A stretch of DNA of 63,775 nt, the filler included, from Vannella sp. (taxonomy: Eukaryota): NCBI GenBank assembly GCA_023345925.1. It is 6 parts of 6 records of this genome, joined end to end, with 100 filler letters (N's around TTAATTAATTAA, not from the genome) between each part and the next. Parts side by side here need not be neighbours in the genome. Positions count along the whole stretch, not along the records: positions 55,172 to 63,775 come from JAJQQN010001180.1; 5 more parts are not named here. One strand, 5' to 3'. Below the pieces are notes generated by a model, which made no database searches, was not told where the DNA came from, and was given only the letters and a program-made list of their open reading frames with translations. Of the stretch, positions 1 through 63,775 are shown one piece after another (the first letter of the stretch is position 1; the number at the start of each line of letters is the position of its first letter). A program made the translations under genes and the position numbers.

Positions 1-433
1 AAAAAATGAAATCTGGCCTTGCTCTCAGACCTTGGCGATGACCATCTCATTCGGGACCTTCTGGTGAAGCCAGGAGAACCGCTCTCCAAGTGGAGAGTTC
101 ATATCCGCTGCTCCATTGAAAAGTGCTTCTACATTCGACTGGCTCCAATGCGAATGACGATTTTATATGTTTTTAAGAGGGTCACTTTTCCTTCGCTTCG
201 AAGAGGATGGTCAAATGAACCGAAAAAGTACCTCAACCAAAACACACAAAAAGTTCATTGGTAAAGGTCTGGATCGAATTTAGAGATACTTTTCAACCAT
301 GGCTAGCGGGAGTCCCTTCTCTCTCGTTCCAGCCAGAGTGACCCTGAAGAACTTGAATTTCCCCCACATGAGCGAATAGATTGAAATTCTTCATAAATAT
401 GGAAGATTGAGGCTGTTATTGTCTTTTCATTCG

Positions 434-1571
434 ATGCAGCCTTCGGAGGTGAGTGCCGTTGGGTGCCTCTTTTGTGTGCTCTGTTGCTGATGGTGACTTG
501 AATATAATAGACGAGTGAACCACCTCGAGGACCGCCACCACGACCACCTACAAAGCCAGTGCCGGTCTCTCAACCAGCGGATGTTCCTTCGTTTGGTTCT
601 ATAGGTCCTCCGAGTCGCCCCGTTCGCCCCTTGTCGATGATGCCGAAGACAGGGACATCATCACCATCAATAACGAGCCCCATCCGAACAGCAAACCCGC
701 CATTCGCGAAGCCTCCTTCAGCTCAGAGCCGCCGTCTGGTCTCCCCTTCCCGAGCGGAACACCCGGCCCATCCTACTCCCACGGCGGACAGGGCCAAGTC
801 ACCCCCCAGGAACCCTCTCAGCCCCCTCATTCCCCTCAAGCCAGCTGCTCGTCCTGAGTCAACAGCTGGGCCTTCTGAGGAGGTTGAAGATCGTCCCTTC
901 GTTGCTGGCAACGTCAAACGTGCCTCGATGGCTCTTGCTCACTTGGACCTTCGAAAGGGTCAAGGTCCCATGGGGCCGATGCTCGGGGCCAAGTCAATGA
1001 CGACACTCCCTCTCTCATCATCCCCTCAACCACATAACGACCCTCCCACTCCCCTCTCCCCTCCCACCTCCACCAGGGTTGAAGAGCTGATAAGTGGAAA
1101 GAAGAACCGAGTTCAATCGATGAGGATCTTCAAGAAACGAACGGTACGTGACCCAGAGGCCACCAGTTATCTGTTCTCACGATCCTTCGTCAGGATCTGG
1201 ACCCTGAGGACGTGGAGAGGAGTATGTCGGGTGAGATGGTTGTCAAAGGTGGCTGGGGTAAAACAGAAGACAGCCCCCTCGCAAAGAAGCTGGCCAAAGA
1301 GCAGGAGAAGATGATGAAGGAGAAAGAGGTCATCAACACTCAGTCCAAGAACTTTGGATCAGAGAATGCACGTCTAGTGAAGTGGAGGTCAATGCTGGAG
1401 AAGATCCAAGAGGAGGAAGCCGAACAAGTCCGCCAACTTGAAGAAGAGGTCGCTGCTCTCGCTCGAGAACGAGACGAATACGCTGAACGAGTAGGAAAAC
1501 TTGAAGAGCAATGTATGGGTCTCTTCACTGTCCTTGATGGCACCGCAAAGAACCTCAAAGCAGCACTGTAA
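434..1571 (+). CDS. Hypothetical protein, Pro-rich N-terminus and C-terminal coiled coil (introns ~449-510 and ~1144-1193)
   Basis: ATG 434; GTGAGT..TAG and GTACGT..CAG introns join ORFs 559-1314 and 1212-1571 in frame. Confidence 0.65.
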
Positions 1572-1743
1572 GTGTCCCCACCAGCCAACTGGACGTTCTA
1601 ACTCCCCCTCTTTAGTAAGCGATAACAGCACTTGCTGTTTGTAATTATAAAAGTAAAGGATTGAATTCAGACAAAACGCTCATTTTCCGGGTCGCCTTTG
1701 TAGGTGAACGCCCCGTGCGCCCCTCCGTGCTGACTGTTTGCAG

Positions 1744-2625
1744 ATGACGACACTTCGTTTGGTCTCTGGGACCTTCGCTATGCAAGGTCTAAGACCTACT
1801 ATGGAGGACGAGCATGTTTCTATTGACAACCTCGACGAGGAGTTCGAGGAGCAGGTAAAGAGCTTCTCTGGACCAAAGGCATACTACGGCATCTACGACG
1901 GTCATCGGGGTAGTAGAGCTGCTGAATATGCTGCTGAATACCTTCACAGCAACATTTTGGAACACCCTTCCTTCCCTACGGATCCTAAGATCGCACTGGC
2001 GGAAGCTTTCGTGTCAACCGATGAAGCTTTCCTTGAGAAGGCACGCTCCAAGGAAGATAAGTGGAACGATGGGTGTACAGTTGTTGTTGCTATTGTCCTT
2101 GGAACCAAGCTGTACATTGCCAACTGTGGAGACGCAGAAATTCTTCTTGGGCGCAAGAAAGAAGACAGCGACGAAGTGGAAGCGATCGAGCTTACGCACA
2201 AGCACAAACCCACAGATCCTGAAGAAAAGGAACGTATCAAAGCACAAGGTGGAATGGTCCTTGCTGGACGGGTTGGCGGAGCATTGGCTGTCGCCCGAGC
2301 CTTCGGTGACCTCGAGTTCAAAACACCCTTTCAAGATGGGACCCTATTGATCGGCAAACTCATCACGGCAGAGCCTCATGTCGCTTGTCTAGATCTCATT
2401 CCCGAAAGAGATCAATTCCTCATTGTTGGTTGTGATGGCGTGTGGGAGAGGATGGCTCACCAAGACTCAGTCTCATTCGTGGCCGAGTACATCACAACAG
2501 ACGGACCTGAAGCTACCAGCGAGATGCTGGTGAATCGAGCATTCTCCCAAAAGTCTCAAGACAACATAAGCAGCACCGTCATCCAGTTCATTTGGAACGA
2601 AACGGAAACGCCCAAACCCGAGTAA
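1744..2625 (+). CDS. Protein phosphatase 2C (PPM family)
   Basis: QGxRxxMEDEH, YDGH, ANCGD, LAVARAFGD, CDGVW and DN motifs. Confidence 0.96.
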   Translation: MTTLRLVSGTFAMQGLRPTMEDEHVSIDNLDEEFEEQVKSFSGPKAYYGIYDGHRGSRAAEYAAEYLHSNILEHPSFPTDPKIALAEAFVSTDEAFLEKARSKEDKWNDGCTVVVAIVLGTKLYIANCGDAEILLGRKKEDSDEVEAIELTHKHKPTDPEEKERIKAQGGMVLAGRVGGALAVARAFGDLEFKTPFQDGTLLIGKLITAEPHVACLDLIPERDQFLIVGCDGVWERMAHQDSVSFVAEYITTDGPEATSEMLVNRAFSQKSQDNISSTVIQFIWNETETPKPE

Positions 2626-2709
2626 TCGTTGTACCATCACACCGCAAAGAATAAAGATCGTCTAAAGCGAAAAGGATACACAAACATTTAGTAGCTCTGT
2701 CAGTGCGTC

Positions 2710-3260
2710 TTAACGGCCCTTGCCAGCAGCCTTCTGGTTCTTGACACGCACATCCTTCTTGCCGGCAGCGTTGACCTTGGGCTTAGCGGCTTGGGCCTTC
2801 TTGCGCTCCTCCTTCGCCTTTCTCAGGGCGGCATCGCGGGCACTCTGCTTCTGCTCAGGCTTCATGGTCCTTCTCTTGGTGATCAACTCAACAGATGCAC
2901 CGACGATGGCGCGGGTGACCTTTTGAGCCTTTCGGGTTCGCTTGCGCTTAGTATCCTCGGTGAGTCCCTTCTTGTGGATCTTTCGGAACACCATTGTCCA
3001 GGGAACCTTGCGGGGGTTCTTCTTGTCCAAGAAGTGTTTCTCGATCTTCTTGCTGATAATCCAGTATTGCTGTTACAGCGCATTAGCGCATACTGATGAG
3101 AAAGTGGCGGTGCTACTCACGCGGCAGTCATTTCGGATGAGCTTCTTGCCGTGTCCGGGGTGGATGCGGAAACCGCTGAAAACGCAAACCTCAACCCTGC
3201 AGAGAACTAAGTTAGTTCATCGTCCCTTGGCGCGGTCTGGGGCCGTGGTACCCACTTCAT
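2710..3260 (-). CDS. RPL24: 60S ribosomal protein eL24, 2 introns, 5-nt first coding exon
   Basis: Spliced product MKVEVCVFSGFRIHPGHGKK...KKNPRKVPWTMVFRKIHKKG...RAIVGAS. Confidence 0.93.
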
Positions 3261-3475
3261 GGCAGAGCAGCGAGAGAAAAAAGGGTTCGGGAGAGAAACC
3301 GCAACGAAAATTTCCGTAATTATTCCAAGTCCACCCAACATCAAAAGAATGAAATCAGCGATGTTTAGTAGCCAAAAAATTCTTTCTGAGGCGATGGAAT
3401 CAGAACCAGATCACTTCCCAGCTTTTTTTGTTTGGTTCCCTTTGCTGCTCATTCTTTCTCTTCCCTGCCCGAAAC

Positions 3476-6400
3476 ATGAGCCCAACCCCGGACCCAGGAA
3501 AACAAAAAACAAGGAAGATACGGAATGTGCATGCGTATGTGGTAGGCAAACGATCTATCTCACTCCACGAGGCAGCATCAGAAGGAAACCTATCTCTCCT
3601 CCAGGGCATCCTCTCTGCACTTGATGAGGATCGCCAGTTCCTCATCAATGAGAAGTGTGGAAAGGGACTTACACCCCTTCATTATTCCTGCATATCAGGA
3701 TCTCTGGAGTGCGTGAAGCATCTCACAGAAAGGAATGCCGACCACTCTGCTGTCAACTTGAAGGGGAGGACCGCCTTCCACCTTGCCATTCAGCATGGAA
3801 GTATTGAGATCGTCAACTATTTGGTGCAATGCAATGAGAAGCTCAAGCTCCCTCTTCAATTGGACGACCGCAAAGGGCTCCTTCCCATCCATTTTGCAGC
3901 GAAGAGCGGTTGCTTGAAAGTGTACAACCTCATCCATGACTTGGATCCAAGCCAATGCACCAAAACCACTCGTGATGGACAGAACGTCATTCATCTTGCG
4001 TGTGAGAAGGGACACTTTGCCCTTGTTCAGCAGCTTCTTGAGAGTTGGGATGTTCAGTATCAGAACCCGCCAATACCCTCACAGAGTTCTACCGATGCAG
4101 GAAATACCCTTAATGCAACTCGAGAGTCTCCATACAAGTATCCCCAGAACCGTCCTGACTCACGCGGCAACAGTCTGCTCCACTTCGCTGCCTTTAGTGG
4201 CAACCTGGAACTCTACACCTTTATTGAGAAACACCGCGAGTCAGCTTCACTCCTTACCAACCGAAACAGCTATGGACATGTCCCAATATTCGAAGCAGCC
4301 ATCTCGGGAAACCTGGAACTGATTAAGTATATTCTTGAGCAGCACCCTGAAGCCGCAAACGAGATTTCAAACGAAGGTAGTACACCTCTCTTTGCATCTT
4401 TGAGAGGTGGTGCTGAGCTTGAAGTGGTCAAACACCTCTTTTCCTTACAAATCAATCATCATCACGTGGACGAAGCAGGGAGGAATATGTTTCACCATGC
4501 GGCCAGTGGCTCCACCGTTTCTGTTCTTAGCTATCTGGAAAAGGAGGTGGAGAAAAGCTCCGAGATGATGACTTCTCTGACAGGCGATAACCAGAGTATT
4601 CTGCATTTCGCGATGGAATCCTCTGACGACACCTTGATTCGCTGGCTATTAGAAGACTCTCCCTGTTCTGAAAGAACAGTCAGCCTGCAAGGGCTTATCT
4701 CCCATGTTGACAATAATTCCTACTCCTTGATTCATGCTGCTTGCCTGACAGGAAACCTCCCAGCTTTGAAGTATCTGATGGAGAAACATAGGAACACCTT
4801 CAATTTGACTAGAGACATGGAACAAGTGCCTTACTCTTGCCTTGTCCAACAGCACAACATTCATATCCTACAATACCTCTTAGCAATTGAAGAGATCCGC
4901 GAAAGTAGGAGCCACAAGGCACTCATTCACAATCTTGCATCATGCCGCGATGAAGAATACTTCCGTCAAACGGTCCATGATCTGAAGCTCGATATCAATG
5001 AGCGGGATAGCAGAGGATTTATTGCAGCCCATTTCGCTGCTCTTAATGGCAACTATCTTGTTCTCAAGGTACTACTAGATGAGCCCGGTGCAAATGTAGC
5101 TGCTAAGTCAGCGGACGGGTTTACTCTTCTTCATTGCGCCTCTGAGGGCGGCAATCTTTCCATTGTCAAGGACCTTGTGGAGAAACACTTTCCCCAAAAT
5201 CTCGACTGTCCCTTAGAAGACGGTACTACACCACTGGCCCTGGCTGTCAAGGAGTGCAATAGCGATGTTGTGGAATATTTGATCAAGAATGGAGCCGATG
5301 TGAACGCTGTGACCGCCAATCAGGTCTCTGTACTTCATCTTGCTTGTGCAAATGGATACACACACCCTTGGATAAGAGTGGTAAGTGCTTTCTCTCATTT
5401 AAGATGTGTCATATACTAACAATCTGGCTGAGTAGAAGGCAATTATTGAGGAGTTGTTGCATGCAGGAGCTTGGAGGAGTCTTCGAGTCGAAGCGACATG
5501 GGGAGGCGGCAGCTCTGATACTCCTTTTGAATTTGCTTCAAACAGATTGATCTGCAACTTGCTTGCAAAGCACGATCCCTCCTTGGAAGTAGAAAAGATC
5601 TTTATTCCAAGATCTTCTATTTCCAAGTACATCACGTCAGTTCTTCACCAGTTGCTTTGCTCTGTATCTAATTGTTTTGAGTTTAGAGATGACTATAGTT
5701 GCGGGCAAGGCGGATACTCTCGAGTCTATAAAGGCTACTTGCATGGCACTCCTGTGGCTATCAAGTGCCTCACGCTGGAGTCACCCGATCAAGAGTATCT
5801 CTTCAGACTGGAAGTGGGGATCATGTCTTTGATTCGTCATCCTAACATCTGCGCGTTGATGGGTGCATCAATTGAGAAGGACTCGTACTGTCTGATTATG
5901 GAGTACATTCCCAAAACGTTGGAATCTGTCATTGACGCCTTGGATTTGGATTTCACCTCACTCCTCAATTATGCGATTGATACATCTCGAGGCATGCTTT
6001 GGCTGCACAAACAGTAAGCTCCTCATTCTTAACTTCTGCATTATCTCACCACATTTAAAGGCAACCAGTTATCCTCCACCGGGACCTCAAAGCAGACAAC
6101 GTCCTCATTGATAATGGACGAGCAAAAGTGTCTGACTTTGGTCTTTCAGCTCTATTTGATCCATTGACAAAACAATTGGTTGTGAGAAAGAATGTCAAAC
6201 TCTACCATAGAACAGCTCCCGAGGAAGTGCGAAAGAGGCAAGAGTACTCTATCCAATCTGACATCTATTCATTTGGTTGCTGCTTGTTTCACATGTATAC
6301 AATGGAGCCCTTTGATAACCAGAAGTCTCTGAGCCAATCATCCAAACTCAAAGAAGTTATCCAGAGGTGCACCGCTTGGTTTCCTAATGTTCGATACCAA

Positions 6401-6589
6401 TCTTTTGAAGAGATTCTCGACATTCTCAACGAAATAGTGGCCAATCCAGCCCTCTTCGAGTCAGAAAGTCGCACGAGAGACTCTTGTGAAGTCCTTGTCC
6501 CCCGACTCAAGGAAGAAAGTTCTGCAACCCCCAAACCGGGCGAATGCAATGATGAACAGAACAATCATGGTTATACCACCAATTTCTGA
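3476..6589 (+). CDS. Ankyrin-repeat protein kinase (many ANK repeats plus TKL-like kinase domain), several introns
   Basis: Repeated GxTPLHxA-type motifs; kinase motifs GQGGYSRVY, VAIK, HRDLKADNVL (~6077), DFG. Confidence 0.9.
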
Positions 6590-6695
6590 CCATGATAAAC
6601 AACGCCATTTACTATTTGATGCGCAAAGAGTCATTCAGTCTGGTCCGTTCTCATTCCATTCCATTTCCATTCTCAGTTCCCTCCTTCATTTGTTA

Positions 6696-7919
6696 ATGGC
6701 GGTGAGAGCTGTGATCAGTGAGGCGATGAGGCTCTCCTTTCCAGCTACAAATGTGGTATCTATTGATCCACATCTGATTGATGATAGTCTTCTGCTTCAG
6801 CATGTCATCCCCATCCTTACTGGAGGAGACATTGTTGCCCTTCCTACAGAGACCGTTTATGGGCTTGCTGGCAACGCACTAGACTACCTTGCAGTATCTC
6901 GCATCTTCCAAGCTAAGGGACGCCCATCTGATAACCCGCTGATCGTTCACATCAGCAATATGGAGCAACTGCAACGCTTGGTAGCTCCCAGCGCACTCCC
7001 TCAGCCTGGCTCGCTGGTGCAAAGGCTATGTGATCGCTTCTGGCCTGGTCCTTTAACGATTGTCTTCCCCAAACACGAGTCTGTCCCGGACAACGTCACA
7101 GGGGGACAGCCGCACGTCGCTATTCGGATGCCATCGCATCCTATCGCCCGGAGGATCATCGAATTGAGCGGACTTCCACTCGCAGCACCTTCAGCGAACC
7201 GTTCAGGTCGTCCCAGCCCAACCTGTGCGGCCCACGTCCTTGAGGATCTTGGTCGCGAGAAGGAGCTTCCAGAAGGAGGCTCAGAGAGTGCCTTTGTGTT
7301 TGGCCAAGGGACAGGTGTTGGCTGCATCGTTGACGGAGGATACTGTGACGTCGGAGTGGAGAGTACTGTAGTCCGAGCAGAGACTTTCGAGGTCCTTCGC
7401 CCTGGAACTGTCACCTTGGAGCAGTTGCGCACCATCGACGAAAGATTCCATCTTTTTGGGGCTATGAAACATGTACACAAGGCCACAGAGGACCTCACAG
7501 AGGAGGAGAAGGAGGCCATCAATGTCCCCAGCACTCCTGGTCTCAAGTACACTCACTATGCGCCATCAGCCCCGGTGATTCTCTTTGAGTTCACACAGCC
7601 TTGGACTTCTTTCCGCCATAGCATTGTAGAATACGTGCAGAAGCGGCTGAGAGAGGAGCCCCAGCTCAAGTTAGCGCTCCTCCACGTCCACGAGGATCTT
7701 ATCTACGAGGACCTCCCTTCCTCTGTTCTTGTCTATCCTATTGGATCCACTTCTGATCCAGCTGCCATTGCACGCGCGCTCTTTGCAGCCTTCCGCGATC
7801 TGGATGGACAATCGATCGACGAGATCGTGATGGAAGGCGTTGAAGAGAGCAACGAAGGCCTCGCTGTCATGAACCGAGCACGCAAGGCTGCTCGTACAGT
7901 CATCGAACCTTCTACATGA
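6696..7919 (+). CDS. SUA5: Threonylcarbamoyl-AMP synthase (YrdC plus Sua5 C-terminal domain)
   Basis: PTETVYGL, KGRPSDNPLIVH, FWPGPLT, APSANRSG, GVESTV, PGLKYTHYAP. Confidence 0.95.
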   Translation: MAVRAVISEAMRLSFPATNVVSIDPHLIDDSLLLQHVIPILTGGDIVALPTETVYGLAGNALDYLAVSRIFQAKGRPSDNPLIVHISNMEQLQRLVAPSALPQPGSLVQRLCDRFWPGPLTIVFPKHESVPDNVTGGQPHVAIRMPSHPIARRIIELSGLPLAAPSANRSGRPSPTCAAHVLEDLGREKELPEGGSESAFVFGQGTGVGCIVDGGYCDVGVESTVVRAETFEVLRPGTVTLEQLRTIDERFHLFGAMKHVHKATEDLTEEEKEAINVPSTPGLKYTHYAPSAPVILFEFTQPWTSFRHSIVEYVQKRLREEPQLKLALLHVHEDLIYEDLPSSVLVYPIGSTSDPAAIARALFAAFRDLDGQSIDEIVMEGVEESNEGLAVMNRARKAARTVIEPST

Positions 7920-8311
7920 ACCCACAACCCATAATCCCCCACGCCCCAAGCAGCAAGGCACCTTCCATCGGCGGTCTTGAGAAGGTCGCTAATATGAGAA
8001 ATACACTCTGTACGACTAGCACCGCTTGGTGCCATGAGTTATGCAATTTTCCTTTTCTCTAAAGTCTTCTCCAACCTTCGGCCGCTTAGTGGCTTCTCAG
8101 CGGACTTTCATTTCGCTGAGGAATCCGCTGCAGGTACACTTACTCTATCTTCCCTCCTTCACCTTCCTGGATGCTACTCTACACTGAGCTGAGTCTAGCC
8201 TGTTGGGAGGGTCCGACACTGGATAGTGACTTGGTGATCTTCTCAATGAAGGGAATGCTCTTCTCTGGATGACTGGTGAAGGGATGCAGAGCAGTCACAG
8301 AAAGGAAATGT

Positions 8312-8899
8312 CTATTTCTCAATTGGGGGGCACACGAAGGCTCTCGAGAACGGACGGTAGGTGGACTCCAATGTCCAGTGGACCGCGTGATCGATAGGCT
8401 TCATTACCACCGGAATCGTGAGCAATCCAGCTCCCACGCACATCCAACGAAGTGGGCCAGGTGCGACTTTCGAGTATCTTTGGAGAAGGTAGCGAGTACC
8501 TGCAACAGCTCGGTTGATAAAGAAGGGAGGAACAACCAAACTGGCGAGAGTTTGCCATGTCCCCGTGTAAAGACCTGCATCTACAGCCCTTCTCAATGCA
8601 TAAGATTGGCCTTCTCCTTGGGAAATCGACACCTTGATCCGGATGGATCAGAGTCTACCCTTAACACAGCTCGGATCTCTAACCTTGTGTGCAGTGCGGG
8701 TCTTATCCGTAACATCTGCTGCAGCATAGACAAAAGCAACGCCGTAGGTTGCTGTGACGATCCAAGAGGGAAGCAGCGGGCGGAAAGCCTCGCCCAACTC
8801 ATTCGCGTACCCCAAGAACCTGATAGGACTATCTTTGAACTTGTCATAACCTTGCTCATGCTCGATCTCCTTCACTGGAGAAGAGGCAACGCCAGACAT
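8312..8899 (-). CDS. MTFP1: Mitochondrial fission process protein 1 (MTP18), 1 intron
   Basis: DSPIRFLGYANELGEAFRP and WQTLASLVVPPFFINR...PIDHAV motifs. Confidence 0.9.
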
Positions 8900-9119
8900 C
8901 CAAAAGGCGGGCTGAAAAAAAATGGCACGATTTAGAAGAATTCCGGAAGAAGCCTTTGTTGGGTTCTTAAAGTTATCAATAATATTGAAGGATAAGTAGG
9001 ATTTGAATGAATGAATGCCATTTTTCAAAGTTGCGAGGGGAAAGTTGAAGAATTTTCCTTGGCAATTTCTACGTGCCACAGAGCTGGCATCTTTTTCCTC
9101 TCTGATGCTCACCAACACG

Positions 9120-10033
9120 ATGAAACCCATCCGCATGCGCGTGCCAAAGAAACATGTGGGTATAGACGTGCAGTCATACTGTTCTGTGGAGTGGCCACAG
9201 TTAAGTGCAGCTCTCTTTCGCCTGCTTACCAACGCCAACCACGCACTTCCGGCGGATAGTCTCTACAAGTACGTGGATACTCACACTGCTTACTTCCTTG
9301 GAGTTACTGAACGCCTATAGCTTGGTCTATCGGATCTGTACTGCTGGGTTGATGGACCGGTGCTACCAGGATTTGAGAATCTTTGTTGCAGGTGGGCGCC
9401 TCCTCTTCTTTTCCTCCTTCCTGCTGACTGTCGCGCAGGCTTTCTAGATAAGGCTAGAAACAAACTATCACAGGCTGCTCCCAACAAGTTCTATCGCCTC
9501 CTGGCGGACATTGTGGGGAATTATCGGGTGGCCCTTGAGAAGATGAAGGTGATCTTCGCCTACTTGGTAGGTGGATCCTATCAACTAACTGACTACCAGC
9601 ACTAATCACTGAGCAGGAGCGCCAGTACGTGTCAAAGCAACTCAAGATGAACCTCCATGAAGAGCTGGAGCGCGAATTGGGCCAACGGGTAGTTTGCTCG
9701 GAAGTTGTACATGAGCACCTCCGAAGGGTCCTTCCCATGACTCTACCAGGTGCTTGGCAGTCCTCCATTGCAGCACAAGAAGAGCAGAGTACAGACATCA
9801 TTTTTCTTCACCCAACCACGCTACAGACGCTCTGTCAGTGTTTGTATCACTTCGACCAGCACTACGCTAGCTACAACCCCACTCTCTTTGCTCTGTACAT
9901 CCCCCGCTTGATCCCTGATCAAGGGCTCATCAAAGAACGAGAGGAAACGCTTCTCTTCTTTGCTAGATGGAACTCCAGCCCGCACCAACCCACCAAGAGG
10001 AAGCTGACATCGACCCTCATCGGTCCTCTGTGA
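9120..10033 (+). CDS. CACUL1-like protein (cullin N-terminal-repeat only), 3 introns
   Basis: Recalled similarity to CACUL1: YxxxEWPQLxAAxxxLL, VYRIC, IFAYL..YVSKQL, PTTL..LY...PTLFALYIP. Confidence 0.7.
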
Positions 10034-10088
10034 CCCAGAGAGGACCTTCGGTGATTGTAAATAATGACTCATTTCACCTCATTGCGCC

Positions 10089-11518
10089 ATGTCCTGGTTC
10101 CTTCGGCAGATGGTGTCGGGGGACAGCATTCGCTTCCAAGACGAGGAGTTCGACCTGAATCTGTCGTACATCACTCCAAGGATCGTTGGTGGGTTGCTTT
10201 GCTTGTTGGGCGATGTCGCTGACCTTGAAAAGGGATGGGGTTTCCCGCTTCGGGCGTGGAAGGGATGTTCCGCAACTCGGTGGTGGAAGTGGCTCAGTTT
10301 CTCCTTGAGAAACACCAAGACCGCTTCATGATCTACAACCTCAGTGAGCGCACGTATGACTACTCTCTCTTCCATGATCAGGTAATGCATTTACCCCTTT
10401 GGAAGAGCTTTTTTGACTCTCGAAGGTTCTCGACTTTGGTTTCCCCGATCATCACAACCCCCCTCTTCTACTCATGTTCACCATCATCCAGTCTATCCAC
10501 TCGTGGCTCTGTGCAGATCCCCAGAACATTGTGGCAGTGCATTGCTTGGTACGCCTCCTTCCCCCGTCCCCTCCCTCATATCTCCCTTCAGGCAGGAAAG
10601 GGAAGAACTGGAACCATCATTGCGTGTTACCTCATCTACGCAGGCTTAGTATCAGGGCCAACAGAGGCGTTAGAATACTACGCTTCTCAAAGGTCTCACA
10701 TCAACAAAGGGGTCACGCGACCCTCACAGAAACGGTTTGCACCCTATCGGTATGGTCTACCCCCTCTGACCTTCACGGTGGTAGTTATGTTCAATACTTC
10801 TACGACGTATGCTGTGGGTTGAAGAGTTACAAGAGTGTCCCCAAAACCTTGAAGAGAGTGGAGTTTGGACCCATCCCTTGGGCCATGAGCGGAACTGAGG
10901 ACCTTTGTATTACAATGGAAGTCCATGAAATGAGTACCAGTTGCTCTCTATCCCCAGCAGAGGGTAGAGCAAACACAACTGCTAAAGTTGCAGAGACTTG
11001 CGTCTTTCACTCAGGAAAGACCAACAATACCATCGATATAAGCGTAGACGATGGCTACGTATCGTTCCAAATGGCAGGAGTTATCGTGCGGGGTGATGTC
11101 AACATCCGTTTCACCCAACCTGCCCGTGGATGGTTCTCTACACAAGAGGCTTCTCTTCTGAGAGTTTCCTTTCACACAGCGCATTTACCTGAGAACCACA
11201 TCCTTTGCTTTAAGAAAGCAGATATCGGGGAGGCGCACAAAGACCACAGGTAAAGTGAAAGTGACTTATCTAGACACTATTGACCTTTTCGGCAGATTTG
11301 CGGAGAACTTTGAGCTTCTCCTCTTCTTTGAGCACTGCGAAGGCGAGTTGGAAGGCCCTTGTCACTGGACCGAAGAGTCCTGTACCAAGTTTATTGAAAT
11401 TGTAAGTCCAACAACCACCAATCCCAATATTCCCCTTCTCACGCCAAACCAGTCTCAACAATTACAAGCTTCCTCCAAAGAAAACCAGTCTTATCTACAA
11501 ATCCCGGAAATTGTGTAA
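10089..11518 (+). CDS. PTEN-like phosphatase with C2 domain, several introns
   Basis: RQMVS..RFQDEEFDLNLSYITPRI, MGFPA, YNLS, FPDH, spliced HCLAGKGRTG, GVTRPSQKR, C2-like RGDV. Confidence 0.9.
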
Positions 11519-11609
11519 TTAAATTGAATTAGCATAATTTTGATCGTTCAAAGAAACATCGGAAACCAACCAACCAAAAGTTTTAGCAGACTCTCTCCTC
11601 GCCGGCGTG

Positions 11610-12854
11610 ATGGCGGACATCCAAGCTCGCATCGAAGCAGCTCGTGCACAGAGCCAACAGTTGGAACAACAGCTCCGTGGGGCTATTGATTCACGAAAGG
11701 ACAAACTGCGTAGGTTGCCACTCGTTTGAGCTGTTGGGCGCGTTGCTGACGAAAGGTTGGGCAGTCAAGGACGAATGCTCTGGCTTGGCTGCTGCTGCTA
11801 AGCCTGCCATCAGGGCCAAGAGAACGTTGAAGGGTCACATGGGAAAGGTTTATTCGATGCATTGGTCAGAGACTGGAACCGAACTTGTGAGCTGCGGTCA
11901 AGACGGTGTGCTCATCGTCTGGGACGGTTTGTCGGCCAACAAATCTCACGCTGTACCACTTACCTGCGCTTGGGTAATGACTTGTGGCTTCGCTCCTTCT
12001 GGAGAGTTCGTTGCGAGCGGTGGACTCGACAACATCTGTTCCGTATTCAACCTCTCCAAGTTGGACAGCAACAACGGAGCACCCGCTGTTGAGCTTAATG
12101 GACATAACGGACACCTGTCCTCCTGTCGATTCCTCTCTTACCAACAAATCCTTACCAGCTCAGGTGACAAGACCTGCATGCTCTGGGATGTCGAAACGGG
12201 AACCTGTGTTAGCACCTTCGCAGAGCACTCTGGTGATGTTCTAAGGTACGACTTGATTTTTACTCTTTTTCTCTGTTTAAAGCTGACGCTGTGGCCAGCG
12301 TTTCAGTCTCCCCTGACAGAAACTTCTTCGTGTCCGGTTCAGTCGATCACACATCGAAACTGTACGACTTCCGAACAAACGGAATCGCTCAAATGCGCTT
12401 CGTTGATCATACTAACGACGTCAACTCGGTCTCGTAAGCTTCTTTCAACGGCGACTACTCAATTGGGCTGATCTTTGTGGCAGATTCTTCCCTAATGGCC
12501 AAGCCTTCGGAACTGGTTCAGAAGATGGAACTGCTAAGCTCTATGACACCCGTTTCTCAGGGGCTTTAGCTTCCTTCGACACTGACAAAGACGGTGGTGT
12601 GACCTCTGTGGCCTTCTCTGGACAGGGTCGCTACACGTTCACTTCCTACAGCACGAACCCCGCCATTAAGATCTGGGACACCATGAAGGGCAACCAGCTG
12701 ATGGAGCTCAAGGGCCACAAGGAGCGCGTCTCCTCAGTTGGCGTGTCTGGTGATGGCCAGGCACTCGCAAGTTCTTGCTGGGACCGGACCTTGAGGGTAA
12801 GAACTCTCCTCTCCTCTTTGAAAGGTCTAACCCTCCCTCCAGATCTATGCTTAA
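11610..12854 (+). CDS. Heterotrimeric G protein beta subunit (WD40), 4 introns
   Basis: N-terminal coiled coil, RTLKGHMGKVYSMHW, WVMTC, ASGGLDNICS, TSSGDKTC, GHKERVS. Confidence 0.92.
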
Positions 12855-13435
12855 GCGTGGGTCAACTACCACAACTTCCGATGCTGCTCGTTCCTTTGTA
12901 CAAGAATAAACCAACCTCCCACTTACTTGTGGCTGCCAGATGGCCTCCTACTTCATGGCGAGGCCAAGGTTTCTCCCCAATGCCTCATCATCAAGGCCTC
13001 CTGCGAGCTTCTGACGGGTTTCTGTCGATATCTGGCACCTGGTATGAGAACGCTCGTTGGCTTCTTTTCGCAACATGTGAAGCGTTCCACATCCCCCTTG
13101 AGAGAAGGGAAGAGGGGCCCTCTTCTGAACCTTCCCAGCCTTTTGGATTCTCCCTTCCCGGCTCCTTCACGAATATACGGAGAGATACCGGCACTTTGCT
13201 CTCATCTCGCAATGAAGGTCTCTTGTGCATATTGAGGGGCCCAATCTCTCAAGTGATACTTGGTCGAGTTAAAGCACTGCAGGGACCGTTTCCCCTTTCC
13301 AGAGATGAAAGGTTCGATCACACGTACGTTCTTAATGATTGGGAAGGTTGGCTTCTTGAGAGGGAGACTCCTCACGACTTGAGAGTGGCAAGGCCGTCAC
13401 TTGTCGGCTGTTTGCTTCATTTTTTTGCTGGGGCC

Positions 13436-14185
13436 ATGTCAGGAGCAGTCTTGCAAGCGGAGCTCTCTCGACACGAAGATCGGATGGGACAGTTACAGTC
13501 TGAGGTGATCCAATCCAACGCTATCATGGAGAGAGTCCAACAGAAGACGAGGATGAAGCAACAGGAGCTGGCGATGATCTCTCAGCAACTAGCGGCTGCT
13601 CAGGACTCTCTGGTATGGTCAAGAGCCTTCTCTATTCCTTTCTGATAGGGTGAGGAAGGCCAAAGCGGAGAAGCTTGCTCGAACAAGCAACGTTTTCTTC
13701 ACCCAAGCCTTACAGAACGACGGACAAGTCTCCTCGCAGCTTCTGGCCAAGTTTCACCTTCTTGACGTCGCACACAATCAGGTTAGGGTCATCTACTCCC
13801 TTGCGGAGCGATTCTGAGAGGGGAGAAGGTCTTGGCGAGCATGAAGGGATGGGAAGCTGCCCCTTCTGGACCTCCCGCGGCTCCTCCAACGACGCTAGCT
13901 CTCCCACAGGCTCAGAGTCGACCACTTCAAGTTGGCGGGAGTCATCCACACTACAATGGTCCTCCGTCACCCCACACCGGACCTCTTTCACCTCCAAGAG
14001 GGTTCCAGCCACCCCATAGTCCCATGCAGGGTTACGGAAGCGGAGTGCAAGTGTATGGGCAAGTACCCACACCTGCCCCTCCCACTCCACAAGTCCAATT
14101 CACCCAACCCACTCCCACATCGGCTCCCTCCTCCGAACAGAAGGGAGAGGACAACTACGAGTACTTTGGACTGAGTAGCTTCTGA
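13436..14185 (+). CDS. Hypothetical coiled-coil, Pro-rich protein with introns
   Basis: Coiled-coil exon 13436-13612 joined through GT-AG introns to Pro-rich ORF ending 14185. Confidence 0.5.
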
Positions 14186-14721
14186 ACAGAGCGCATGCAA
14201 AGTATTCAGAAGGAGAGAGTTCACTGCCCACTCATTAATGGAGGTTTTGGCCAACCCTCACTCTCAACCATCTCCCCGATCCCACAATTTTTTCCTTGAA
14301 GAAAGCATTTCCCGCCTCTTGTTGCTTCTTGTTGCTGAGCGATAACCATCCCTGGTTGCAGGGCCATTTTAACAACGATTGGCTAATGAGGAGGATGAGT
14401 GAGAGTTCATTTTTTGAGAGAACAAAATGATCCAGGTGGACTTGGTTGGGGAAACAGGCAGAATCACGAAGTGGAGGAAGTGACTCAAGATTGGAAAAGT
14501 TGGTCAAGTTTGTGAGCAGCCAAGACACTGTAAGCGACGGTGGGGAACCACTCCTTCATGTGCTCAAGATCCATGAGGGCTTCATCATGGCGAAGTTGGC
14601 GAGGATGATCGTTCTTTGTGGTGTCAGACTCAAAAAGAGTCAATTGCTCCGTAAAATTTCCTGTTCTTTCTACTAGCTTCTGATGGAGAGAGCTGAAAAG
14701 TATGAATCCAACCTCAAAGCC

Positions 14722-14821
14722 NNNNNNNNNNNNNNNNNNNNNNNNNNNNNNNNNNNNNNNNNNNNTTAATTAATTAANNNNNNNNNNNNNNNNNNNNNNN
14801 NNNNNNNNNNNNNNNNNNNNN
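14722..14821. other. Artificial contig spacer (44 N + TTAATTAATTAA + 44 N); identical spacers at 25407-25506, 33362-33461, 38010-38109 and 55072-55171
   Basis: Same 100-nt linker with stops in all six frames occurs five times. Confidence 0.99.
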
Positions 14822-15303
14822 GGAGAACGCACTGTCTCTTGAAGACTCCAGGTTGGGTAATCAGGATTCAGCTTTGTATCTGGGGCTGCTAAATGTGTGC
14901 GACAACCATTTGTCCATGTCCCATCGTTTTCCGTCTTGTTGTTTTGAACCTTGTATTCAGCAGCTTTTCCCCACCAGGAAGGATCCCTTGATATTCACTG
15001 TGATACAGATACATGAAGTCAAGTTCATTCATGAGTCAAAAGAGAATGCCAGCTCATGACTTGTCTCAATCAAGATTGTCAATAACATAAGCACTGCCTC
15101 AACTCTTCCCTTTGCCTGAAGACTCTTCTTCTTCGAGCTTTCATATTCTAAGCTACTATAGAGAGTGTTTAAAAGGTTTCCTCCGCTTTCAAATGGACCA
15201 GGAAGCTAAGGTGAGGTGAGACCCCGAAACGTGAAGGCCAAAACTCTTACCGTTTGGATTCCACGAGCTACTCCTCTCTTCCAGGACTACCACTGTGGTG
15301 CAT

Positions 15304-18300
15304 TCAGTCATTTGCTTCCTCATCAGAGAATAAAGGGAACTCACCTTCCATACTGGTCCGGCTTTTGGAGTGGCGACGATAATACACTTCAATGCAGAGC
15401 ACCCCAATTGCAACATACACAACAGCAGCCGCCACAAGTCCTAAAGATATCCAGCTAATCGTGCTGTTTCGGGCTTGAGACTCACAAGGATTCCCGTTCT
15501 CCAGGTTTCCGAGCAGAAGCAAAGCAAAGTTGGTCAGATGGTCGGTTTGGCCGCAGACAAAACGGTTCTTCTTGTTTTCCGGACACGTGTCTTCGCATTT
15601 CCACTCGCCGTTGGCCTCGTCGAGGTAGCCCAGGCAAACGTTGTCCTCTTTCTTTGTTGTGTTCAGTCGAGGGAGACAGATTGTCAGTGGAGAGTCCAGG
15701 ATGGTGATCAGATTGCCTTGGGAATCGACCAAGGTGATGTTCAATATGATGCTGCCCAATGGTCCAGGATTGGGACTGCTTCCGTATTCAATGGTCAGAG
15801 TTGTGTTCAATTGGTCACTTAACCCTGCTGGGACGAACAGAATAGCTGTCACTTCGCCGCCAGAGTTGAGGAGTTCCACTCGCCCTGGAGAAGTTTGGTT
15901 GAGCAGATAAATTGAGGTTTGAAGGATTTGGGGGCTTTCTGGTGGTACCATCGTCCGAGTGGCACTGAAAGTTGCCACAACACTTGCTGTGCCAAATTGG
16001 GAAGTGGAACGCAGAGATTCCGAAGCAGAGAAAGAAACCAGAATGGCCCTCGATGCCCTTGCAGATGCGGACTTGCTGGTAGAGGGCGGTAATTCGGGAG
16101 GTGTCGATGAAAAGGAAGAAGAGGAACTTGATCTACTTGAGATAGGGAAGCTGGAGAGAGCTGAAGGCCCAATCGTATTGAATGGAATCGAAGTCTCACT
16201 GAGAGTGACACTTGGAGACGCCAAAGGCAAACTCTGGAATGTGCTTTGTGAAGAACTGGCGCTGAGGAATGGAGGACTGGGTGTCTGACTACCACTGAAG
16301 GATGAGAAAGGGGTTGGAATCTCAGTTGGAGAAAGATTCTGACTACCAAACGTCAAAGGGCTACCACTGATAGAGGCAGAACTTGTGAAGGAGCTCTCAC
16401 TGGAGGAAGGTGACGAGCTTGTGGAAGAACTCTCACTGAAAGGCAAAGAAGGTGGAGAACTCATGGAGAATCTCACATTGAAGGACAAGGAAACAGATAA
16501 ACTTGTGGATGAGCTCCCGCTTACTGACGGAGAAGTCGTTGAGGTGTCACTGAAAGGCGCGTTGGGTGACGCACTTACGGAGGAGCTCTCACTGAAGGAC
16601 AAGAAAGTGGACGAACTTATGGAGGGTGACGAGCTTGGAGAGGCGCTCCCACTTACCGATGGAGAATGCGATGGGTTTGTAGAAGGGCTCTCACCAGAGG
16701 ATAGAGAAGGTGACGAGCTTGTGGAAGAGCTCTCACTAACAGACGAGGAGGGCTGTGACCTTGTGGAGGAGCTCTTGCTGGGTGACAAAGAAGGTAATGA
16801 GCTCGTGGAAGAACTCTCACTAGAAGACAAGGAGGGCGACGAGCTTGTGGATGAACTCTCAGTGGTGAACAGAGAGGGCGACAAGCTTGCGAAAGGACTC
16901 TCAGTGGTGGACAGAGAGGGTGACGAGCTCTCAGTGATGGAAATGGAAGAGGAAGGGCTCTCACTTTGCGAGAGACTACCGCTTGGTGATGGCGTGAAGC
17001 TGACACTTAGTGAAGAGCTTTCAGAAGAACTCTCAGTGGTGGACAGAGAGGGTGACGAGCTCTCAGTGATGGTAATGGAAGAGGAAGGACTCTCACTTTG
17101 TGAGAGACTCCCGCTTGGTGATGGCGTGTAGCTGACACTTAGTGAAGAGCTGCCGCTCATCGATGGAGAGGGAGAAAGGCTTTCCGATGCTGAAAGACTC
17201 GGCGGATCATTCGAGCCCAATGGGCAGCCCCCCACTGTGTCGCTGCAAGTGGCACCCGTGTATCCTGGTGGTAAAGTGGAACAGTTGAATACCTGATTAA
17301 AGAGGTTAATCGAAGCGCCGTTGGGAGAGGGATCCGGCAAGTTCCCGCAAAGTGCGTTGTAATTCAAATTCACACTTGAAAGAGACGTCAAATGGCCCCA
17401 GAGAGGAAGGCTCCCATTGATTTGGTTGTCGTACAAGTTACTTGCCCAAAGGCAGTTAGTCCATTCATTCTGTCGAAGCGTTTGGACTGAACTTACATGG
17501 TCCTTATCGAGGTTAGATTGAACCAATTCGGAAGGGTGCCTGTAATCTGGTTGTCTGGTAGAGAGCTGCCCGCTTATCAGTATTGTTCTTCCGGGAGTGG
17601 CATGATTCGTACAGCAACTCCAGTGCAGAGAGATAAGACCATTCAGGGAGGGTCCCATTGATCTGGTTGCTATCAAAATACCTTTTCCTAGTTAATCCTT
17701 CCTGTTTGGTTCTATGACAGACTCACAAAAACCTCAGAGCAGTCAGATTCTGCCACGGAGGAAGGCTTGCCTTGATCTTGTTTGATCGAATAACCCTGTC
17801 CCTAATCAGAACACCCTCTGAAGGCATCACAACTTGACCTACACAATGAAGAGGTTGGTTAGCGAGTTCCATTGTGGGAGCGGCCCTGTAATGTTATTGG
17901 ATGACATGGTCCTGCCCCTTTCACTTAGAAATGTCCACTCAGAGGGAAGAAAGAGGCACTCACAGCTGTCTCAATGGAGTCATGTGAGACCATTCAGGTA
18001 TGGCTCCTTCGATCCCATTCCTGTCCAGAGCCCTGATTCATCCTCATTAATTCAATTCAATTCAATGAACTCTCATCTCCTTACAGTGTGGTAAGCAAGG
18101 TGAGGGTGGGCCACTGGGGGAGAGATCCTGTGATTTGGTTGACAGATAGATCCCTAAGGAAGTGGAAGGCCAGCCAGAATGAGGACCGGATTGGATGTTG
18201 GTCATTAGTGAATGACTGCCTTACATGAAAAGTAGTGCAGTTAGGTTAGACCATTCTGGTAGGCTGCCGCTGATAGCATTATCGGTGAGCGATCTGCCAA

Positions 18301-19747
18301 TCCAATTCCCACTGCATTAGAACGATGAACCATGTTTGAAGGCAATTCTCACGCACAAAGATGAAAGTTCTCCTTGCGCATTCCATTGGGGAAGAGTTCC
18401 GTTGAGCTGATTCTTCCCAATAAATCTGCCATCCAAGTTACATAAGAAGTGGCCGGAGATGCTCCCTTACATGGACTGAAGCTTTGTCAGAGTCTGCCAT
18501 TCCGGAATAGTTCCCTGAATCAGGTTGGTACTAAGTTGACTGCCCAATGTTGTCAACGCGCACGCACTAAACAGGATGTCAAGGCAAACTCACATGTTTT
18601 TCAGTATCGTAAGATTCGTCCAGTTTGGAAGAGTTCCAGTGATATTGTTGGCCTGCAGATTCCTGATGAGGAAAGAGAGTTAGGTCCAGCCATATGTGAT
18701 GCAACTCCAGCCCTTTAAGGTGTGAGTACTGACATTGTGGTTAAGAGAGTCAGATGTGGCCACTGCGGCAGAGTGCCGTTGATCTGGTTATCGCTCAAAG
18801 ATCTAATTCGTGTCAAAGTAGCCTCTAAGCCAGTAGCAAGCTTCTACTCACAAAGTGGAGAGACCTTGGAGACCATTCCAATCAGGAAGAGGGCCAGTGA
18901 TCACGTTATCACTCAAAACTCTGTTGCAAATGAGCGTTCCTCCAAAGCTATGTCTTAAGACGTACAGGAAGGAGAGATTGGTCATATTCGCCCACTCTGG
19001 GAGGGTGCCAGTGATCTTGTTGGTCATTAAATCCCTGTTTGTCCGGGTTTAACGCTTCTTCTTAGCATCAGGAGTATCACTCACATGTAGGACATCGCTG
19101 TAAGATGGTTCCATTCAGGAAGGGTCCCATTGATCGAGTTGTGATCCAAAAGGCTGTTCCATTCCAAAGGTTCCTATCAGATCACTTGTGCACCCTCCTG
19201 TCACCCAAACTCACATTTGAGTCAAGTCTTTGAGGTTGTACCAGTTTGGTAAGCTTCCAGTGAACGCGTTGTTGCGTAAGAACCTGCCAGAAGGTGATGA
19301 ATGAGGATCGGCCGTACTCTTTCGCCTCGAGAGAGTCGACTTACATCATCTTGATAGAGGTCAGATTGCCCCATTCTGGGAGTGTGCCAGAGATCTGGTT
19401 GAATCGAAGGTCCCTGAGGAAAGGGGCGAAGAGGGTCAGTAGAGAGGGGGGCGTCGATCTTGTCTCACTCACAGTACAGTCAGCTGGGGTAGTTGCAGGT
19501 CAGAAAGAGTCCCTGTCAAGTTGTTGTTTGGTAGAGAGAGTGATCCAACGGAGAAATCGCTGTTGAAGCCAATGCAGGTCACACCAGCCCACGTACAAGG
19601 GTCCGCAGACAGGTTCCAGTTGCTGGGGAACCAGGAGCTTCCCCCCGTGGAGTTGTAAAACTCCTCCAGAGACTCCCTCTCACTCATCAGCAGACAGTTG
19701 CCCCACATCACCAGCGAGAGAACGAACACGAGACACCCAAAAGACAT
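15304..19747 (-). CDS. Surface receptor: signal peptide, LRRNT, ~18 LRRs, Ser-rich stalk, GPS/GAIN motif, single TM; ~1171 aa, 18 exons
   Basis: Exon 1 19747-19473 (FYNSTGG..W..DPCTWAGVTC); 16 exons of 69 nt; last exon 17440-15304 with CLGYLDE..WKCED..TDHLTNFALLL then a TM helix; exon total 3516 nt is in frame. Confidence 0.9.
16897..17150. repeat. Tandem duplication with 132-nt period (44 aa) plus shorter degenerate Ser-rich repeats in the stalk
   Basis: ACTCTCAGTGGTGGACAGAGAGGGTGACGAGC... begins at both 16897 and 17029. Confidence 0.85.
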
Positions 19748-20141
19748 CCCCAAGACCAAATGAGTTCCTCCAATCCCCTTTCGCCTTCTGTGACCCCGTA
19801 TGTTTCAATGGATTGAGATTTACCTCTTGGGAAGAAGATGGGGAGAAGGACGCTCCTTTCTTTCCCAGTCTCACTGCCCTCAGCTTCCAGGGAGCTCACT
19901 CTTCCTCTCTTGGACCTTCCCACCGTGTTGCTTGCTCCTCTATCATCCACCAGCATTGAAACTTCTTCACAACTCACTGGAATGAGGAGAAAGGCGACGA
20001 GGAGTCAATCTCTCTTCTGGAGCACTCAAAAAGTGAAAATATAAAATCGACACGAAAGCTTATCCTGAAGAGATGGAGGTCATCAGGGTTAAAGGAACCA
20101 ATCAAAAGGAAGGGGTGAGGAAGAGGTCCTCATTCCTTGCG

Positions 20142-22768
20142 ATGCCTTTGATAGGGAGGGAGGCCAAGTATAAGAAGACGGTAGAAGCTGTCTATGGGGA
20201 GGCGGGTCCGAACGCACACAGCATTCAGTCGCTTCAGCAGTACGCGCTGATGACGCCGGGCAAACTCCCAAAGATTGGAAAGTTCGTCCTTCTTCGAGCC
20301 AAGGACGGGCTGAAGGATAAGAAGAAAGGTTCACGGTTCGTTTTTGCTTCTCTTCTTGCAGTAGCCTCTCCTTACTGAGCACTAGAACGGTGACGACCTC
20401 CATGACGATCTTCAACGAGCTTATCAAGACGTGCCACGGAGATTTGGCTCTCTTTGCAAGCCCAGTGTGTGAACTGATGACACTACTTCTCTCTTCTACC
20501 ACTCCAGAGCTCAAATCCTCTGCAACTGAGACGGTAACGGACTCTTCGTGTCCTTTCTCTGCACCAACTCACCTTGACGGGGCCCAGTTCATCCGCTTTG
20601 CAGAGCATGGAGGCATCCAGTATGAACTGGAGAAGTATGTTCAGTACTTTATCGATATGAGTAGCCTTGTGGATGCAGATCCTCTTGTGGAAAGAGAGTA
20701 CGCACCTTTTCAGTATCAGCTCGTTCCTTACCCATGTGGGGTGGCCTCTACAGGATGAGAGTGTGTGGGCTACGTGGTTTACATGCTTTTATCATGACTA
20801 CGGAGGATCTGGACACCTTAATCGCCCGCTTCGTGGACAATCACCACGACAAGTCACAGACAAAGCTCCTTCCCATCTTCCTGGACAACATGCAGTACCA
20901 ACGAGGGTACGTATCACTCTAACTGATATCTAAACAACTCACTATCTTAAAGAGGAGCGGAACCAGCCAGTGAGAGCCAACGAAGCAGCTCCAAACGGAC
21001 TCAACCGAAGAAAACCGACGATAGGGAGCTCACAGGGCCATGGAAGGAGGCTTCTATATCAAAGCTCGCAACACTTTGTCTTAAGAAGATGGCTGCGCGA
21101 GTCAATCACATCACAGTACGCCCCTTGAGCGAGGCGCTCCTCGAGTACATCGATGCCAAGCAGCTTTGGACGCCAAACGAGTTCGCTGTGGAAGCCCTGC
21201 GCTCCTTATCCATCGGAGTGCTCCCTCAGATGTACACGACTATCATTCGCTTCCTTCTAGAGCATCTAGACAAGCAACCAGCCGATGCCACAGTAAAGAA
21301 GCGGAATATGGTCCAATGCATTCAAGAGATCATGCCAAAGAGCATTGTCCAGCAGATGGCCGAAGTCCTCTCTTGTCTTATCCGCCAGATAAGCAGTAAG
21401 GACGCTTCCATCGACCCGGACCTGGCCGAGACAACGATTGCCGCTCTTGCCCAGATCGCCAGCAAGCAGGCTGACCCTGTCCATCGTCTTGACACCATCC
21501 GGGAGATTCTATTAGAAATGTCAACGCCGGGACTCACCCATGAGAGCAAGATTCACCTCTGCACTGCCGTTTTAGGCGTCCTCGAAAACGTGAAGAAACT
21601 GCCAGCGGATAAGAACTTCCCGCCTTATCTGATAGAAGAGCTTTGTCTAGCAAGTCAAGATAGTGACCCAGAAGTCCGTCGATTCCTGTTGCTGGCTCTT
21701 TTGGGGTTAATGGACCGCACTGAGCTTCTTAAGCGCATGAATGGGAATATCCGGCCGGCGCCTGCCTTCCCTAACTCGCAAGAAAAGCACCTGATTCAGA
21801 TTCAGTCGTCTATTCTGGCGCAGGCTCAGATGGCGAACAATCTGCCCCTTCACATTCAACTTTTGTACGAAGTCCAAGCCAAGCTATTGGAAGAGCTTCC
21901 TGGAGTGGGATCTATCACTACCATACTTCCCAATCTCTTCTGTTTACAAGAAGCACAACGGGACAGCGACCAAACTAGCACTTCGGGAATGGCACAGAAT
22001 CTGGTGCTCGCGGTTTTAGCTAAATTAGCTCGTGAAAGAGAGCTTTTGACTCTCACAGAGTACATTCAAGAGATTTACACAGCCAGAGAACAAGAAGGCC
22101 AACTCCCTTCGAACCTCTCCATTGATGTCAAGGGAGGATTGACCGCTCGAAAAGGAGAAGACTCCAAAGTGAAACAGACCTTCTTCTTTGATAAGCAACG
22201 TCTGATCGAAATCTTCTCCGCTGATGAGGAATTGACCTCTGCATGCGAAGTTGGAAACCTCTTCGACCGGGAAGTGACAAATATTGCTGCCGTCAATGAC
22301 GCTGAACTCATCTCTGCTCGACTGGAAGAGCGTCGCAAGCGGAAAGAATCAGCTATCCGGGTGTCTTCTACTATAAGACTAGTCCCAGTACTGGATCTTA
22401 ACGAGCAGGCAGCGCCCCAGCTAGACGTTGACACTTTCCGTTCTATTTTCAGTAAGGAGGCTCCCGAAACAGCCTTTCTCTCGTTCTAACTGAACCCTCA
22501 AAGATAAGGAGATACTCCAAATGATTCCACCCGTGGAGGTGTTCAATTACCAGGAACTAGCCGAAATGACCAACACCAAAGTAAGTCTTCCACTGCTCTC
22601 CCAACCTTCATGGCCCCTGATAAGGCCTGTCTACAGAACGCTCTGTGGAGTGCCTTGGTGAAAAGCGGGTTCGAGGACCTTCAATTAGAATGCGGAGTTC
22701 CCGAGGACGGTCCTGCAACTGAATCCTTGCTGGACCGGAAGTTCCCACCGGTAGTCAGCTTCCTTTGA
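20142..22768 (+). CDS. EFR3: EFR3-like ARM-repeat protein (PI4KA complex anchor), multiple introns
   Basis: KYKKTVEAVY..YAxxxPGKLPKIG, LIKTCHGDLALFA, MRVCGLRGL. Confidence 0.8.
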
Positions 22769-22816
22769 GGTCATCTGTATCTGAAGTAAAGGACTTCTGC
22801 GCTTTGATTGTGTATT

Positions 22817-24169
22817 CTACTTGTCCTTCTTGACGATGTGTTCACGTAAAACCAGCGGAATGGAAGTGGGAGGGATCAATCCGAACTCTGTGATAATCAC
22901 AGAAAGGAACTCAGCAGGTGTGAGGTCATACTGCAAGTTCAGCAACTTTAAGTGGTCCATGGAACGCCAATCTTGGAGGAGATTGGGGTCTGCACCTCCG
23001 GGCACCAACGCATCCGGATTTCCCAATTCATTGAAGCAGATCGAGTCCAGTTGGGCTCGGTCAACGAACTTGTAAGATTCGCAACAAACCATAACGGGGA
23101 TGTTAAAGCGATGAGCCATCATGGCGACGACAGCGTTGCCGGCACGGGAAATCAGATTGCCATTGGTCAGCATCGCAAAGGCCCCCAGAATGACCTTGGT
23201 GACCTCAGCCATGATAAAAGAGATGGCGTTGAGCATGACATAAGAACACTCCAATCCTGCCTTTACCAATCGATGGAGAAGCCCGCGTCCTTCCAAACCA
23301 GGTAGGCTGTCCACGATCATGACCTTGAACTGCTTCTCTGATTTGTGTGCTTTCACAAGGGTCCTCTCTACGGAGCAAGAGGAAGCATAGACGAGAATAA
23401 CATCGCCCTGAACGATCTTTGGGTTGGCCCAGAACGCGATAAACTTAGAAACGTCGATGCGCTCAGCAATGAACCCTTGAATTGAGGTGTTGAGGAAGAT
23501 CTCAGCCTCCTTCTTGCCTTTGTCTCGAGTCTCACCGATCTTCTGCTTCAAAAAGGTGATCGAGTTCCCCATGCTCACGCTCTTTGGTCGGCAGAGTGAC
23601 AGAAAGTCGATGAATGGGCGGATGTGTGCTTCAAGCTCTCGGTGGAATGACCTACTGAGGTCTTCTTGCACGTCTGCAGCAAAGTAGCGGGCAATCACGT
23701 CCAGGAACGTGGTGAGCATCGCCCTGGCGCGAGCGTTCGATCCACTGATGATCCGATTGGCATACTTAAAGCCAAGTTCGACTACATCAGCGGGTATCTG
23801 GTGAGTGTTAAGGAAAGAAAGCACCTTCTCTGAGTTGGTAGGGTGGTACTGTGGAAGGTGGGCGAACAGTTGCACTTGGTTGGGGTCCTCGGCGTTTCCA
23901 CGCCCTTTTTTGCCTTGGCTGGTCGGATTGTTGGATGCAGGCTTCTTGGGAAGCTCGACTACTTTAGCTTTGGGAGTTGCTTTAGCAGGCGGCTTGCCTC
24001 CAGCTTTGGCTGCCTTCTCTGCTCGCTGTTGCTCCTGCTTTGCGCGCATCTCCGCCTTGCTTAGCTTTGGCTTCTTTGCGAACTCACCTTGTGATGCTTC
24101 AGCCTAGCTGATGGTCAGATGATGAACAGCGTGGTCAAGGGCGACAGGGAGCACACTCACGCCAGACAT
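22817..24169 (-). CDS. EIF2B4: eIF2B delta subunit, 1 intron
   Basis: LFAHLPQY, ISGSNARA, CRPKSVSMGN, VCCESYKF, NELGNPD, YDLTP, PPTSIP. Confidence 0.95.
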
Positions 24170-24236
24170 GTCCCAAAGAAACTGGAGAAGATGGAGGAGA
24201 GAGGGTTTAATGATTACGTTTATCTGGAATCAACAT

Positions 24237-25334
24237 TTACTCGTTGAGTTGCCAGACGCGGATGATGTTGTCATCATAGCCAGCGAACAGAGTGCGGCCA
24301 TCAGGAGACCACGCAAGGCAGTTGCAAGGAGGAGTCCTCTTGCCGTACTTGGGAGCGGCGGTGATGTTGGCCAAATCAGTCACGACAGTCTTGGTATCAA
24401 GGTCGAAAATGCGGATTCGGTCGTTGGTGGCGGCAGCCAACCAATACTTGTGGGGGGAGAACTCAAGGGCGTTCACAACGTTGCCGGCGTTCAAGCTGTA
24501 CATGTGGGAGCCTTCGTTGAGGTTCCACATCATGACTTGTCCGTCCTTGCCACCAGAAGCGCAAAGAGCACCATCAGGGGAGATAGAGCAGGTGTTGATG
24601 AATCCAGTGTGTCCGTGGAGGTCGAACTTCAGCTTGAGGTCAGCGAGGTCCCAAACCTGATGGTGTGCGTTAGAGGTGTACAGGAATGGTTCCAGAGCTG
24701 AGGTACCTTGACAACTCGGTCCCAGCCGGTGGAGACGATAAGAGGGTTGGCAACGTTAGGGGAGAACTTCACGCAGCTGATCCACTCGGTGTGGGCGTTG
24801 GGGCCGCTGATGGTGGCCTTGCACTCTCCGAGAGTGTTCCACAACTTCAGGGTGCGGTCGCGGGATCCAGAGACGATCTGTCTGTTGTCGGCAGAGAAAG
24901 CGACAGAGAGGACATCCTTCTCGTGACCAACGAAGCTCTTGGTGGAGGTTCCGCTCTTCAGGTCCCAGAGTCTCAGGGTGCGATCTACATTAATCAACAA
25001 GAGTTTCAATGAGTCCTTTGGAAGGACTAACCCCAAGAGCAGGATAGAGCGAAGGCACCATCAGTGGAGAGGACAACGTCGGAAACGTAGTGAGAGTGTC
25101 TAAAACGCTGTGAGGATCCCTCAGGAAGTTATGTACAGGCACCTACCCCTGGAGAGAGCGTTTGGGTACTCCGGCAGAGTCATCCTCGCTATGGGTGTCG
25201 TTGAGAGTCCAAGAAATGATGGTCTTATCGCGAGAAGCAGAGATCAACACATCAGGGGTATCGCGGTTGGTGGCGAGAGCAGTAATAGCACCACCATGAC
25301 CCTTCAAGGTTCCACGCAGAGAGTAGGAAGACAT
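24237..25334 (-). CDS. RACK1: RACK1 ribosomal WD40 protein, 3 introns
   Basis: [45 protein letters not shown]. Confidence 0.96.
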
Positions 25335-25645
25335 GACTCTCAAGCACCAAAAAAAAGGATCATTGCTTCGATGACATCTGTGTCTCCCGACGAAAATTTC
25401 CGGATGNNNNNNNNNNNNNNNNNNNNNNNNNNNNNNNNNNNNNNNNNNNNTTAATTAATTAANNNNNNNNNNNNNNNNNNNNNNNNNNNNNNNNNNNNNN
25501 NNNNNNGTGTCGAAATCGGTCCCAGCCAGAAGGATATTTGGCTGGACCGATTCTGGGCAGAGCAAGTTTTCTCCCGGTCAACAAGAAAAAAAAGTTTAGT
25601 TTTTAGGGTTTAGGGTTTTGAAAAAAGTTTAGTCTTTAGGTGGAC

Positions 25646-27503
25646 ATGACGATCGACAGCCACGCTCTGGAGGAGAAGTTGGGCAAAAAGAGTTACGAGG
25701 ACCTCTTCAAGTTGGTTTCTCAGCTTAAGAGAAGGTTAGTGGAGGTGTGAAAGGGACTGGGAGTGGTGTTGATGAGGGAACAGGGAGATCCTCGGCTCCT
25801 ACTCTGTTTCTCTCGCTGTCGCGCAGTTTTATCGCACTTTGGCGGCGAAGGCGCCCTGGAAGACACCTGAAGAAGCTATTTCTGTTATTCACTTGCTCGG
25901 TAGCATCTTCACGAAAGCTCAGTCCATCGAACTGTGCCTGGGGAACATCACTCGCCGCGTCCTCTTCTTTATTCGCGAAGCCCACGCGCATGTGATGAAG
26001 CTAGACGCCCCAAAGAAGAAGTTGACATTGGACTTTCTTTTGGCAAGCCAAGAGGCTGCTCCCACCGGCGAGCAGCGAGTGGAGTTCTCGAGTGGGTCTT
26101 TCGCTTTCCTTCTCATCTTCGGTAGCGCTTACTGACGAGTGGGGGATGGTGTAGAAGTCAAAACCCTTGTATTAGATGGGATCAACATCCTTCTGGAGGA
26201 GCTTAACGGCGTAAACCAGAACATCTGCGACATGGCTGTCGATCACATCCATTCAAAGTGCGTAGACCTCTCTCCTATGCTCCGCAGATCGTCTTTATGT
26301 ATCCTAAACCCTGGTTAGTGAGATCATCATGACATACGGGTGTTCAAACACTGTGGTGAGCTTCCTCAAGGAGGCAGGGCGCAAACGCAACTTCCAAGTC
26401 GTCGTTGCTGAGGCTGGTAGGTCAAAGCGTCGGACAAGATATCTGTAAAGCTAACCGACCTTCAAGCACCACTCTTCCGCGGCAAACAAACTGCCAAACA
26501 GCTCGCAGAGGCCAAAATTGACACGACATTGATTGCCGATTCCGCAGTGTTCTGCATGATGTCCCGCGTGAACAAGGTCATTGTTGGCACCAATGCAGTT
26601 CTTGCTAATGGAGGACTCTTGGCTGTATCAGGAGTACGAATGCTTGCAGAGGCAGCAAAATACCATTCGGTTCCTTTTGTGGTCATCTCGGGCATGTACA
26701 AGCTCTCTCCAGTCTATCCAAACGGCAAGAACTTTGCGAATGACATGAGCTCCCCTGGAAACATCATCTCCTTTGAGGAGCGTAAGTCACTTCGCAGGTG
26801 TCGTCACGTTCCCATCTTAATTGGGCAAAAGTGGACAGAATCTGCAAGGACAACCCTTCTGGAGTCGACGTTTTGAATCCAAGCTTAGATTATATCCCTC
26901 CTGAGCTTGTCAGCCTGTACCTAACGAACAAGTGAGCCAAAATGGTATCCTGTTTCTTGAGTGACTTACAATTATGTTCAGCGGGGCCCACAGTCCTTGT
27001 GACATCTACCAGATGCTGGCAGAGTACTACAGTCTCTCAGATTACACTTTTGATTCGTTTGACGAGGATCTCTTGCACTTGCAGAAGTTATTGAAGCTTC
27101 CCCGTGACAAAGTGGAAGACTCTCTCATCTCCTTCCTGGTGGACAGGCCCTCCTTTGATGTCAACCAAAAAGTGGTTCGTCCTTCTGTTCGTCTCTTCTC
27201 ACCACCTCAACCCCTTCCAGGATGACCAAAGCCTGCTAGAGTATGCAAGTGAAGGGAACCTAGTAGAACTTGCTGAATTTCTGCTCGGCCGGGAGGAGGT
27301 TGACCTTTCAACCGGAGTAAGATACTTTAATGTCCTTTAGGGGAAGGCTAATGACCTTTTCCCAGATCCAAATGAGAATTGCCTGTCAAAACGAACACAA
27401 GGAAATCGCCTGTTTGCTCTTAGCTCGCCCCAGCATGGTTCTCGACGAAGACGTGTCAAGAGACTATGCAGAATTCATAGAGCAGATCAAGAGAGCTCCA
27501 TAG
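25646..27503 (+). CDS. EIF2B2: eIF2B beta subunit with a C-terminal ankyrin-like extension, many introns
   Basis: GNITRRVLFFIRE, IADSAVFCMMSRVNKVIVGT, YKLSP, NPSLDYIPPELVSL; frame continues into ANK-like exons up to TAG 27501-27503. Confidence 0.85.
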
Positions 27504-27546
27504 AGATTCTCTCAATGAGCTCCTGGGCATCAACAAACGAAAGAAT

Positions 27547-29409
27547 TTACTTTTCAGAGTATGCTCGGCAAGCTTGTTTTGCCACACTTCGGCATGAAAG
27601 GGCAACAGTCGGGTCATTGCCAATCTTTTGAGCCACTTCAAGGCTCTCTCGCAATCGACTTGGTCTCGTGGCCTTTGCCAGAGACTTAAAAAGGGAAACC
27701 AGCTTCATAAGACATTGCAGTGCTACTTCCAGGTACCTTGACAAAGAGCATGAGAATCACTTGGATAGAAGAGAGTGAAAGCCACTTACAAAGTGAATCC
27801 TGTTCCCAATAGGAGAGGAAGTAGCTTATTGAAAGTAGCCAAGTCTTCCCCGGTCGCCGCAAAATCATCCAAATGATCCAAACAACAGTCTATTGCGACT
27901 GAAAGCATTGCTGTGTCAATGTCTTTGATCGAGACAGCCGCAAAGAGACTCAAAATGCCGTTAATATTGGACTTTTTGCCTTCGAGAGGCTTCAGAAGTC
28001 TCTGTCGCTTGCTCATTGCTGCCAAGAAGGCTTTGTGTTTCTCCCCAGAGAGATCAGAGATAACAGAAGCTTCAGTCAATGCCTGACTTCCTGTTCCAAG
28101 GAGAGAAGCACACAAATCAGTCAGCGGAAGGGCAGATTCGGCATTCTTCCGGTCTTGGACAATGCGTTGGCTGAGAGCTTGGACAGGTTTCGAAAGGACA
28201 ACTGCTACTGGAGAGGGAAGCCCAATAAGAGGTTCAGCTTGGGCGGATCGCTCGTTCAGATCAGGAATTGACTTCTCAGTAAGATTGGGAGTTTCTGCGA
28301 CCTGAAGAGGCGCAACCTGGAAAGTAGTATCAAATAGCCATAGAGAGAAACTGTTAGAAGATCCACAGACTAAACTGAGCATGCTTGAGCCGCTGAGCAT
28401 CACATGAGAAGGAGTTCGGTCGCTCGGCACAGAAATTGTTCCGCTGAGAAGTAACTGGAAGGCTTGTTTGTCCCATTGGAACTTCTCAAGACAATTGCAC
28501 TGGAAGAGAAGCAAATCCTCACCATCAGAAGTGAAGCTTATCTTCGAGGGAGTCCGAACTGAAGCGACATTCGCTCTCTCAAGGCACTGTAACAGCCTAA
28601 AGCTGGTCATATCCCACACCCGTAGGGTGCCAGCGAGGGTGATAGTCACTAGAATCATGTGAAGTGGGTGAAAGGCCAAGTCTACGATGGCTTCTTCAGT
28701 TAAGGGGTGCTCAACCGCAAAGATCTCCACTCCCTGGCTCAGATCAAAGATCCGGAGCATGTTTGACTCTTCTGGATCTTCTTCAACACGATGATGAAGA
28801 AGTGAGGTGTAGCAAAGCCACTTTCCATCAGGAGAGAACCTCAAACACGGAGGTGCCGAACGCTTAACTGCCCCCAGGAGCTTCTGCTCAGGGCGGATCT
28901 CCTTGATAATGCGACGCTGACGAAAGTCCCAAAGTTGGATGGTATTGCTCGATCCCATGGTGGCCAGAACATCCACTAGAGGGTGGAACTCGAGAGCCAC
29001 ACAAGACGAGTTCTCCCCACACCCGAACGTACGGACAGCTTTGCCATCCTGTTGTAGATCCCATACCTTGACAACGCCATTCTCAGCACCTCCTGCGATG
29101 TAGCTCTCCTTTGGATGCGAGGTGACGCAGGTGATCGTGCTTGTCTGCCCTCGGAGGACCTAAACAGGAGTGAGGGCACTGCAAGAGCGATTAGAAGTAC
29201 CTACCGTGACAGGCTCACGCTTAGACACAAGCCAGATGCTCACATTATGAGCAGAGTCCCCTGTAATGAGCAACTTCTTCTGTTTTATGCAAATGGCTGC
29301 ACAGGACAACACCGCTCCTTCGCTCTCCTCTGCTTGGAAGCGCTCTACCCAGAGTGAGACTCTACCCCTTCACCATGAGCTTCCTACGGATGAGTTTGCA
29401 GTGCTCCAT
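27547..29409 (-). CDS. Katanin p80-like protein (WD40 plus con80-like C-terminus)
   Basis: WD repeats (FHPL..WDFRQR, RFSPDGKW, LAFHP) and a C-terminal helical HxxFLAAMSKR region. Confidence 0.7.
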
Positions 29410-29471
29410 GGCACTCCAAAGGAGACGAAGAAAAATGGCGGGAAAATTTCCCGCCAAGTGAAGGGTCTTTT

Positions 29472-30203
29472 TTAATAACACGTAGGACTGTATGACTGAG
29501 GAATGGAGACGGGAAGATCAAGTTCAAGAACTTCTGAGGAGAAGCGGAGCTCTTCAAGGGTGGCGTTAAGGCAGATAAACTCATCGTGCCGTTTGGTGAT
29601 GGAAGAGTCGCCTGCTGCGACCTTTCCGTCGCCAATGTAAAGTTCTAAGAGCCGCAGCTCACAGTATAGGAACGCTCTTAGCTGCCAGACTGTGCGGGGA
29701 GCGGGAAAACGAAGATATTCCGCTTCGTTGATGAAGGGGCGGTTCCCTTTGAGTGCTTCGTGGAAGTGGAAGCCAGCTTGGGCCTCCAACTCCTTCAGAT
29801 CTGATTTACGTAGCGAACAGTCGAGTCTTATGTAGTCAGGGAGGACAGCTGGGTAGCAGAGACCAAGGAATCTCTCAATCCCTCGCCAAGTTGCAGGGCT
29901 AACCATCAGCTCTTCCCCCAGGGGCCGAAAGAGAACCAGTTTCTGAGGGATACGATGAGTAACAACGTCCTCGTAGATGTAATCGGCCTGAAAGCCAAGA
30001 CTGAGCAGAAACTCCCAACCAGAACCTTCGAAAAGTCCCTCCACGGCTTCTTGTGAGAACAAGAAGACCGTTCGGCGGCTCACTACACTCAAAGAATGTA
30101 AAGGTAACTCTGGTCGCTCAGCAGTACCAGAGCAAACGCGCCCAAACACAGGACACTCACTTGTTTCAAGAAACCTTCGTAACGCAACGCGCACCCCTTC
30201 CAT
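29472..30203 (-). CDS. Hypothetical protein, 243 aa
   Basis: Intact ATG-initiated ORF filling the intergenic gap; no motif recognised. Confidence 0.55.
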   Translation of the reverse strand: MEGVRVALRRFLETSECPVFGRVCSGTAERPELPLHSLSVVSRRTVFLFSQEAVEGLFEGSGWEFLLSLGFQADYIYEDVVTHRIPQKLVLFRPLGEELMVSPATWRGIERFLGLCYPAVLPDYIRLDCSLRKSDLKELEAQAGFHFHEALKGNRPFINEAEYLRFPAPRTVWQLRAFLYCELRLLELYIGDGKVAAGDSSITKRHDEFICLNATLEELRFSSEVLELDLPVSIPQSYSPTCY

Positions 30204-30271
30204 CCCAACGCCGTATCGAACTGAGAAGCAGTAAACACTGTAAATGAAAGGGAAAATGTATGTGATGAAGG

Positions 30272-33200
30272 CTACGAGGTTGGGCTAGTGTTGCTTTGGA
30301 GTTTGATGTTTTTGAGGTTTTGAGATCTTCGAACGCTCTTCACCCAGAAGACTAACTCGTTGATAGCGACAGCGATGATGACGATGAGGATGGCGAATGC
30401 GATGAAGGCAATGGAAAGATAGGATAGGAAATAGGATCTTTCTTCCTTGCAGCCTCCGTTTGCACTTGCGCTGTTGTCTCCCCCATTTAGCAGAAGAGCA
30501 AACGATGTGAGATGATCCGTTGTGCCACAGAAGCTGGTTCCGTTCTTCTTCAGGCAGTTGTCTTGACAAAGCCATTTGTCCTTTCTCGTATCAAAGAACC
30601 CTAAACATGCCTTGACCCCTTTTCTGTGAGAACCCGCACTTTTGCTTCATCCACCCTATGATTCTCACCTTTGAACCGTCAACATTGCTGGATTGCTCCA
30701 GGCAGATGGTAATTTGAGAGCTCAGTTGGGTTGTGTTGTCTCCTGAGGGACTTTGAATCGTAATGTCGACCAGAACTTGGCCAAGAGTGCCTCCATTCAC
30801 TTGGTTGTTGGAACCTTGAACAAAAGTGGCAAGAAGCGAACCCTCTGACACTTGTCTGGGAACCAAGATAGTTCCAAGTTGCTGTCCTTCCGCATTCAAA
30901 GATACGACATCAATGGAGCTGGTCAGATTGTAAAACAGAGAGTCGCTCACACAATTACCCTGTCGACAAATGTCACTTGCAGCTGTTGGAAGGAAACTGG
31001 GACTTCGAACAGCTATCGGAGAGGGAGAGAACTGTCCCAAAAATGACTGAGAAGGTGGCGGTGATGGAGATGTGGATCCTGAGAATTGTTCTTCGCTCTT
31101 AGAAGGTGAAATAGAGAGCGGGATAGGACTCATGGAGGGAGAGACGGAGTCTGGTTCCACAGAGTTTGAAATGATGGATGCCTGGAAGCTTTGAGAGGGG
31201 GAAAGCGATGAAGAAGGTAGGGCACTCTCGAAAGGCGGGACCGAGGGGGAAGACTCAGGGCTATTAGATGCACTCTCTGACACAGAGGGCAAAATCAGAG
31301 ACAATGTGGCGGATGGAGAATTGATGCTGACAAACGTGCGACTAAATGATGGAGACTGCAAGGGAGAAGCTGCCTCAGAGACAGATATCCCGCTGGAGAC
31401 AGAAAATTTGGCGGAGTTACTGGGACTTCTGGAATTGTTTGCTGGAACGCTAGAAATTGAAATGTTGGCCGAAGGATTGGCACTACTGGTTTCTGTTTGG
31501 CTTTGACTTGGGGATGGAGAGGAACTTGTCGTCAGTGATGGAGAAGAACTTGTCGTCAGTGATGAAGAGGGAGCAGAAGAGGGCAGAGCAACGGAAGACG
31601 AGTTGGCATTGAATGTAATTGAACTATTACTATGGTATGATCCCAGTGTGATGGATACGGAGCAACTCAGAGTGCCATTAATGGTTCCTGCATCAATACA
31701 TAATTGGTTTTCGGAATTCACCCAAAATCTGCTTGGACACTGAACCACGGAGGCGGGGGGAGATGAAGGGCAAATACTAATTCCAATGGGAGCTGAACAA
31801 CATGGGCTAGAAGTGTCAGCGCAAGAGACATTCTGATTAGGCTCTGATAGGAAGTGTGCTCTCAGCTCATTCGTTGAGTTCAGAGAAGTCTGGATTTTGA
31901 TCCCAAAGAGATGACTTGGAGAATTTCTGCTTTGAGTCAGGAAGCATTCAGTTCCAGGAGGAAAGAAACTATCCGTTTTGAGGGGAGAATCTGAAGAGAT
32001 CAAGACGAACGAATCTCCAACATTTGGTATAAATGTTGGATCCACGAAGATGTCCAAGGGAGTCAAATCAGTTCCAATGAGGAACTGGGCCACCTTGAGA
32101 GTGGAATAAAAGTTCTTGTTTTCTAAATGGAAGGTGAGGCCCCCACTACTGCAGTTAAGAGTGCCCTCAATTGTGAGGGGAGAGGTTTCTAATGCACCCT
32201 GATCGTCAAAATGAACTGGCGAAGGCGTTAATCTTCCAATGTTCGTGATTGTCAAGTTCTTGACAAAACGGGCCGTGCCTATAAGATCAGTACCGCAAAT
32301 GAATGAATTATGCAATACTGTCCCATTAATTATGTGATTGGGGGACTCAAAAATCGCAGGCGCATCTATCGTAGTGTTCTTGGAGATTCTAGTTCCTCCA
32401 TTCAAGACTAATCTACTTGAGGATCGATAAAGAGTTGAAGGAAGCCCAATTTGGCGCCAGCAAATGATAGAAACATCTTGCTGATCCTTATTATACAGTG
32501 ACACTGAGGCAGCGGTGTGGTTTTGCAAAACCAGGGACTCCGCAAATATCTTTACCGTCACTAACATGTCCGCCGTTATCGTCAGATCCAGCGCGGATTG
32601 GACGAACGGGATTTTAATGATAATGGCTTTGAGTCCAACATTTGTAATCATGTTTCGCAAACTGGGTTGCACCTGAAGCGAGTTTGTGGCGGACATTGTA
32701 AGAGGTTTCGAGCAAATCACTTCGATTGGATGCTCGCTGATAAATGTGATGTTCTCCGCTTCATAAGAACCGCAAATTTCGAGATAAGATGAGAAAGAGG
32801 TCAGATTAAAGCCGAAGCCCTGGATTTCAGATAGAACTATAGATGAGTTTTGCAAGGAGATATGGAAGCTTCCTCTCATAGTCAGTTTCGATTCAAAGTC
32901 CAAAAATGAATCGCTTCCCACGATCGAAAGTGGCTGATTTAGCTCAGCGTCGGTGAGGAAAGTAAGATTCGAACGGTAAAGACTAATCTCACCACAGTAC
33001 ACTTGAATGGCATTTGTTGACGTCAGAGATATCTTTGATTGGTTCCTAGCAGGTAGGAATGATAGCAGGGAGGTATTAAATACAATCTCGCTGGCTTCAA
33101 TGAAGAGAACGTCCGCCATAACTTGAAGCGTTGAGCCAGAAAACAGAATTTTGTCCGATTCACCCAATGTTTGGAGAGCCATGAAGTGCGCATTGTCAAG

Positions 33201-33361
33201 AGTAATATTGCCACTGAGCTCAATGGCAACTGGGCCTTTTCCATAGACATTGAGAATTGTGTTCAGGCCCGCTTTTATAGAGGCAATCCTCACTCCTGCA
33301 CCTTGGGTAGAAGTTCCTGTAACAGTGATTAAAGAAGATGTCGGAGTTTCAAACATAACAT
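30272..33361 (-). CDS. 5'-truncated surface protein: beta-helix/passenger-like region, Ser-rich stalk, GPS motif, single TM
   Basis: 921-aa ORF plus a phase-0 intron leading to ACLGFFD..WLCQD..CGTTDHLTSFALLL, a TM helix and TAG at 30272; truncated at contig end. Confidence 0.8.
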
Positions 33362-33716
33362 NNNNNNNNNNNNNNNNNNNNNNNNNNNNNNNNNNNNNNN
33401 NNNNNTTAATTAATTAANNNNNNNNNNNNNNNNNNNNNNNNNNNNNNNNNNNNNNNNNNNNCAAGAAGGAAGGATTCATCTCCCTTTCAGGTTGAATGAC
33501 GACTGCCTGAAGGCCACTAACGGAAAGTCCTCGTTTTCGCAGCTCATCCCTAGTCCAGGAATCGAGACCCGAACTGGTCAATGGGAGCTTGCTGGTTCCC
33601 AAAAGTATCTTCATACGGTCCATGTTCTCGTCGTTTCTTTTCGGACAAATGGCTCAGCATCTTCTTTGTACTTTGACATCCCCATCATGCATATCATTAA
33701 GGAAGTGGCCACACAG

Positions 33717-36287
33717 TTATATTGATTCCTTGGGGACATTGGATTTCGGGGGTTCTGTGCACGCGGAGAACCACGGACTGGTCAGCACTCGCTCCATTAG
33801 GCGGTTTAGCTCCAACAGATTGCCTTGACGTAGTTGCACTTCCATCAAGACTGTCAAGGACTTTCTCTTCCTCCTCTTGGTTCTGACTTTCTTCCGTCGG
33901 GAGGAGTGAGTTCGTCCACATTCCGAGTCTGAGTCATCAGAAGACAGGAAATGGTCCACCACATCCAAGCGCGGTCTGGCCTCAACGGTTGAGCCAGCGA
34001 CTGTAACTCTCCGATGGGATTCCCGGCGGGACGGAGATGGGTCGCGACTGAGTGCATGCCGAGAGCTATCCCGACTTGAATGGCGCTTCCGAGAGCGGGT
34101 GGGATCTGTGGTGGGAATGCCCGAGTCATTGGAGATCTTCTTCAGATTACGAGCGGCGAGCAAGAAAGGGGCCTGACCGTCTGTACTTGACTCAATATGC
34201 ATTAACTCTTGAGTAGACATTCCCGGCGACACTTCAGTGTCAGACCGTCCTGTCTCAGAATCTGAAAGACTTGGCGATCCCCCAGCTGCCCAAGACACTT
34301 GGGGCTCAATACGGAGAATCTGCTGTAGGGAATGCACAAAGTCAATAACAGGCTTTTGAAGTGTGATTCCAAGATCTACATACATGACTGATTCCGCTTT
34401 CCCTTCCTTCTAAGAGTCCAATAGAGAACTTGAGCTCTTTTGGGGGATAATGGCACTTCAAAAGATCTGTCTGGGTGCGTTAGAGAGTCCCTCAGCATCC
34501 AACTCCTTACAGAAGACGGGACTGTTGTGTGGTATAGAGTTTGTGGCATTCACTACGACTACATCTAAAGTGCGCAGAGTGGTCGCTAACGCTGGTGGGT
34601 CCATCTCACTTCGCTTCGTTCTCAGGGCATGGACCATTATGGAGGGGTTCTGTGGTATGCGGTTGGCAAGCCAAGGATGCTTTAGAAGTTCAGCAAGAGC
34701 AGGACGGTCTTTGGGGTTCAGTTGGAGAATAGTCCGGATAATATCTTGAGCTGGACGTGAAAGGGTGTCTGGCACTTCATAGCGAGCTAAGCGGATGTCC
34801 TCCAGAAGCTGATTGATATCAGAAGAGAAGAAAGGAGGTTGCCCAACGAGCATTCGGTACAATGCCACTCCCATGGCCCAGGCATCTGTTTTCTCTCCCG
34901 AGTAGCATTCTCCATTCACCTGCTCGGGAGAGAGATGATAGAGAGACCCGACAGCAGTAGAGAACATGTCCCATCCCTGAGGAAAGATGCCAGCTTGGCC
35001 AAAGTCACTAACGTGGACGATTCCTTCGTTATCCAGAAGAAGGTTCTCTAGCTTGAGGTCACGATGGACCACTCCTTGGTGATGGCAATAGTCCACTGCT
35101 TGCAGCAGCTGGTAGAAGTAATGGCGCGCCAACTCTTCCGATAGGGGATGGACAGCGACATACTCAGCAATGCTCCCTCCACCGCACAGCTCCATCACAA
35201 AGTAAACGTTATCAGGCCCTTCTAAAACCTCTTCTAGCTGGACTACATTGGGGTGCTTGAGCATCAGCATCGCCTTAATCTCGTTGTCCAATCGGGACAA
35301 GTCCGTTTGATCCCCTTTGGGGATGAACTTGATGGCCACGTGCCGTTTGTTCTTCTTGTGGATACCCAAACGAACTATACCATACGCCCCTTCTCCTAGC
35401 TTCCATCGGATGCAGTAGTCTCCAACATACTGAGCCTAATGGAGAAAGTGTGTTAGTGACTTGATGGGAAGGAAGGCAATGCAGCCTACATGGGACTCCT
35501 CTTCGACTAGATTGTCGTAGTTACGAATGATAAGGTCGGCTAGCACCATAAACTCCTCCTTAGTGAGGTACCCAGTCTTGCCAATGTCGTATTCCCCCAT
35601 GATGGACTGGAGGAGGAGGGGTGTGATCTTCTCCTGGTCATACGAGAGCTCTGCTGTGTCGATTTGATCACGAGCTAGAGCCCGGAGGAACAGCTCGAGC
35701 TCGTCCAACTGCACTTGGTTGTTCTTGTCGATGTCCACCAGCTTAAACAGCCAGTTCATGAACATCTCACGTCCCTCTACCTTGCGGAGAGAGTGCTCCA
35801 AGTACTCTCGCGTCTTCCGCTCCTCTTTACGAACTGTTTCCCTCAGTAAGGACTCGGGAGACAGTTCGCTCGCTTCGTCTGCTCTCCCCTTAGGCTTTCC
35901 ACTTCCAATGAAGGCAGGAGTAGCATCATTACGACCTAGAGCCATAGTAGACGCCTCCTGACTGCCTAGAGTGCGCCAACAAGGCTCATCCAGGTTGTCA
36001 TGAGAGCGTTCCTTCTTCAAAAAGCGTCGGAAGAGGCCTCCCGACCTCTTCTGCCTGATAGAAGCAGAGTCCAATCGTCTCAGCTGCTTCACAAGCTCCT
36101 GGAACTCCGTAAAAGTGAGGGAGCCTTCGTGTTTCGTGTCAAAACGAAAGAGTTGGCCCACAGACGTTCCCGCGATCTCAGGAAGATCAGAGTTCAGCAG
36201 CTGGCGCAAGTTCACCGTTCCCGTGTTGTCCTTGTCCAAGGTATGGAACAGCTCCTTCAGCTCCTCCGTGGAGTGTCCCTGACCCAT
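33717..36287 (-). CDS. EF-hand-containing Ser/Thr kinase (CAMK/SNF1-CIPK-like), putative N-myristoylation, 2 introns
   Basis: MGQGHS start; EF loops DKDNTGTV, DTKHEGSL, DIDKNNQV, DIGKTGYL; GEGAYG, VAIK, HRDLKLEN, DFG. Confidence 0.88.
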
Positions 36288-36354
36288 CCCCCCAAGGACT
36301 GACGTGGCTAAGTCCTCTTTCATTGGTCGGGCCTTCCCAATGTCTATTGAACCT

Positions 36355-36897
36355 CTAATCGAACAGACCACGGGCTGGAGCGCTGCTATTCTGGCTGATG
36401 TACGCGGACACGTCAAAGTCGGAGGAGATCTCTTGCGAGGCAATGGAAGGTGTGGACGACGTCGTAGAGAGCTTCTGGAGCAGCGATTCTACTTGGAGGG
36501 TGATGGAGTCAGCATCGTCTTGTAGTTTGGTGTCTTTGGCAGGCTGTTGGGGCAGGAAGAAGTCCTCTTCCTCATTGGCAGTGGAAGAGAGGGATTGTGG
36601 TAGGCTTTGGGGCTCTTCTGAAGTTTTAGTGACATCGAGGGGGTTGGTCTCAACCTCTTCCTTCTCGTCTTCGAAGAGAGCGCCGCGCCGGGTGGCAGAA
36701 GAACCACTCCAAACCTTCTTCTCCTTCTGCTGGTGAGTTAACAACTCGGTAGCCAGCTCCAAGTCATCAATACGTGTATCATCCTCTACCGTATCCTCTT
36801 CTGTGAACAAACTCGCACTCCGATTGAGCCTGGCAGCGTAAAGCTCATCCGAGTCGGTCTCCCTCACCGTGACCTGTCCAAACAAGCCTTTCTTCAT
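36355..36897 (-). CDS. Hypothetical acidic low-complexity protein with LF[DET] motifs
   Basis: Intact ORF ending FDVSAYISQN..GLFD. Confidence 0.55.
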   Translation of the reverse strand: MKKGLFGQVTVRETDSDELYAARLNRSASLFTEEDTVEDDTRIDDLELATELLTHQQKEKKVWSGSSATRRGALFEDEKEEVETNPLDVTKTSEEPQSLPQSLSSTANEEEDFFLPQQPAKDTKLQDDADSITLQVESLLQKLSTTSSTPSIASQEISSDFDVSAYISQNSSAPARGLFD

Positions 36898-36955
36898 CAC
36901 CTGCAATTAAATGACATTAAAATAAGCCTTTTCGTCATTCTTTCTCGCTCCTGAG

Positions 36956-38009
36956 ATGGCGGCGGGGCGCCTGTTGCGGGTCGGGCAAAATGCCGCTTCT
37001 AGGTTGACTGGGGCTGCGCCGTTGGCTACTTGGAGAGATGAGGTGGATAGCCTGAGAGAGGCGCATAAGTGGGACAGTGCGCTGGAGACGTATCGTCGCT
37101 TGGGGAAGGACAAGGACGCTTCGATTGAGGTTTTGGTCCTTGGCCAGAAAGCTCTTGCTGAGGGGAACCACCAGGAGGCTACAGATCAATGGGCACTGCT
37201 TGCTGGAGATGGAGGTGGCCAGTTCTCTCACTATGTGGGTTCCCCTGCTCTCTCCTCCTGCTGCATCTTACGCTGGGGGCTTTAAGGAAGCGGAGTCACT
37301 TCTTGGCATTTTGGCTGTGAGCCTTGGTGATCATGACCTTGCAGATGGCTACTGTGTTCGTACCAATACCCCTTCAAGTGTCTGTATTGACACCGCACCC
37401 TTTCGGGAGGTTAGAATAGCGTGCTTCAGTACGTGAAACAACTAGAGGATGTGACGATGAAGGATCCTCTCTTCACGACGTACCGCTTCAGTCTTCTCAT
37501 GCAAGCACTCAACTTACTGGCCAAGCAAAGGCTGGACGAAGCCAACGGGATCTATGAGGTTGTGGAGACGACCACACTGCGCTACCAGAAGGTCAATACG
37601 GTACCTCTTGGTGCCAATGCGCAAGCACAGTACAGTGAGGCTGTCTTCCAACGATCCCTCTCTCTAGAGTCAGTCATGGACCGCACAAAGCGTCCCAGAT
37701 CTTGCTAACTTCAAGGCCACAGGAGAGATAAGAGAGGGGATCTGGTAGCTTGGAGAGAGCTACTTTTAGCTCCCCTTCCTCCATCGATGAGACAGAACGG
37801 GCGAGTCCTTGGAGCCATTGCAGAGACATGTCTTTACCACTTCCGCTGTGACCCCAGCTACCCTCTCATAGAGCCTTCAAGAGTGTATGCGTGTAACATC
37901 TTTGCACTTTCTGTCAGTAACGATGCCTCAGAGACTTTGTGCCTTCTTCCGCTGCCGAGGAAGGTATCCTTGCAGCCCTTCTTCTTGAGGACCAAGTGGG
38001 CTACTCTGT
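36956..38009 (+). CDS. Hypothetical helical (TPR-like) protein, possible mitochondrial presequence, introns, 3'-truncated
   Basis: Arg-rich N-terminus; chained ORFs separated by GT-AG introns. Confidence 0.45.
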
Positions 38010-38109
38010 NNNNNNNNNNNNNNNNNNNNNNNNNNNNNNNNNNNNNNNNNNNNTTAATTAATTAANNNNNNNNNNNNNNNNNNNNNNNNNNNNNNNNNNN
38101 NNNNNNNNN

Positions 38110-38731
38110 GCCAGATGTAAAGAGGAAGAAGCCTACTTATCAGAATCACTTGATGAAGCATGAACTGCTGGAGGAGCTGCCCACGGACTTTGCCACAGAG
38201 TGGATCTGTGTGCCGGTCCCTCAAGGGGAGCGCTGTCTCGTCATAGCATCGTCTGCTTGTACATTTGTACGTTCCATGGAAGGCAAGACCATCATGCGCT
38301 TCCCTTCTCTTCTCCCAAACGGGTCCCAGCGCAATCGGGACGGGCGAAAACAGTCTTACAGTCTCTTCGATTGCCTTTATGACGATACAACGCAGACCTT
38401 CTTCGTACTGGACATGATGTGCTGGAAGGCCAACCTCTTCTACGATAGTGACACTCAGTTCCGCTTCTTCTTCCTGCACGCCAAGTTCCAAGAGATCCCC
38501 GCGCTCGCTGAGTGTCGTGAGGACAACCCCTTCCGTTTCCTCCCTCTTCAGGCCTTTGATTGCACTCGTGAAGGCATCCAAGCGAGTCTGACATCTCCAT
38601 TGGGGTTCCCACCGCACGTGTTGGCGTTCTACAACCGAAGTACTCACTACACCCCTCACGAGACCAATCCTCTCGTTTGCTTCCTCCCCTTGGAGCAAGT
38701 AGGAGGCCTTCTCAGCCAAATACAGAGTTGA
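38110..38731 (+). CDS. SNUPN: Snurportin-1 (m3G-cap binding domain), 5'-truncated
   Basis: P.D...EWxCVPVPQGERCLVIAS, FPSLLPNG, FDCLY, VLDMMCW, DTQFRFF, TNPLV. Confidence 0.9.
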
Positions 38732-38762
38732 GCAAGAAGGACTTCTGTGATTGGGCAGAGCA

Positions 38763-38911
38763 GGGTGCAAAGAGGGGTGCAAAGAGGGGTGCAATCAGGG
38801 AAAGTCCTCGATGGCTCCATTCTTTGCCCGCCATGCAAGGCGGGGAGCTCGGTTCTTTGCCTGCCATGCAAGGCGGGGAGCTCGGCTCTTTGCCTGCCAC
38901 GGAAGGCGAGG
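38763..38911 (+). repeat. Short tandem repeats: 12-nt GGGTGCAAAGAG x2.5 and a 33-nt unit x~2.7 (from 38821)
   Basis: TCTTTGCCYGCCATGCAAGGCGGGGAGCTCGGY repeated; encodes SLPAMQGGELG. Confidence 0.9.
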
Positions 38912-41032
38912 TTCTTACCTTTGCGGTCAAAGGCTGTGAAACAGTTCGGGAGATATTGACGCTTGCGAGAGCTCTCCGCTTGCTCCGAGAGGAGGAACTG
39001 GACTGCTTCTTGAGGGAGCTGGAGGAGTTGGAGAGGAGTTTGGATCCTTGTGTGTTCGAGTTCTGCTTCTGCGGGGGACTCTCCATCGGAAAGTCCTCTA
39101 TATTGAACGCCCTAATGCGTCTCTTCCTCCTTCCCATCAACTTCCGAGCAGAGACCGCGTTCTCCGTGGCCATTCATCACACTCCTTGGAACTTCAACTT
39201 TGACGAGCCTGTTCTGGAGGAGCCAGACGGAGATGTTTACGGAACTGGACGGAAAGAGATCCTGGCCAAACTAACCGAGCTCAACAAACAGATGAGGAGC
39301 GGGGAAGTGCCAGAGGAAGCTGGCATGGACTTGCGCATCCTCACTGAGATTCCCTTTCTCCAAAGTGTCGAAAAGGGAGTGATTTTGAAGTTCTCTGATG
39401 TACCTGGTAAGTCCCCAGAGGCCCAAAGATGACCCTAGTATTAACTGCATCACAGGCTACAATGAAGACAACCCAGAAAGGGCTGCCTCTGCAAGAGCGA
39501 AGATGCTTCGCGCGAATGTGCTTTGCTTCTTGATGGACAGTAGCCCTCCTGATATGGCCATGTCGAAGTATTTCCATGAAGTCTTGCAGGAAAGAAAAGA
39601 GCTCGTAAAGGGAGGCCGAGTGATCTTCCTGATGAACAAGAAAGACCGTATCACTGAAAGGGAGCGAGAGATGTACAAAAGCGATCTAGTAGCTCATCTC
39701 ACAGTACTTGATCCCGCTCTGGGAGAGTTAGCCTTCCGTAACTTCGTCCAAGTGAGCGCAGCAAACGAGAATTACTCTCGGAAGGCTCTCCAATTGATTG
39801 ATAGTGGCGAAGAGGTCACACTGGAACCCGAAGGCGAGGACGATGAAAAGCGATTGACTCTGGAAGAGATTGCGTATCTCGAAGGTGCTCTGTTTCGCCG
39901 CTTCTCTAAGAATCCGGCTTGGTTGCGTTCGCCAGAGGCCCATCAACAGTTGGAAGAGCTTCAGAAAGACTCTGGAATTGAGAAGTTGGAAGAAATCATT
40001 CACGAGAAACTAGTGAAGGGCGCTACGAGGGACTTTTACGAGGACTTGAGGGAACGGTTAGCGAGAATCTCCAAAGTGATATCCAATGTCTGTACCGAAA
40101 AGCTCCTTCCGTTGGAAACCCAAATAAGGGAGCTCGACGTTGAGGCTATTGAGGAAGTCACTCAGTCTGCAAGAGTCGGACTAGATTGGTTGGCAGATTT
40201 TGCCAGAGAACTTGGCGGGGAGGTTGACCGCTTTGCCAATCTGGGGGCTCTCCGCCAGCATCTCGTCGATATTGCAGAAAGATACAAGGCGGCACTGCCT
40301 CAAAGATACTACGCAAACCTTGAGGAAGCACGAGGAGAAGTCACTCACTTGACTACAAGTATGCACTCCGAAATGCTTGGGCCAGTCACAACAGCTCTCC
40401 AAGACATGGAAAACAAGTTTGAGATTTGCTGTCAGAAAGCAAGCAGAGGCATTCAGCATCGGCGTGAGGAGTTGCTGCAGAAAATCCTTAGTTTGAAGCC
40501 CATTCCCATGGGACTCCTTGAATTCTTCTACACTACATCTCCAACGATGTCTGGCGTTGCCGCGTTGAGAATTCCCGCATTGGATGTCGCATTCCCTTCG
40601 CCAAGTGCGAAGACTCGGTATCTCCGATTCACTGACGCTTTCCAGTACATGGCCTGGAAAAACGGGTGGAGAAAACAACACCCCCCCGAGGTGGATCCAA
40701 ATGTGGTCCAACCAAACAGAGTAGTCATCCATCAAGAGCATGGCTTCTCCAACACTTTCGAGGCTTTCCAGGAGAACGCGATGGCGATTGTAAATCACCT
40801 GGTTCTCGCAGCAGAAAACAGTGTTGCTCATTGCAAAGAGAGATTCTTGGGGCAATTCGATCAGAGTCTGAAACCATTGGAAGATACTCTTAAAGCAGTA
40901 GAATCCACACTCAGTCCGCAGTCAAAGGGGGCAAGAATAACAAGGGAGAAGCTCTCCACTGAAATCTACGAGCTCAACAACTTAATCAACTTGGCGCAGA
41001 CCCTCTTAACTGACGCGGAAAAGCGAGATTGA
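38833..41032 (+). CDS. Dynamin-superfamily (BDLP/mitofusin-like) large GTPase, 1 intron (~39407-39455)
   Basis: G1 GGLSIGKSSILNAL, G2 AETA, G3 DVPG, G4 NKKD, long helical C-terminus. Confidence 0.75.
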
Positions 41033-41152
41033 ACCAATTTGAGCTCAGAGTGTCCGTATCCTGCAGCTTAGGAACGCTCTAGATCCCAATAAACACACCA
41101 GTAACATCAATCTGGTTCCACAAGCCAGTCTTGGGAGGACCAATTCAGTATG

Positions 41153-41879
41153 TCACTCTTCGAGAGGCTTCACTTCGTTATCTTGCTCGGAAGAAGCTTT
41201 GATAGACGCTGAGAGCGACAAAAAGGGCAATCCACATTCCTGCAAGGGCAGAAATGCCATTCTGATGGAATTAGGGAGGAAGGGAGGTGAATGAAGGTGT
41301 ACCTTGAGAAGGAGAAAGTCAGAGTAAGATAGGAGGTCGTAATAGTGATTGTCTGGATTGAGGAGAGAGACGCCAGTGGTCATCACGACGAAGGAGAGGA
41401 AGAAGGCCAACCGTCCAAGGACAGAGTGCATTCGCAAGTGAGATTTAACGTTGTCAGGATAACGAGGATCGACTGTACCAAGAAGTGGCTGTCCCACGAG
41501 GACAAAGAGGGACAAAAGAAGCCCCAACCACGAGTGAAGATGCGCAAAGTGATCGAAAGAAGCGTGATCAATCATGGAGATGAAAGGAATGATCGTACCC
41601 AGTGCAGTGCATGTGTGCCCCATCAATTGAATGTTCAGATGAAGCTCGTACCAATCCCATGATCGCTCACGACACCTGTGAAGCAGTCAGACTGATTCAC
41701 GGGTACCAAGAACACAGAGAAACACACCACGCCCTCCCAAAGCGAGCGAGGAGAACACTCAAGGGAGTAAACAAACCAAACCCCAAAGCGAGGAGAAGAC
41801 CGTGCGTTCCAATGGCAACATTGTTCAGCATTCCTTTCCTTTCCTCGAGGAAGCTCCAAACTGGAACTTCTTCATTCAT
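41153..41879 (-). CDS. Cytochrome b561-family membrane protein, with intron(s)
   Basis: Heme-ligand His motifs THGLLLALGFG, LHLNIQ, HLHSWLGL, MHSVLGR in TM helices. Confidence 0.75.
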
Positions 41880-42419
41880 TTGAAGGCAATCTTGTGAGTT
41901 GGAATAAAAAGTAGTTTTAAATGATTTGAGCATTTTTTCGCTCCACTCTCGGTCACAGCGGTGGCGCACTCCACGTTGAAGCTCCAATGGAGCTCTTGTT
42001 GCCATGGCTTCATGATAGACGAATCAATCTATGCAGACGTGTTTGATGCGAATCACCATGATGGCCACGAACCACCAAGCTGGTACCAGGGCCCTCTGCT
42101 CAAGGACAAATCTCCTAAGTCCAAGTGTATGTGGTTCAACTCAACGAGAGAGAGCGCGCAGGCGATCTTATGGGTCATCATACTGGTGACCAATTTGGCA
42201 GAAGCAGACTGCCAACATCCGGAAAGGGTTCCTCTTTCCGATCAGACGAGGCCATCGATCCCCACCCAAGTCTGTCATATCCATATTTCCAAGAGAATAA
42301 CAAAAAAGCGCTGAATAACACACAAAGACGGCTCTCACCCGACGTCCTGATCTAACCGAACACAGGGCATATTGATTATTTTACTTCGAAAATTTTAATG
42401 AGGAAAATCGCATTTCCCC

Positions 42420-42493
42420 GCCTTTATGGCTCAGTTGGCTAGAGCGTCCGGCTGTTAACCGGAAGGTCCGTGGTTCGAGCCCACGTAGAGGCG
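42420..42493 (+). tRNA. tRNA-Asn (GTT)
   Basis: Full cloverleaf: acceptor GCCTTTA/TAGAGGC, anticodon arm TCCGG-CTGTTAA-CCGGA, T arm CGTGG-TTCGAGC-CCACG; no encoded CCA; T6 Pol III terminator at ~42498. Confidence 0.97.
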
Positions 42494-42810
42494 TCTCTTT
42501 TTTAGATTGTTTCCTTGTTTGCTTTTTCAGAAGCGTGTTTTGGGGTGCCAAGATGAGGTTCTCTCCGTAACTGTTGAGACCCAAACAAGGGGAAATGCCC
42601 CCGTCGCTCGTGACTCGTCTCCTTGACCGATGTTGCAGGGGCTGCGTCTGCAAGGACAGAGGCGCCCGCCATCAGCACTTTGACAGAAAATGATCCGTTA
42701 CCTCAGAACTCCGAGTTTAAAACAACAGACGAAGAGAGCTAATCAAATTCGAGCATTTAGCGAGGGAACGGTCGCGACGTCCATTATTTTCTTCTGGCCA
42801 CCCAACCGTG

Positions 42811-44713
42811 ATGAGTTCCCGCAAAAGCGTGCGTGATGGAGCGCTAAAGAAGGCCAAGGTTCCCTTCTCTTTGATGAAAGGCTTCATTGAATCCCTCGAG
42901 AAAGGCGAGGAGGCGTTGGAACCTCGCATTTTCCTCGGTCTGGTGGAGGTTCTGATGAAAGAGACCCAGAAACTGAAAGATCAGAGCAAGGCGCAAGAGA
43001 AGAGACAGCAATGCTTGGAGACCTACGTCGCTGAATCACATGAGGTTAACCAGGCGCGCTTCCTTCATCTACAAGAAAGCGGGAGAGCTCTTGTTCAAGA
43101 TATTACCGCTCTTGCTAATCAGGAGACCTTTCAGGCACAGTCAGACGTCCTGAGCAAACTCCTGCAGTCTGCTGAAGCCCACCGATCGTCGAGCTTCGTT
43201 CCGTTCCCCTCTTTTGAAGAGTGGCTGGAACGTTACCAGGGAGGAGAAGACTCAGAGGGACCTATCGATGAAGGACTAGAAGTAGAGGAAGAGGAGCCAG
43301 AGGAAGTGTTATCAGGCTCCCCTAGGAAACCTGAATTAGTCACTCTTCAACTGCTCGATGTTAGTCTCCTCCTTGGGGTGTTCCTTGTGGTCACTTACTG
43401 TGTATAGACCCCTCAGGCTCATTCTCTCGTTCGCACGCTGATTGTGCCCTCAGCATCCGGTTTTCGGATGGAAAATGGAACTTCCAGCTATGGGGAGAGC
43501 TGTTCTATGGAGAGGATCGATGCTCTTCGGGGGCTTGTGGACACAGCAAGCGACGTTCCTTACTATCAATGCTACTATGTTGGCAAACGTACGTTCAGAA
43601 GGCTCCATCGCGAGCTCTCTTCGCTCACAATCTTCAGCCCATTCCAACTTTATAGTGGATGATGAAGCAGGGATCTTCCTTATCAGCATGGCTAGCCCTG
43701 AAGGCAGTGCGAAAGAGGAGCTGAAGAAGTATGGGGCCATTGTCAGGCATCAGGACGGAACGAGCACATTCGATGTCAGCAAGGCACGGAACAAGAAGAA
43801 GAAGATTTCCCAGATGTTCCACATAAGCCCAACTGCTCACTGGAAGGAGATAAGAGAGGCCTCTTTCCAGGCTGAGCTGAAAGCGTTGGAGCAGAAAGAA
43901 CTTCTTGTGCGCCATCGGTACAAGTTTGCTTTTCTCTACGTCAAAGAAGGACAAGACCAGAGTGCCATGTTCAGTAACAGTTAGGTTCACAAGGCTTAAG
44001 ACCAAAGCAGAGCTAATCCCAGCATAGCGGAAGGAAGTGAAGATTGGAAAGAGTTTCTCAACTTTATGGGGGAAACCGTCGAGTTGAAAGGCTGGAAAGC
44101 CTATGCGGGTGGATTAGACACCACAAGTAGGTCCCCTATCTCTCTTATCTATCCCATTTTAATGCCAAAGTAGCGGAAACGACGGGAACGCACTCTCTGT
44201 ATCTCCAACATATGGGTTTGGAAGTAATGTTTCACGTATCGACAATGATTCCCGCTTCACAGAGTGATGAGCAACAGGTGGAGAGGAAAAGGCACTTGGG
44301 CAATGATGTTGTGATGCTCATCTTCAAAGAAGGAAATGATCCTTTCTCTCCCTCAATTATCCGCTCTCACTTTAACTCTGTGTTCCTTGTTGTCCAAAAG
44401 GTTGTAATTGAAGGCTCAACGGATACCTTTTACCAATTGGCTGTCTCCACGAAGGACTCAATCTCTCCTTTCCCTCCTTTCCTGCCAGAATGTCCCATTT
44501 ACAAGAAGAACCGGTCCCTTCGAGATCTCATCATTTCCAAGAGTATGTTATTCCCACTCAATCTCTTTCTTGTGCTGACACTGAAAAGTGATGAACGGGG
44601 AACGAGCCACTTACCAAACCCCCGAGTTCATGGCCAGAATGGCTCGAGCAAGAACTGGTGCAATGAGGAGTATTGCAAAAGAGTACCTGAAAGAAAGTAC
44701 TCCAAAGAAATAG
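42811..44713 (+). CDS. Rap/Ran GTPase-activating protein (RapGAP domain), multiple introns
   Basis: YKFAFLY, MFSN, YAGGLD, EVMFHVSTMIP, QQVERKRHLGNDVV. Confidence 0.92.
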
Positions 44714-44773
44714 ATTTCTCGAACTTGTATTCACTGGAAAGCTCCATTTCGGTGTACCCGATGCAGAGATGCG

Positions 44774-46398
44774 TTAATCTTCTCCATCTGAAAACCCAGT
44801 CAAATCCTCCACAAGAACTTCTGATTCTGAGAGGTTAGGATCCTCTTCTATCGCTAAAGCTTCAGAGAGAACATCTGGTATCTGGAACGGATCTGTTCCC
44901 CAATCAGAATCCAGGGGAATGTCTTCAAAATCGAGTGGGGGAAGCTCTTTTGGTACGGAAATAGGTTGGCCTCTATCACCTAACGGCAGTGCTTTAGCTG
45001 CTTTTGGTTCCCAATCACCGTCGGGTTCTGGCACATCCGGTTCTGAGTCTTCATCCGACCCACATTTTCGGACTTTCTTCAATTCCACCTCTTCTTCCTC
45101 CTCTTCTTGACCCTCCTCCTCATCATCATCAGGCCCATTCTTGATGTTTCTTATTGGAGAAGAGGCCCGTGAAGAAGCGCGTGATGATGCTCGTGACGAA
45201 TTGGTACTGTTGGCCCCACTGACTATTTCAACTTCTTCTCCCCGCAAAAGAGCTTTGACATCATCTTCCGCTACCAAAGAATCGTAAGGATAAGAGCAAA
45301 TCGACGTCAGCATCAGACTCACAAATTCGTATTCGGTTGCGAACCGCAAAGTCCACAAGATGTGGATTTCGCTTCTCCTCGGAATGCATCTTACTACGGA
45401 GTTGATCTCGAGTTCGATCTTTCAGTATTAAAGTCATGTTCGTCAGATTCGGTCCAAAAACGCGCAACGCGCGATAGAATTCGGCCGTTTGCTCTTTGTT
45501 CCAACGCTGGAAACGCGTTTCCTTTCTCCGAAACGATCGCTGACTCAGTTTTTCGGTAGTTTCAGTGGTCCTCTGTCGTCTGAATACTAATGGGGCTGTT
45601 TGGATGAGGGACTCCTCATTGATGACGACTTTGCCATCGACTATTTGGATTTGTGGTTGGGACGCAGCCGCTGCGGCCTCGGCGGCCTCGGCGGCAGCAG
45701 CCTCCCTATTCTTAACGTCAGCTTTGACCTCTGAATCGAAGAGGTATCTCATACTCGCCCTCTTCATCTTCCTCCGCGGTGGGAGGCTTTGGGGTGGCTT
45801 GTTTGGGAGGTTTACCGCGGTTCTGACTGCAAAGTAAGGCCACCTCTCCTAAGCTGAATAAAGTGAGGTCTTCTTCTTCCTCTTCCTCCTCTTCCCGGAC
45901 CTCTTCCTCAATGCCATTGCCTTCCTCCTCTGCTTGCACTGCCCTCTCGAGAGCCTGTTGAGCTTCTTGAGCCTCTCGGGTCTTTTTGGTAGACCTCTGA
46001 CGTGCTGGATTGGTTGGTAGAGCGGGAGGAGCTTCCGGGAGCTCTGGTTCCGTTGCAGTTGATCGTTTGTCCTTCTCCTTCTTCCGGTTCGCCTGAGGGG
46101 AGGACTCTTCGGGGGCATCCTCTTGTGCTTTGGATCTGGAGAGACGAACCAAAGCTCTCTTCTTCTTACTCCCTGCACCATCCTCAACAGTAAGCGATGG
46201 CTCCTCCAAATCTTCCCCGAAAGGCTCTTCCTGCAGTGCCTCTTCCTCCTCCTCCGCCTCCATCGCCTCCACACCAGCCCCTTGCAAGCTTCTCAATCGA
46301 GGAGAATGCAGCGATGCCAGTCGCTTGGTAGGCGGAGAAGAACCTCGTTCTCCCTTCCCGTCCAAACCAGACCTTTTGCCCAACCGCTTCCCGCTCAT
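44774..46398 (-). CDS. BDP1: TFIIIB B'' subunit (Bdp1, SANT domain), 2 introns
   Basis: PQIQIVDGKVVINEESL and RWNKEQTAEFYRALRVFG..RTRDQLRSK..EEKRNP. Confidence 0.85.
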
Positions 46399-46478
46399 GG
46401 ACAATTAAAAATAAGATTTAAAAGCTAATTAGAGGGTGGGCCGAATTAAAGTGCCATTTGGTTGCAGGCAGGCTGGGA

Positions 46479-48482
46479 ATGGAGCCGCAGCAGAACTTGA
46501 CCACTTCGTTGACGTGGGAGCAATTGGAAGGTGTCAAACTGCATGAGGAGGTGCTCCAGGTACTGAGAGAGAACCAGTTTGTGAAGACGACGCCGGTGCA
46601 AGTGCATACGCTTCCTCTCTTCCTTTCACACAAGGATGTGGCGGTGCAGGCTTGTACGGGATCGGGGAAGACCCTTGCGTTTGCTATTCCTTTGGTAGAG
46701 ATCCTTTTGCGTGCGCTGTCTAGTGGAACAACCTTCTTATCCACTCAAGTAGCTGCATTGGTGATTACCCCAGTCCGGTGAGTCTGTCTTTGCTTCACCC
46801 TCCTTGGGTTTGGTCCTGATCACTTTGCGCCTTCAAGGGAGTTGGCAAAGCAAGTGAAAGAAGTCATTGAACTCTTCTCCAAGCCTCTTGGGATGCAAAC
46901 TTTCCTCTTGATCGGAGGAAGCTCTCCTGAAGAAGACAAGGAACTCTTCCTCCAGCACTCTGCCAACCCCTCGAAAGGCTTGATCATCGTTGGGACTCCA
47001 GGCAAGCTCGAATCAGCTCTCTACAGCTCTCCCCCTCTCTTCAACACACGACAATTGGAAGTTCTGATCATGGACGAAGCTGACAGCTTGTTAGAGATGG
47101 GCTTTGAAGCTTCTCTCAACCGTATTCTTCACAAGCTCCCCAAACAACGAAGAACGGTAAGCTCCCCACTCCTAAGCCAGAGACATTCTCACTCTATCGC
47201 TTCGCTTTGAAAGGGATTGTTCTCTGCTACCCAGACAAAAGAGCTTACCCAGCTGATCCGTGCAGGACTGCGTAATCCAGTCCAGATCAACGTCACAGTG
47301 AACTCCACAGACGAGGAGAAGATGGGATCGGAGCAAGTCATTCCAGTGAGCTTGGAGAACTTCTATTGCATCATTCCTGTTGAAGCCAAGCTTCTTCAGC
47401 TTGTCCAACTGCTTCTCGATCACTCATCAGCCAAGATCATCTGCTACTTCCTCACTTGTGCTCAAGTGAACTACTTCTGGCGAGTTGTGACCCGTTTGGA
47501 GTCAATCCAAGCGGCTGGAATTGACATTTATTCTCTCCATGGCAAAGTGCCACATGACAAGCGGAAGGGAATCTACGAGGACTTTATCACAAAGGAAAGC
47601 GGGATTCTCTTTACTACGGACGTGGCAGCTCGCGGGTTAGACTTTCCCCATGTCGACTGGGTCATTCAATACGACGCTCCGCAGAATCCGGATCAGTTTG
47701 TTCATCGGATTGGCCGCACAGCGCGTATGGGAAGGTCTGGGAAGGCTGTTGTCTTCTTGACGGCAGAGGAAGATGACTACATTGTCCTTCTCCGGCACAA
47801 GGGTATACCCATTGAGAGCATGCAAGCGCGAACCGCCCTCGAGAACATCCTCCCTTTGATTCAGGACCAGCAACGAAAAGAACGAGAAACGTATGAGAAG
47901 GCCCAACTGGCCTTTGTCTCTTTCATTCGAGCCTACAAAGAGCACGCGTGTAGTTATATCTTCCGCCTTAACCGCATTGACCTCGGCAACCTCGCAAATG
48001 GCTTTGGCCTTTTGAATTTGCCAAAGATGCCGGAATTGGGAAACCCCAACCGGACCATCAACTTCCAGCCCGCTCCCATCGACCCCAATTCCATCCGCTT
48101 TAAGGATAAGAAACGCGAGAACATCCGCCAGAAGCAATTGAAGCAACTGAGAGCCAGACAAGAAGAGCGTGCCAATCGGCTCAAGCCAGTCAAAGTCATC
48201 AAGAAGACCGATGCCTGGTCGGCCAAGAAACGCCGAGTAGCACTGAAAGAAGGCTTTGATGTCAAGTCAGCAGTGGATGCGCCAAGTGACGAAGAAGTGG
48301 ATTGGGATGACGACTGGCAAGCCATGGAGACGGAAAAGAAGCTGAAGAAGCGCTTCCGCAAGGGCAAGATCTCCCAACGAGTCTTCGACAAGCAAATGGA
48401 CAACCTTGACGCCATCACTGAGCTCAAGCAGTTGACCGCGTCCATGCCCTCGGCCGACCCCGCCGACCCCGCCCTTTCTTAA
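46479..48482 (+). CDS. DDX55: DEAD-box RNA helicase DDX55/Spb4, 2 introns
   Basis: ACTGSGKT, DEAD, SAT, HRIGRTAR, AFVSFIRAYKEH, LPKMPEL. Confidence 0.93.
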
Positions 48483-48630
48483 GCCCAGTTCTCTAAACTG
48501 GTGCTTCTGCTGGATCAATGGAACGCATTTGGAAGCTAACAGGGCTGGTAGGAGTGAGGGGAGTCCCTCTAGAGCTGGGAAAGTCGCGTTATTGGGAGGG
48601 AGAGAATCATTTCTTGGTGGTTGGGGGCTG

Positions 48631-51351
48631 ATGAGCACGCGGAGCCGCGCTGCGAAGAATCGAAAGGCAAAGGAGAAGCAAACAGAAGAGGATGTGCTGG
48701 TTCCCAAGCTCGATGAGGCAACGATCTTGTCGAACATGGAGAAGATCAAACAGAAGATCATCGATACTAGCAAGGTGCTTGACCTTCACGCCTCTCTCAA
48801 GCTCGAACTAGACGCTGCGAAGAAGGCTTCAAGGTCTAAGACACAGGAGTGTGAGAACCTGAGGTCCCAGATCATCGATCTTATCAGCCAACACGAGCCC
48901 TTACAACGGAAGATCACCGCTCAAGAGGTGGACGTGGCCAAGGCCAAGCAAGACGTTGAGACATTGAGTATCCAAGTCCGTAGTAGAGATTCCCTTACTC
49001 AGCAGCTCAAAGCCGAGCTCGAGGAGCACCGCTCTGCTCGATCGAAGGACACTCACATCAAGAAGGAGCTCAAGTCTCGGCTTTTAGTGCTCTCCAAGCA
49101 GGTGGAAGAGTTTCATCGTCGTTCTCAAACAGAAGCAGAAGGAATGAGAGACTTAGGTACCAAGTTGGCCTCCTCTGCAGAGAAAACGGACAGTTTTCGT
49201 GCTGTTCTAGTCGGTTTGCTTCCCCACCTGCGTCGTCTGTCACCAGATGGACTTGATCATGCGCTAGTGAATGAGGTAGAGCAAGTTCTAGGTCGAAAGA
49301 TCTCCCAACCGAAGAAAACGAACCGACGGACACAAGTGACTGCTTCAAAGGGTGATGAAGAGCTCCGCCAGGTTCACTCAAACCATTTGGAACAACAACA
49401 GTGTTCCAGTGAGTCCTCTTCTGACTCTGAGGAGGAGCTTCCCAACCCAGTAGTCGACCAAACGCCTCCAAAAAAGCCTGTTGGACGGCCCAGGAAAGAC
49501 TCAAAGGCTGTAAGTCGCCAGGCCCTGAGTGAAGCTTCATTGGACTCTCCCAAGATTCCCCTGAAGCGTGTTACTCGCTCAACAGTGCGAAGTCAAAGTG
49601 GCAATTCACACACATTGAAGGATAGGAGTCCCTCTGTAGGGTCAGGAACCATCACGATGGAGGACTATTCAATCTCTCCGCCTCTCTCTCCCACCCGCTC
49701 ATTTTCTTCTGAGGAATCAGTATCTGACTTCGAACCTCTCACGGCTTCTCAGGACCCACCACTTGTTCCGCAAAGTCCTCCAAAGCCTTTGATGGAATTT
49801 GAGCCAGACGTGCCATTAGCAGCTCCAGAGAGTGTCTTAAAGAAGAAGAGAACGAGAAGTACCCGAAAAGAACCTGTAAAACCGAGAAAGAAGCGGAAAA
49901 CAAGTCTTGAGGCACCTCCAACTGCTCCAGATGCTAGAAAAGGAGAGGAATTGGATACTGTCCCGATCGAATGTAGTATGGAAGAACTGTTAGTGTCGAC
50001 AGAAACCTATTGCGCTCTAATGGACCTCCATCCTCGCTGGCCACCGGAAAGTGAGAAGAATTACATTACTAGGCGCCTTGAAGAACTATTTACAGCGCCA
50101 TTGTTGAACGCAGACTCGTACCAGATCGTTCTATTGTCAGCTCTGTACGATCTACAACTGCATGTCCCCGACTTGGACGAGATAATTCAGCCTCTCTTAA
50201 TCATTTATGACAAAGCCAACGGGAGCTTTCTGTCGAAAAAGGCGAAAGTCTCGCCAAGGGACTGTTTTTTGACTCCTCTCTGCAACGAAGAAGACAAGCA
50301 ACTATCAGATCGTATCCAAATCTTAAACGATTTGGTTTGGAATCTCTCAAAACTCTCCACCGAGTCCAGCAATTCAGAGAGAATCCGAATCTCATTGCCA
50401 ACCTCTCCAATGTCCCCTTTTTTGTCCAACCTTCTTTCTGCGATGTTAAAAAAAATGCTGTCAACTCCTGGCCGTGGAATGCACCACCGAAGGGCACTTC
50501 TTAGGTAAGTGTGTCTTGCTAATCGCTCATTTCTAATTAATGGGAGTAGCAAGAGATACGGGGAAATTTGTCGGGCATTCTCACTTTCTGAGTACTTCCG
50601 AAGTGCTTTGTTCCAATTTATTTGGCCATCCAAAGGACAAAACGAGATTGATCTTGTCGCCATCGCCTCCCTTCTCTCTGTTTGGCCGGAAGTGCTAACA
50701 CAACCAGATTCCTCAAAAAGCGGAATACTTGAAGACACTCTGTATTTCGTCCTTTCCAATTGCAAGGCAGAAAAAGCCGACGATATTCACCAATATGTTA
50801 TGAATCACCTCCCTTCACGAGAATTGTCACTCGAAAATCTCATTCAAACCTCAGCGGACGAATTGGCTTTGTTGAGGACAGCAAGCAGCGTAGAGGAGGC
50901 CATTGAAAGCCAAATCCTGTTTTCTGTTCAAGCGTCTTGGGAGCTTCTAAGTTGTGGTCGAGGATGGGAATGGACTTATACTTCTCTGATTTTCAATCAT
51001 TTAACCAAGTTTATGGTCCAAACTTCTCCTGAACCACTTCTGGCCGCTGTTATTCACTTAACAGGGCGCCTGTGTAAAATATCTCTCCAGAAGGCTCCCA
51101 ACCCCTTCTCGCTGAAAGCGATTCCTCAAATCCGCGCTCGTATGATGTCGATGCTCCAACCAAAGTCTCCTTTTAGCTCAACTCTTCAGCTCTGTGCAGC
51201 TCAATCTCTCATGGACATGTCTTTCGGTTGCTCATTGTTCCTAAAGGGAGTTCAAGCGTGGTATCAGCGGCTAACTCCAGAGCAAGTATCCTCTCTCCCT
51301 CCAACACTTCAAGCACTCTCATCCACTCTATGTAGAGATGAAACGCAATAA
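48631..51351 (+). CDS. ICE1-like (little elongation complex subunit 1) protein: coiled coil, disordered middle, helical C-terminal domain; intron 50505-50549
   Basis: C-terminal ELL..GWEWT..LI..GRL..QLCAAQSL..W pattern recalled from ICE1; AT-hook-like GRPRK. Confidence 0.55.
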
Positions 51352-51410
51352 CTCACTTTCAGTTTGTCACTGAGAAAGGATTTATTGGAAGCGTCTTAAC
51401 TCGGCTTACC

Positions 51411-54400
51411 TTATGGAGCAAGAGTCTCCGCTTGTAACCAGTTAAACTTGTTATCAAAAGGTTTCTGTGCAGGGCTTTTGGTTCGATAAACAGAGTATAT
51501 ATCCCGGACGTGCTGAGGCATTTCAATGGAGTCCAGAGAGTCTTCTGAAACTCCAGAGGCGATGGCTTCAGTGCGATTGTGCGCCAAACGGTGGAACAAT
51601 TGTTCCACCAAGTAGCGGCTGGAATTGGGGAATCCAGTTCTCCCTACGGAGGTCAAGGAAGTGTTTTTCTCCAATGCCTGATCCAAGCAGGCCAGCCCTG
51701 CATCTTCGATTCCGTTGTTGATAAGGATCAGAGTCCGAAGGGTGTTGTTCTGGCCGAGGAAGCAAGCCAACGTCTTTGCGCTTTCATCAGTAAGGCGATT
51801 ACCAATCTCCTTCACCGCCCAGGTGGCCTTTGGGAAGCCCAAATCCAGCATCTTCAATGGGTGCTTTGATTGGCTCAATCCCTGTATCAACGCCTCCACC
51901 CCCGAATCGCTAATCCGGTTGGAGGCCAATGACAAACGTTCCAAGTTCTTATTCGTACCAAAGCAGTTGCTGAGAATGCGGCAACCTTCATCTCCGAGCT
52001 GATTGATTCCAAGGAAGAGAGATTGAAGGGGAGAGCCCTCATTTGCTAAGTAATCTGCAAAGATCTTAGCAGAAACAGGAGTGAGCCCATTTGTGTTTAA
52101 ATAGAGGTGTCGCAAAGTAGTGTTGCTCTTCAGTCCATCCACAAGGTGCTGCACTCCCTCGTCTCTTATTCCACAATTGTCCAGATCAATGACTCGAATA
52201 GCAGTGTTCGTCCGCAGCATTTGAGCGACGTGAAGTGCCCCAACAGGTGACAGAGGGTTTCTTTTCAGCCATAATGCTGTGACACTCTGCTTGTAAGCAA
52301 GTGCCTCGCACACCTGCTTAATCCCTACACCCGAGATATCGTTCCCTGCGATATACCAAGTGTCCATGTTAGGTACAGCGTCAGTCCGAATAGCTTCTGC
52401 AATAGCTTCCGCTCCGCCGTTTCCGACAATGTTGTTTCCAAGGAGGAGTCGCTTCACTTGCTCATTCCCTCGCATTGACTGGAGCAAAGGACAGATGCCT
52501 TTGGGGCCTACAACCTGTTTACAAAGGTCCAATCGACCGTCAGGGACGATTGTTCCTCGGTCAAACTGGGTTTGCTCCTCTGGTCTCTGATTCAAGCCGA
52601 GCCAATCTAGTAATGGGCTCAGTTGCTCTAAAGTACAAGGTACCACAGGCTCTGGACGAGGATTCAACACCTCACTCGAAGTAGGTACTTTCAGCATTTC
52701 CTTCCATCCGTCTTCAGTGACTCGCCCACGCTGCACCCGAAGGCGGTGTTGATTCTCCTGGTGATCAATGAAACTCTTTGAAGCGCTGCGCCGGAGCTTG
52801 CAGATGGACGACAATAGCAAGCGGAAGCGGTCATAGCAAACCTTCTTCGTGTTCTTCAGAGCATCGCCAGAAGGATCTTGCAGAGGATCATACCCTTCAG
52901 GAATGCGCAGTGGGTTGAGTCCCCTGGCAATCAGCCGGGCTATACCGTGTGCTTTCCCAAGTTGCGTTTGTGCCCGCGGAGCTTCTTCAGCGCATTTGCT
53001 TGGCCACAGGCCCTCTTCCATCAGTTGAGCGACAGAAGCACTTAAATAGTGATTATTCTCTTTCAAAGCAGCGACGCGCGATTGATCTTCCCTCAGTTGA
53101 CGGACAAAGAGAGTTACAATCGCCTCAAGCATTGTTTGTTTACGCCCCTGGACGGAAACGGCGTCCACTTCATCCACAACATCAAGGAGAGTCAACAGAT
53201 CTCTCCAAGATCCCACTTCAGCAACGTACTCGAGTAAACTTTGCACCCCTTCGCAGACCACGAGCGCTGCCAACAGAAAGTAGAAGAATAGTTTGCCCTC
53301 CTCCCTCTGACCTTGCTTCGCGGTACGAAGAGACCAAGTCAAGGCCAAAAGATCCCCCGAGATAATCTCTTCTGGGACAATCTGCACCTGTTCTCTGTCC
53401 ATGAATTCCTTCATCCAATGGAAGACGTCATCGAATGTTGTTTGATGAGCGTGAAGGGACTTCCACCTGGCATCACTGTGAAGCTCAGTCTGAATAGTGG
53501 TTTGGAGCCCAATCGGTTTTCCTGGGCGCGAGGCAAAGAGCTTCTCTTTGACACCGATAATCGGAGAAGAATTCAATGGTGAACCATCAATGGCGCTACT
53601 GAAGTTGCGACTCTTCTCCTCAGCAAATTGCACAACAAAGGAGGCAAACTCATTCAGAGGCCACTTGTTCGGCGCTAAGTGCCCCCCTTCATGTCGATGA
53701 AGCTCTGCAGGAGGATTTTCAAAGCAAGCTGCAAGAGCCTCCGTGCGCTGAGGCTCTACTTGTTGGTCAGCTATGCCGATAATGTGGATTGAGGGGACAT
53801 TCTGGATTGCTCCAGGTTGAAGTAAACCACTGTAACGAGAGTCCCTCACTGGGAAACCAGAGATGTTAATGGAAAACCGGAACTTAATGTTCCGAAGCTG
53901 CCTTGCAGAAAGAAGTCCAGTTAATGCTGCCCCTTGGGAGAATCCCAAGACACCATCAAAAGGGCCCTCTTTCCGAAAGACATCATCAACATAGGCGAGG
54001 GTCTCTTCAAGGCCTTCATAGTGTACGCTTCCATCCTCCATTTCGACAGTACGCCACCAACACAATGAATCTCTGGAAGAACTATTCTTCTCTGTAGAGT
54101 GAGGCCCATCCAAGAACACAATATCCGCGTAATCTTTGAGAGCAAGGCGAAGGCGCTTCGTTCTGTTTCTCAAGAAGACTCCAGTTTGCGTCCAGCCATG
54201 GAAAGCCAGAATCCGCAGCTTTTGGGGAGCTTCGTGATGCTCCTCACTGGCTTGCTTCTTCTTAATGCGCTCTGCTTTGAAGGCTTTGGTCTTGACCGCA
54301 CTATTAGACACACTGTGTGTCTCAATCACTCGGTCAAGGAAGAGAAGTTGGTTATTCCGACTTTGGAAATGTCTCTCCTCCAAAGTACTGACCCGCTGGA

Positions 54401-54917
54401 GCCAGTCATTCCGATGAGGGTAGCGACCAAATCTCTTGAGAGCGTCGATGTTCTCTTGGTAGTGAAGAAGCCCATTGGAGAGGAACTTCTCTGCCTTCCC
54501 CGGTTCTGCCAAAGAAACAAGTGTGGCAAGACGCTCGGAGGCTTGTTGGAGCATCGTTAGGTCCTCAGAGTGGTAGAATGGCTCTAACAAGAAGAACTGA
54601 TGGAGCAAAGGAAGTTCTCCTGCCTCTGGAGTGAAGGCAAAGCGAGTGGCAACTTGCTTGGCCAGAGCATCTCCCTCAAACATGGATGCCCCAGAGTACA
54701 GCTTTCGGGGCAGTTGGTCCAGTAAGATGACAACGCACAGCGCATGGTTGATACCAGCGATGGTGGCCTCTTCTGAGATCGTTGCCTTGATGAATGGTTC
54801 AAAAGCCCACAACTCCTTGTTGCAGACCGCGCTTCCCTCTGGTCGGTGGCGGGACCACCACAGCGCAGTGTTAGGTGCACCATCCCCTCTGAACCATAGG
54901 TCCAATAACGCCTCCAT
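51411..54917 (-). CDS. Intronless multidomain protein: DUF924, FSH1 serine hydrolase, DUF2828/TROVE-like segment, RI-type LRRs
   Basis: ILLDQLPR..HSED..RFGRYPHRN; FHGWTQ..GFSQG..D..GGH; GSWRDLL..FVRQLRED..APR; DGRLDLCKQ followed by 28-aa LRRs. Confidence 0.85.
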   Translation of the reverse strand: MEALLDLWFRGDGAPNTALWWSRHRPEGSAVCNKELWAFEPFIKATISEEATIAGINHALCVVILLDQLPRKLYSGASMFEGDALAKQVATRFAFTPEAGELPLLHQFFLLEPFYHSEDLTMLQQASERLATLVSLAEPGKAEKFLSNGLLHYQENIDALKRFGRYPHRNDWLQRVSTLEERHFQSRNNQLLFLDRVIETHSVSNSAVKTKAFKAERIKKKQASEEHHEAPQKLRILAFHGWTQTGVFLRNRTKRLRLALKDYADIVFLDGPHSTEKNSSSRDSLCWWRTVEMEDGSVHYEGLEETLAYVDDVFRKEGPFDGVLGFSQGAALTGLLSARQLRNIKFRFSINISGFPVRDSRYSGLLQPGAIQNVPSIHIIGIADQQVEPQRTEALAACFENPPAELHRHEGGHLAPNKWPLNEFASFVVQFAEEKSRNFSSAIDGSPLNSSPIIGVKEKLFASRPGKPIGLQTTIQTELHSDARWKSLHAHQTTFDDVFHWMKEFMDREQVQIVPEEIISGDLLALTWSLRTAKQGQREEGKLFFYFLLAALVVCEGVQSLLEYVAEVGSWRDLLTLLDVVDEVDAVSVQGRKQTMLEAIVTLFVRQLREDQSRVAALKENNHYLSASVAQLMEEGLWPSKCAEEAPRAQTQLGKAHGIARLIARGLNPLRIPEGYDPLQDPSGDALKNTKKVCYDRFRLLLSSICKLRRSASKSFIDHQENQHRLRVQRGRVTEDGWKEMLKVPTSSEVLNPRPEPVVPCTLEQLSPLLDWLGLNQRPEEQTQFDRGTIVPDGRLDLCKQVVGPKGICPLLQSMRGNEQVKRLLLGNNIVGNGGAEAIAEAIRTDAVPNMDTWYIAGNDISGVGIKQVCEALAYKQSVTALWLKRNPLSPVGALHVAQMLRTNTAIRVIDLDNCGIRDEGVQHLVDGLKSNTTLRHLYLNTNGLTPVSAKIFADYLANEGSPLQSLFLGINQLGDEGCRILSNCFGTNKNLERLSLASNRISDSGVEALIQGLSQSKHPLKMLDLGFPKATWAVKEIGNRLTDESAKTLACFLGQNNTLRTLILINNGIEDAGLACLDQALEKNTSLTSVGRTGFPNSSRYLVEQLFHRLAHNRTEAIASGVSEDSLDSIEMPQHVRDIYSVYRTKSPAQKPFDNKFNWLQAETLAP

Positions 54918-55445
54918 TAGCAAAGTGATCCAAAAAGATCAAACCCAATTAATCCCCCGAGAGAAACTGAGAAAATTCCCGGAACCACCCAAAAACCCCC
55001 TCAATCAATAGAATCCCAATTGCCGTGCCATGTTCGAAATTATTTCTCACGTGCCCTTCGACTGAAAGCGGNNNNNNNNNNNNNNNNNNNNNNNNNNNNN
55101 NNNNNNNNNNNNNNNTTAATTAATTAANNNNNNNNNNNNNNNNNNNNNNNNNNNNNNNNNNNNNNNNNNNNTCAAAGAGTTCGAGTCGCAAACAATCTGA
55201 GCGAGCCAAGCACAGACTCTTTTTCTAATCTGTGAAAATGGGACATTCACTTTGTCGGCATCTGCCCTTCTGAAGTCAAGACGCTCGCAAAGCGATTCCA
55301 CGTGCACACGTGCCAAAGGTTGGCCGGAGATGACCCTTCACATCAGCACACGGCTACTCCAAACATCTCTTTCTCCCCAGGTATATCTGACATTCGCACT
55401 GTTGAGGAGTGTATTTGCTCAAAGGAAGAAGGCGTTCATGGCTTC

Positions 55446-56811
55446 CTACTGAGTGACATCGTGCATGGCAGTGGCAAGGTACTGGACGTTGGAGGAGTTG
55501 AGCCCAGCCACGCTAACGCGCCCATTGCGGGTCATGTAAATGTGATACTCATTGCGAAGAGTGTCCACCTGTTCGGGAGTCAGTCCAGTGAAGCAGAACA
55601 TGCCAATCTGGTTGATGATGTGGCTCCAGTCCCGGGTAGAGCCAGCATCCTTGAGGCTCTGCACCAAAGTAGAACGCATCTCAATGATACGACCGGACAT
55701 GTCCTTCACCTCACCCAACCACTGCTCCTTGAGCACGCTATCATTCAGAATCTCCGAAACGATACGCGCACCAAAGATGGGTGGGTTGGAGTACATGGGA
55801 CGGATGAGGGAGTTCAATTGACTGCGCACAATGACTGCCTGTCTCTCGCTCTCGGTAACGAACGTCACAGCGCCCACGCGCTCCCCGTACAGTCCAAAGT
55901 TCTTTGCAAAGGACTGGCAGACACCAATGAGGTGGCCGTCTTGCACGAACTTGCGAACAGCGTAGGCGTCCTTCTGACAGTCGCCTGAGGCGAAGCCTTG
56001 GTAGGCGAGGTCGAACAAGGCAAAGTGCTCCTTGTCCTTAGTGAGCTGAGAGAGCTCGTCCCACTGCTCTGGAGTAGGGTCTACTCCTGTGGGGTTGTGA
56101 GCACACGCGTGGTAGAGGATAATGGAGCCAGCAGGGGCGTCCTTGATGTCAGTCTTGAGGCCTTCAAAGTCCAGGCCACAAGTGTTGGCATTGTAGTAGC
56201 GATAGTTGCGTACTTGAAGGCCAGCGTCCTTGAAGAGGGGAATGTGGTTAGCCCACGTGGGGGAAGGCAAGTAAACCGCTGCGTCCGGTTGGAAACGAGC
56301 GAGGAACTCTCCTGCAACACGTAGTGCTCCAGTTCCACTGATGGCTTGCGCAGTGACGTTCTAAAGGGACGAGGTGAGGACTCGCCAATGGGAGGACAAC
56401 GAGGGTCACGCACTCGCTTTGACGCAAGGACTTCCGATTCAGCTCCAAAGGCGAGTTCAGCAGACACTTTGATCAGTTGAGGGACTCCGCCAATGCCAGC
56501 GTACTCATGGTCCATCTTGTAGATGCGCTCAGAGGCCTGTGGGCAGTCAGAAAGCCAGTTAGACCACAAGGAAAGCGGAATAAAGCGTATCTTACAGTCT
56601 GAACACACTTGAGGATGTAGGGCTTACCCTTGTCGTCACGGTAAGCACCAACACCAAGGCTGACCTTCCGAGGATCCGTATCAGCCACGAAAGCCTGAGT
56701 CAGCCCCAGAATGGGATCAGCTGGAGCTTCCTCCAAATGATTCCAAGCGTTAAACGCCATAGCACGGCGAAGAACCGTCGAGGGAACACAACGAGAGACA
56801 GAGCGAAGCAT
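55446..56811 (-). CDS. GOT2: Mitochondrial aspartate aminotransferase, 2 introns
   Basis: Presequence, [37 protein letters not shown]. Confidence 0.96.
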
Positions 56812-56904
56812 GTTCCAAAGCGGAGGCGGAGAGCAACTGACCGCAAAGCACTTCTTTCTTGTTATCACAAAAAAAAGGGCGAAAGGATAGAAATTGGCAT
56901 TTTA

Positions 56905-58649
56905 ATGCTTTCTGGAAGGTTTGGTTAGACTGGCTCATTTTTTCACGTCATCTGACCGTCTGGCGCTTGCACACAGGAAGGCTCTCGATTCCCGCAAGCT
57001 ATCCAAAGTGAAGGCCTTCTTGAAGGCTCATCCGGATATGCTCAACGATCCTTGTAACGTGCGTTTCCTTCCTCCGCTTCAGTCTCCTTCGTTCTTTCTT
57101 TCCTCTTTCCTTCCTCCTTGGAAGAGGCGGGAGGGGTGAACGATTGAAATGGAGGGTGCTTATATACTCACTTGATTGGGATGTGCAGTGGGTACGTCGA
57201 AGGTGAAAGGAGAAGGGAAGAGAAGGAGGGAGCTCCTTACGAGACGGGACGCCTTTAGCAAGTAGGTCCCCTCCATGGGAAATCAGAATGATTGATTCAC
57301 CACAGGGAATGGTTTTAGCCTGTGAGTGACTCCACGCAAAGAAGGATCCGTTAAGGGAGCTGAGGAAAGGGGATTTATGTAGAATGTAAGTCACTGGCTT
57401 TGTCCCGGAGTCAGGTTCTTCGCTGATGAGTAATGGTAGATGGTATGTGTCTGAATTGGAATTTTCATGGGTTGATCAAAGGAGCCGTCTGACCGAATCA
57501 CAGAGGGTGAGAAGATGACCCACTCGGAGACCGATGAGAGACGATGACTGACCCACCCAATACGAATCATGCAGACCGTATGAAGTCCATCTCTAATTCT
57601 CCTTAGAACTAACTCGGGACCCTAGTTAGTAGGGAAAAGGCCTTTTCAGGGAACCTGTCTCACCAAAAGTGTCTTTTAGGACGTAGGTTCATCCCCCCTC
57701 TTAAGTGAGAATAGCGCGCATGAAACTCACTGAAATGAAATGCAGAGAGTAAGCCTGACAATGTGCACATTGAAGCGAAGGAGTCTCAAAGGGAAGGGAA
57801 TTTAGTTGGTAAGTGCATGAGCGTTTCCTGTTGTTAAAACTCAACAAAGGACGGGAAAGGATGTGAGGGTTTCTCTTGAAGAAATCCAAAAAACTCAATC
57901 ACCCTTTTTAGGACGTAAGTGGTGGGATTCTCTATTTATTCTCACTGTCCCAAATCCTTTCTTTGCACATTCTCACTTTGCTCAGAACTTCCTCACCTAC
58001 GCCTCTTTCTATGGCCTAAGTGACATAGTCAAGTATTTGCTTTCCCGGCGCACCATTGACGTACACAGCACGGTAAATTTCATCCTTTTTGCGGAGTCTC
58101 GAAGATTGGCATCTCACTGGTTCTTTAGATGGTGAGGAATGAGATCCCTTCAGAAGAAAATAGAGGTTTCTGGTAGTTTGTACTCTCGCAAATTACTGTG
58201 GACCTTCAACGGGTACTTTTCTCACAGCAACAAAACGTTTTAGTGGGTAAGTTTCTGGTGATGATGACGGCTGACTCATCGGTTTGATTAAAGCTGGTGA
58301 GTTGCGAGGAGTGAACAGGAAAAGCGACTCAATCGCAAGAGATATAGACGGCTTTGGATTGGGCTGCTGAGCAAGGGAATGGTCAGGCTATCGAGTTGCT
58401 TGTGGCTGCAAATGGTAGATGCAACAAAGTACGGGTCTGGTTGCTTAAAAGTAGGCCATTCTCACTCAAAAGTAACTTAGGAACGACCCGCCTTCCAAAA
58501 GAAAGTGGATGAATACTTCTTTTACAAATCCCTGGAGCCAGAATCATTCGAACCCATCAAACCCCCAAAAAGGTATGAATGACCCCAATCTCTCATGCTA
58601 AAGGTTAGGAGTTCTTACCCCAATTGATAGCTCTTGCAATGTGTCCTAA
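56905..58649 (+). CDS. Small ankyrin-repeat protein (up to ~141 aa) with two arrays of 3-nt microexons and a C-terminal CaaX-like motif
   Basis: Exons 56905-56918, 56977-57058, 13 x 3 nt (57189-57914), 57986-58072 (NFLTYASFYGLSDIVKYLL), 4 x 3 nt (58129-58296), 58348-58428 (TALDWAAEQGNGQAIELLV), 58481-58572, 58631-58649 (SCNVS*); first exon and last acceptor are least certain. Confidence 0.82.
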
Positions 58650-58915
58650 AATGCAGATGAATGGCGTTGTCGGCTGACTTCCAGAATACATTTCCGATTG
58701 AGCGAGCTGCAGGGCCAAATCTGAAGGTGGCGTTTGACCCGTGACGGTTTTCTTTCTTTTTCGTCGTTCTAACGCCTGGAACGGTCTCTGCTTCTTGTCA
58801 ATAACCCTATGCGGCTGTTAATTAGTTGCACCGCACACAGCTTCCTCAGACTCTATCTCTCGAATGCGCACTACAACAATGCTGTTCTGCTTCTCCGGTA
58901 GCAGTCCAGTGTGCC

Positions 58916-59864
58916 TATGACGGAGTCTCCAGGAACGGAGACGTGTCTCTACTGTGGATTGCCGAAGATGGGAGAGCGGGCTGCAAAGCAGAAAGTAGGG
59001 AGTTAATGAAATTTGGTTGCGGATCGACCGGCGGCGTGGTTCATTCCGAATGAGGGAAGATGCGCGCGAGAAGACTCCCTCAAAAAGTGATTCGGACGGC
59101 TTCTGAGTCCGAGTTGTCCAGCAGTGTTCGATCCAAAGACCAGCAGGCCGCCTTCCTGTGGGAACGCCAATGAATGGCTCCTGCCTGCAACCAGCGCACA
59201 AAGGGTTGAGAGTGGGTTGGGTACCGGCGGAATGGTCGCCATCCCCAATTGCCCTTCTCCACCCCATCCCCAGACACCGCCGTTCTCATCGAGAGAGCGT
59301 CCCATTGCAGTTGTCTCCAGAGGAGAAGATACCTCCTTGCGAGTCGACGAGAATCACTCCATAATGAAAGCAAGTCACCTTGATAAGTGGAGGGAAGCCT
59401 TCCACTCGTTGGGGAAGAGAATGCGCCCAAGAGAGACCGGTCCTGCTCGTGCCAGCAGCCACCAAAGCGATATAAGGCAGTTCTTGAACTTGCTGAAAGG
59501 TGGGAGATGAAGAAGAGGACCAAGAGCGACCAGCCTCCCACACACCACCCTCCACATCAAGAACGAGGGAGTGTTCCTCTCCCCAGTCCACCTGAACAGG
59601 CTGAGGACCACTCCAGTCCACCTCCACTGCTTCCAGCTGGTTGTTCGTGTGTCCGAGACCGAGTTGGCCTTGTCTGTTGTACCCAAAAGCCCAAAGGCCT
59701 CCTTCGTGGGAGAGGAGGAGCGTGTAGTCACCAAAGGGCATCCCAATGAAGGGCTAGGAAAGGGAAAGTCAAGAGGATCGAAAGAGATCACTTTTGCGCG
59801 GCAAATGGAGACGGCCACGCTTGGGGAGCTGCTGGTGGGTTGATTCCTTGAGGAGATGAAGCAT
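58916..59864 (-). pseudogene. RCC1-repeat gene, frameshifted and internally deleted
   Basis: RCC1 motifs (FGYNRQGQLG, GEEHSL, AGRSHSL, FGSNTAGQLG) split over frames; break near 59290-59305 has no intron. Confidence 0.65.
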
Positions 59865-60049
59865 GTTGAAGAGAGGGACAGATGTTTCAGCCTCTGGGGG
59901 ATCGTCTGTCTCGAAGTCCGCTGTTCCGAACGACACCGTAAGAGGACAGGAGGTTTGGGAGAGGTTCTTGGAGGTAACAGGGGATGGAAGGGCGGCACAG
60001 GTGCGCAGATGCTTAGAAAGAGGTAGCTGGGTATCTTATTGTCACGGGG

Positions 60050-61192
60050 ATGCAGTTAGTGATGCGAGGGACCGTTGTGTTGTGGGCTTGCGTGGCTCTT
60101 CAGAGCTTAGCGACTTGGGAGTACCCTTTCATGGCGCTTTCAGACTTGATGTACCTTTCAATGGCTATAGGGATCGCACTCTTCTTCCTTTTTTGGACCA
60201 CTGCTCTTGCACAAGCTCGCAACTCAAAGTCTCCTCTTGGCCAGTCGCTCTATTACAGTCTGTCATCCTTCTTCTCCATCCCAACTGGAACTAATCGAGA
60301 GAGAAGACTATTGTCTATCGATAGTATCAGGTATCATTGGTCTTAGTACAACAACCCTCTTAGCTGGATCAAAAATGACGCTTTGGGCCACCATTTGCTG
60401 TTATACCCTTCTCTATCTTTGGCAATGGCGTTTGTAAGCCACTCTACTTGCAAGTATAGTGAAGACTGATGAGGAAGGAAGATACTATTCTCAGGAATGC
60501 TTCTATTCTGTTATATTTGGAGGGGCAACGGAAGCTATTTTGACTGCTTCTATCGTCCAATTGATCACGTCCTTTAATGGACCGTGGATTTGGCAATATG
60601 TTGTAGAGATTGGTCCGGTCCCGGGCCTCCAAGTGAACCACATCTTCTTCTTGGTGCTGCTTTTGTACACTTTCCTCCACTCCATTGCAGAGTACGCCAT
60701 TCCAACCATCAGTAATCACCTTTCTAAGCCACATTTGTTAGAATACGGACTGGCTTGGCAGTAAGGAGGAAGCGGGAAATAACTGTCTTTTGGGATGAGT
60801 TAGTTTCTGTGAGTCCCCGCGAACTCCTTTGGATTGCCCTGTGGAGTGTAGGGACCTTCTTTTGGAGTCTGTCTACGACGGCCCAAACATTTCCTCGACT
60901 TGTTCTGCTGGCAGTCCAGCTCTCCTTCATTCTTCTCTTTGTAGGTAACAACATTCTGCGACTCAAACTCACCCCAGCAGAACCACATCATCCGGCAACG
61001 CAACGACTACAGACAGGGCCATTTATATCACTTTTCTGCTGCTGTTCCGTTCGCTGCCATAGCAGGCTCAGCAATCTTTGGGTAAGTCGAAGATGTCTGT
61101 CATCCTCCATCGGAAGAGACTTACACTGAAGGTGTGAAGACCCATCATTGGAGAAGGTATCTGGGTGGCTCTGGTATGTGTGGGCCAAGTAG
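60050..61192 (+). CDS. Hypothetical multi-pass membrane protein with introns (ends approximate)
   Basis: Chain of hydrophobic ORF segments separated by short GT-AG introns. Confidence 0.5.
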
Positions 61193-61353
61193 GTGCGTTG
61201 ATCTATGAAAGATACAATCGACAAAAGCACAAATCAGAAGTGCCACTGCCCGGACAGTACCAGGACCCGCGTTTTCCCGTCTAAACCTCTCCGTCACAAG
61301 AATAGAGCTCACCAGGGCCTGTGGAAGGGAAGAGAGTTTATGCAACTGTGAGA

Positions 61354-63651
61354 TTAGCGGAAGTCAAAGTCTCGCAACTCCATGAGGACCATGTTGGCAC
61401 GAGAGAGGACCTCGAGCATGTCCTTGCAGCGGTTGCGGCGTTGGGCAATCTCCGGATTCTCTTCGAGCAACTCTTCAAAGAGCTCTTCCTTGTAAAGATG
61501 CTCCACAAGCTGGTTCTGCATGTTAGTCTTGGACGTGTTGACGAGGAAGTGCATAATAGTCTTTGGCACTGTGTCACTCAGGTTCTTGCAGACAATGTCA
61601 AAGTACGAGCCAATCAGCTGCTTGATGAGCTGCGTTTCGAACTGCTCCTTGTTGTTCATTGGCCCAGAGGCTCGGATGGCGGTGGGCATGTGCAGGGCAA
61701 TGGGACCACCGGGGATGGCCTGGTAAGGGTTCTTCTCTCCAGGCTTGGGTCCTCGCTTCTCGGGAGGGCCAGTTGGCTGCAGAGGGGATCTTGTGGGCTG
61801 AGCAGGGGCTTGCTGTTGGAATGGCTGAGGTTGAAGTTGACCCTGAGGGGGTCCTTGGGGGGGTCCTTGGGGTCCGCCCTGCTGCTTTTGTGGAGGCATA
61901 CCTTGTTGCTGTTGACCAGCGCCAGGAGGACCACCTCCTGGTCCACCAAAGTAACGGCCAAAGAAGCCACCCTCTTGGCCTCCTCCTCCCTGTTGCGGTG
62001 GGCCTCCTTGAGGGCGAGGTGCCTGCGCATGGGGTTGAGGCTGGGGAGATGGCCTAGCGGGAGCTGGACCGCCAGTGGAGATCTGGGGCTGATTGGCAAG
62101 CGCCTGCTGCTGCTCTTGAACGCGATGATCCGCTGCCATCGACTCAAACAGCTTGTTCACAGCACCGCCACCTCCAATGAAGTCTTCATGGTTCGTGTTC
62201 ATGTACGCCAACTCGATGTTGATCAGATTGGAGATCATCAAGCGGGTGGGAGCCTTGCAATCCAAGAGAAGCTGATTCACAACGTCAGAAAGAGTCACCT
62301 TGAGGTTCTTGAAGCGCTGCAGCTCTTTGGAGTCTGTCAACTGAGCCACGATCCTCTGGAGCTCTGTAAAGACCTGCTCCACAGCCTCCTGGCTGGGTCC
62401 CTCCAACCTCTTGACAAGGTTCTTCACAAGGAACTCAAAGGACCCTTCAGGGACGAAGAGGGCACTACGAGGGCCTGTGGAGTTCTTGATTGCCGTGCGG
62501 ATGTCCTGGTCGTTGATAGAGTCGCTCTGTCGTACTCCTTCAATGTACCTGGTGTACACCTCCGTGAAGATGTAGTTGATACGGGCTCCTCCGTAGAGCT
62601 CGTTCACAGACAGCTGCTCACTCTTACCCTCAATGGAGTTGCCGTAGTCCTTGGAGAACTGGTTGATGATGTTCAAGAGCATTCCTGACTTGTTCTGGAA
62701 CATGGTGTCTCCGTAGCTGGACATCTCGTTCTGGCAGTCTTGCATCATCTTGGAGATGCGGGCTTTCAGCTCGGGGAGGCTGTTCCGGATGTGTCGCATG
62801 AGCAGTTGGTTGAGGGTCTTGGTGAGATAACGGGTGCCCAGGCGAGAGGAGATCGAACGGTACTTGTCGTGAGTAGCAAAGAACCTTTCCTCATCTAGCA
62901 GAGCCTTGCTGATGGCCTTCCCGTCCTTAATGTCCTGTTGAGAGCGCATCACCACTCCAACGAAGCCTAACTCCAAAGGGATCACTTGTCCAGTGAGTAC
63001 ATCCATAGCGTCTGTTCCCCTGTCCATGATATCGATCTTGGTAACGACACCAAGGGTACGGTGGCCTTGGGGGTCGATATCCTTGGCAAGTTGGATTCCG
63101 TCCGAGGTGGCGATGTCCGTGTTACCTGCAGAAACGCAAAGGATGATGGCGTTCGGGTTGCTAGCGAACTTCACAGCCATGTTACGGATCTGGTCGGGGA
63201 GATCCCTGGGTTGGCCAGGGATGGTGACCTTGGTGAGGCCAGGAAGATCGACTAGAGTAAGATTGAGGACGTCTGGGGAGAAGACAGACAATCGAATGGG
63301 TGTATCAGAGATACCACGTGGTCCACAATGACGTGCAGTCTCTGCCTCGATCTCTGCGCGAATCTGTTCAAAGTCGGAGTATTGCTTCTTCGGTTGATGG
63401 AGGAACTCGCCCCATTCTGTGGGACCAGACTTGGGGACAGGGATGTTGTGAAGTTGGAGGATAAGAGGACGGCGTGTGACGATGCCTGAGCCACGAGGAA
63501 GAAAATCCTTGCCGACGATGTGCTCCAGGACGCTGCTCTTTCCACTTGACTGGCTACCAATCACACAGATCTGAGGGAGGTCTATTTGCTCTCCTCCAAT
63601 CGAGTTGAACACATCCTGAAGCTTGTTGATGACAGGGAGCAGCTGGTCCAT
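61354..63651 (-). CDS. Dynamin-related protein (Dnm1/DymA-like) with a P/Q/G-rich insert, intronless
   Basis: LPQICVIGSQSSGKSS, PRGSGIVTRRP, DLPGLTK, TKID, ELYGGARI, GED DTVPKTIMHFLVN. Confidence 0.96.
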   Translation of the reverse strand: MDQLLPVINKLQDVFNSIGGEQIDLPQICVIGSQSSGKSSVLEHIVGKDFLPRGSGIVTRRPLILQLHNIPVPKSGPTEWGEFLHQPKKQYSDFEQIRAEIEAETARHCGPRGISDTPIRLSVFSPDVLNLTLVDLPGLTKVTIPGQPRDLPDQIRNMAVKFASNPNAIILCVSAGNTDIATSDGIQLAKDIDPQGHRTLGVVTKIDIMDRGTDAMDVLTGQVIPLELGFVGVVMRSQQDIKDGKAISKALLDEERFFATHDKYRSISSRLGTRYLTKTLNQLLMRHIRNSLPELKARISKMMQDCQNEMSSYGDTMFQNKSGMLLNIINQFSKDYGNSIEGKSEQLSVNELYGGARINYIFTEVYTRYIEGVRQSDSINDQDIRTAIKNSTGPRSALFVPEGSFEFLVKNLVKRLEGPSQEAVEQVFTELQRIVAQLTDSKELQRFKNLKVTLSDVVNQLLLDCKAPTRLMISNLINIELAYMNTNHEDFIGGGGAVNKLFESMAADHRVQEQQQALANQPQISTGGPAPARPSPQPQPHAQAPRPQGGPPQQGGGGQEGGFFGRYFGGPGGGPPGAGQQQQGMPPQKQQGGPQGPPQGPPQGQLQPQPFQQQAPAQPTRSPLQPTGPPEKRGPKPGEKNPYQAIPGGPIALHMPTAIRASGPMNNKEQFETQLIKQLIGSYFDIVCKNLSDTVPKTIMHFLVNTSKTNMQNQLVEHLYKEELFEELLEENPEIAQRRNRCKDMLEVLSRANMVLMELRDFDFR

Positions 63652-63775
63652 CCTCCCAAGAAGCACCCAAAAAGTAACCACATTCGACACATCACAGAAT
63701 GTAATAAGAAAAGATTTCTGAGAGAATAATGAGGGGAAGTGCACTTCGCTTCACCAGAAAGCCGCGCTCTAAACC

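Follow-up and report, generated by a model that had tools for sequence, protein, structure and literature searches.

The closest described system is that of the Tuber melanosporum NACHT-ANK genes, which are reported to carry alternatively spliced, codon-sized (3-bp) mini-exons, "dozens" or "tens" of them per gene (Iotti et al. 2012, as cited in PMC4986451, PMC13449251, PMC10197012 and PMC9815663). Very short exons are also documented in other lineages: Schistosoma micro-exon genes (MEGs) consist for the most part of symmetric exons of up to 36 bp, whose skipping preserves the frame and varies the protein, and encode host-exposed, schistosome-specific proteins (PMC8293314); Drosophila sowah has FlyBase-annotated 3-nt exons (TAT and GGC) with neighbours of 6 and 12 nt (PMC8042270, supplementary Table 4); and 26 Coprinopsis genes together contain 27 exons of 3 nt (PMC12230235). 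Among the matches listed for open-access text, tandem codon-sized exons are described for the Tuber case only, and no microexons in amoebae were found among the amoeba papers listed. An earlier, sequence-only reading of the locus described here had known of no system with tandem one-codon exons, a claim that the Tuber genes, as the citing papers describe them, do not support. What is new is the lineage, the minimal ankyrin-plus-CaaX architecture, the placement of two arrays exactly in two hairpins (one of them over-supplied) and the fully diverged spacers; the codon-exon array design itself is already known from Tuber.

The locus lies in a window of 63,775 nt (the whole stretch of DNA that was analysed, filler included) from Vannella sp. 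and is a small stand-alone ankyrin-repeat gene. Our gene model comprises six constant exons (56905-58649) and 17 putative codon exons of 3 nt, all symmetric and in phase 0, and yields a protein of 125 aa without and 141 aa with the codon exons. Direct checking confirmed the coordinates, codons, donors and acceptors of the 13 triplets in the first ankyrin loop that the sequence-only reading had reported; a second array of four units in the next ankyrin loop (58129-58296) was absent from that reading. The features of the gene are as follows, the array 1 units being supported by the splice-pattern check.

56905 to 56918, + strand: predicted exon 1; sole ATG between the aminotransferase start and exon 2, presumed start
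56977 to 57058, + strand: constant exon 2; N-cap-like ankyrin helix pair and first 4 residues of loop 1; 3' end in phase 0
57065 to 57119, + strand: 55-nt pyrimidine tract (93%) at the 5' end of the double-length first intron (130 nt)
57189 to 57191, + strand: array 1 codon exon 1, TGG (W)
57259 to 57261, + strand: array 1 codon exon 2, CAA (Q)
57319 to 57321, + strand: array 1 codon exon 3, CCT (P)
57383 to 57385, + strand: array 1 codon exon 4, AAT (N)
57440 to 57442, + strand: array 1 codon exon 5, ATG (M)
57504 to 57506, + strand: array 1 codon exon 6, AGG (R)
57575 to 57577, + strand: array 1 codon exon 7, ACC (T)
57626 to 57628, + strand: array 1 codon exon 8, TTA (L)
57680 to 57682, + strand: array 1 codon exon 9, GAC (D)
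57746 to 57748, + strand: array 1 codon exon 10, AGA (R)
57806 to 57808, + strand: array 1 codon exon 11, TTG (L)
57860 to 57862, + strand: array 1 codon exon 12, GAT (D)
57912 to 57914, + strand: array 1 codon exon 13, GAC (D)
57986 to 58072, + strand: constant exon 3; 29-aa ankyrin repeat from Pfam Ank position 4; phase 0 at both ends
58129 to 58131, + strand: array 2 codon exon 1, ATG (M); splice pattern, chain scan, shuffles
58177 to 58179, + strand: array 2 codon exon 2, TTT (F); donor GTACTC, the weakest
58244 to 58246, + strand: array 2 codon exon 3, TGG (W); splice pattern, chain scan
58294 to 58296, + strand: array 2 codon exon 4, CTG (L); splice pattern, chain scan
58348 to 58428, + strand: constant exon 4; 27-aa ankyrin repeat from Pfam Ank position 4; E 0.014
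58481 to 58572, + strand: predicted constant exon 5; C-terminal segment, no family match
58631 to 58649, + strand: predicted last exon; ends C-N-V-S-stop; an acceptor at 58603 yields the same end

Like the Tuber NACHT-ANK genes, as the citing papers describe them, this is an ankyrin-repeat gene with tandem 3-bp exons that are frame-neutral and proposed to diversify a recognition surface through alternative splicing. It differs in that it is small, has no NACHT domain, has a CaaX-like end, belongs to a host that one gene tree places outside the fungi, and has, at the DNA level, 13 + 4 units rather than tens, with no family of paralogues seen; lacking both a NACHT domain and a fungal host, it is in our view not a member of the Tuber family. 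Short symmetric exons are also shared with the Schistosoma MEGs, whereas here they account for 17 of 141 codons, restricted to two loops of a globular ankyrin scaffold in a non-animal host; sowah has two 3-nt exons as opposed to the array of 13 found here.

A mitochondrial-type aspartate aminotransferase gene lies 92 nt upstream in divergent (head-to-head) orientation, which leaves no space for a further domain upstream, and no NACHT match was found in the exons of the ankyrin gene or in nearby frames. The best named matches of this aminotransferase are mostly from Amoebozoa. In its tree (35 rows, namely the window sequence, 23 named and 11 further of the 120 listed matches; midpoint-rooted, one gene, limited sampling), the window sequence falls in a clade with Clydonella (98/95), which we take to be a vannellid, and six fungi form a clade of their own (100/99); the tree probably places the host in Amoebozoa and sets it firmly outside the fungi sampled.

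The ankyrin assignment of the constant exons is of graded strength. Exon 2 was judged ankyrin-like by eye alone, Pfam giving no Ank match, and the donor of exon 1 (GTTTGG) is weak. Exon 3, which has a strong, pyrimidine-rich acceptor, matches Pfam Ank (E 0.016) and ankyrin clusters in the Atlas (0.95), and the exon 4 frame gave 88 phmmer matches at E<=0.001 against 1.84 billion proteins, generic multi-repeat proteins of which the 11 scanned were all ankyrin proteins. No orthologue or paralogue was found by exon-alignment, exon-3-probe or exon-4 phmmer searches: the exon alignment returned 191 candidates, including 2 generic ankyrin proteins, without an orthologue among them, and an exact 29-nt exon 3 probe had 0 matches in metagenome contigs. 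The searches brought up no sowah protein, and none of the 11 best short or few-stretch matches scanned had a SOWAH-specific Pfam family. The C-terminal exon had no Atlas match above 0.78, the overlapping minus-strand frames at 57002-57475 and 56476-56901 had no Pfam match, and Rfam had none in 56800-59500. By the CaaX rule for prenylation motifs, the C-N-V-S end is CaaX-like and may be prenylated.

Thirteen AG-NNN-GT units lie between exon 2 and exon 3 (57059-57985), with 4 CAG, 8 TAG and 1 AAG acceptors. The pattern [CTA]AG-n-GT[AG]NG matches this interval 13 times at n=3, never at n=0, 1, 4-9 or 11, and 1-2 times each at n=2, 10, 12 and 13; conversely, 13 of its 17 GTRNG sites are preceded by an acceptor exactly 3 nt upstream. 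Chance expectation for array 1 is 0.32 +- 0.56 (maximum 5), and 0 of 5000 dinucleotide shuffles of the 927 nt reached 13. Under a looser GTR pattern array 2 shows 4 units against 0.39 expected, a count matched by 0 of 5000 shuffles. Across the whole 64-kb window, on both strands and at exon lengths of 1-12, no chain of more than two units was found beyond arrays 1 and 2. The sequence-only reading had further noted that the triplets are free of stops and mostly preceded by branch-like sites. No stop is indeed found among the 17, a result that is not significant alone ((61/64)^17 = 0.44), and branch-like sites are present in 15 of the 17 introns upstream of a triplet, which is weak evidence because the search motif is loose. 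A suspected R-L-D repeat among the triplets was rejected (9 same-residue pairs versus 8.4 expected, with flanks no more similar).

Whether these units are exons can be approached independently of the splice signals, through the register of the ankyrin fold. The triplets had been assigned to the ankyrin hairpin loop before the TPLH motif, and this was borne out for both arrays: exons 3 and 4 both open with the T of TPLH (Pfam Ank position 4), which puts each array in the hairpin preceding a repeat. In an ankyrin reference of 90 proteins (107 pairs for the distance that separates the helix-2 valine from the following T, 121 repeats for repeat length), the natural distance is 19 in 69 of the 107 pairs and 20 in 31, with a minimum of 18; 104 fall at 18-22, and the three at 32-40 are probably missed repeats. 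The modal repeat length is 33 (75 of 121). Without the triplets the distance is 15 in loop 2 and 17 in loop 1, both below the natural minimum. All four array 2 triplets bring loop 2 to a distance of 19, a 33-aa repeat and a gap-free profile alignment, and this restoration is good evidence for exon status; loop 1 reaches 19-20 with two or three triplets and 30 with all 13. Taking loop lengths and splice signals together, the exonic character proposed by the sequence-only reading is the most likely interpretation, and we regard it as highly probable.

The alternative is that either array is a single long intron, excised at once or in steps, with the units as relics or recursive splice points. 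In its favour, exon 3 has the strongest acceptor of the gene, the avoidance of stops is not significant in this gene alone, and spliceosomes generally define very short exons poorly. It would, however, leave both hairpins (15 and 17) shorter than every one of the 107 natural pairs, and would call for introns of 927 and 275 nt, far in excess of the 47-67 nt norm. Recursive splice sites are moreover zero-length AG/GT junctions, of which 57059-57985 contains 0 strong examples, and the class of arrays described below avoids stops. We consider this alternative very improbable.

Apart from the first (130 nt), the array spacers measure 45-71 nt and carry the same donor types as ordinary introns (47-67 nt), of which we collected 15: 3 in the constant part of the gene, and 12 in other genes, where they were picked by hand and by joining frames. 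The spacer range of 48-71 nt given by the sequence-only reading thus stands for 13 array 1 spacers and fails for the first (57059-57188). Similarity among the spacers is at shuffle level (20.4 versus 19.4 +- 0.9), which indicates that the splice signals were kept after the spacers diverged. A minisatellite was considered and rejected, the spacers being mutually unlike; units 4 and 11 form one pair that exceeds 99 of 100 shuffle maxima. Pyrimidines make up 46% of the 15 introns between two codon exons versus 63% of the 15 ordinary introns (p=0.0002), and 42% versus 60% of their last 15 nt (p=0.009), whereas the intron before exon 3 is 71% pyrimidine. Purine-shifted introns with strong donors, followed by a strong tract before exon 3, would be the anatomy of skippable exons.

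No other 55-mer of the whole window, on either strand, is as rich in pyrimidines as the 55-nt tract at 57065-57119, which lies directly after a donor, not before an acceptor. The tract is a possible splicing-control element, its pairing with the array introns being compositional only; it could be bound by a PTB-like protein or pair with the purine-rich introns. One specific version of such control resembles Dscam, with the tract docking onto one purine-rich array intron, looping out the earlier units and so setting where inclusion starts. The tract is unique in the window, its pairing energies with introns 2, 4 and 11 (-45.6, -32.6 and -28.9 kcal/mol) compare with a mean of -10.9 for ordinary introns, and in the predicted fold its partners are the introns flanking unit 1; yet shuffled targets or a shuffled tract pair equally well (sum over 12 introns, p=0.10 and 0.46), folding of the whole region gives z=+0.5, and no selector motif recurs among the array introns. 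Since the pairing is no better than in shuffles, docking is unsupported and in our judgement very unlikely; it is in any case a sub-case of variable inclusion, not an independent explanation.

Comparable arrays occur in metagenome contigs. A scan with a generic three-unit pattern gave at least 121 stretches; of the 120 loci taken from them, 5 were set aside as second loci of a contig and 115 were kept. A locus was counted as an array if it had at least five units, a median spacer of 55-80 nt and a branch motif in at least 60% of introns, codons being disregarded. Among the matches listed, 32 of the 115 loci carry such branch-site arrays, with 5-47 detected units, and these hold 3 stops in 631 triplets versus 30-39 expected (units within one array not being independent), compared with 106 stops in 595 triplets in the 55 other chains of at least five units, which are mostly satellite-like. 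None of 13 control loci from viral contigs had a branch-site array. The introns of the arrays are, we presume from their look, of fungal type. The arrays share with the ankyrin gene AG-NNN-GT units, intron-sized spacing, branch sites and stop avoidance, but their spacers are mostly recent tandem duplicates (with median nearest-neighbour identities of mostly 0.7-0.98, versus 0.54 in the ankyrin gene), and one family has relatives that apparently include most units. That at least 32 contigs bear arrays suggests that gene callers overlook a whole class of genes.

The contexts of these arrays vary: the array comes after a NACHT frame in L074 and after an MMR_HSR1-type GTPase domain in L092, and in L104 there is an ankyrin frame nearby. 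In L074 (2076-5996) a 537-aa NACHT frame leads directly into 32 codon exons whose introns are near-identical, and no repeat domain was seen in the following 900 nt; L049 (5-3790) has more than 47 successive codon exons across ~3.7 kb. Ten loci (L017, L018, L022, L035, L041, L053, L056, L073, L077 and L092) belong to a family of MMR_HSR1-type GTPases with fungal-type introns and C-terminal arrays of up to ~40 codon exons; the family is neither ankyrin nor NLR, and no description of it was found in the literature searched. Four intron-free relatives (P0212-P0214 and P0216), which are different genes from the ankyrin gene, probably fungal, and presumably RNA-derived given their missing introns, have, in place of the array, low-complexity stretches of 38, 49, 44 and 35 residues, as against 29-32 small exons in genomic relatives; in L035, the genomic relative of P0212, 32 small exons encode 34 residues, compared with the 38 of P0212, and the opening residues are shared. 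If RNA-derived, these intron-free relatives show that near-complete inclusion is possible for long series of 3-nt exons; they are silent on the skipping of some.

We hypothesize that the 17 three-base units of the ankyrin gene act as one-codon exons spelling two hairpin loops. In loop 2, all or nearly all four units are probably included, since the usual repeat length is thereby restored. In loop 1, strong donors and weak, purine-rich acceptors would compete against the strong acceptor of exon 3, so that the 13 triplets may be included in varying ordered subsets, giving many variants from one gene; we put this at an even chance, and at slightly better than even once the docking sub-case is counted in. 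The oversupply of loop 1, which needs two or three residues and has 13, supports mixing. The sequence-only reading had proposed a choice of two or three triplets out of 13, and loop 1 does attain natural length with that number; the proposal is partly contradicted, because array 2 fits complete inclusion and the intron-free GTPase relatives carry whole-array residue counts, and subset size in loop 1 need not be held to two or three. Further points against the hypothesis are that profile scores are nearly flat over subset sizes (37-42 bits for loop 2, means of 10-11 bits for loop 1), that no triplet codes for the glycine usual in the ankyrin hairpin consensus, and that the searches gave no orthologue or paralogue. 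The 286 triples and 8192 subsets calculated earlier are correct as counts, but R, L and D recur among the triplets, so that the distinct peptides number only 144 and 5056, respectively.

A less probable, though substantial, competitor is constitutive inclusion, in which all 17 codon exons are always spliced in, giving a normal loop 2 and a loop 1 longer by 10-11 residues; any diversity would then be genomic in origin, with alleles or species gaining, losing or mutating units, and would not stem from splicing. Serial splicing is feasible because each spacer has the length of a normal intron and a strong donor, and annotated 3-nt exons exist in Drosophila sowah (PMC8042270). All four array 2 units together yield the modal repeat length, and the intron-free fungal-type relatives hold about as many residues as the arrays have units. 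Diversification at the DNA level can be seen in the closely related fungal-type loci L035 and L077, which share a near-identical spacer by their last units while 4 of their last 6 codons differ, and in most of eight duplicated arrays exon positions vary more than flanking intron positions. Constitutive inclusion, however, implies a loop 1 distance of 30, unseen among the 107 natural pairs, leaves the purine shift of the array introns and the pyrimidine tract unexplained, and departs from the Tuber ankyrin case, which is reported to be alternatively spliced. By analogy, the rarity of exon skipping outside animals (PMC6142364) and the dominance of intron retention in Acanthamoeba (PMC12404691) would count against subset splicing.

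Ankyrin hairpins contact ligands. Under variable inclusion in loop 1, the product would be a binder tethered to the membrane through its CaaX-like end and bearing a variable surface, similar to Tuber NACHT-ANK proteins and lacking their NLR core; we infer the splicing, skipping, prenylation and binding role of the gene from its DNA. If subsets are spliced, a single 1.7-kb gene would supply a DARPin-like repertoire in a lineage presumed to skip exons only rarely, and would be the smallest and most tractable example of the Tuber mechanism. The broadest reading is that an amoeba independently evolved a spliceosome-made binder library, in which a tract-steered, membrane-tethered ankyrin gene combines up to 5056 loop 1 peptides with up to 16 from loop 2 to recognise prey, symbionts or giant viruses, and that such arrays are a widespread, largely unannotated device of microbial eukaryotes; we offer this as speculation that is rather unlikely to hold in full. 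Even if inclusion is constitutive, 13 successive 3-nt exons probe how the spliceosome handles exons too short to define.

Several other features of the window were observed. Runs of N at ~25408-25506 and ~55072-55171, with short TTAATTAA-type filler mid-run, mark the window as joined, with linkage across them not assured; beside the former, at 25604-25640, a few TTTAGGG-like repeats lie upstream of an eIF2B-type gene. A short frame at 27182-27420 (+) appears by eye to be one ankyrin repeat with a downstream phase-0 intron and has no Pfam match. At 3353-6600 (+), a long ankyrin array (688-aa frame) is followed by a kinase domain and has no microexon chain, and at 51411-54938 (-) an intronless 1175-aa frame unites DUF924, an FSH1 serine hydrolase and leucine-rich repeats.

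Follow-up and report, generated by a model that had tools for sequence, protein, structure and literature searches.

Gene Structure and Genomic Setting

The window, i.e., the whole stretch of 63,775 nt that was analyzed, is gene-dense eukaryotic DNA with ~50% GC and short introns. It contains an ankyrin gene whose model is open over 141 codons from the ATG at position 56905 when the exons are joined by their coordinates. The locus spans 1.7 kb, and the model includes 21 introns and 17 candidate exons of one codon each, in the order exon 1, exon 2, thirteen triplets, exon 3, four triplets, exons 4 and 5, and a short last exon. The exons outside the triplet arrays are as follows:

56905..56918, plus strand: exon 1, with the inferred start codon, the sole ATG between the aminotransferase (AAT) start and exon 2
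56977..57058, plus strand: exon 2, an open frame with GT/AG flanks that ends ...LNDPCN; likely the first (capping) ankyrin repeat
57986..58072, plus strand: exon 3, ankyrin repeat 2, 29 codons, NFLTYA...IDVHST; Pfam Ank E 0.016
58348..58428, plus strand: exon 4, ankyrin repeat 3, TALDWAA...; Pfam Ank E 0.014
58481..58572, plus strand: exon 5, a 30-codon tail of no known family
58609..58650, plus strand: last exon, with alternative starts at 58609 (36-nt intron) or 58631 (58-nt intron)

By its sequence, this is an ankyrin-repeat gene: exons 3 and 4 both match Ank, and the repeat period is 33 when all four codons of the downstream array are included. These two Pfam matches stay under the curated cut-off, the queries being pieces of just 27–29 aa. 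Exon 3 has ankyrin chains as its top PDB matches, an Atlas similarity of 0.96 to ankyrin clusters, and 640 matching proteins at E ≤ 0.001 in a search of 1.84 billion proteins; exon 4 matches ankyrin and DARPin chains in the PDB, including 4k5c (LoopDARPin). Exon 2 alone yielded no Pfam Ank match in the profile search, and it is its residue pattern that suggests a capping repeat. The exon 5 tail had no Pfam match and a best Atlas similarity of 0.78. With either acceptor of the last exon, the protein ends six residues further. A last intron of 58 nt (acceptor at 58630), the more typical size, gives the C-terminus CNVS, and one of 36 nt does not; we take CNVS to resemble a CaaX prenylation box (window 58573–58650, plus strand).

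Upstream, an aspartate aminotransferase gene lies head-to-head on the opposite strand, and because the two start codons are only ~95 nt apart (56811–56905), both genes likely share a very short two-way promoter. An RCC1-like gene is found downstream on the minus strand. No NACHT domain was detected in the exons of the ankyrin gene or in the nearby ORFs scanned, and the locus offers no room for one since the aminotransferase starts ~95 nt away on one side and the RCC1-like gene follows on the other.

The aminotransferase, which is of the mitochondrial type, shares 71–79% identity with seven environmental proteins, and among named organisms the best-scoring proteins come from dictyostelids (64–67%). 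In a midpoint-rooted tree of 28 rows, for which 27 of the 120 matches were used, its clade was sister to dictyostelids and Balamuthia (92/87, not a starred branch). Judging by the relatives of this one gene, the host is probably an amoebozoan. Protein P0101, a 193-aa fragment from another public assembly, is 99% identical to the neighboring aminotransferase, which suggests that this organism, or one very close to it, has also been sequenced elsewhere; the fragment falls within one aminotransferase exon and displays no splice junction. The N runs of the window (e.g., 55073–55171) carry the linker TTAATTAATTAA and are artificial joins, so that gene order across them is unreliable; the ankyrin gene contains no N run.

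Elsewhere in the window, an LRR gene at ~17400–19700 (minus strand), which continues into the ORF at 15304–17691 (minus strand), presents one repeat per 69-nt exon with introns of 45–71 nt; 12 such exons were counted by script and more by eye, and a Ser-rich stalk and a membrane segment seem to follow them. This gene could be a modular receptor able to lose entire repeats by in-frame skipping. At 30591–33413 (minus strand), another long ORF, Ser-rich and receptor-like, has an end resembling that of 15304–17691, and no Pfam match was found for either ORF. Another ankyrin protein is encoded at 3353–6589 (plus strand), with 9–10 Pfam stretches and a 688-codon open frame free of microexons; kinase-like ORFs come after it.

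Two Arrays of One-Codon Candidate Exons

An earlier note on this DNA had described four one-codon exons between exons 3 and 4, separated by introns of 45–64 nt. All four triplets and their flanking dinucleotides and motifs were recovered where that note had placed them, and the five introns around them measure 56, 45, 64, 47, and 51 nt, all in phase 0. This region, hereafter array 2, is composed as follows:

58073..58128, plus strand: intron a, 56 nt, GTAAAT...TTTAG, branch-like CTCAC 16 nt before its end
58129..58131, plus strand: candidate exon ATG (Met), TAG-ATG-GTGAGG, splice sites inside the control range
58132..58176, plus strand: intron b, 45 nt, GTGAGG...GGTAG, no clear branch motif
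58177..58179, plus strand: candidate exon TTT (Phe), TAG-TTT-GTACTC, weakest donor, predicted skippable
58180..58243, plus strand: intron c, 64 nt, GTACTC...TTTAG, CTCAC 23 nt before its end
58244..58246, plus strand: candidate exon TGG (Trp), TAG-TGG-GTAAGT, strongest sites in array 2
58247..58293, plus strand: intron d, 47 nt, GTAAGT...TAAAG, CTGAC 23 nt before its end
58294..58296, plus strand: candidate exon CTG (Leu), AAG-CTG-GTGAGT, AAG acceptor and strong donor, predicted skippable
58297..58347, plus strand: intron e, 51 nt, GTGAGT...TATAG, purine-rich

The stretch of 275 nt that separates exons 3 and 4 contains the pattern HAG-n-GTR four times at n = 3 and twice over all other lengths from 0 to 12. 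Four HAG-NNN-GTR sites were reached in 1 of 5000 dinucleotide shuffles, for a pattern that had been loosened after the sites were seen; the stricter YAG-NNN-GTRNG retains only Met and Trp in array 2 (8 of 5000 shuffles). Both strands of the window carry 176 HAG-NNN-GTR sites in total, and these form only two chains of at least three sites at 40- to 75-nt spacing: array 2, with its four sites, and an upstream array of 13 (array 1), both in the ankyrin gene. Likewise, 13 of the 24 strict sites found on both strands of the whole window are located inside 1.1 kb of this gene. No other 3-nt chain and no paralogue family was seen in the window, and array 2 itself has no room for a fifth microexon, its introns being already 45–64 nt long. 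The upstream array comprises the following:

57189..57914, plus strand: array 1, 13 candidate 3-nt exons
57189, 57259, 57319, 57383, 57440, 57504, 57575, plus strand: array 1 sites for W, Q, P, N, M, R, T
57626, 57680, 57746, 57806, 57860, 57912, plus strand: array 1 sites for L, D, R, L, D, D

Array 1 has 14 introns, 13 of them 48–71 nt long and the first one 130 nt. Its 13 sites were reached in none of 5000 shuffles, and 11 of the candidates fit the strict pattern. The two weak ones, 57626 and 57860, divide gaps of 102–103 nt into normal introns, as happened in 334 and 514 of 20,000 shuffles. Every subset of the array is in frame and stop-free, and the subsets altogether specify 5056 distinct peptides.

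In each array, the last codon immediately precedes the residue at the T position of the TPLH motif, which would place both arrays at the tip of the hairpin finger ahead of helix 1. It had been argued that the same architecture at the homologous position of an adjacent repeat speaks strongly against chance; this argument holds up, given the single success in 5000 shuffles, the presence of only two chains in the window, and their location at the same hairpin position. All 17 triplets are likely exons, with splicing read here from the DNA.

Splice-Site Strength Relative to Control Introns

Because training an intron model ab initio from the window gave too much noise, we used 15 introns of the window as controls instead: nine from the LRR gene, two from the aminotransferase (tblastn), and four based on motif continuity, which were picked by eye from the ab initio intron list. 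This set is small and restricted to gaps under 100 nt. Its nine LRR introns lie between the 69-nt one-repeat exons of a single gene, in which 2 of the 11 gaps (177 and 398 nt) were excluded and hide missed exons. The helicase control intron is anchored on its upstream side by a PDB alignment and its downstream piece has no match; the motif is completed across it.

Control introns measured 43–71 nt (median 53), with none above 71 nt, and the 19 array introns were no different in length (p = 0.33). Array acceptors presented fewer pyrimidines before the AG than those of the controls (p = 0.03), and a branch-like motif was found in 11 of the 19 array introns vs. 14 of the 15 controls. The GTAC donor is used by three of the 15 controls and the AAG acceptor by one. 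The Phe donor, at 1.1 bits, scored below all 15 controls (minimum 2.9 bits), and so did the Leu acceptor, at -3.6 bits (minimum -0.3 bits). The Phe site divides a gap of 112 nt into two normal introns, an outcome seen in 636 of 20,000 shuffles (3.2%), and the Leu site does the same with a gap of 101 nt (724 of 20,000 shuffles; 3.6%).

Repeat Length and the Two Hairpin Loops

Natural spacings were taken from the 150 ankyrin proteins closest to exon 3, which provided 809 T-to-T spacings. Periods of 33, 34, and 35 accounted for 188, 467, and 79 of these, and periods of 32 or less for 22; those of 32, 31, 30, and 29 were found nine, three, two, and six times, respectively (20 for 29–32). The 29 codons of exon 3 joined to all four triplets yield a T-to-T period of 33. 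The corresponding D-to-T distance of 9 was found in 10 of 521 natural hairpins, among which the mode was 10 (375 hairpins), distances of 6–8 occurred three times, and distances of at least 17 occurred 20 times. The Trp codon falls where 292 of the 375 natural hairpins carry Gly. The loop with all four codons is near canonical, one residue short of the usual 34, and chemically unusual, and the usual length rule may not apply to it. The 16 possible forms of array 2 scored 46.0–49.0 bits with a two-repeat HMM, which did not prefer the all-four form (46.9 bits).

The earlier note had allowed that inclusion of all four codons would give a near-canonical loop and that array 2 could then be constitutive. 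This appears to be the better reading, a period of 33 being common, though one short of 34. Because only all four codons restore a common repeat length, array 2 looks like a mostly fixed loop. For array 1, the D-to-T count indicates that the hairpin requires three residues, and 13 codons are offered. Since ten codons are surplus to its hairpin, array 1 is the better candidate for true variation.

This surplus could plausibly have arisen by tandem copying of an intron-plus-codon unit. Any such copying would be old, because the 190 intron pairs of the ankyrin gene display short matches only (best local score 20–21) and because the repeat search detected no cassette-length repeat, and no repeat family over 22 nt, in these introns. 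The Arg, Leu, and Asp codons of array 1 recur as synonyms (AGG/AGA, TTA/TTG, and GAC/GAT/GAC), a pattern that may record an old block duplication, to which the intron sequences lend no support.

Predicted RNA Stems over the Phe and Leu Exons

Two RNA stems were predicted within array 2:

58163..58206, plus strand: predicted RNA stem over the Phe exon, 58171-58181/58188-58198 (11 bp) and 58163-58169/58200-58206 (7 bp)
58273..58303, plus strand: predicted RNA stem over the Leu exon, 58273-58285/58291-58303 (13 bp)

The Phe stem is predicted to hide the acceptor, the codon, and the GT, and the Leu stem to pair the acceptor, codon, and donor with the Leu exon's own branch region. Relative to 1500 GC-matched random flanks, masking was as strong in 18 cases for Phe, 21 for Leu, 79 for Trp, and 874 for Met. 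Shuffled flanks singled out 5 of the 17 microexons, including 3 of the 13 in array 1, but a branch motif is inherently complementary to a donor. When the flanks of other real introns were used, with only ~31 distinct flanks per side, Phe (0 of 200) and Leu (1 of 200) were the only masked microexons among the 17, and none of the 13 in array 1 was masked (Fisher p = 0.39). Two of 17 microexons at p < 0.05 correspond to an overall p of 0.21, which is not significant alone, and the stems were noticed post hoc. The region of array 2 had a fold z of -1.8 (6 of 200 shuffles) and the 5' part of the gene one of -0.07. There was no Rfam match at E ≤ 0.1 within 56000–60000.

The two exons with the weakest sites, Phe and Leu, are also the two that are predicted to be hidden, which provides a lead on control. 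Since each combines the weakest splice sites with a position inside a predicted stem, both are likely skippable, and array 2 would then offer at most about four loop variants. It had been suggested earlier that the choices made in array 2 could vary and multiply with those of the other loop. A free or one-of-four choice is disfavored by natural repeat lengths (periods of 29–32 in 20 of 809 spacings vs. 188 for 33), and what survives of this idea is a narrow form in which Phe and Leu, at weak and seemingly masked sites, look skippable.

Searches for Relatives

We found no orthologue of the ankyrin gene with queries that were weak, namely single exons with in-frame intron flank. The word search returned one candidate for exon 3 and 50 for exon 4, none of which scored, and none of 560 pattern matches in metagenome contigs was confirmed as an orthologue. 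The best 150 matches of exon 3 in the 1.84-billion-protein search were all generic multi-repeat ankyrins of at least 266 aa. At the DNA level, a pattern of two 3-nt exons followed by a T[AP]L[HD] exon, which demands TTAG and short introns and thereby misses most arrays, retrieved the locus itself, one viral contig, one metagenome contig, and no prokaryote genome. The viral and metagenome matches were rejected as chance: each sits inside an ordinary open frame or at its end, and neither has an array. A more general three-exon pattern gave five viral loci, four of them with spacings in multiples of 12–60 nt, like tandem repeats.

Comparison with Known Systems

No comparable array in amoebae was found among the papers listed from the full-text literature searched. 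Mutually exclusive clusters of the Dscam type depend on docking/selector pairing or on introns too short for joint inclusion. In contrast, we saw no steric or docking mechanism for such a choice here: the introns are of normal size, and the 13 direct and 20 inverted repeats included no repeated selector. LoopDARPins are designed with a long inserted loop, which array 1 would resemble. Unlike DARPin libraries, this is a natural gene in which variation, if any, would arise by splicing rather than synthesis. It is like DARPins (PMC8229355) and LoopDARPins in being a small ankyrin scaffold whose variable positions would be on the concave face.

Codon-sized exons have a precedent in the NACHT-ANK genes of Tuber melanosporum, which are described, in passages of several papers, as having tens or dozens of alternatively spliced exons of this size (PMC4986451, PMC13449251, PMC3689799, PMC9815663, PMC10197012); the same passages attribute the nank mini-exons to Iotti et al. 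2012 (PMID 22289772). Two of these texts state that 3-bp mini-exons of ANK domains are alternatively spliced (PMC9815663, PMC4986451). Like the nank genes so described, the present gene carries serial codon-sized exons inside an ankyrin recognition domain, with a frame that survives every skip. Unlike them, as far as those passages go, it encodes a stand-alone ANK protein of 141 aa without NACHT or effector domain, its host is a probable amoebozoan and not a fungus, and it has 4 + 13 candidate exons, not dozens, known here from DNA.

Drosophila sowah (FBgn0036302) has annotated exons of 12, 3, 3, 6, and 27 nt in one supplementary table (PMC8042270, Table S4). As in animal sowah/SOWAH, tiny exons, some of a single codon, are found in an ankyrin gene; the fly gene, as tabulated, has fewer exons per loop and these are >1 kb apart, whereas the introns here are of 45–71 nt. 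The fly triplets GGC and TAT (Gly, Tyr) would fit the usual Gly-x before TPLH, whereas the residues of array 2 are non-consensus, with Trp in the Gly position. No SOWAH protein was found by name among the PDB and Atlas matches of exons 3 and 4. The layout has precedent. Within the scope of our searches, what is new is the lineage, the use of a stand-alone scaffold, the pairing of two fingers, and the prediction of stems.

Proposed Mechanism and Alternative Explanations

We propose that the four one-codon exons spell the finger between repeats 2 and 3, that the main mRNA keeps all four, and that Met and Trp are fixed and Phe and Leu are skipped in a minority of transcripts; we assign this reading a probability of roughly 0.5. 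Every short intron would be recognized across its own ends and removed in turn, by intron definition, the efficiency of which is independent of exon length according to PMC8624252. The triplets would be joined one at a time and, given their whole-codon size, any skip would stay in frame; a skip would join a donor to the next-but-one acceptor, about 100–110 nt off. Phe and Leu, with weak sites in local stems, would be absent from some transcripts, and Met and Trp would be retained, giving about four loop variants of array 2 and not sixteen free choices. The main product would display M, F, W, and L at the finger tip, as a hydrophobic binding tip on the concave side, and the minor forms would lack Phe, Leu, or both. 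That the microexon residues would face the concave binding side is judged by their position in the repeat; ankyrin hairpin loops belong to this side, and DARPins bind their partners there (PMC8229355). The 13-codon array in the neighboring finger would supply most of the gene's possible variation, and a small ankyrin protein without effector domain could serve as an adaptor, an inhibitor, or a decoy.

All 17 microexons could instead be constitutive, yielding one 141-aa protein with a normal hydrophobic finger and a 13-residue finger, and with introns that are old and inert, as apparently in animal Sowah. We consider this possible, if rather unlikely: the all-four form is the only one of common repeat length, long fingers occur naturally (a D-to-T distance of at least 17 in 20 of 521 hairpins), the introns are not recent copies of one another (190 pairs), and the Drosophila sowah gene has annotated exons of 12, 3, 3, and 6 nt (PMC8042270, as tabulated), but a purely constitutive gene leaves unexplained the 21 introns in 141 codons, in a window whose long genes run for 800–1175 codons without a stop, as well as the ten spare codons of array 1 and the weak, masked Phe and Leu sites. 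It is less probable still that both arrays are free menus as in Tuber nank, from which any subset could be drawn independently to give as many as 16 x 5056 loop pairs on a single face. Weak, purine-rich acceptors in both arrays, their sharing of the same hairpin in adjacent repeats, the open frame of every subset, and the absence of an HMM penalty on short forms would all agree with such menus. Against them, 15 of the 16 subsets of array 2 give a period no longer than 32, as found in 22 of 809 natural spacings, D-to-T distances of 6–8 are found in just 3 of 521 hairpins, the four codons of array 2 are no surplus, unlike those of array 1, and the protein lacks a NACHT or effector domain that would read out binding.

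Two further explanations reduce the number of exons. The Phe and Leu sites might lie within introns of 112 and 101 nt as chance resemblances or silenced relics, shut by the stems, leaving Met and Trp as the only true exons. The Phe donor and Leu acceptor do fall below all 15 controls, both sites are buried in predicted stems, and the same gene has a 130-nt intron; yet each site would arise by chance at ~3% and both at ~0.1%, the resulting period of 31 is found in 3 of 809 spacings, and in array 1 two sites just as weak divide gaps of a similar kind, which makes this explanation quite improbable. Finally, we find it hardly credible that 58073–58347 is one 275-nt intron with triplets present by chance. 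The triplet exons are indeed read at the DNA level, but shuffles reach them once in 5000, the only two chains of the window are both in the ankyrin gene, no control intron exceeds 71 nt (in a set limited to gaps under 100 nt), and a period of 29 occurs in 6 of 809 spacings.

Our preferred reading leads to a sharp prediction, namely that skipping affects Phe and Leu in a minority of transcripts and spares Met and Trp. A broader and more speculative proposal, which we regard as doubtful, is that the gene is a splice-encoded natural library of ankyrin binders in an amoeba, with a 13-codon menu (up to 5056 peptides) and a tip bearing hairpin-switched Phe and Leu, and that it evolved apart from the truffle NLR and without the NLR module. 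If spliced as read, a 141-codon gene with 21 introns and 17 one-codon exons would test the spliceosome on exons below its own footprint. It would also represent a third lineage, after the truffle NLRs and animal sowah, and one on a stand-alone scaffold, which would point to repeated evolution of such exons at the same structural spot.
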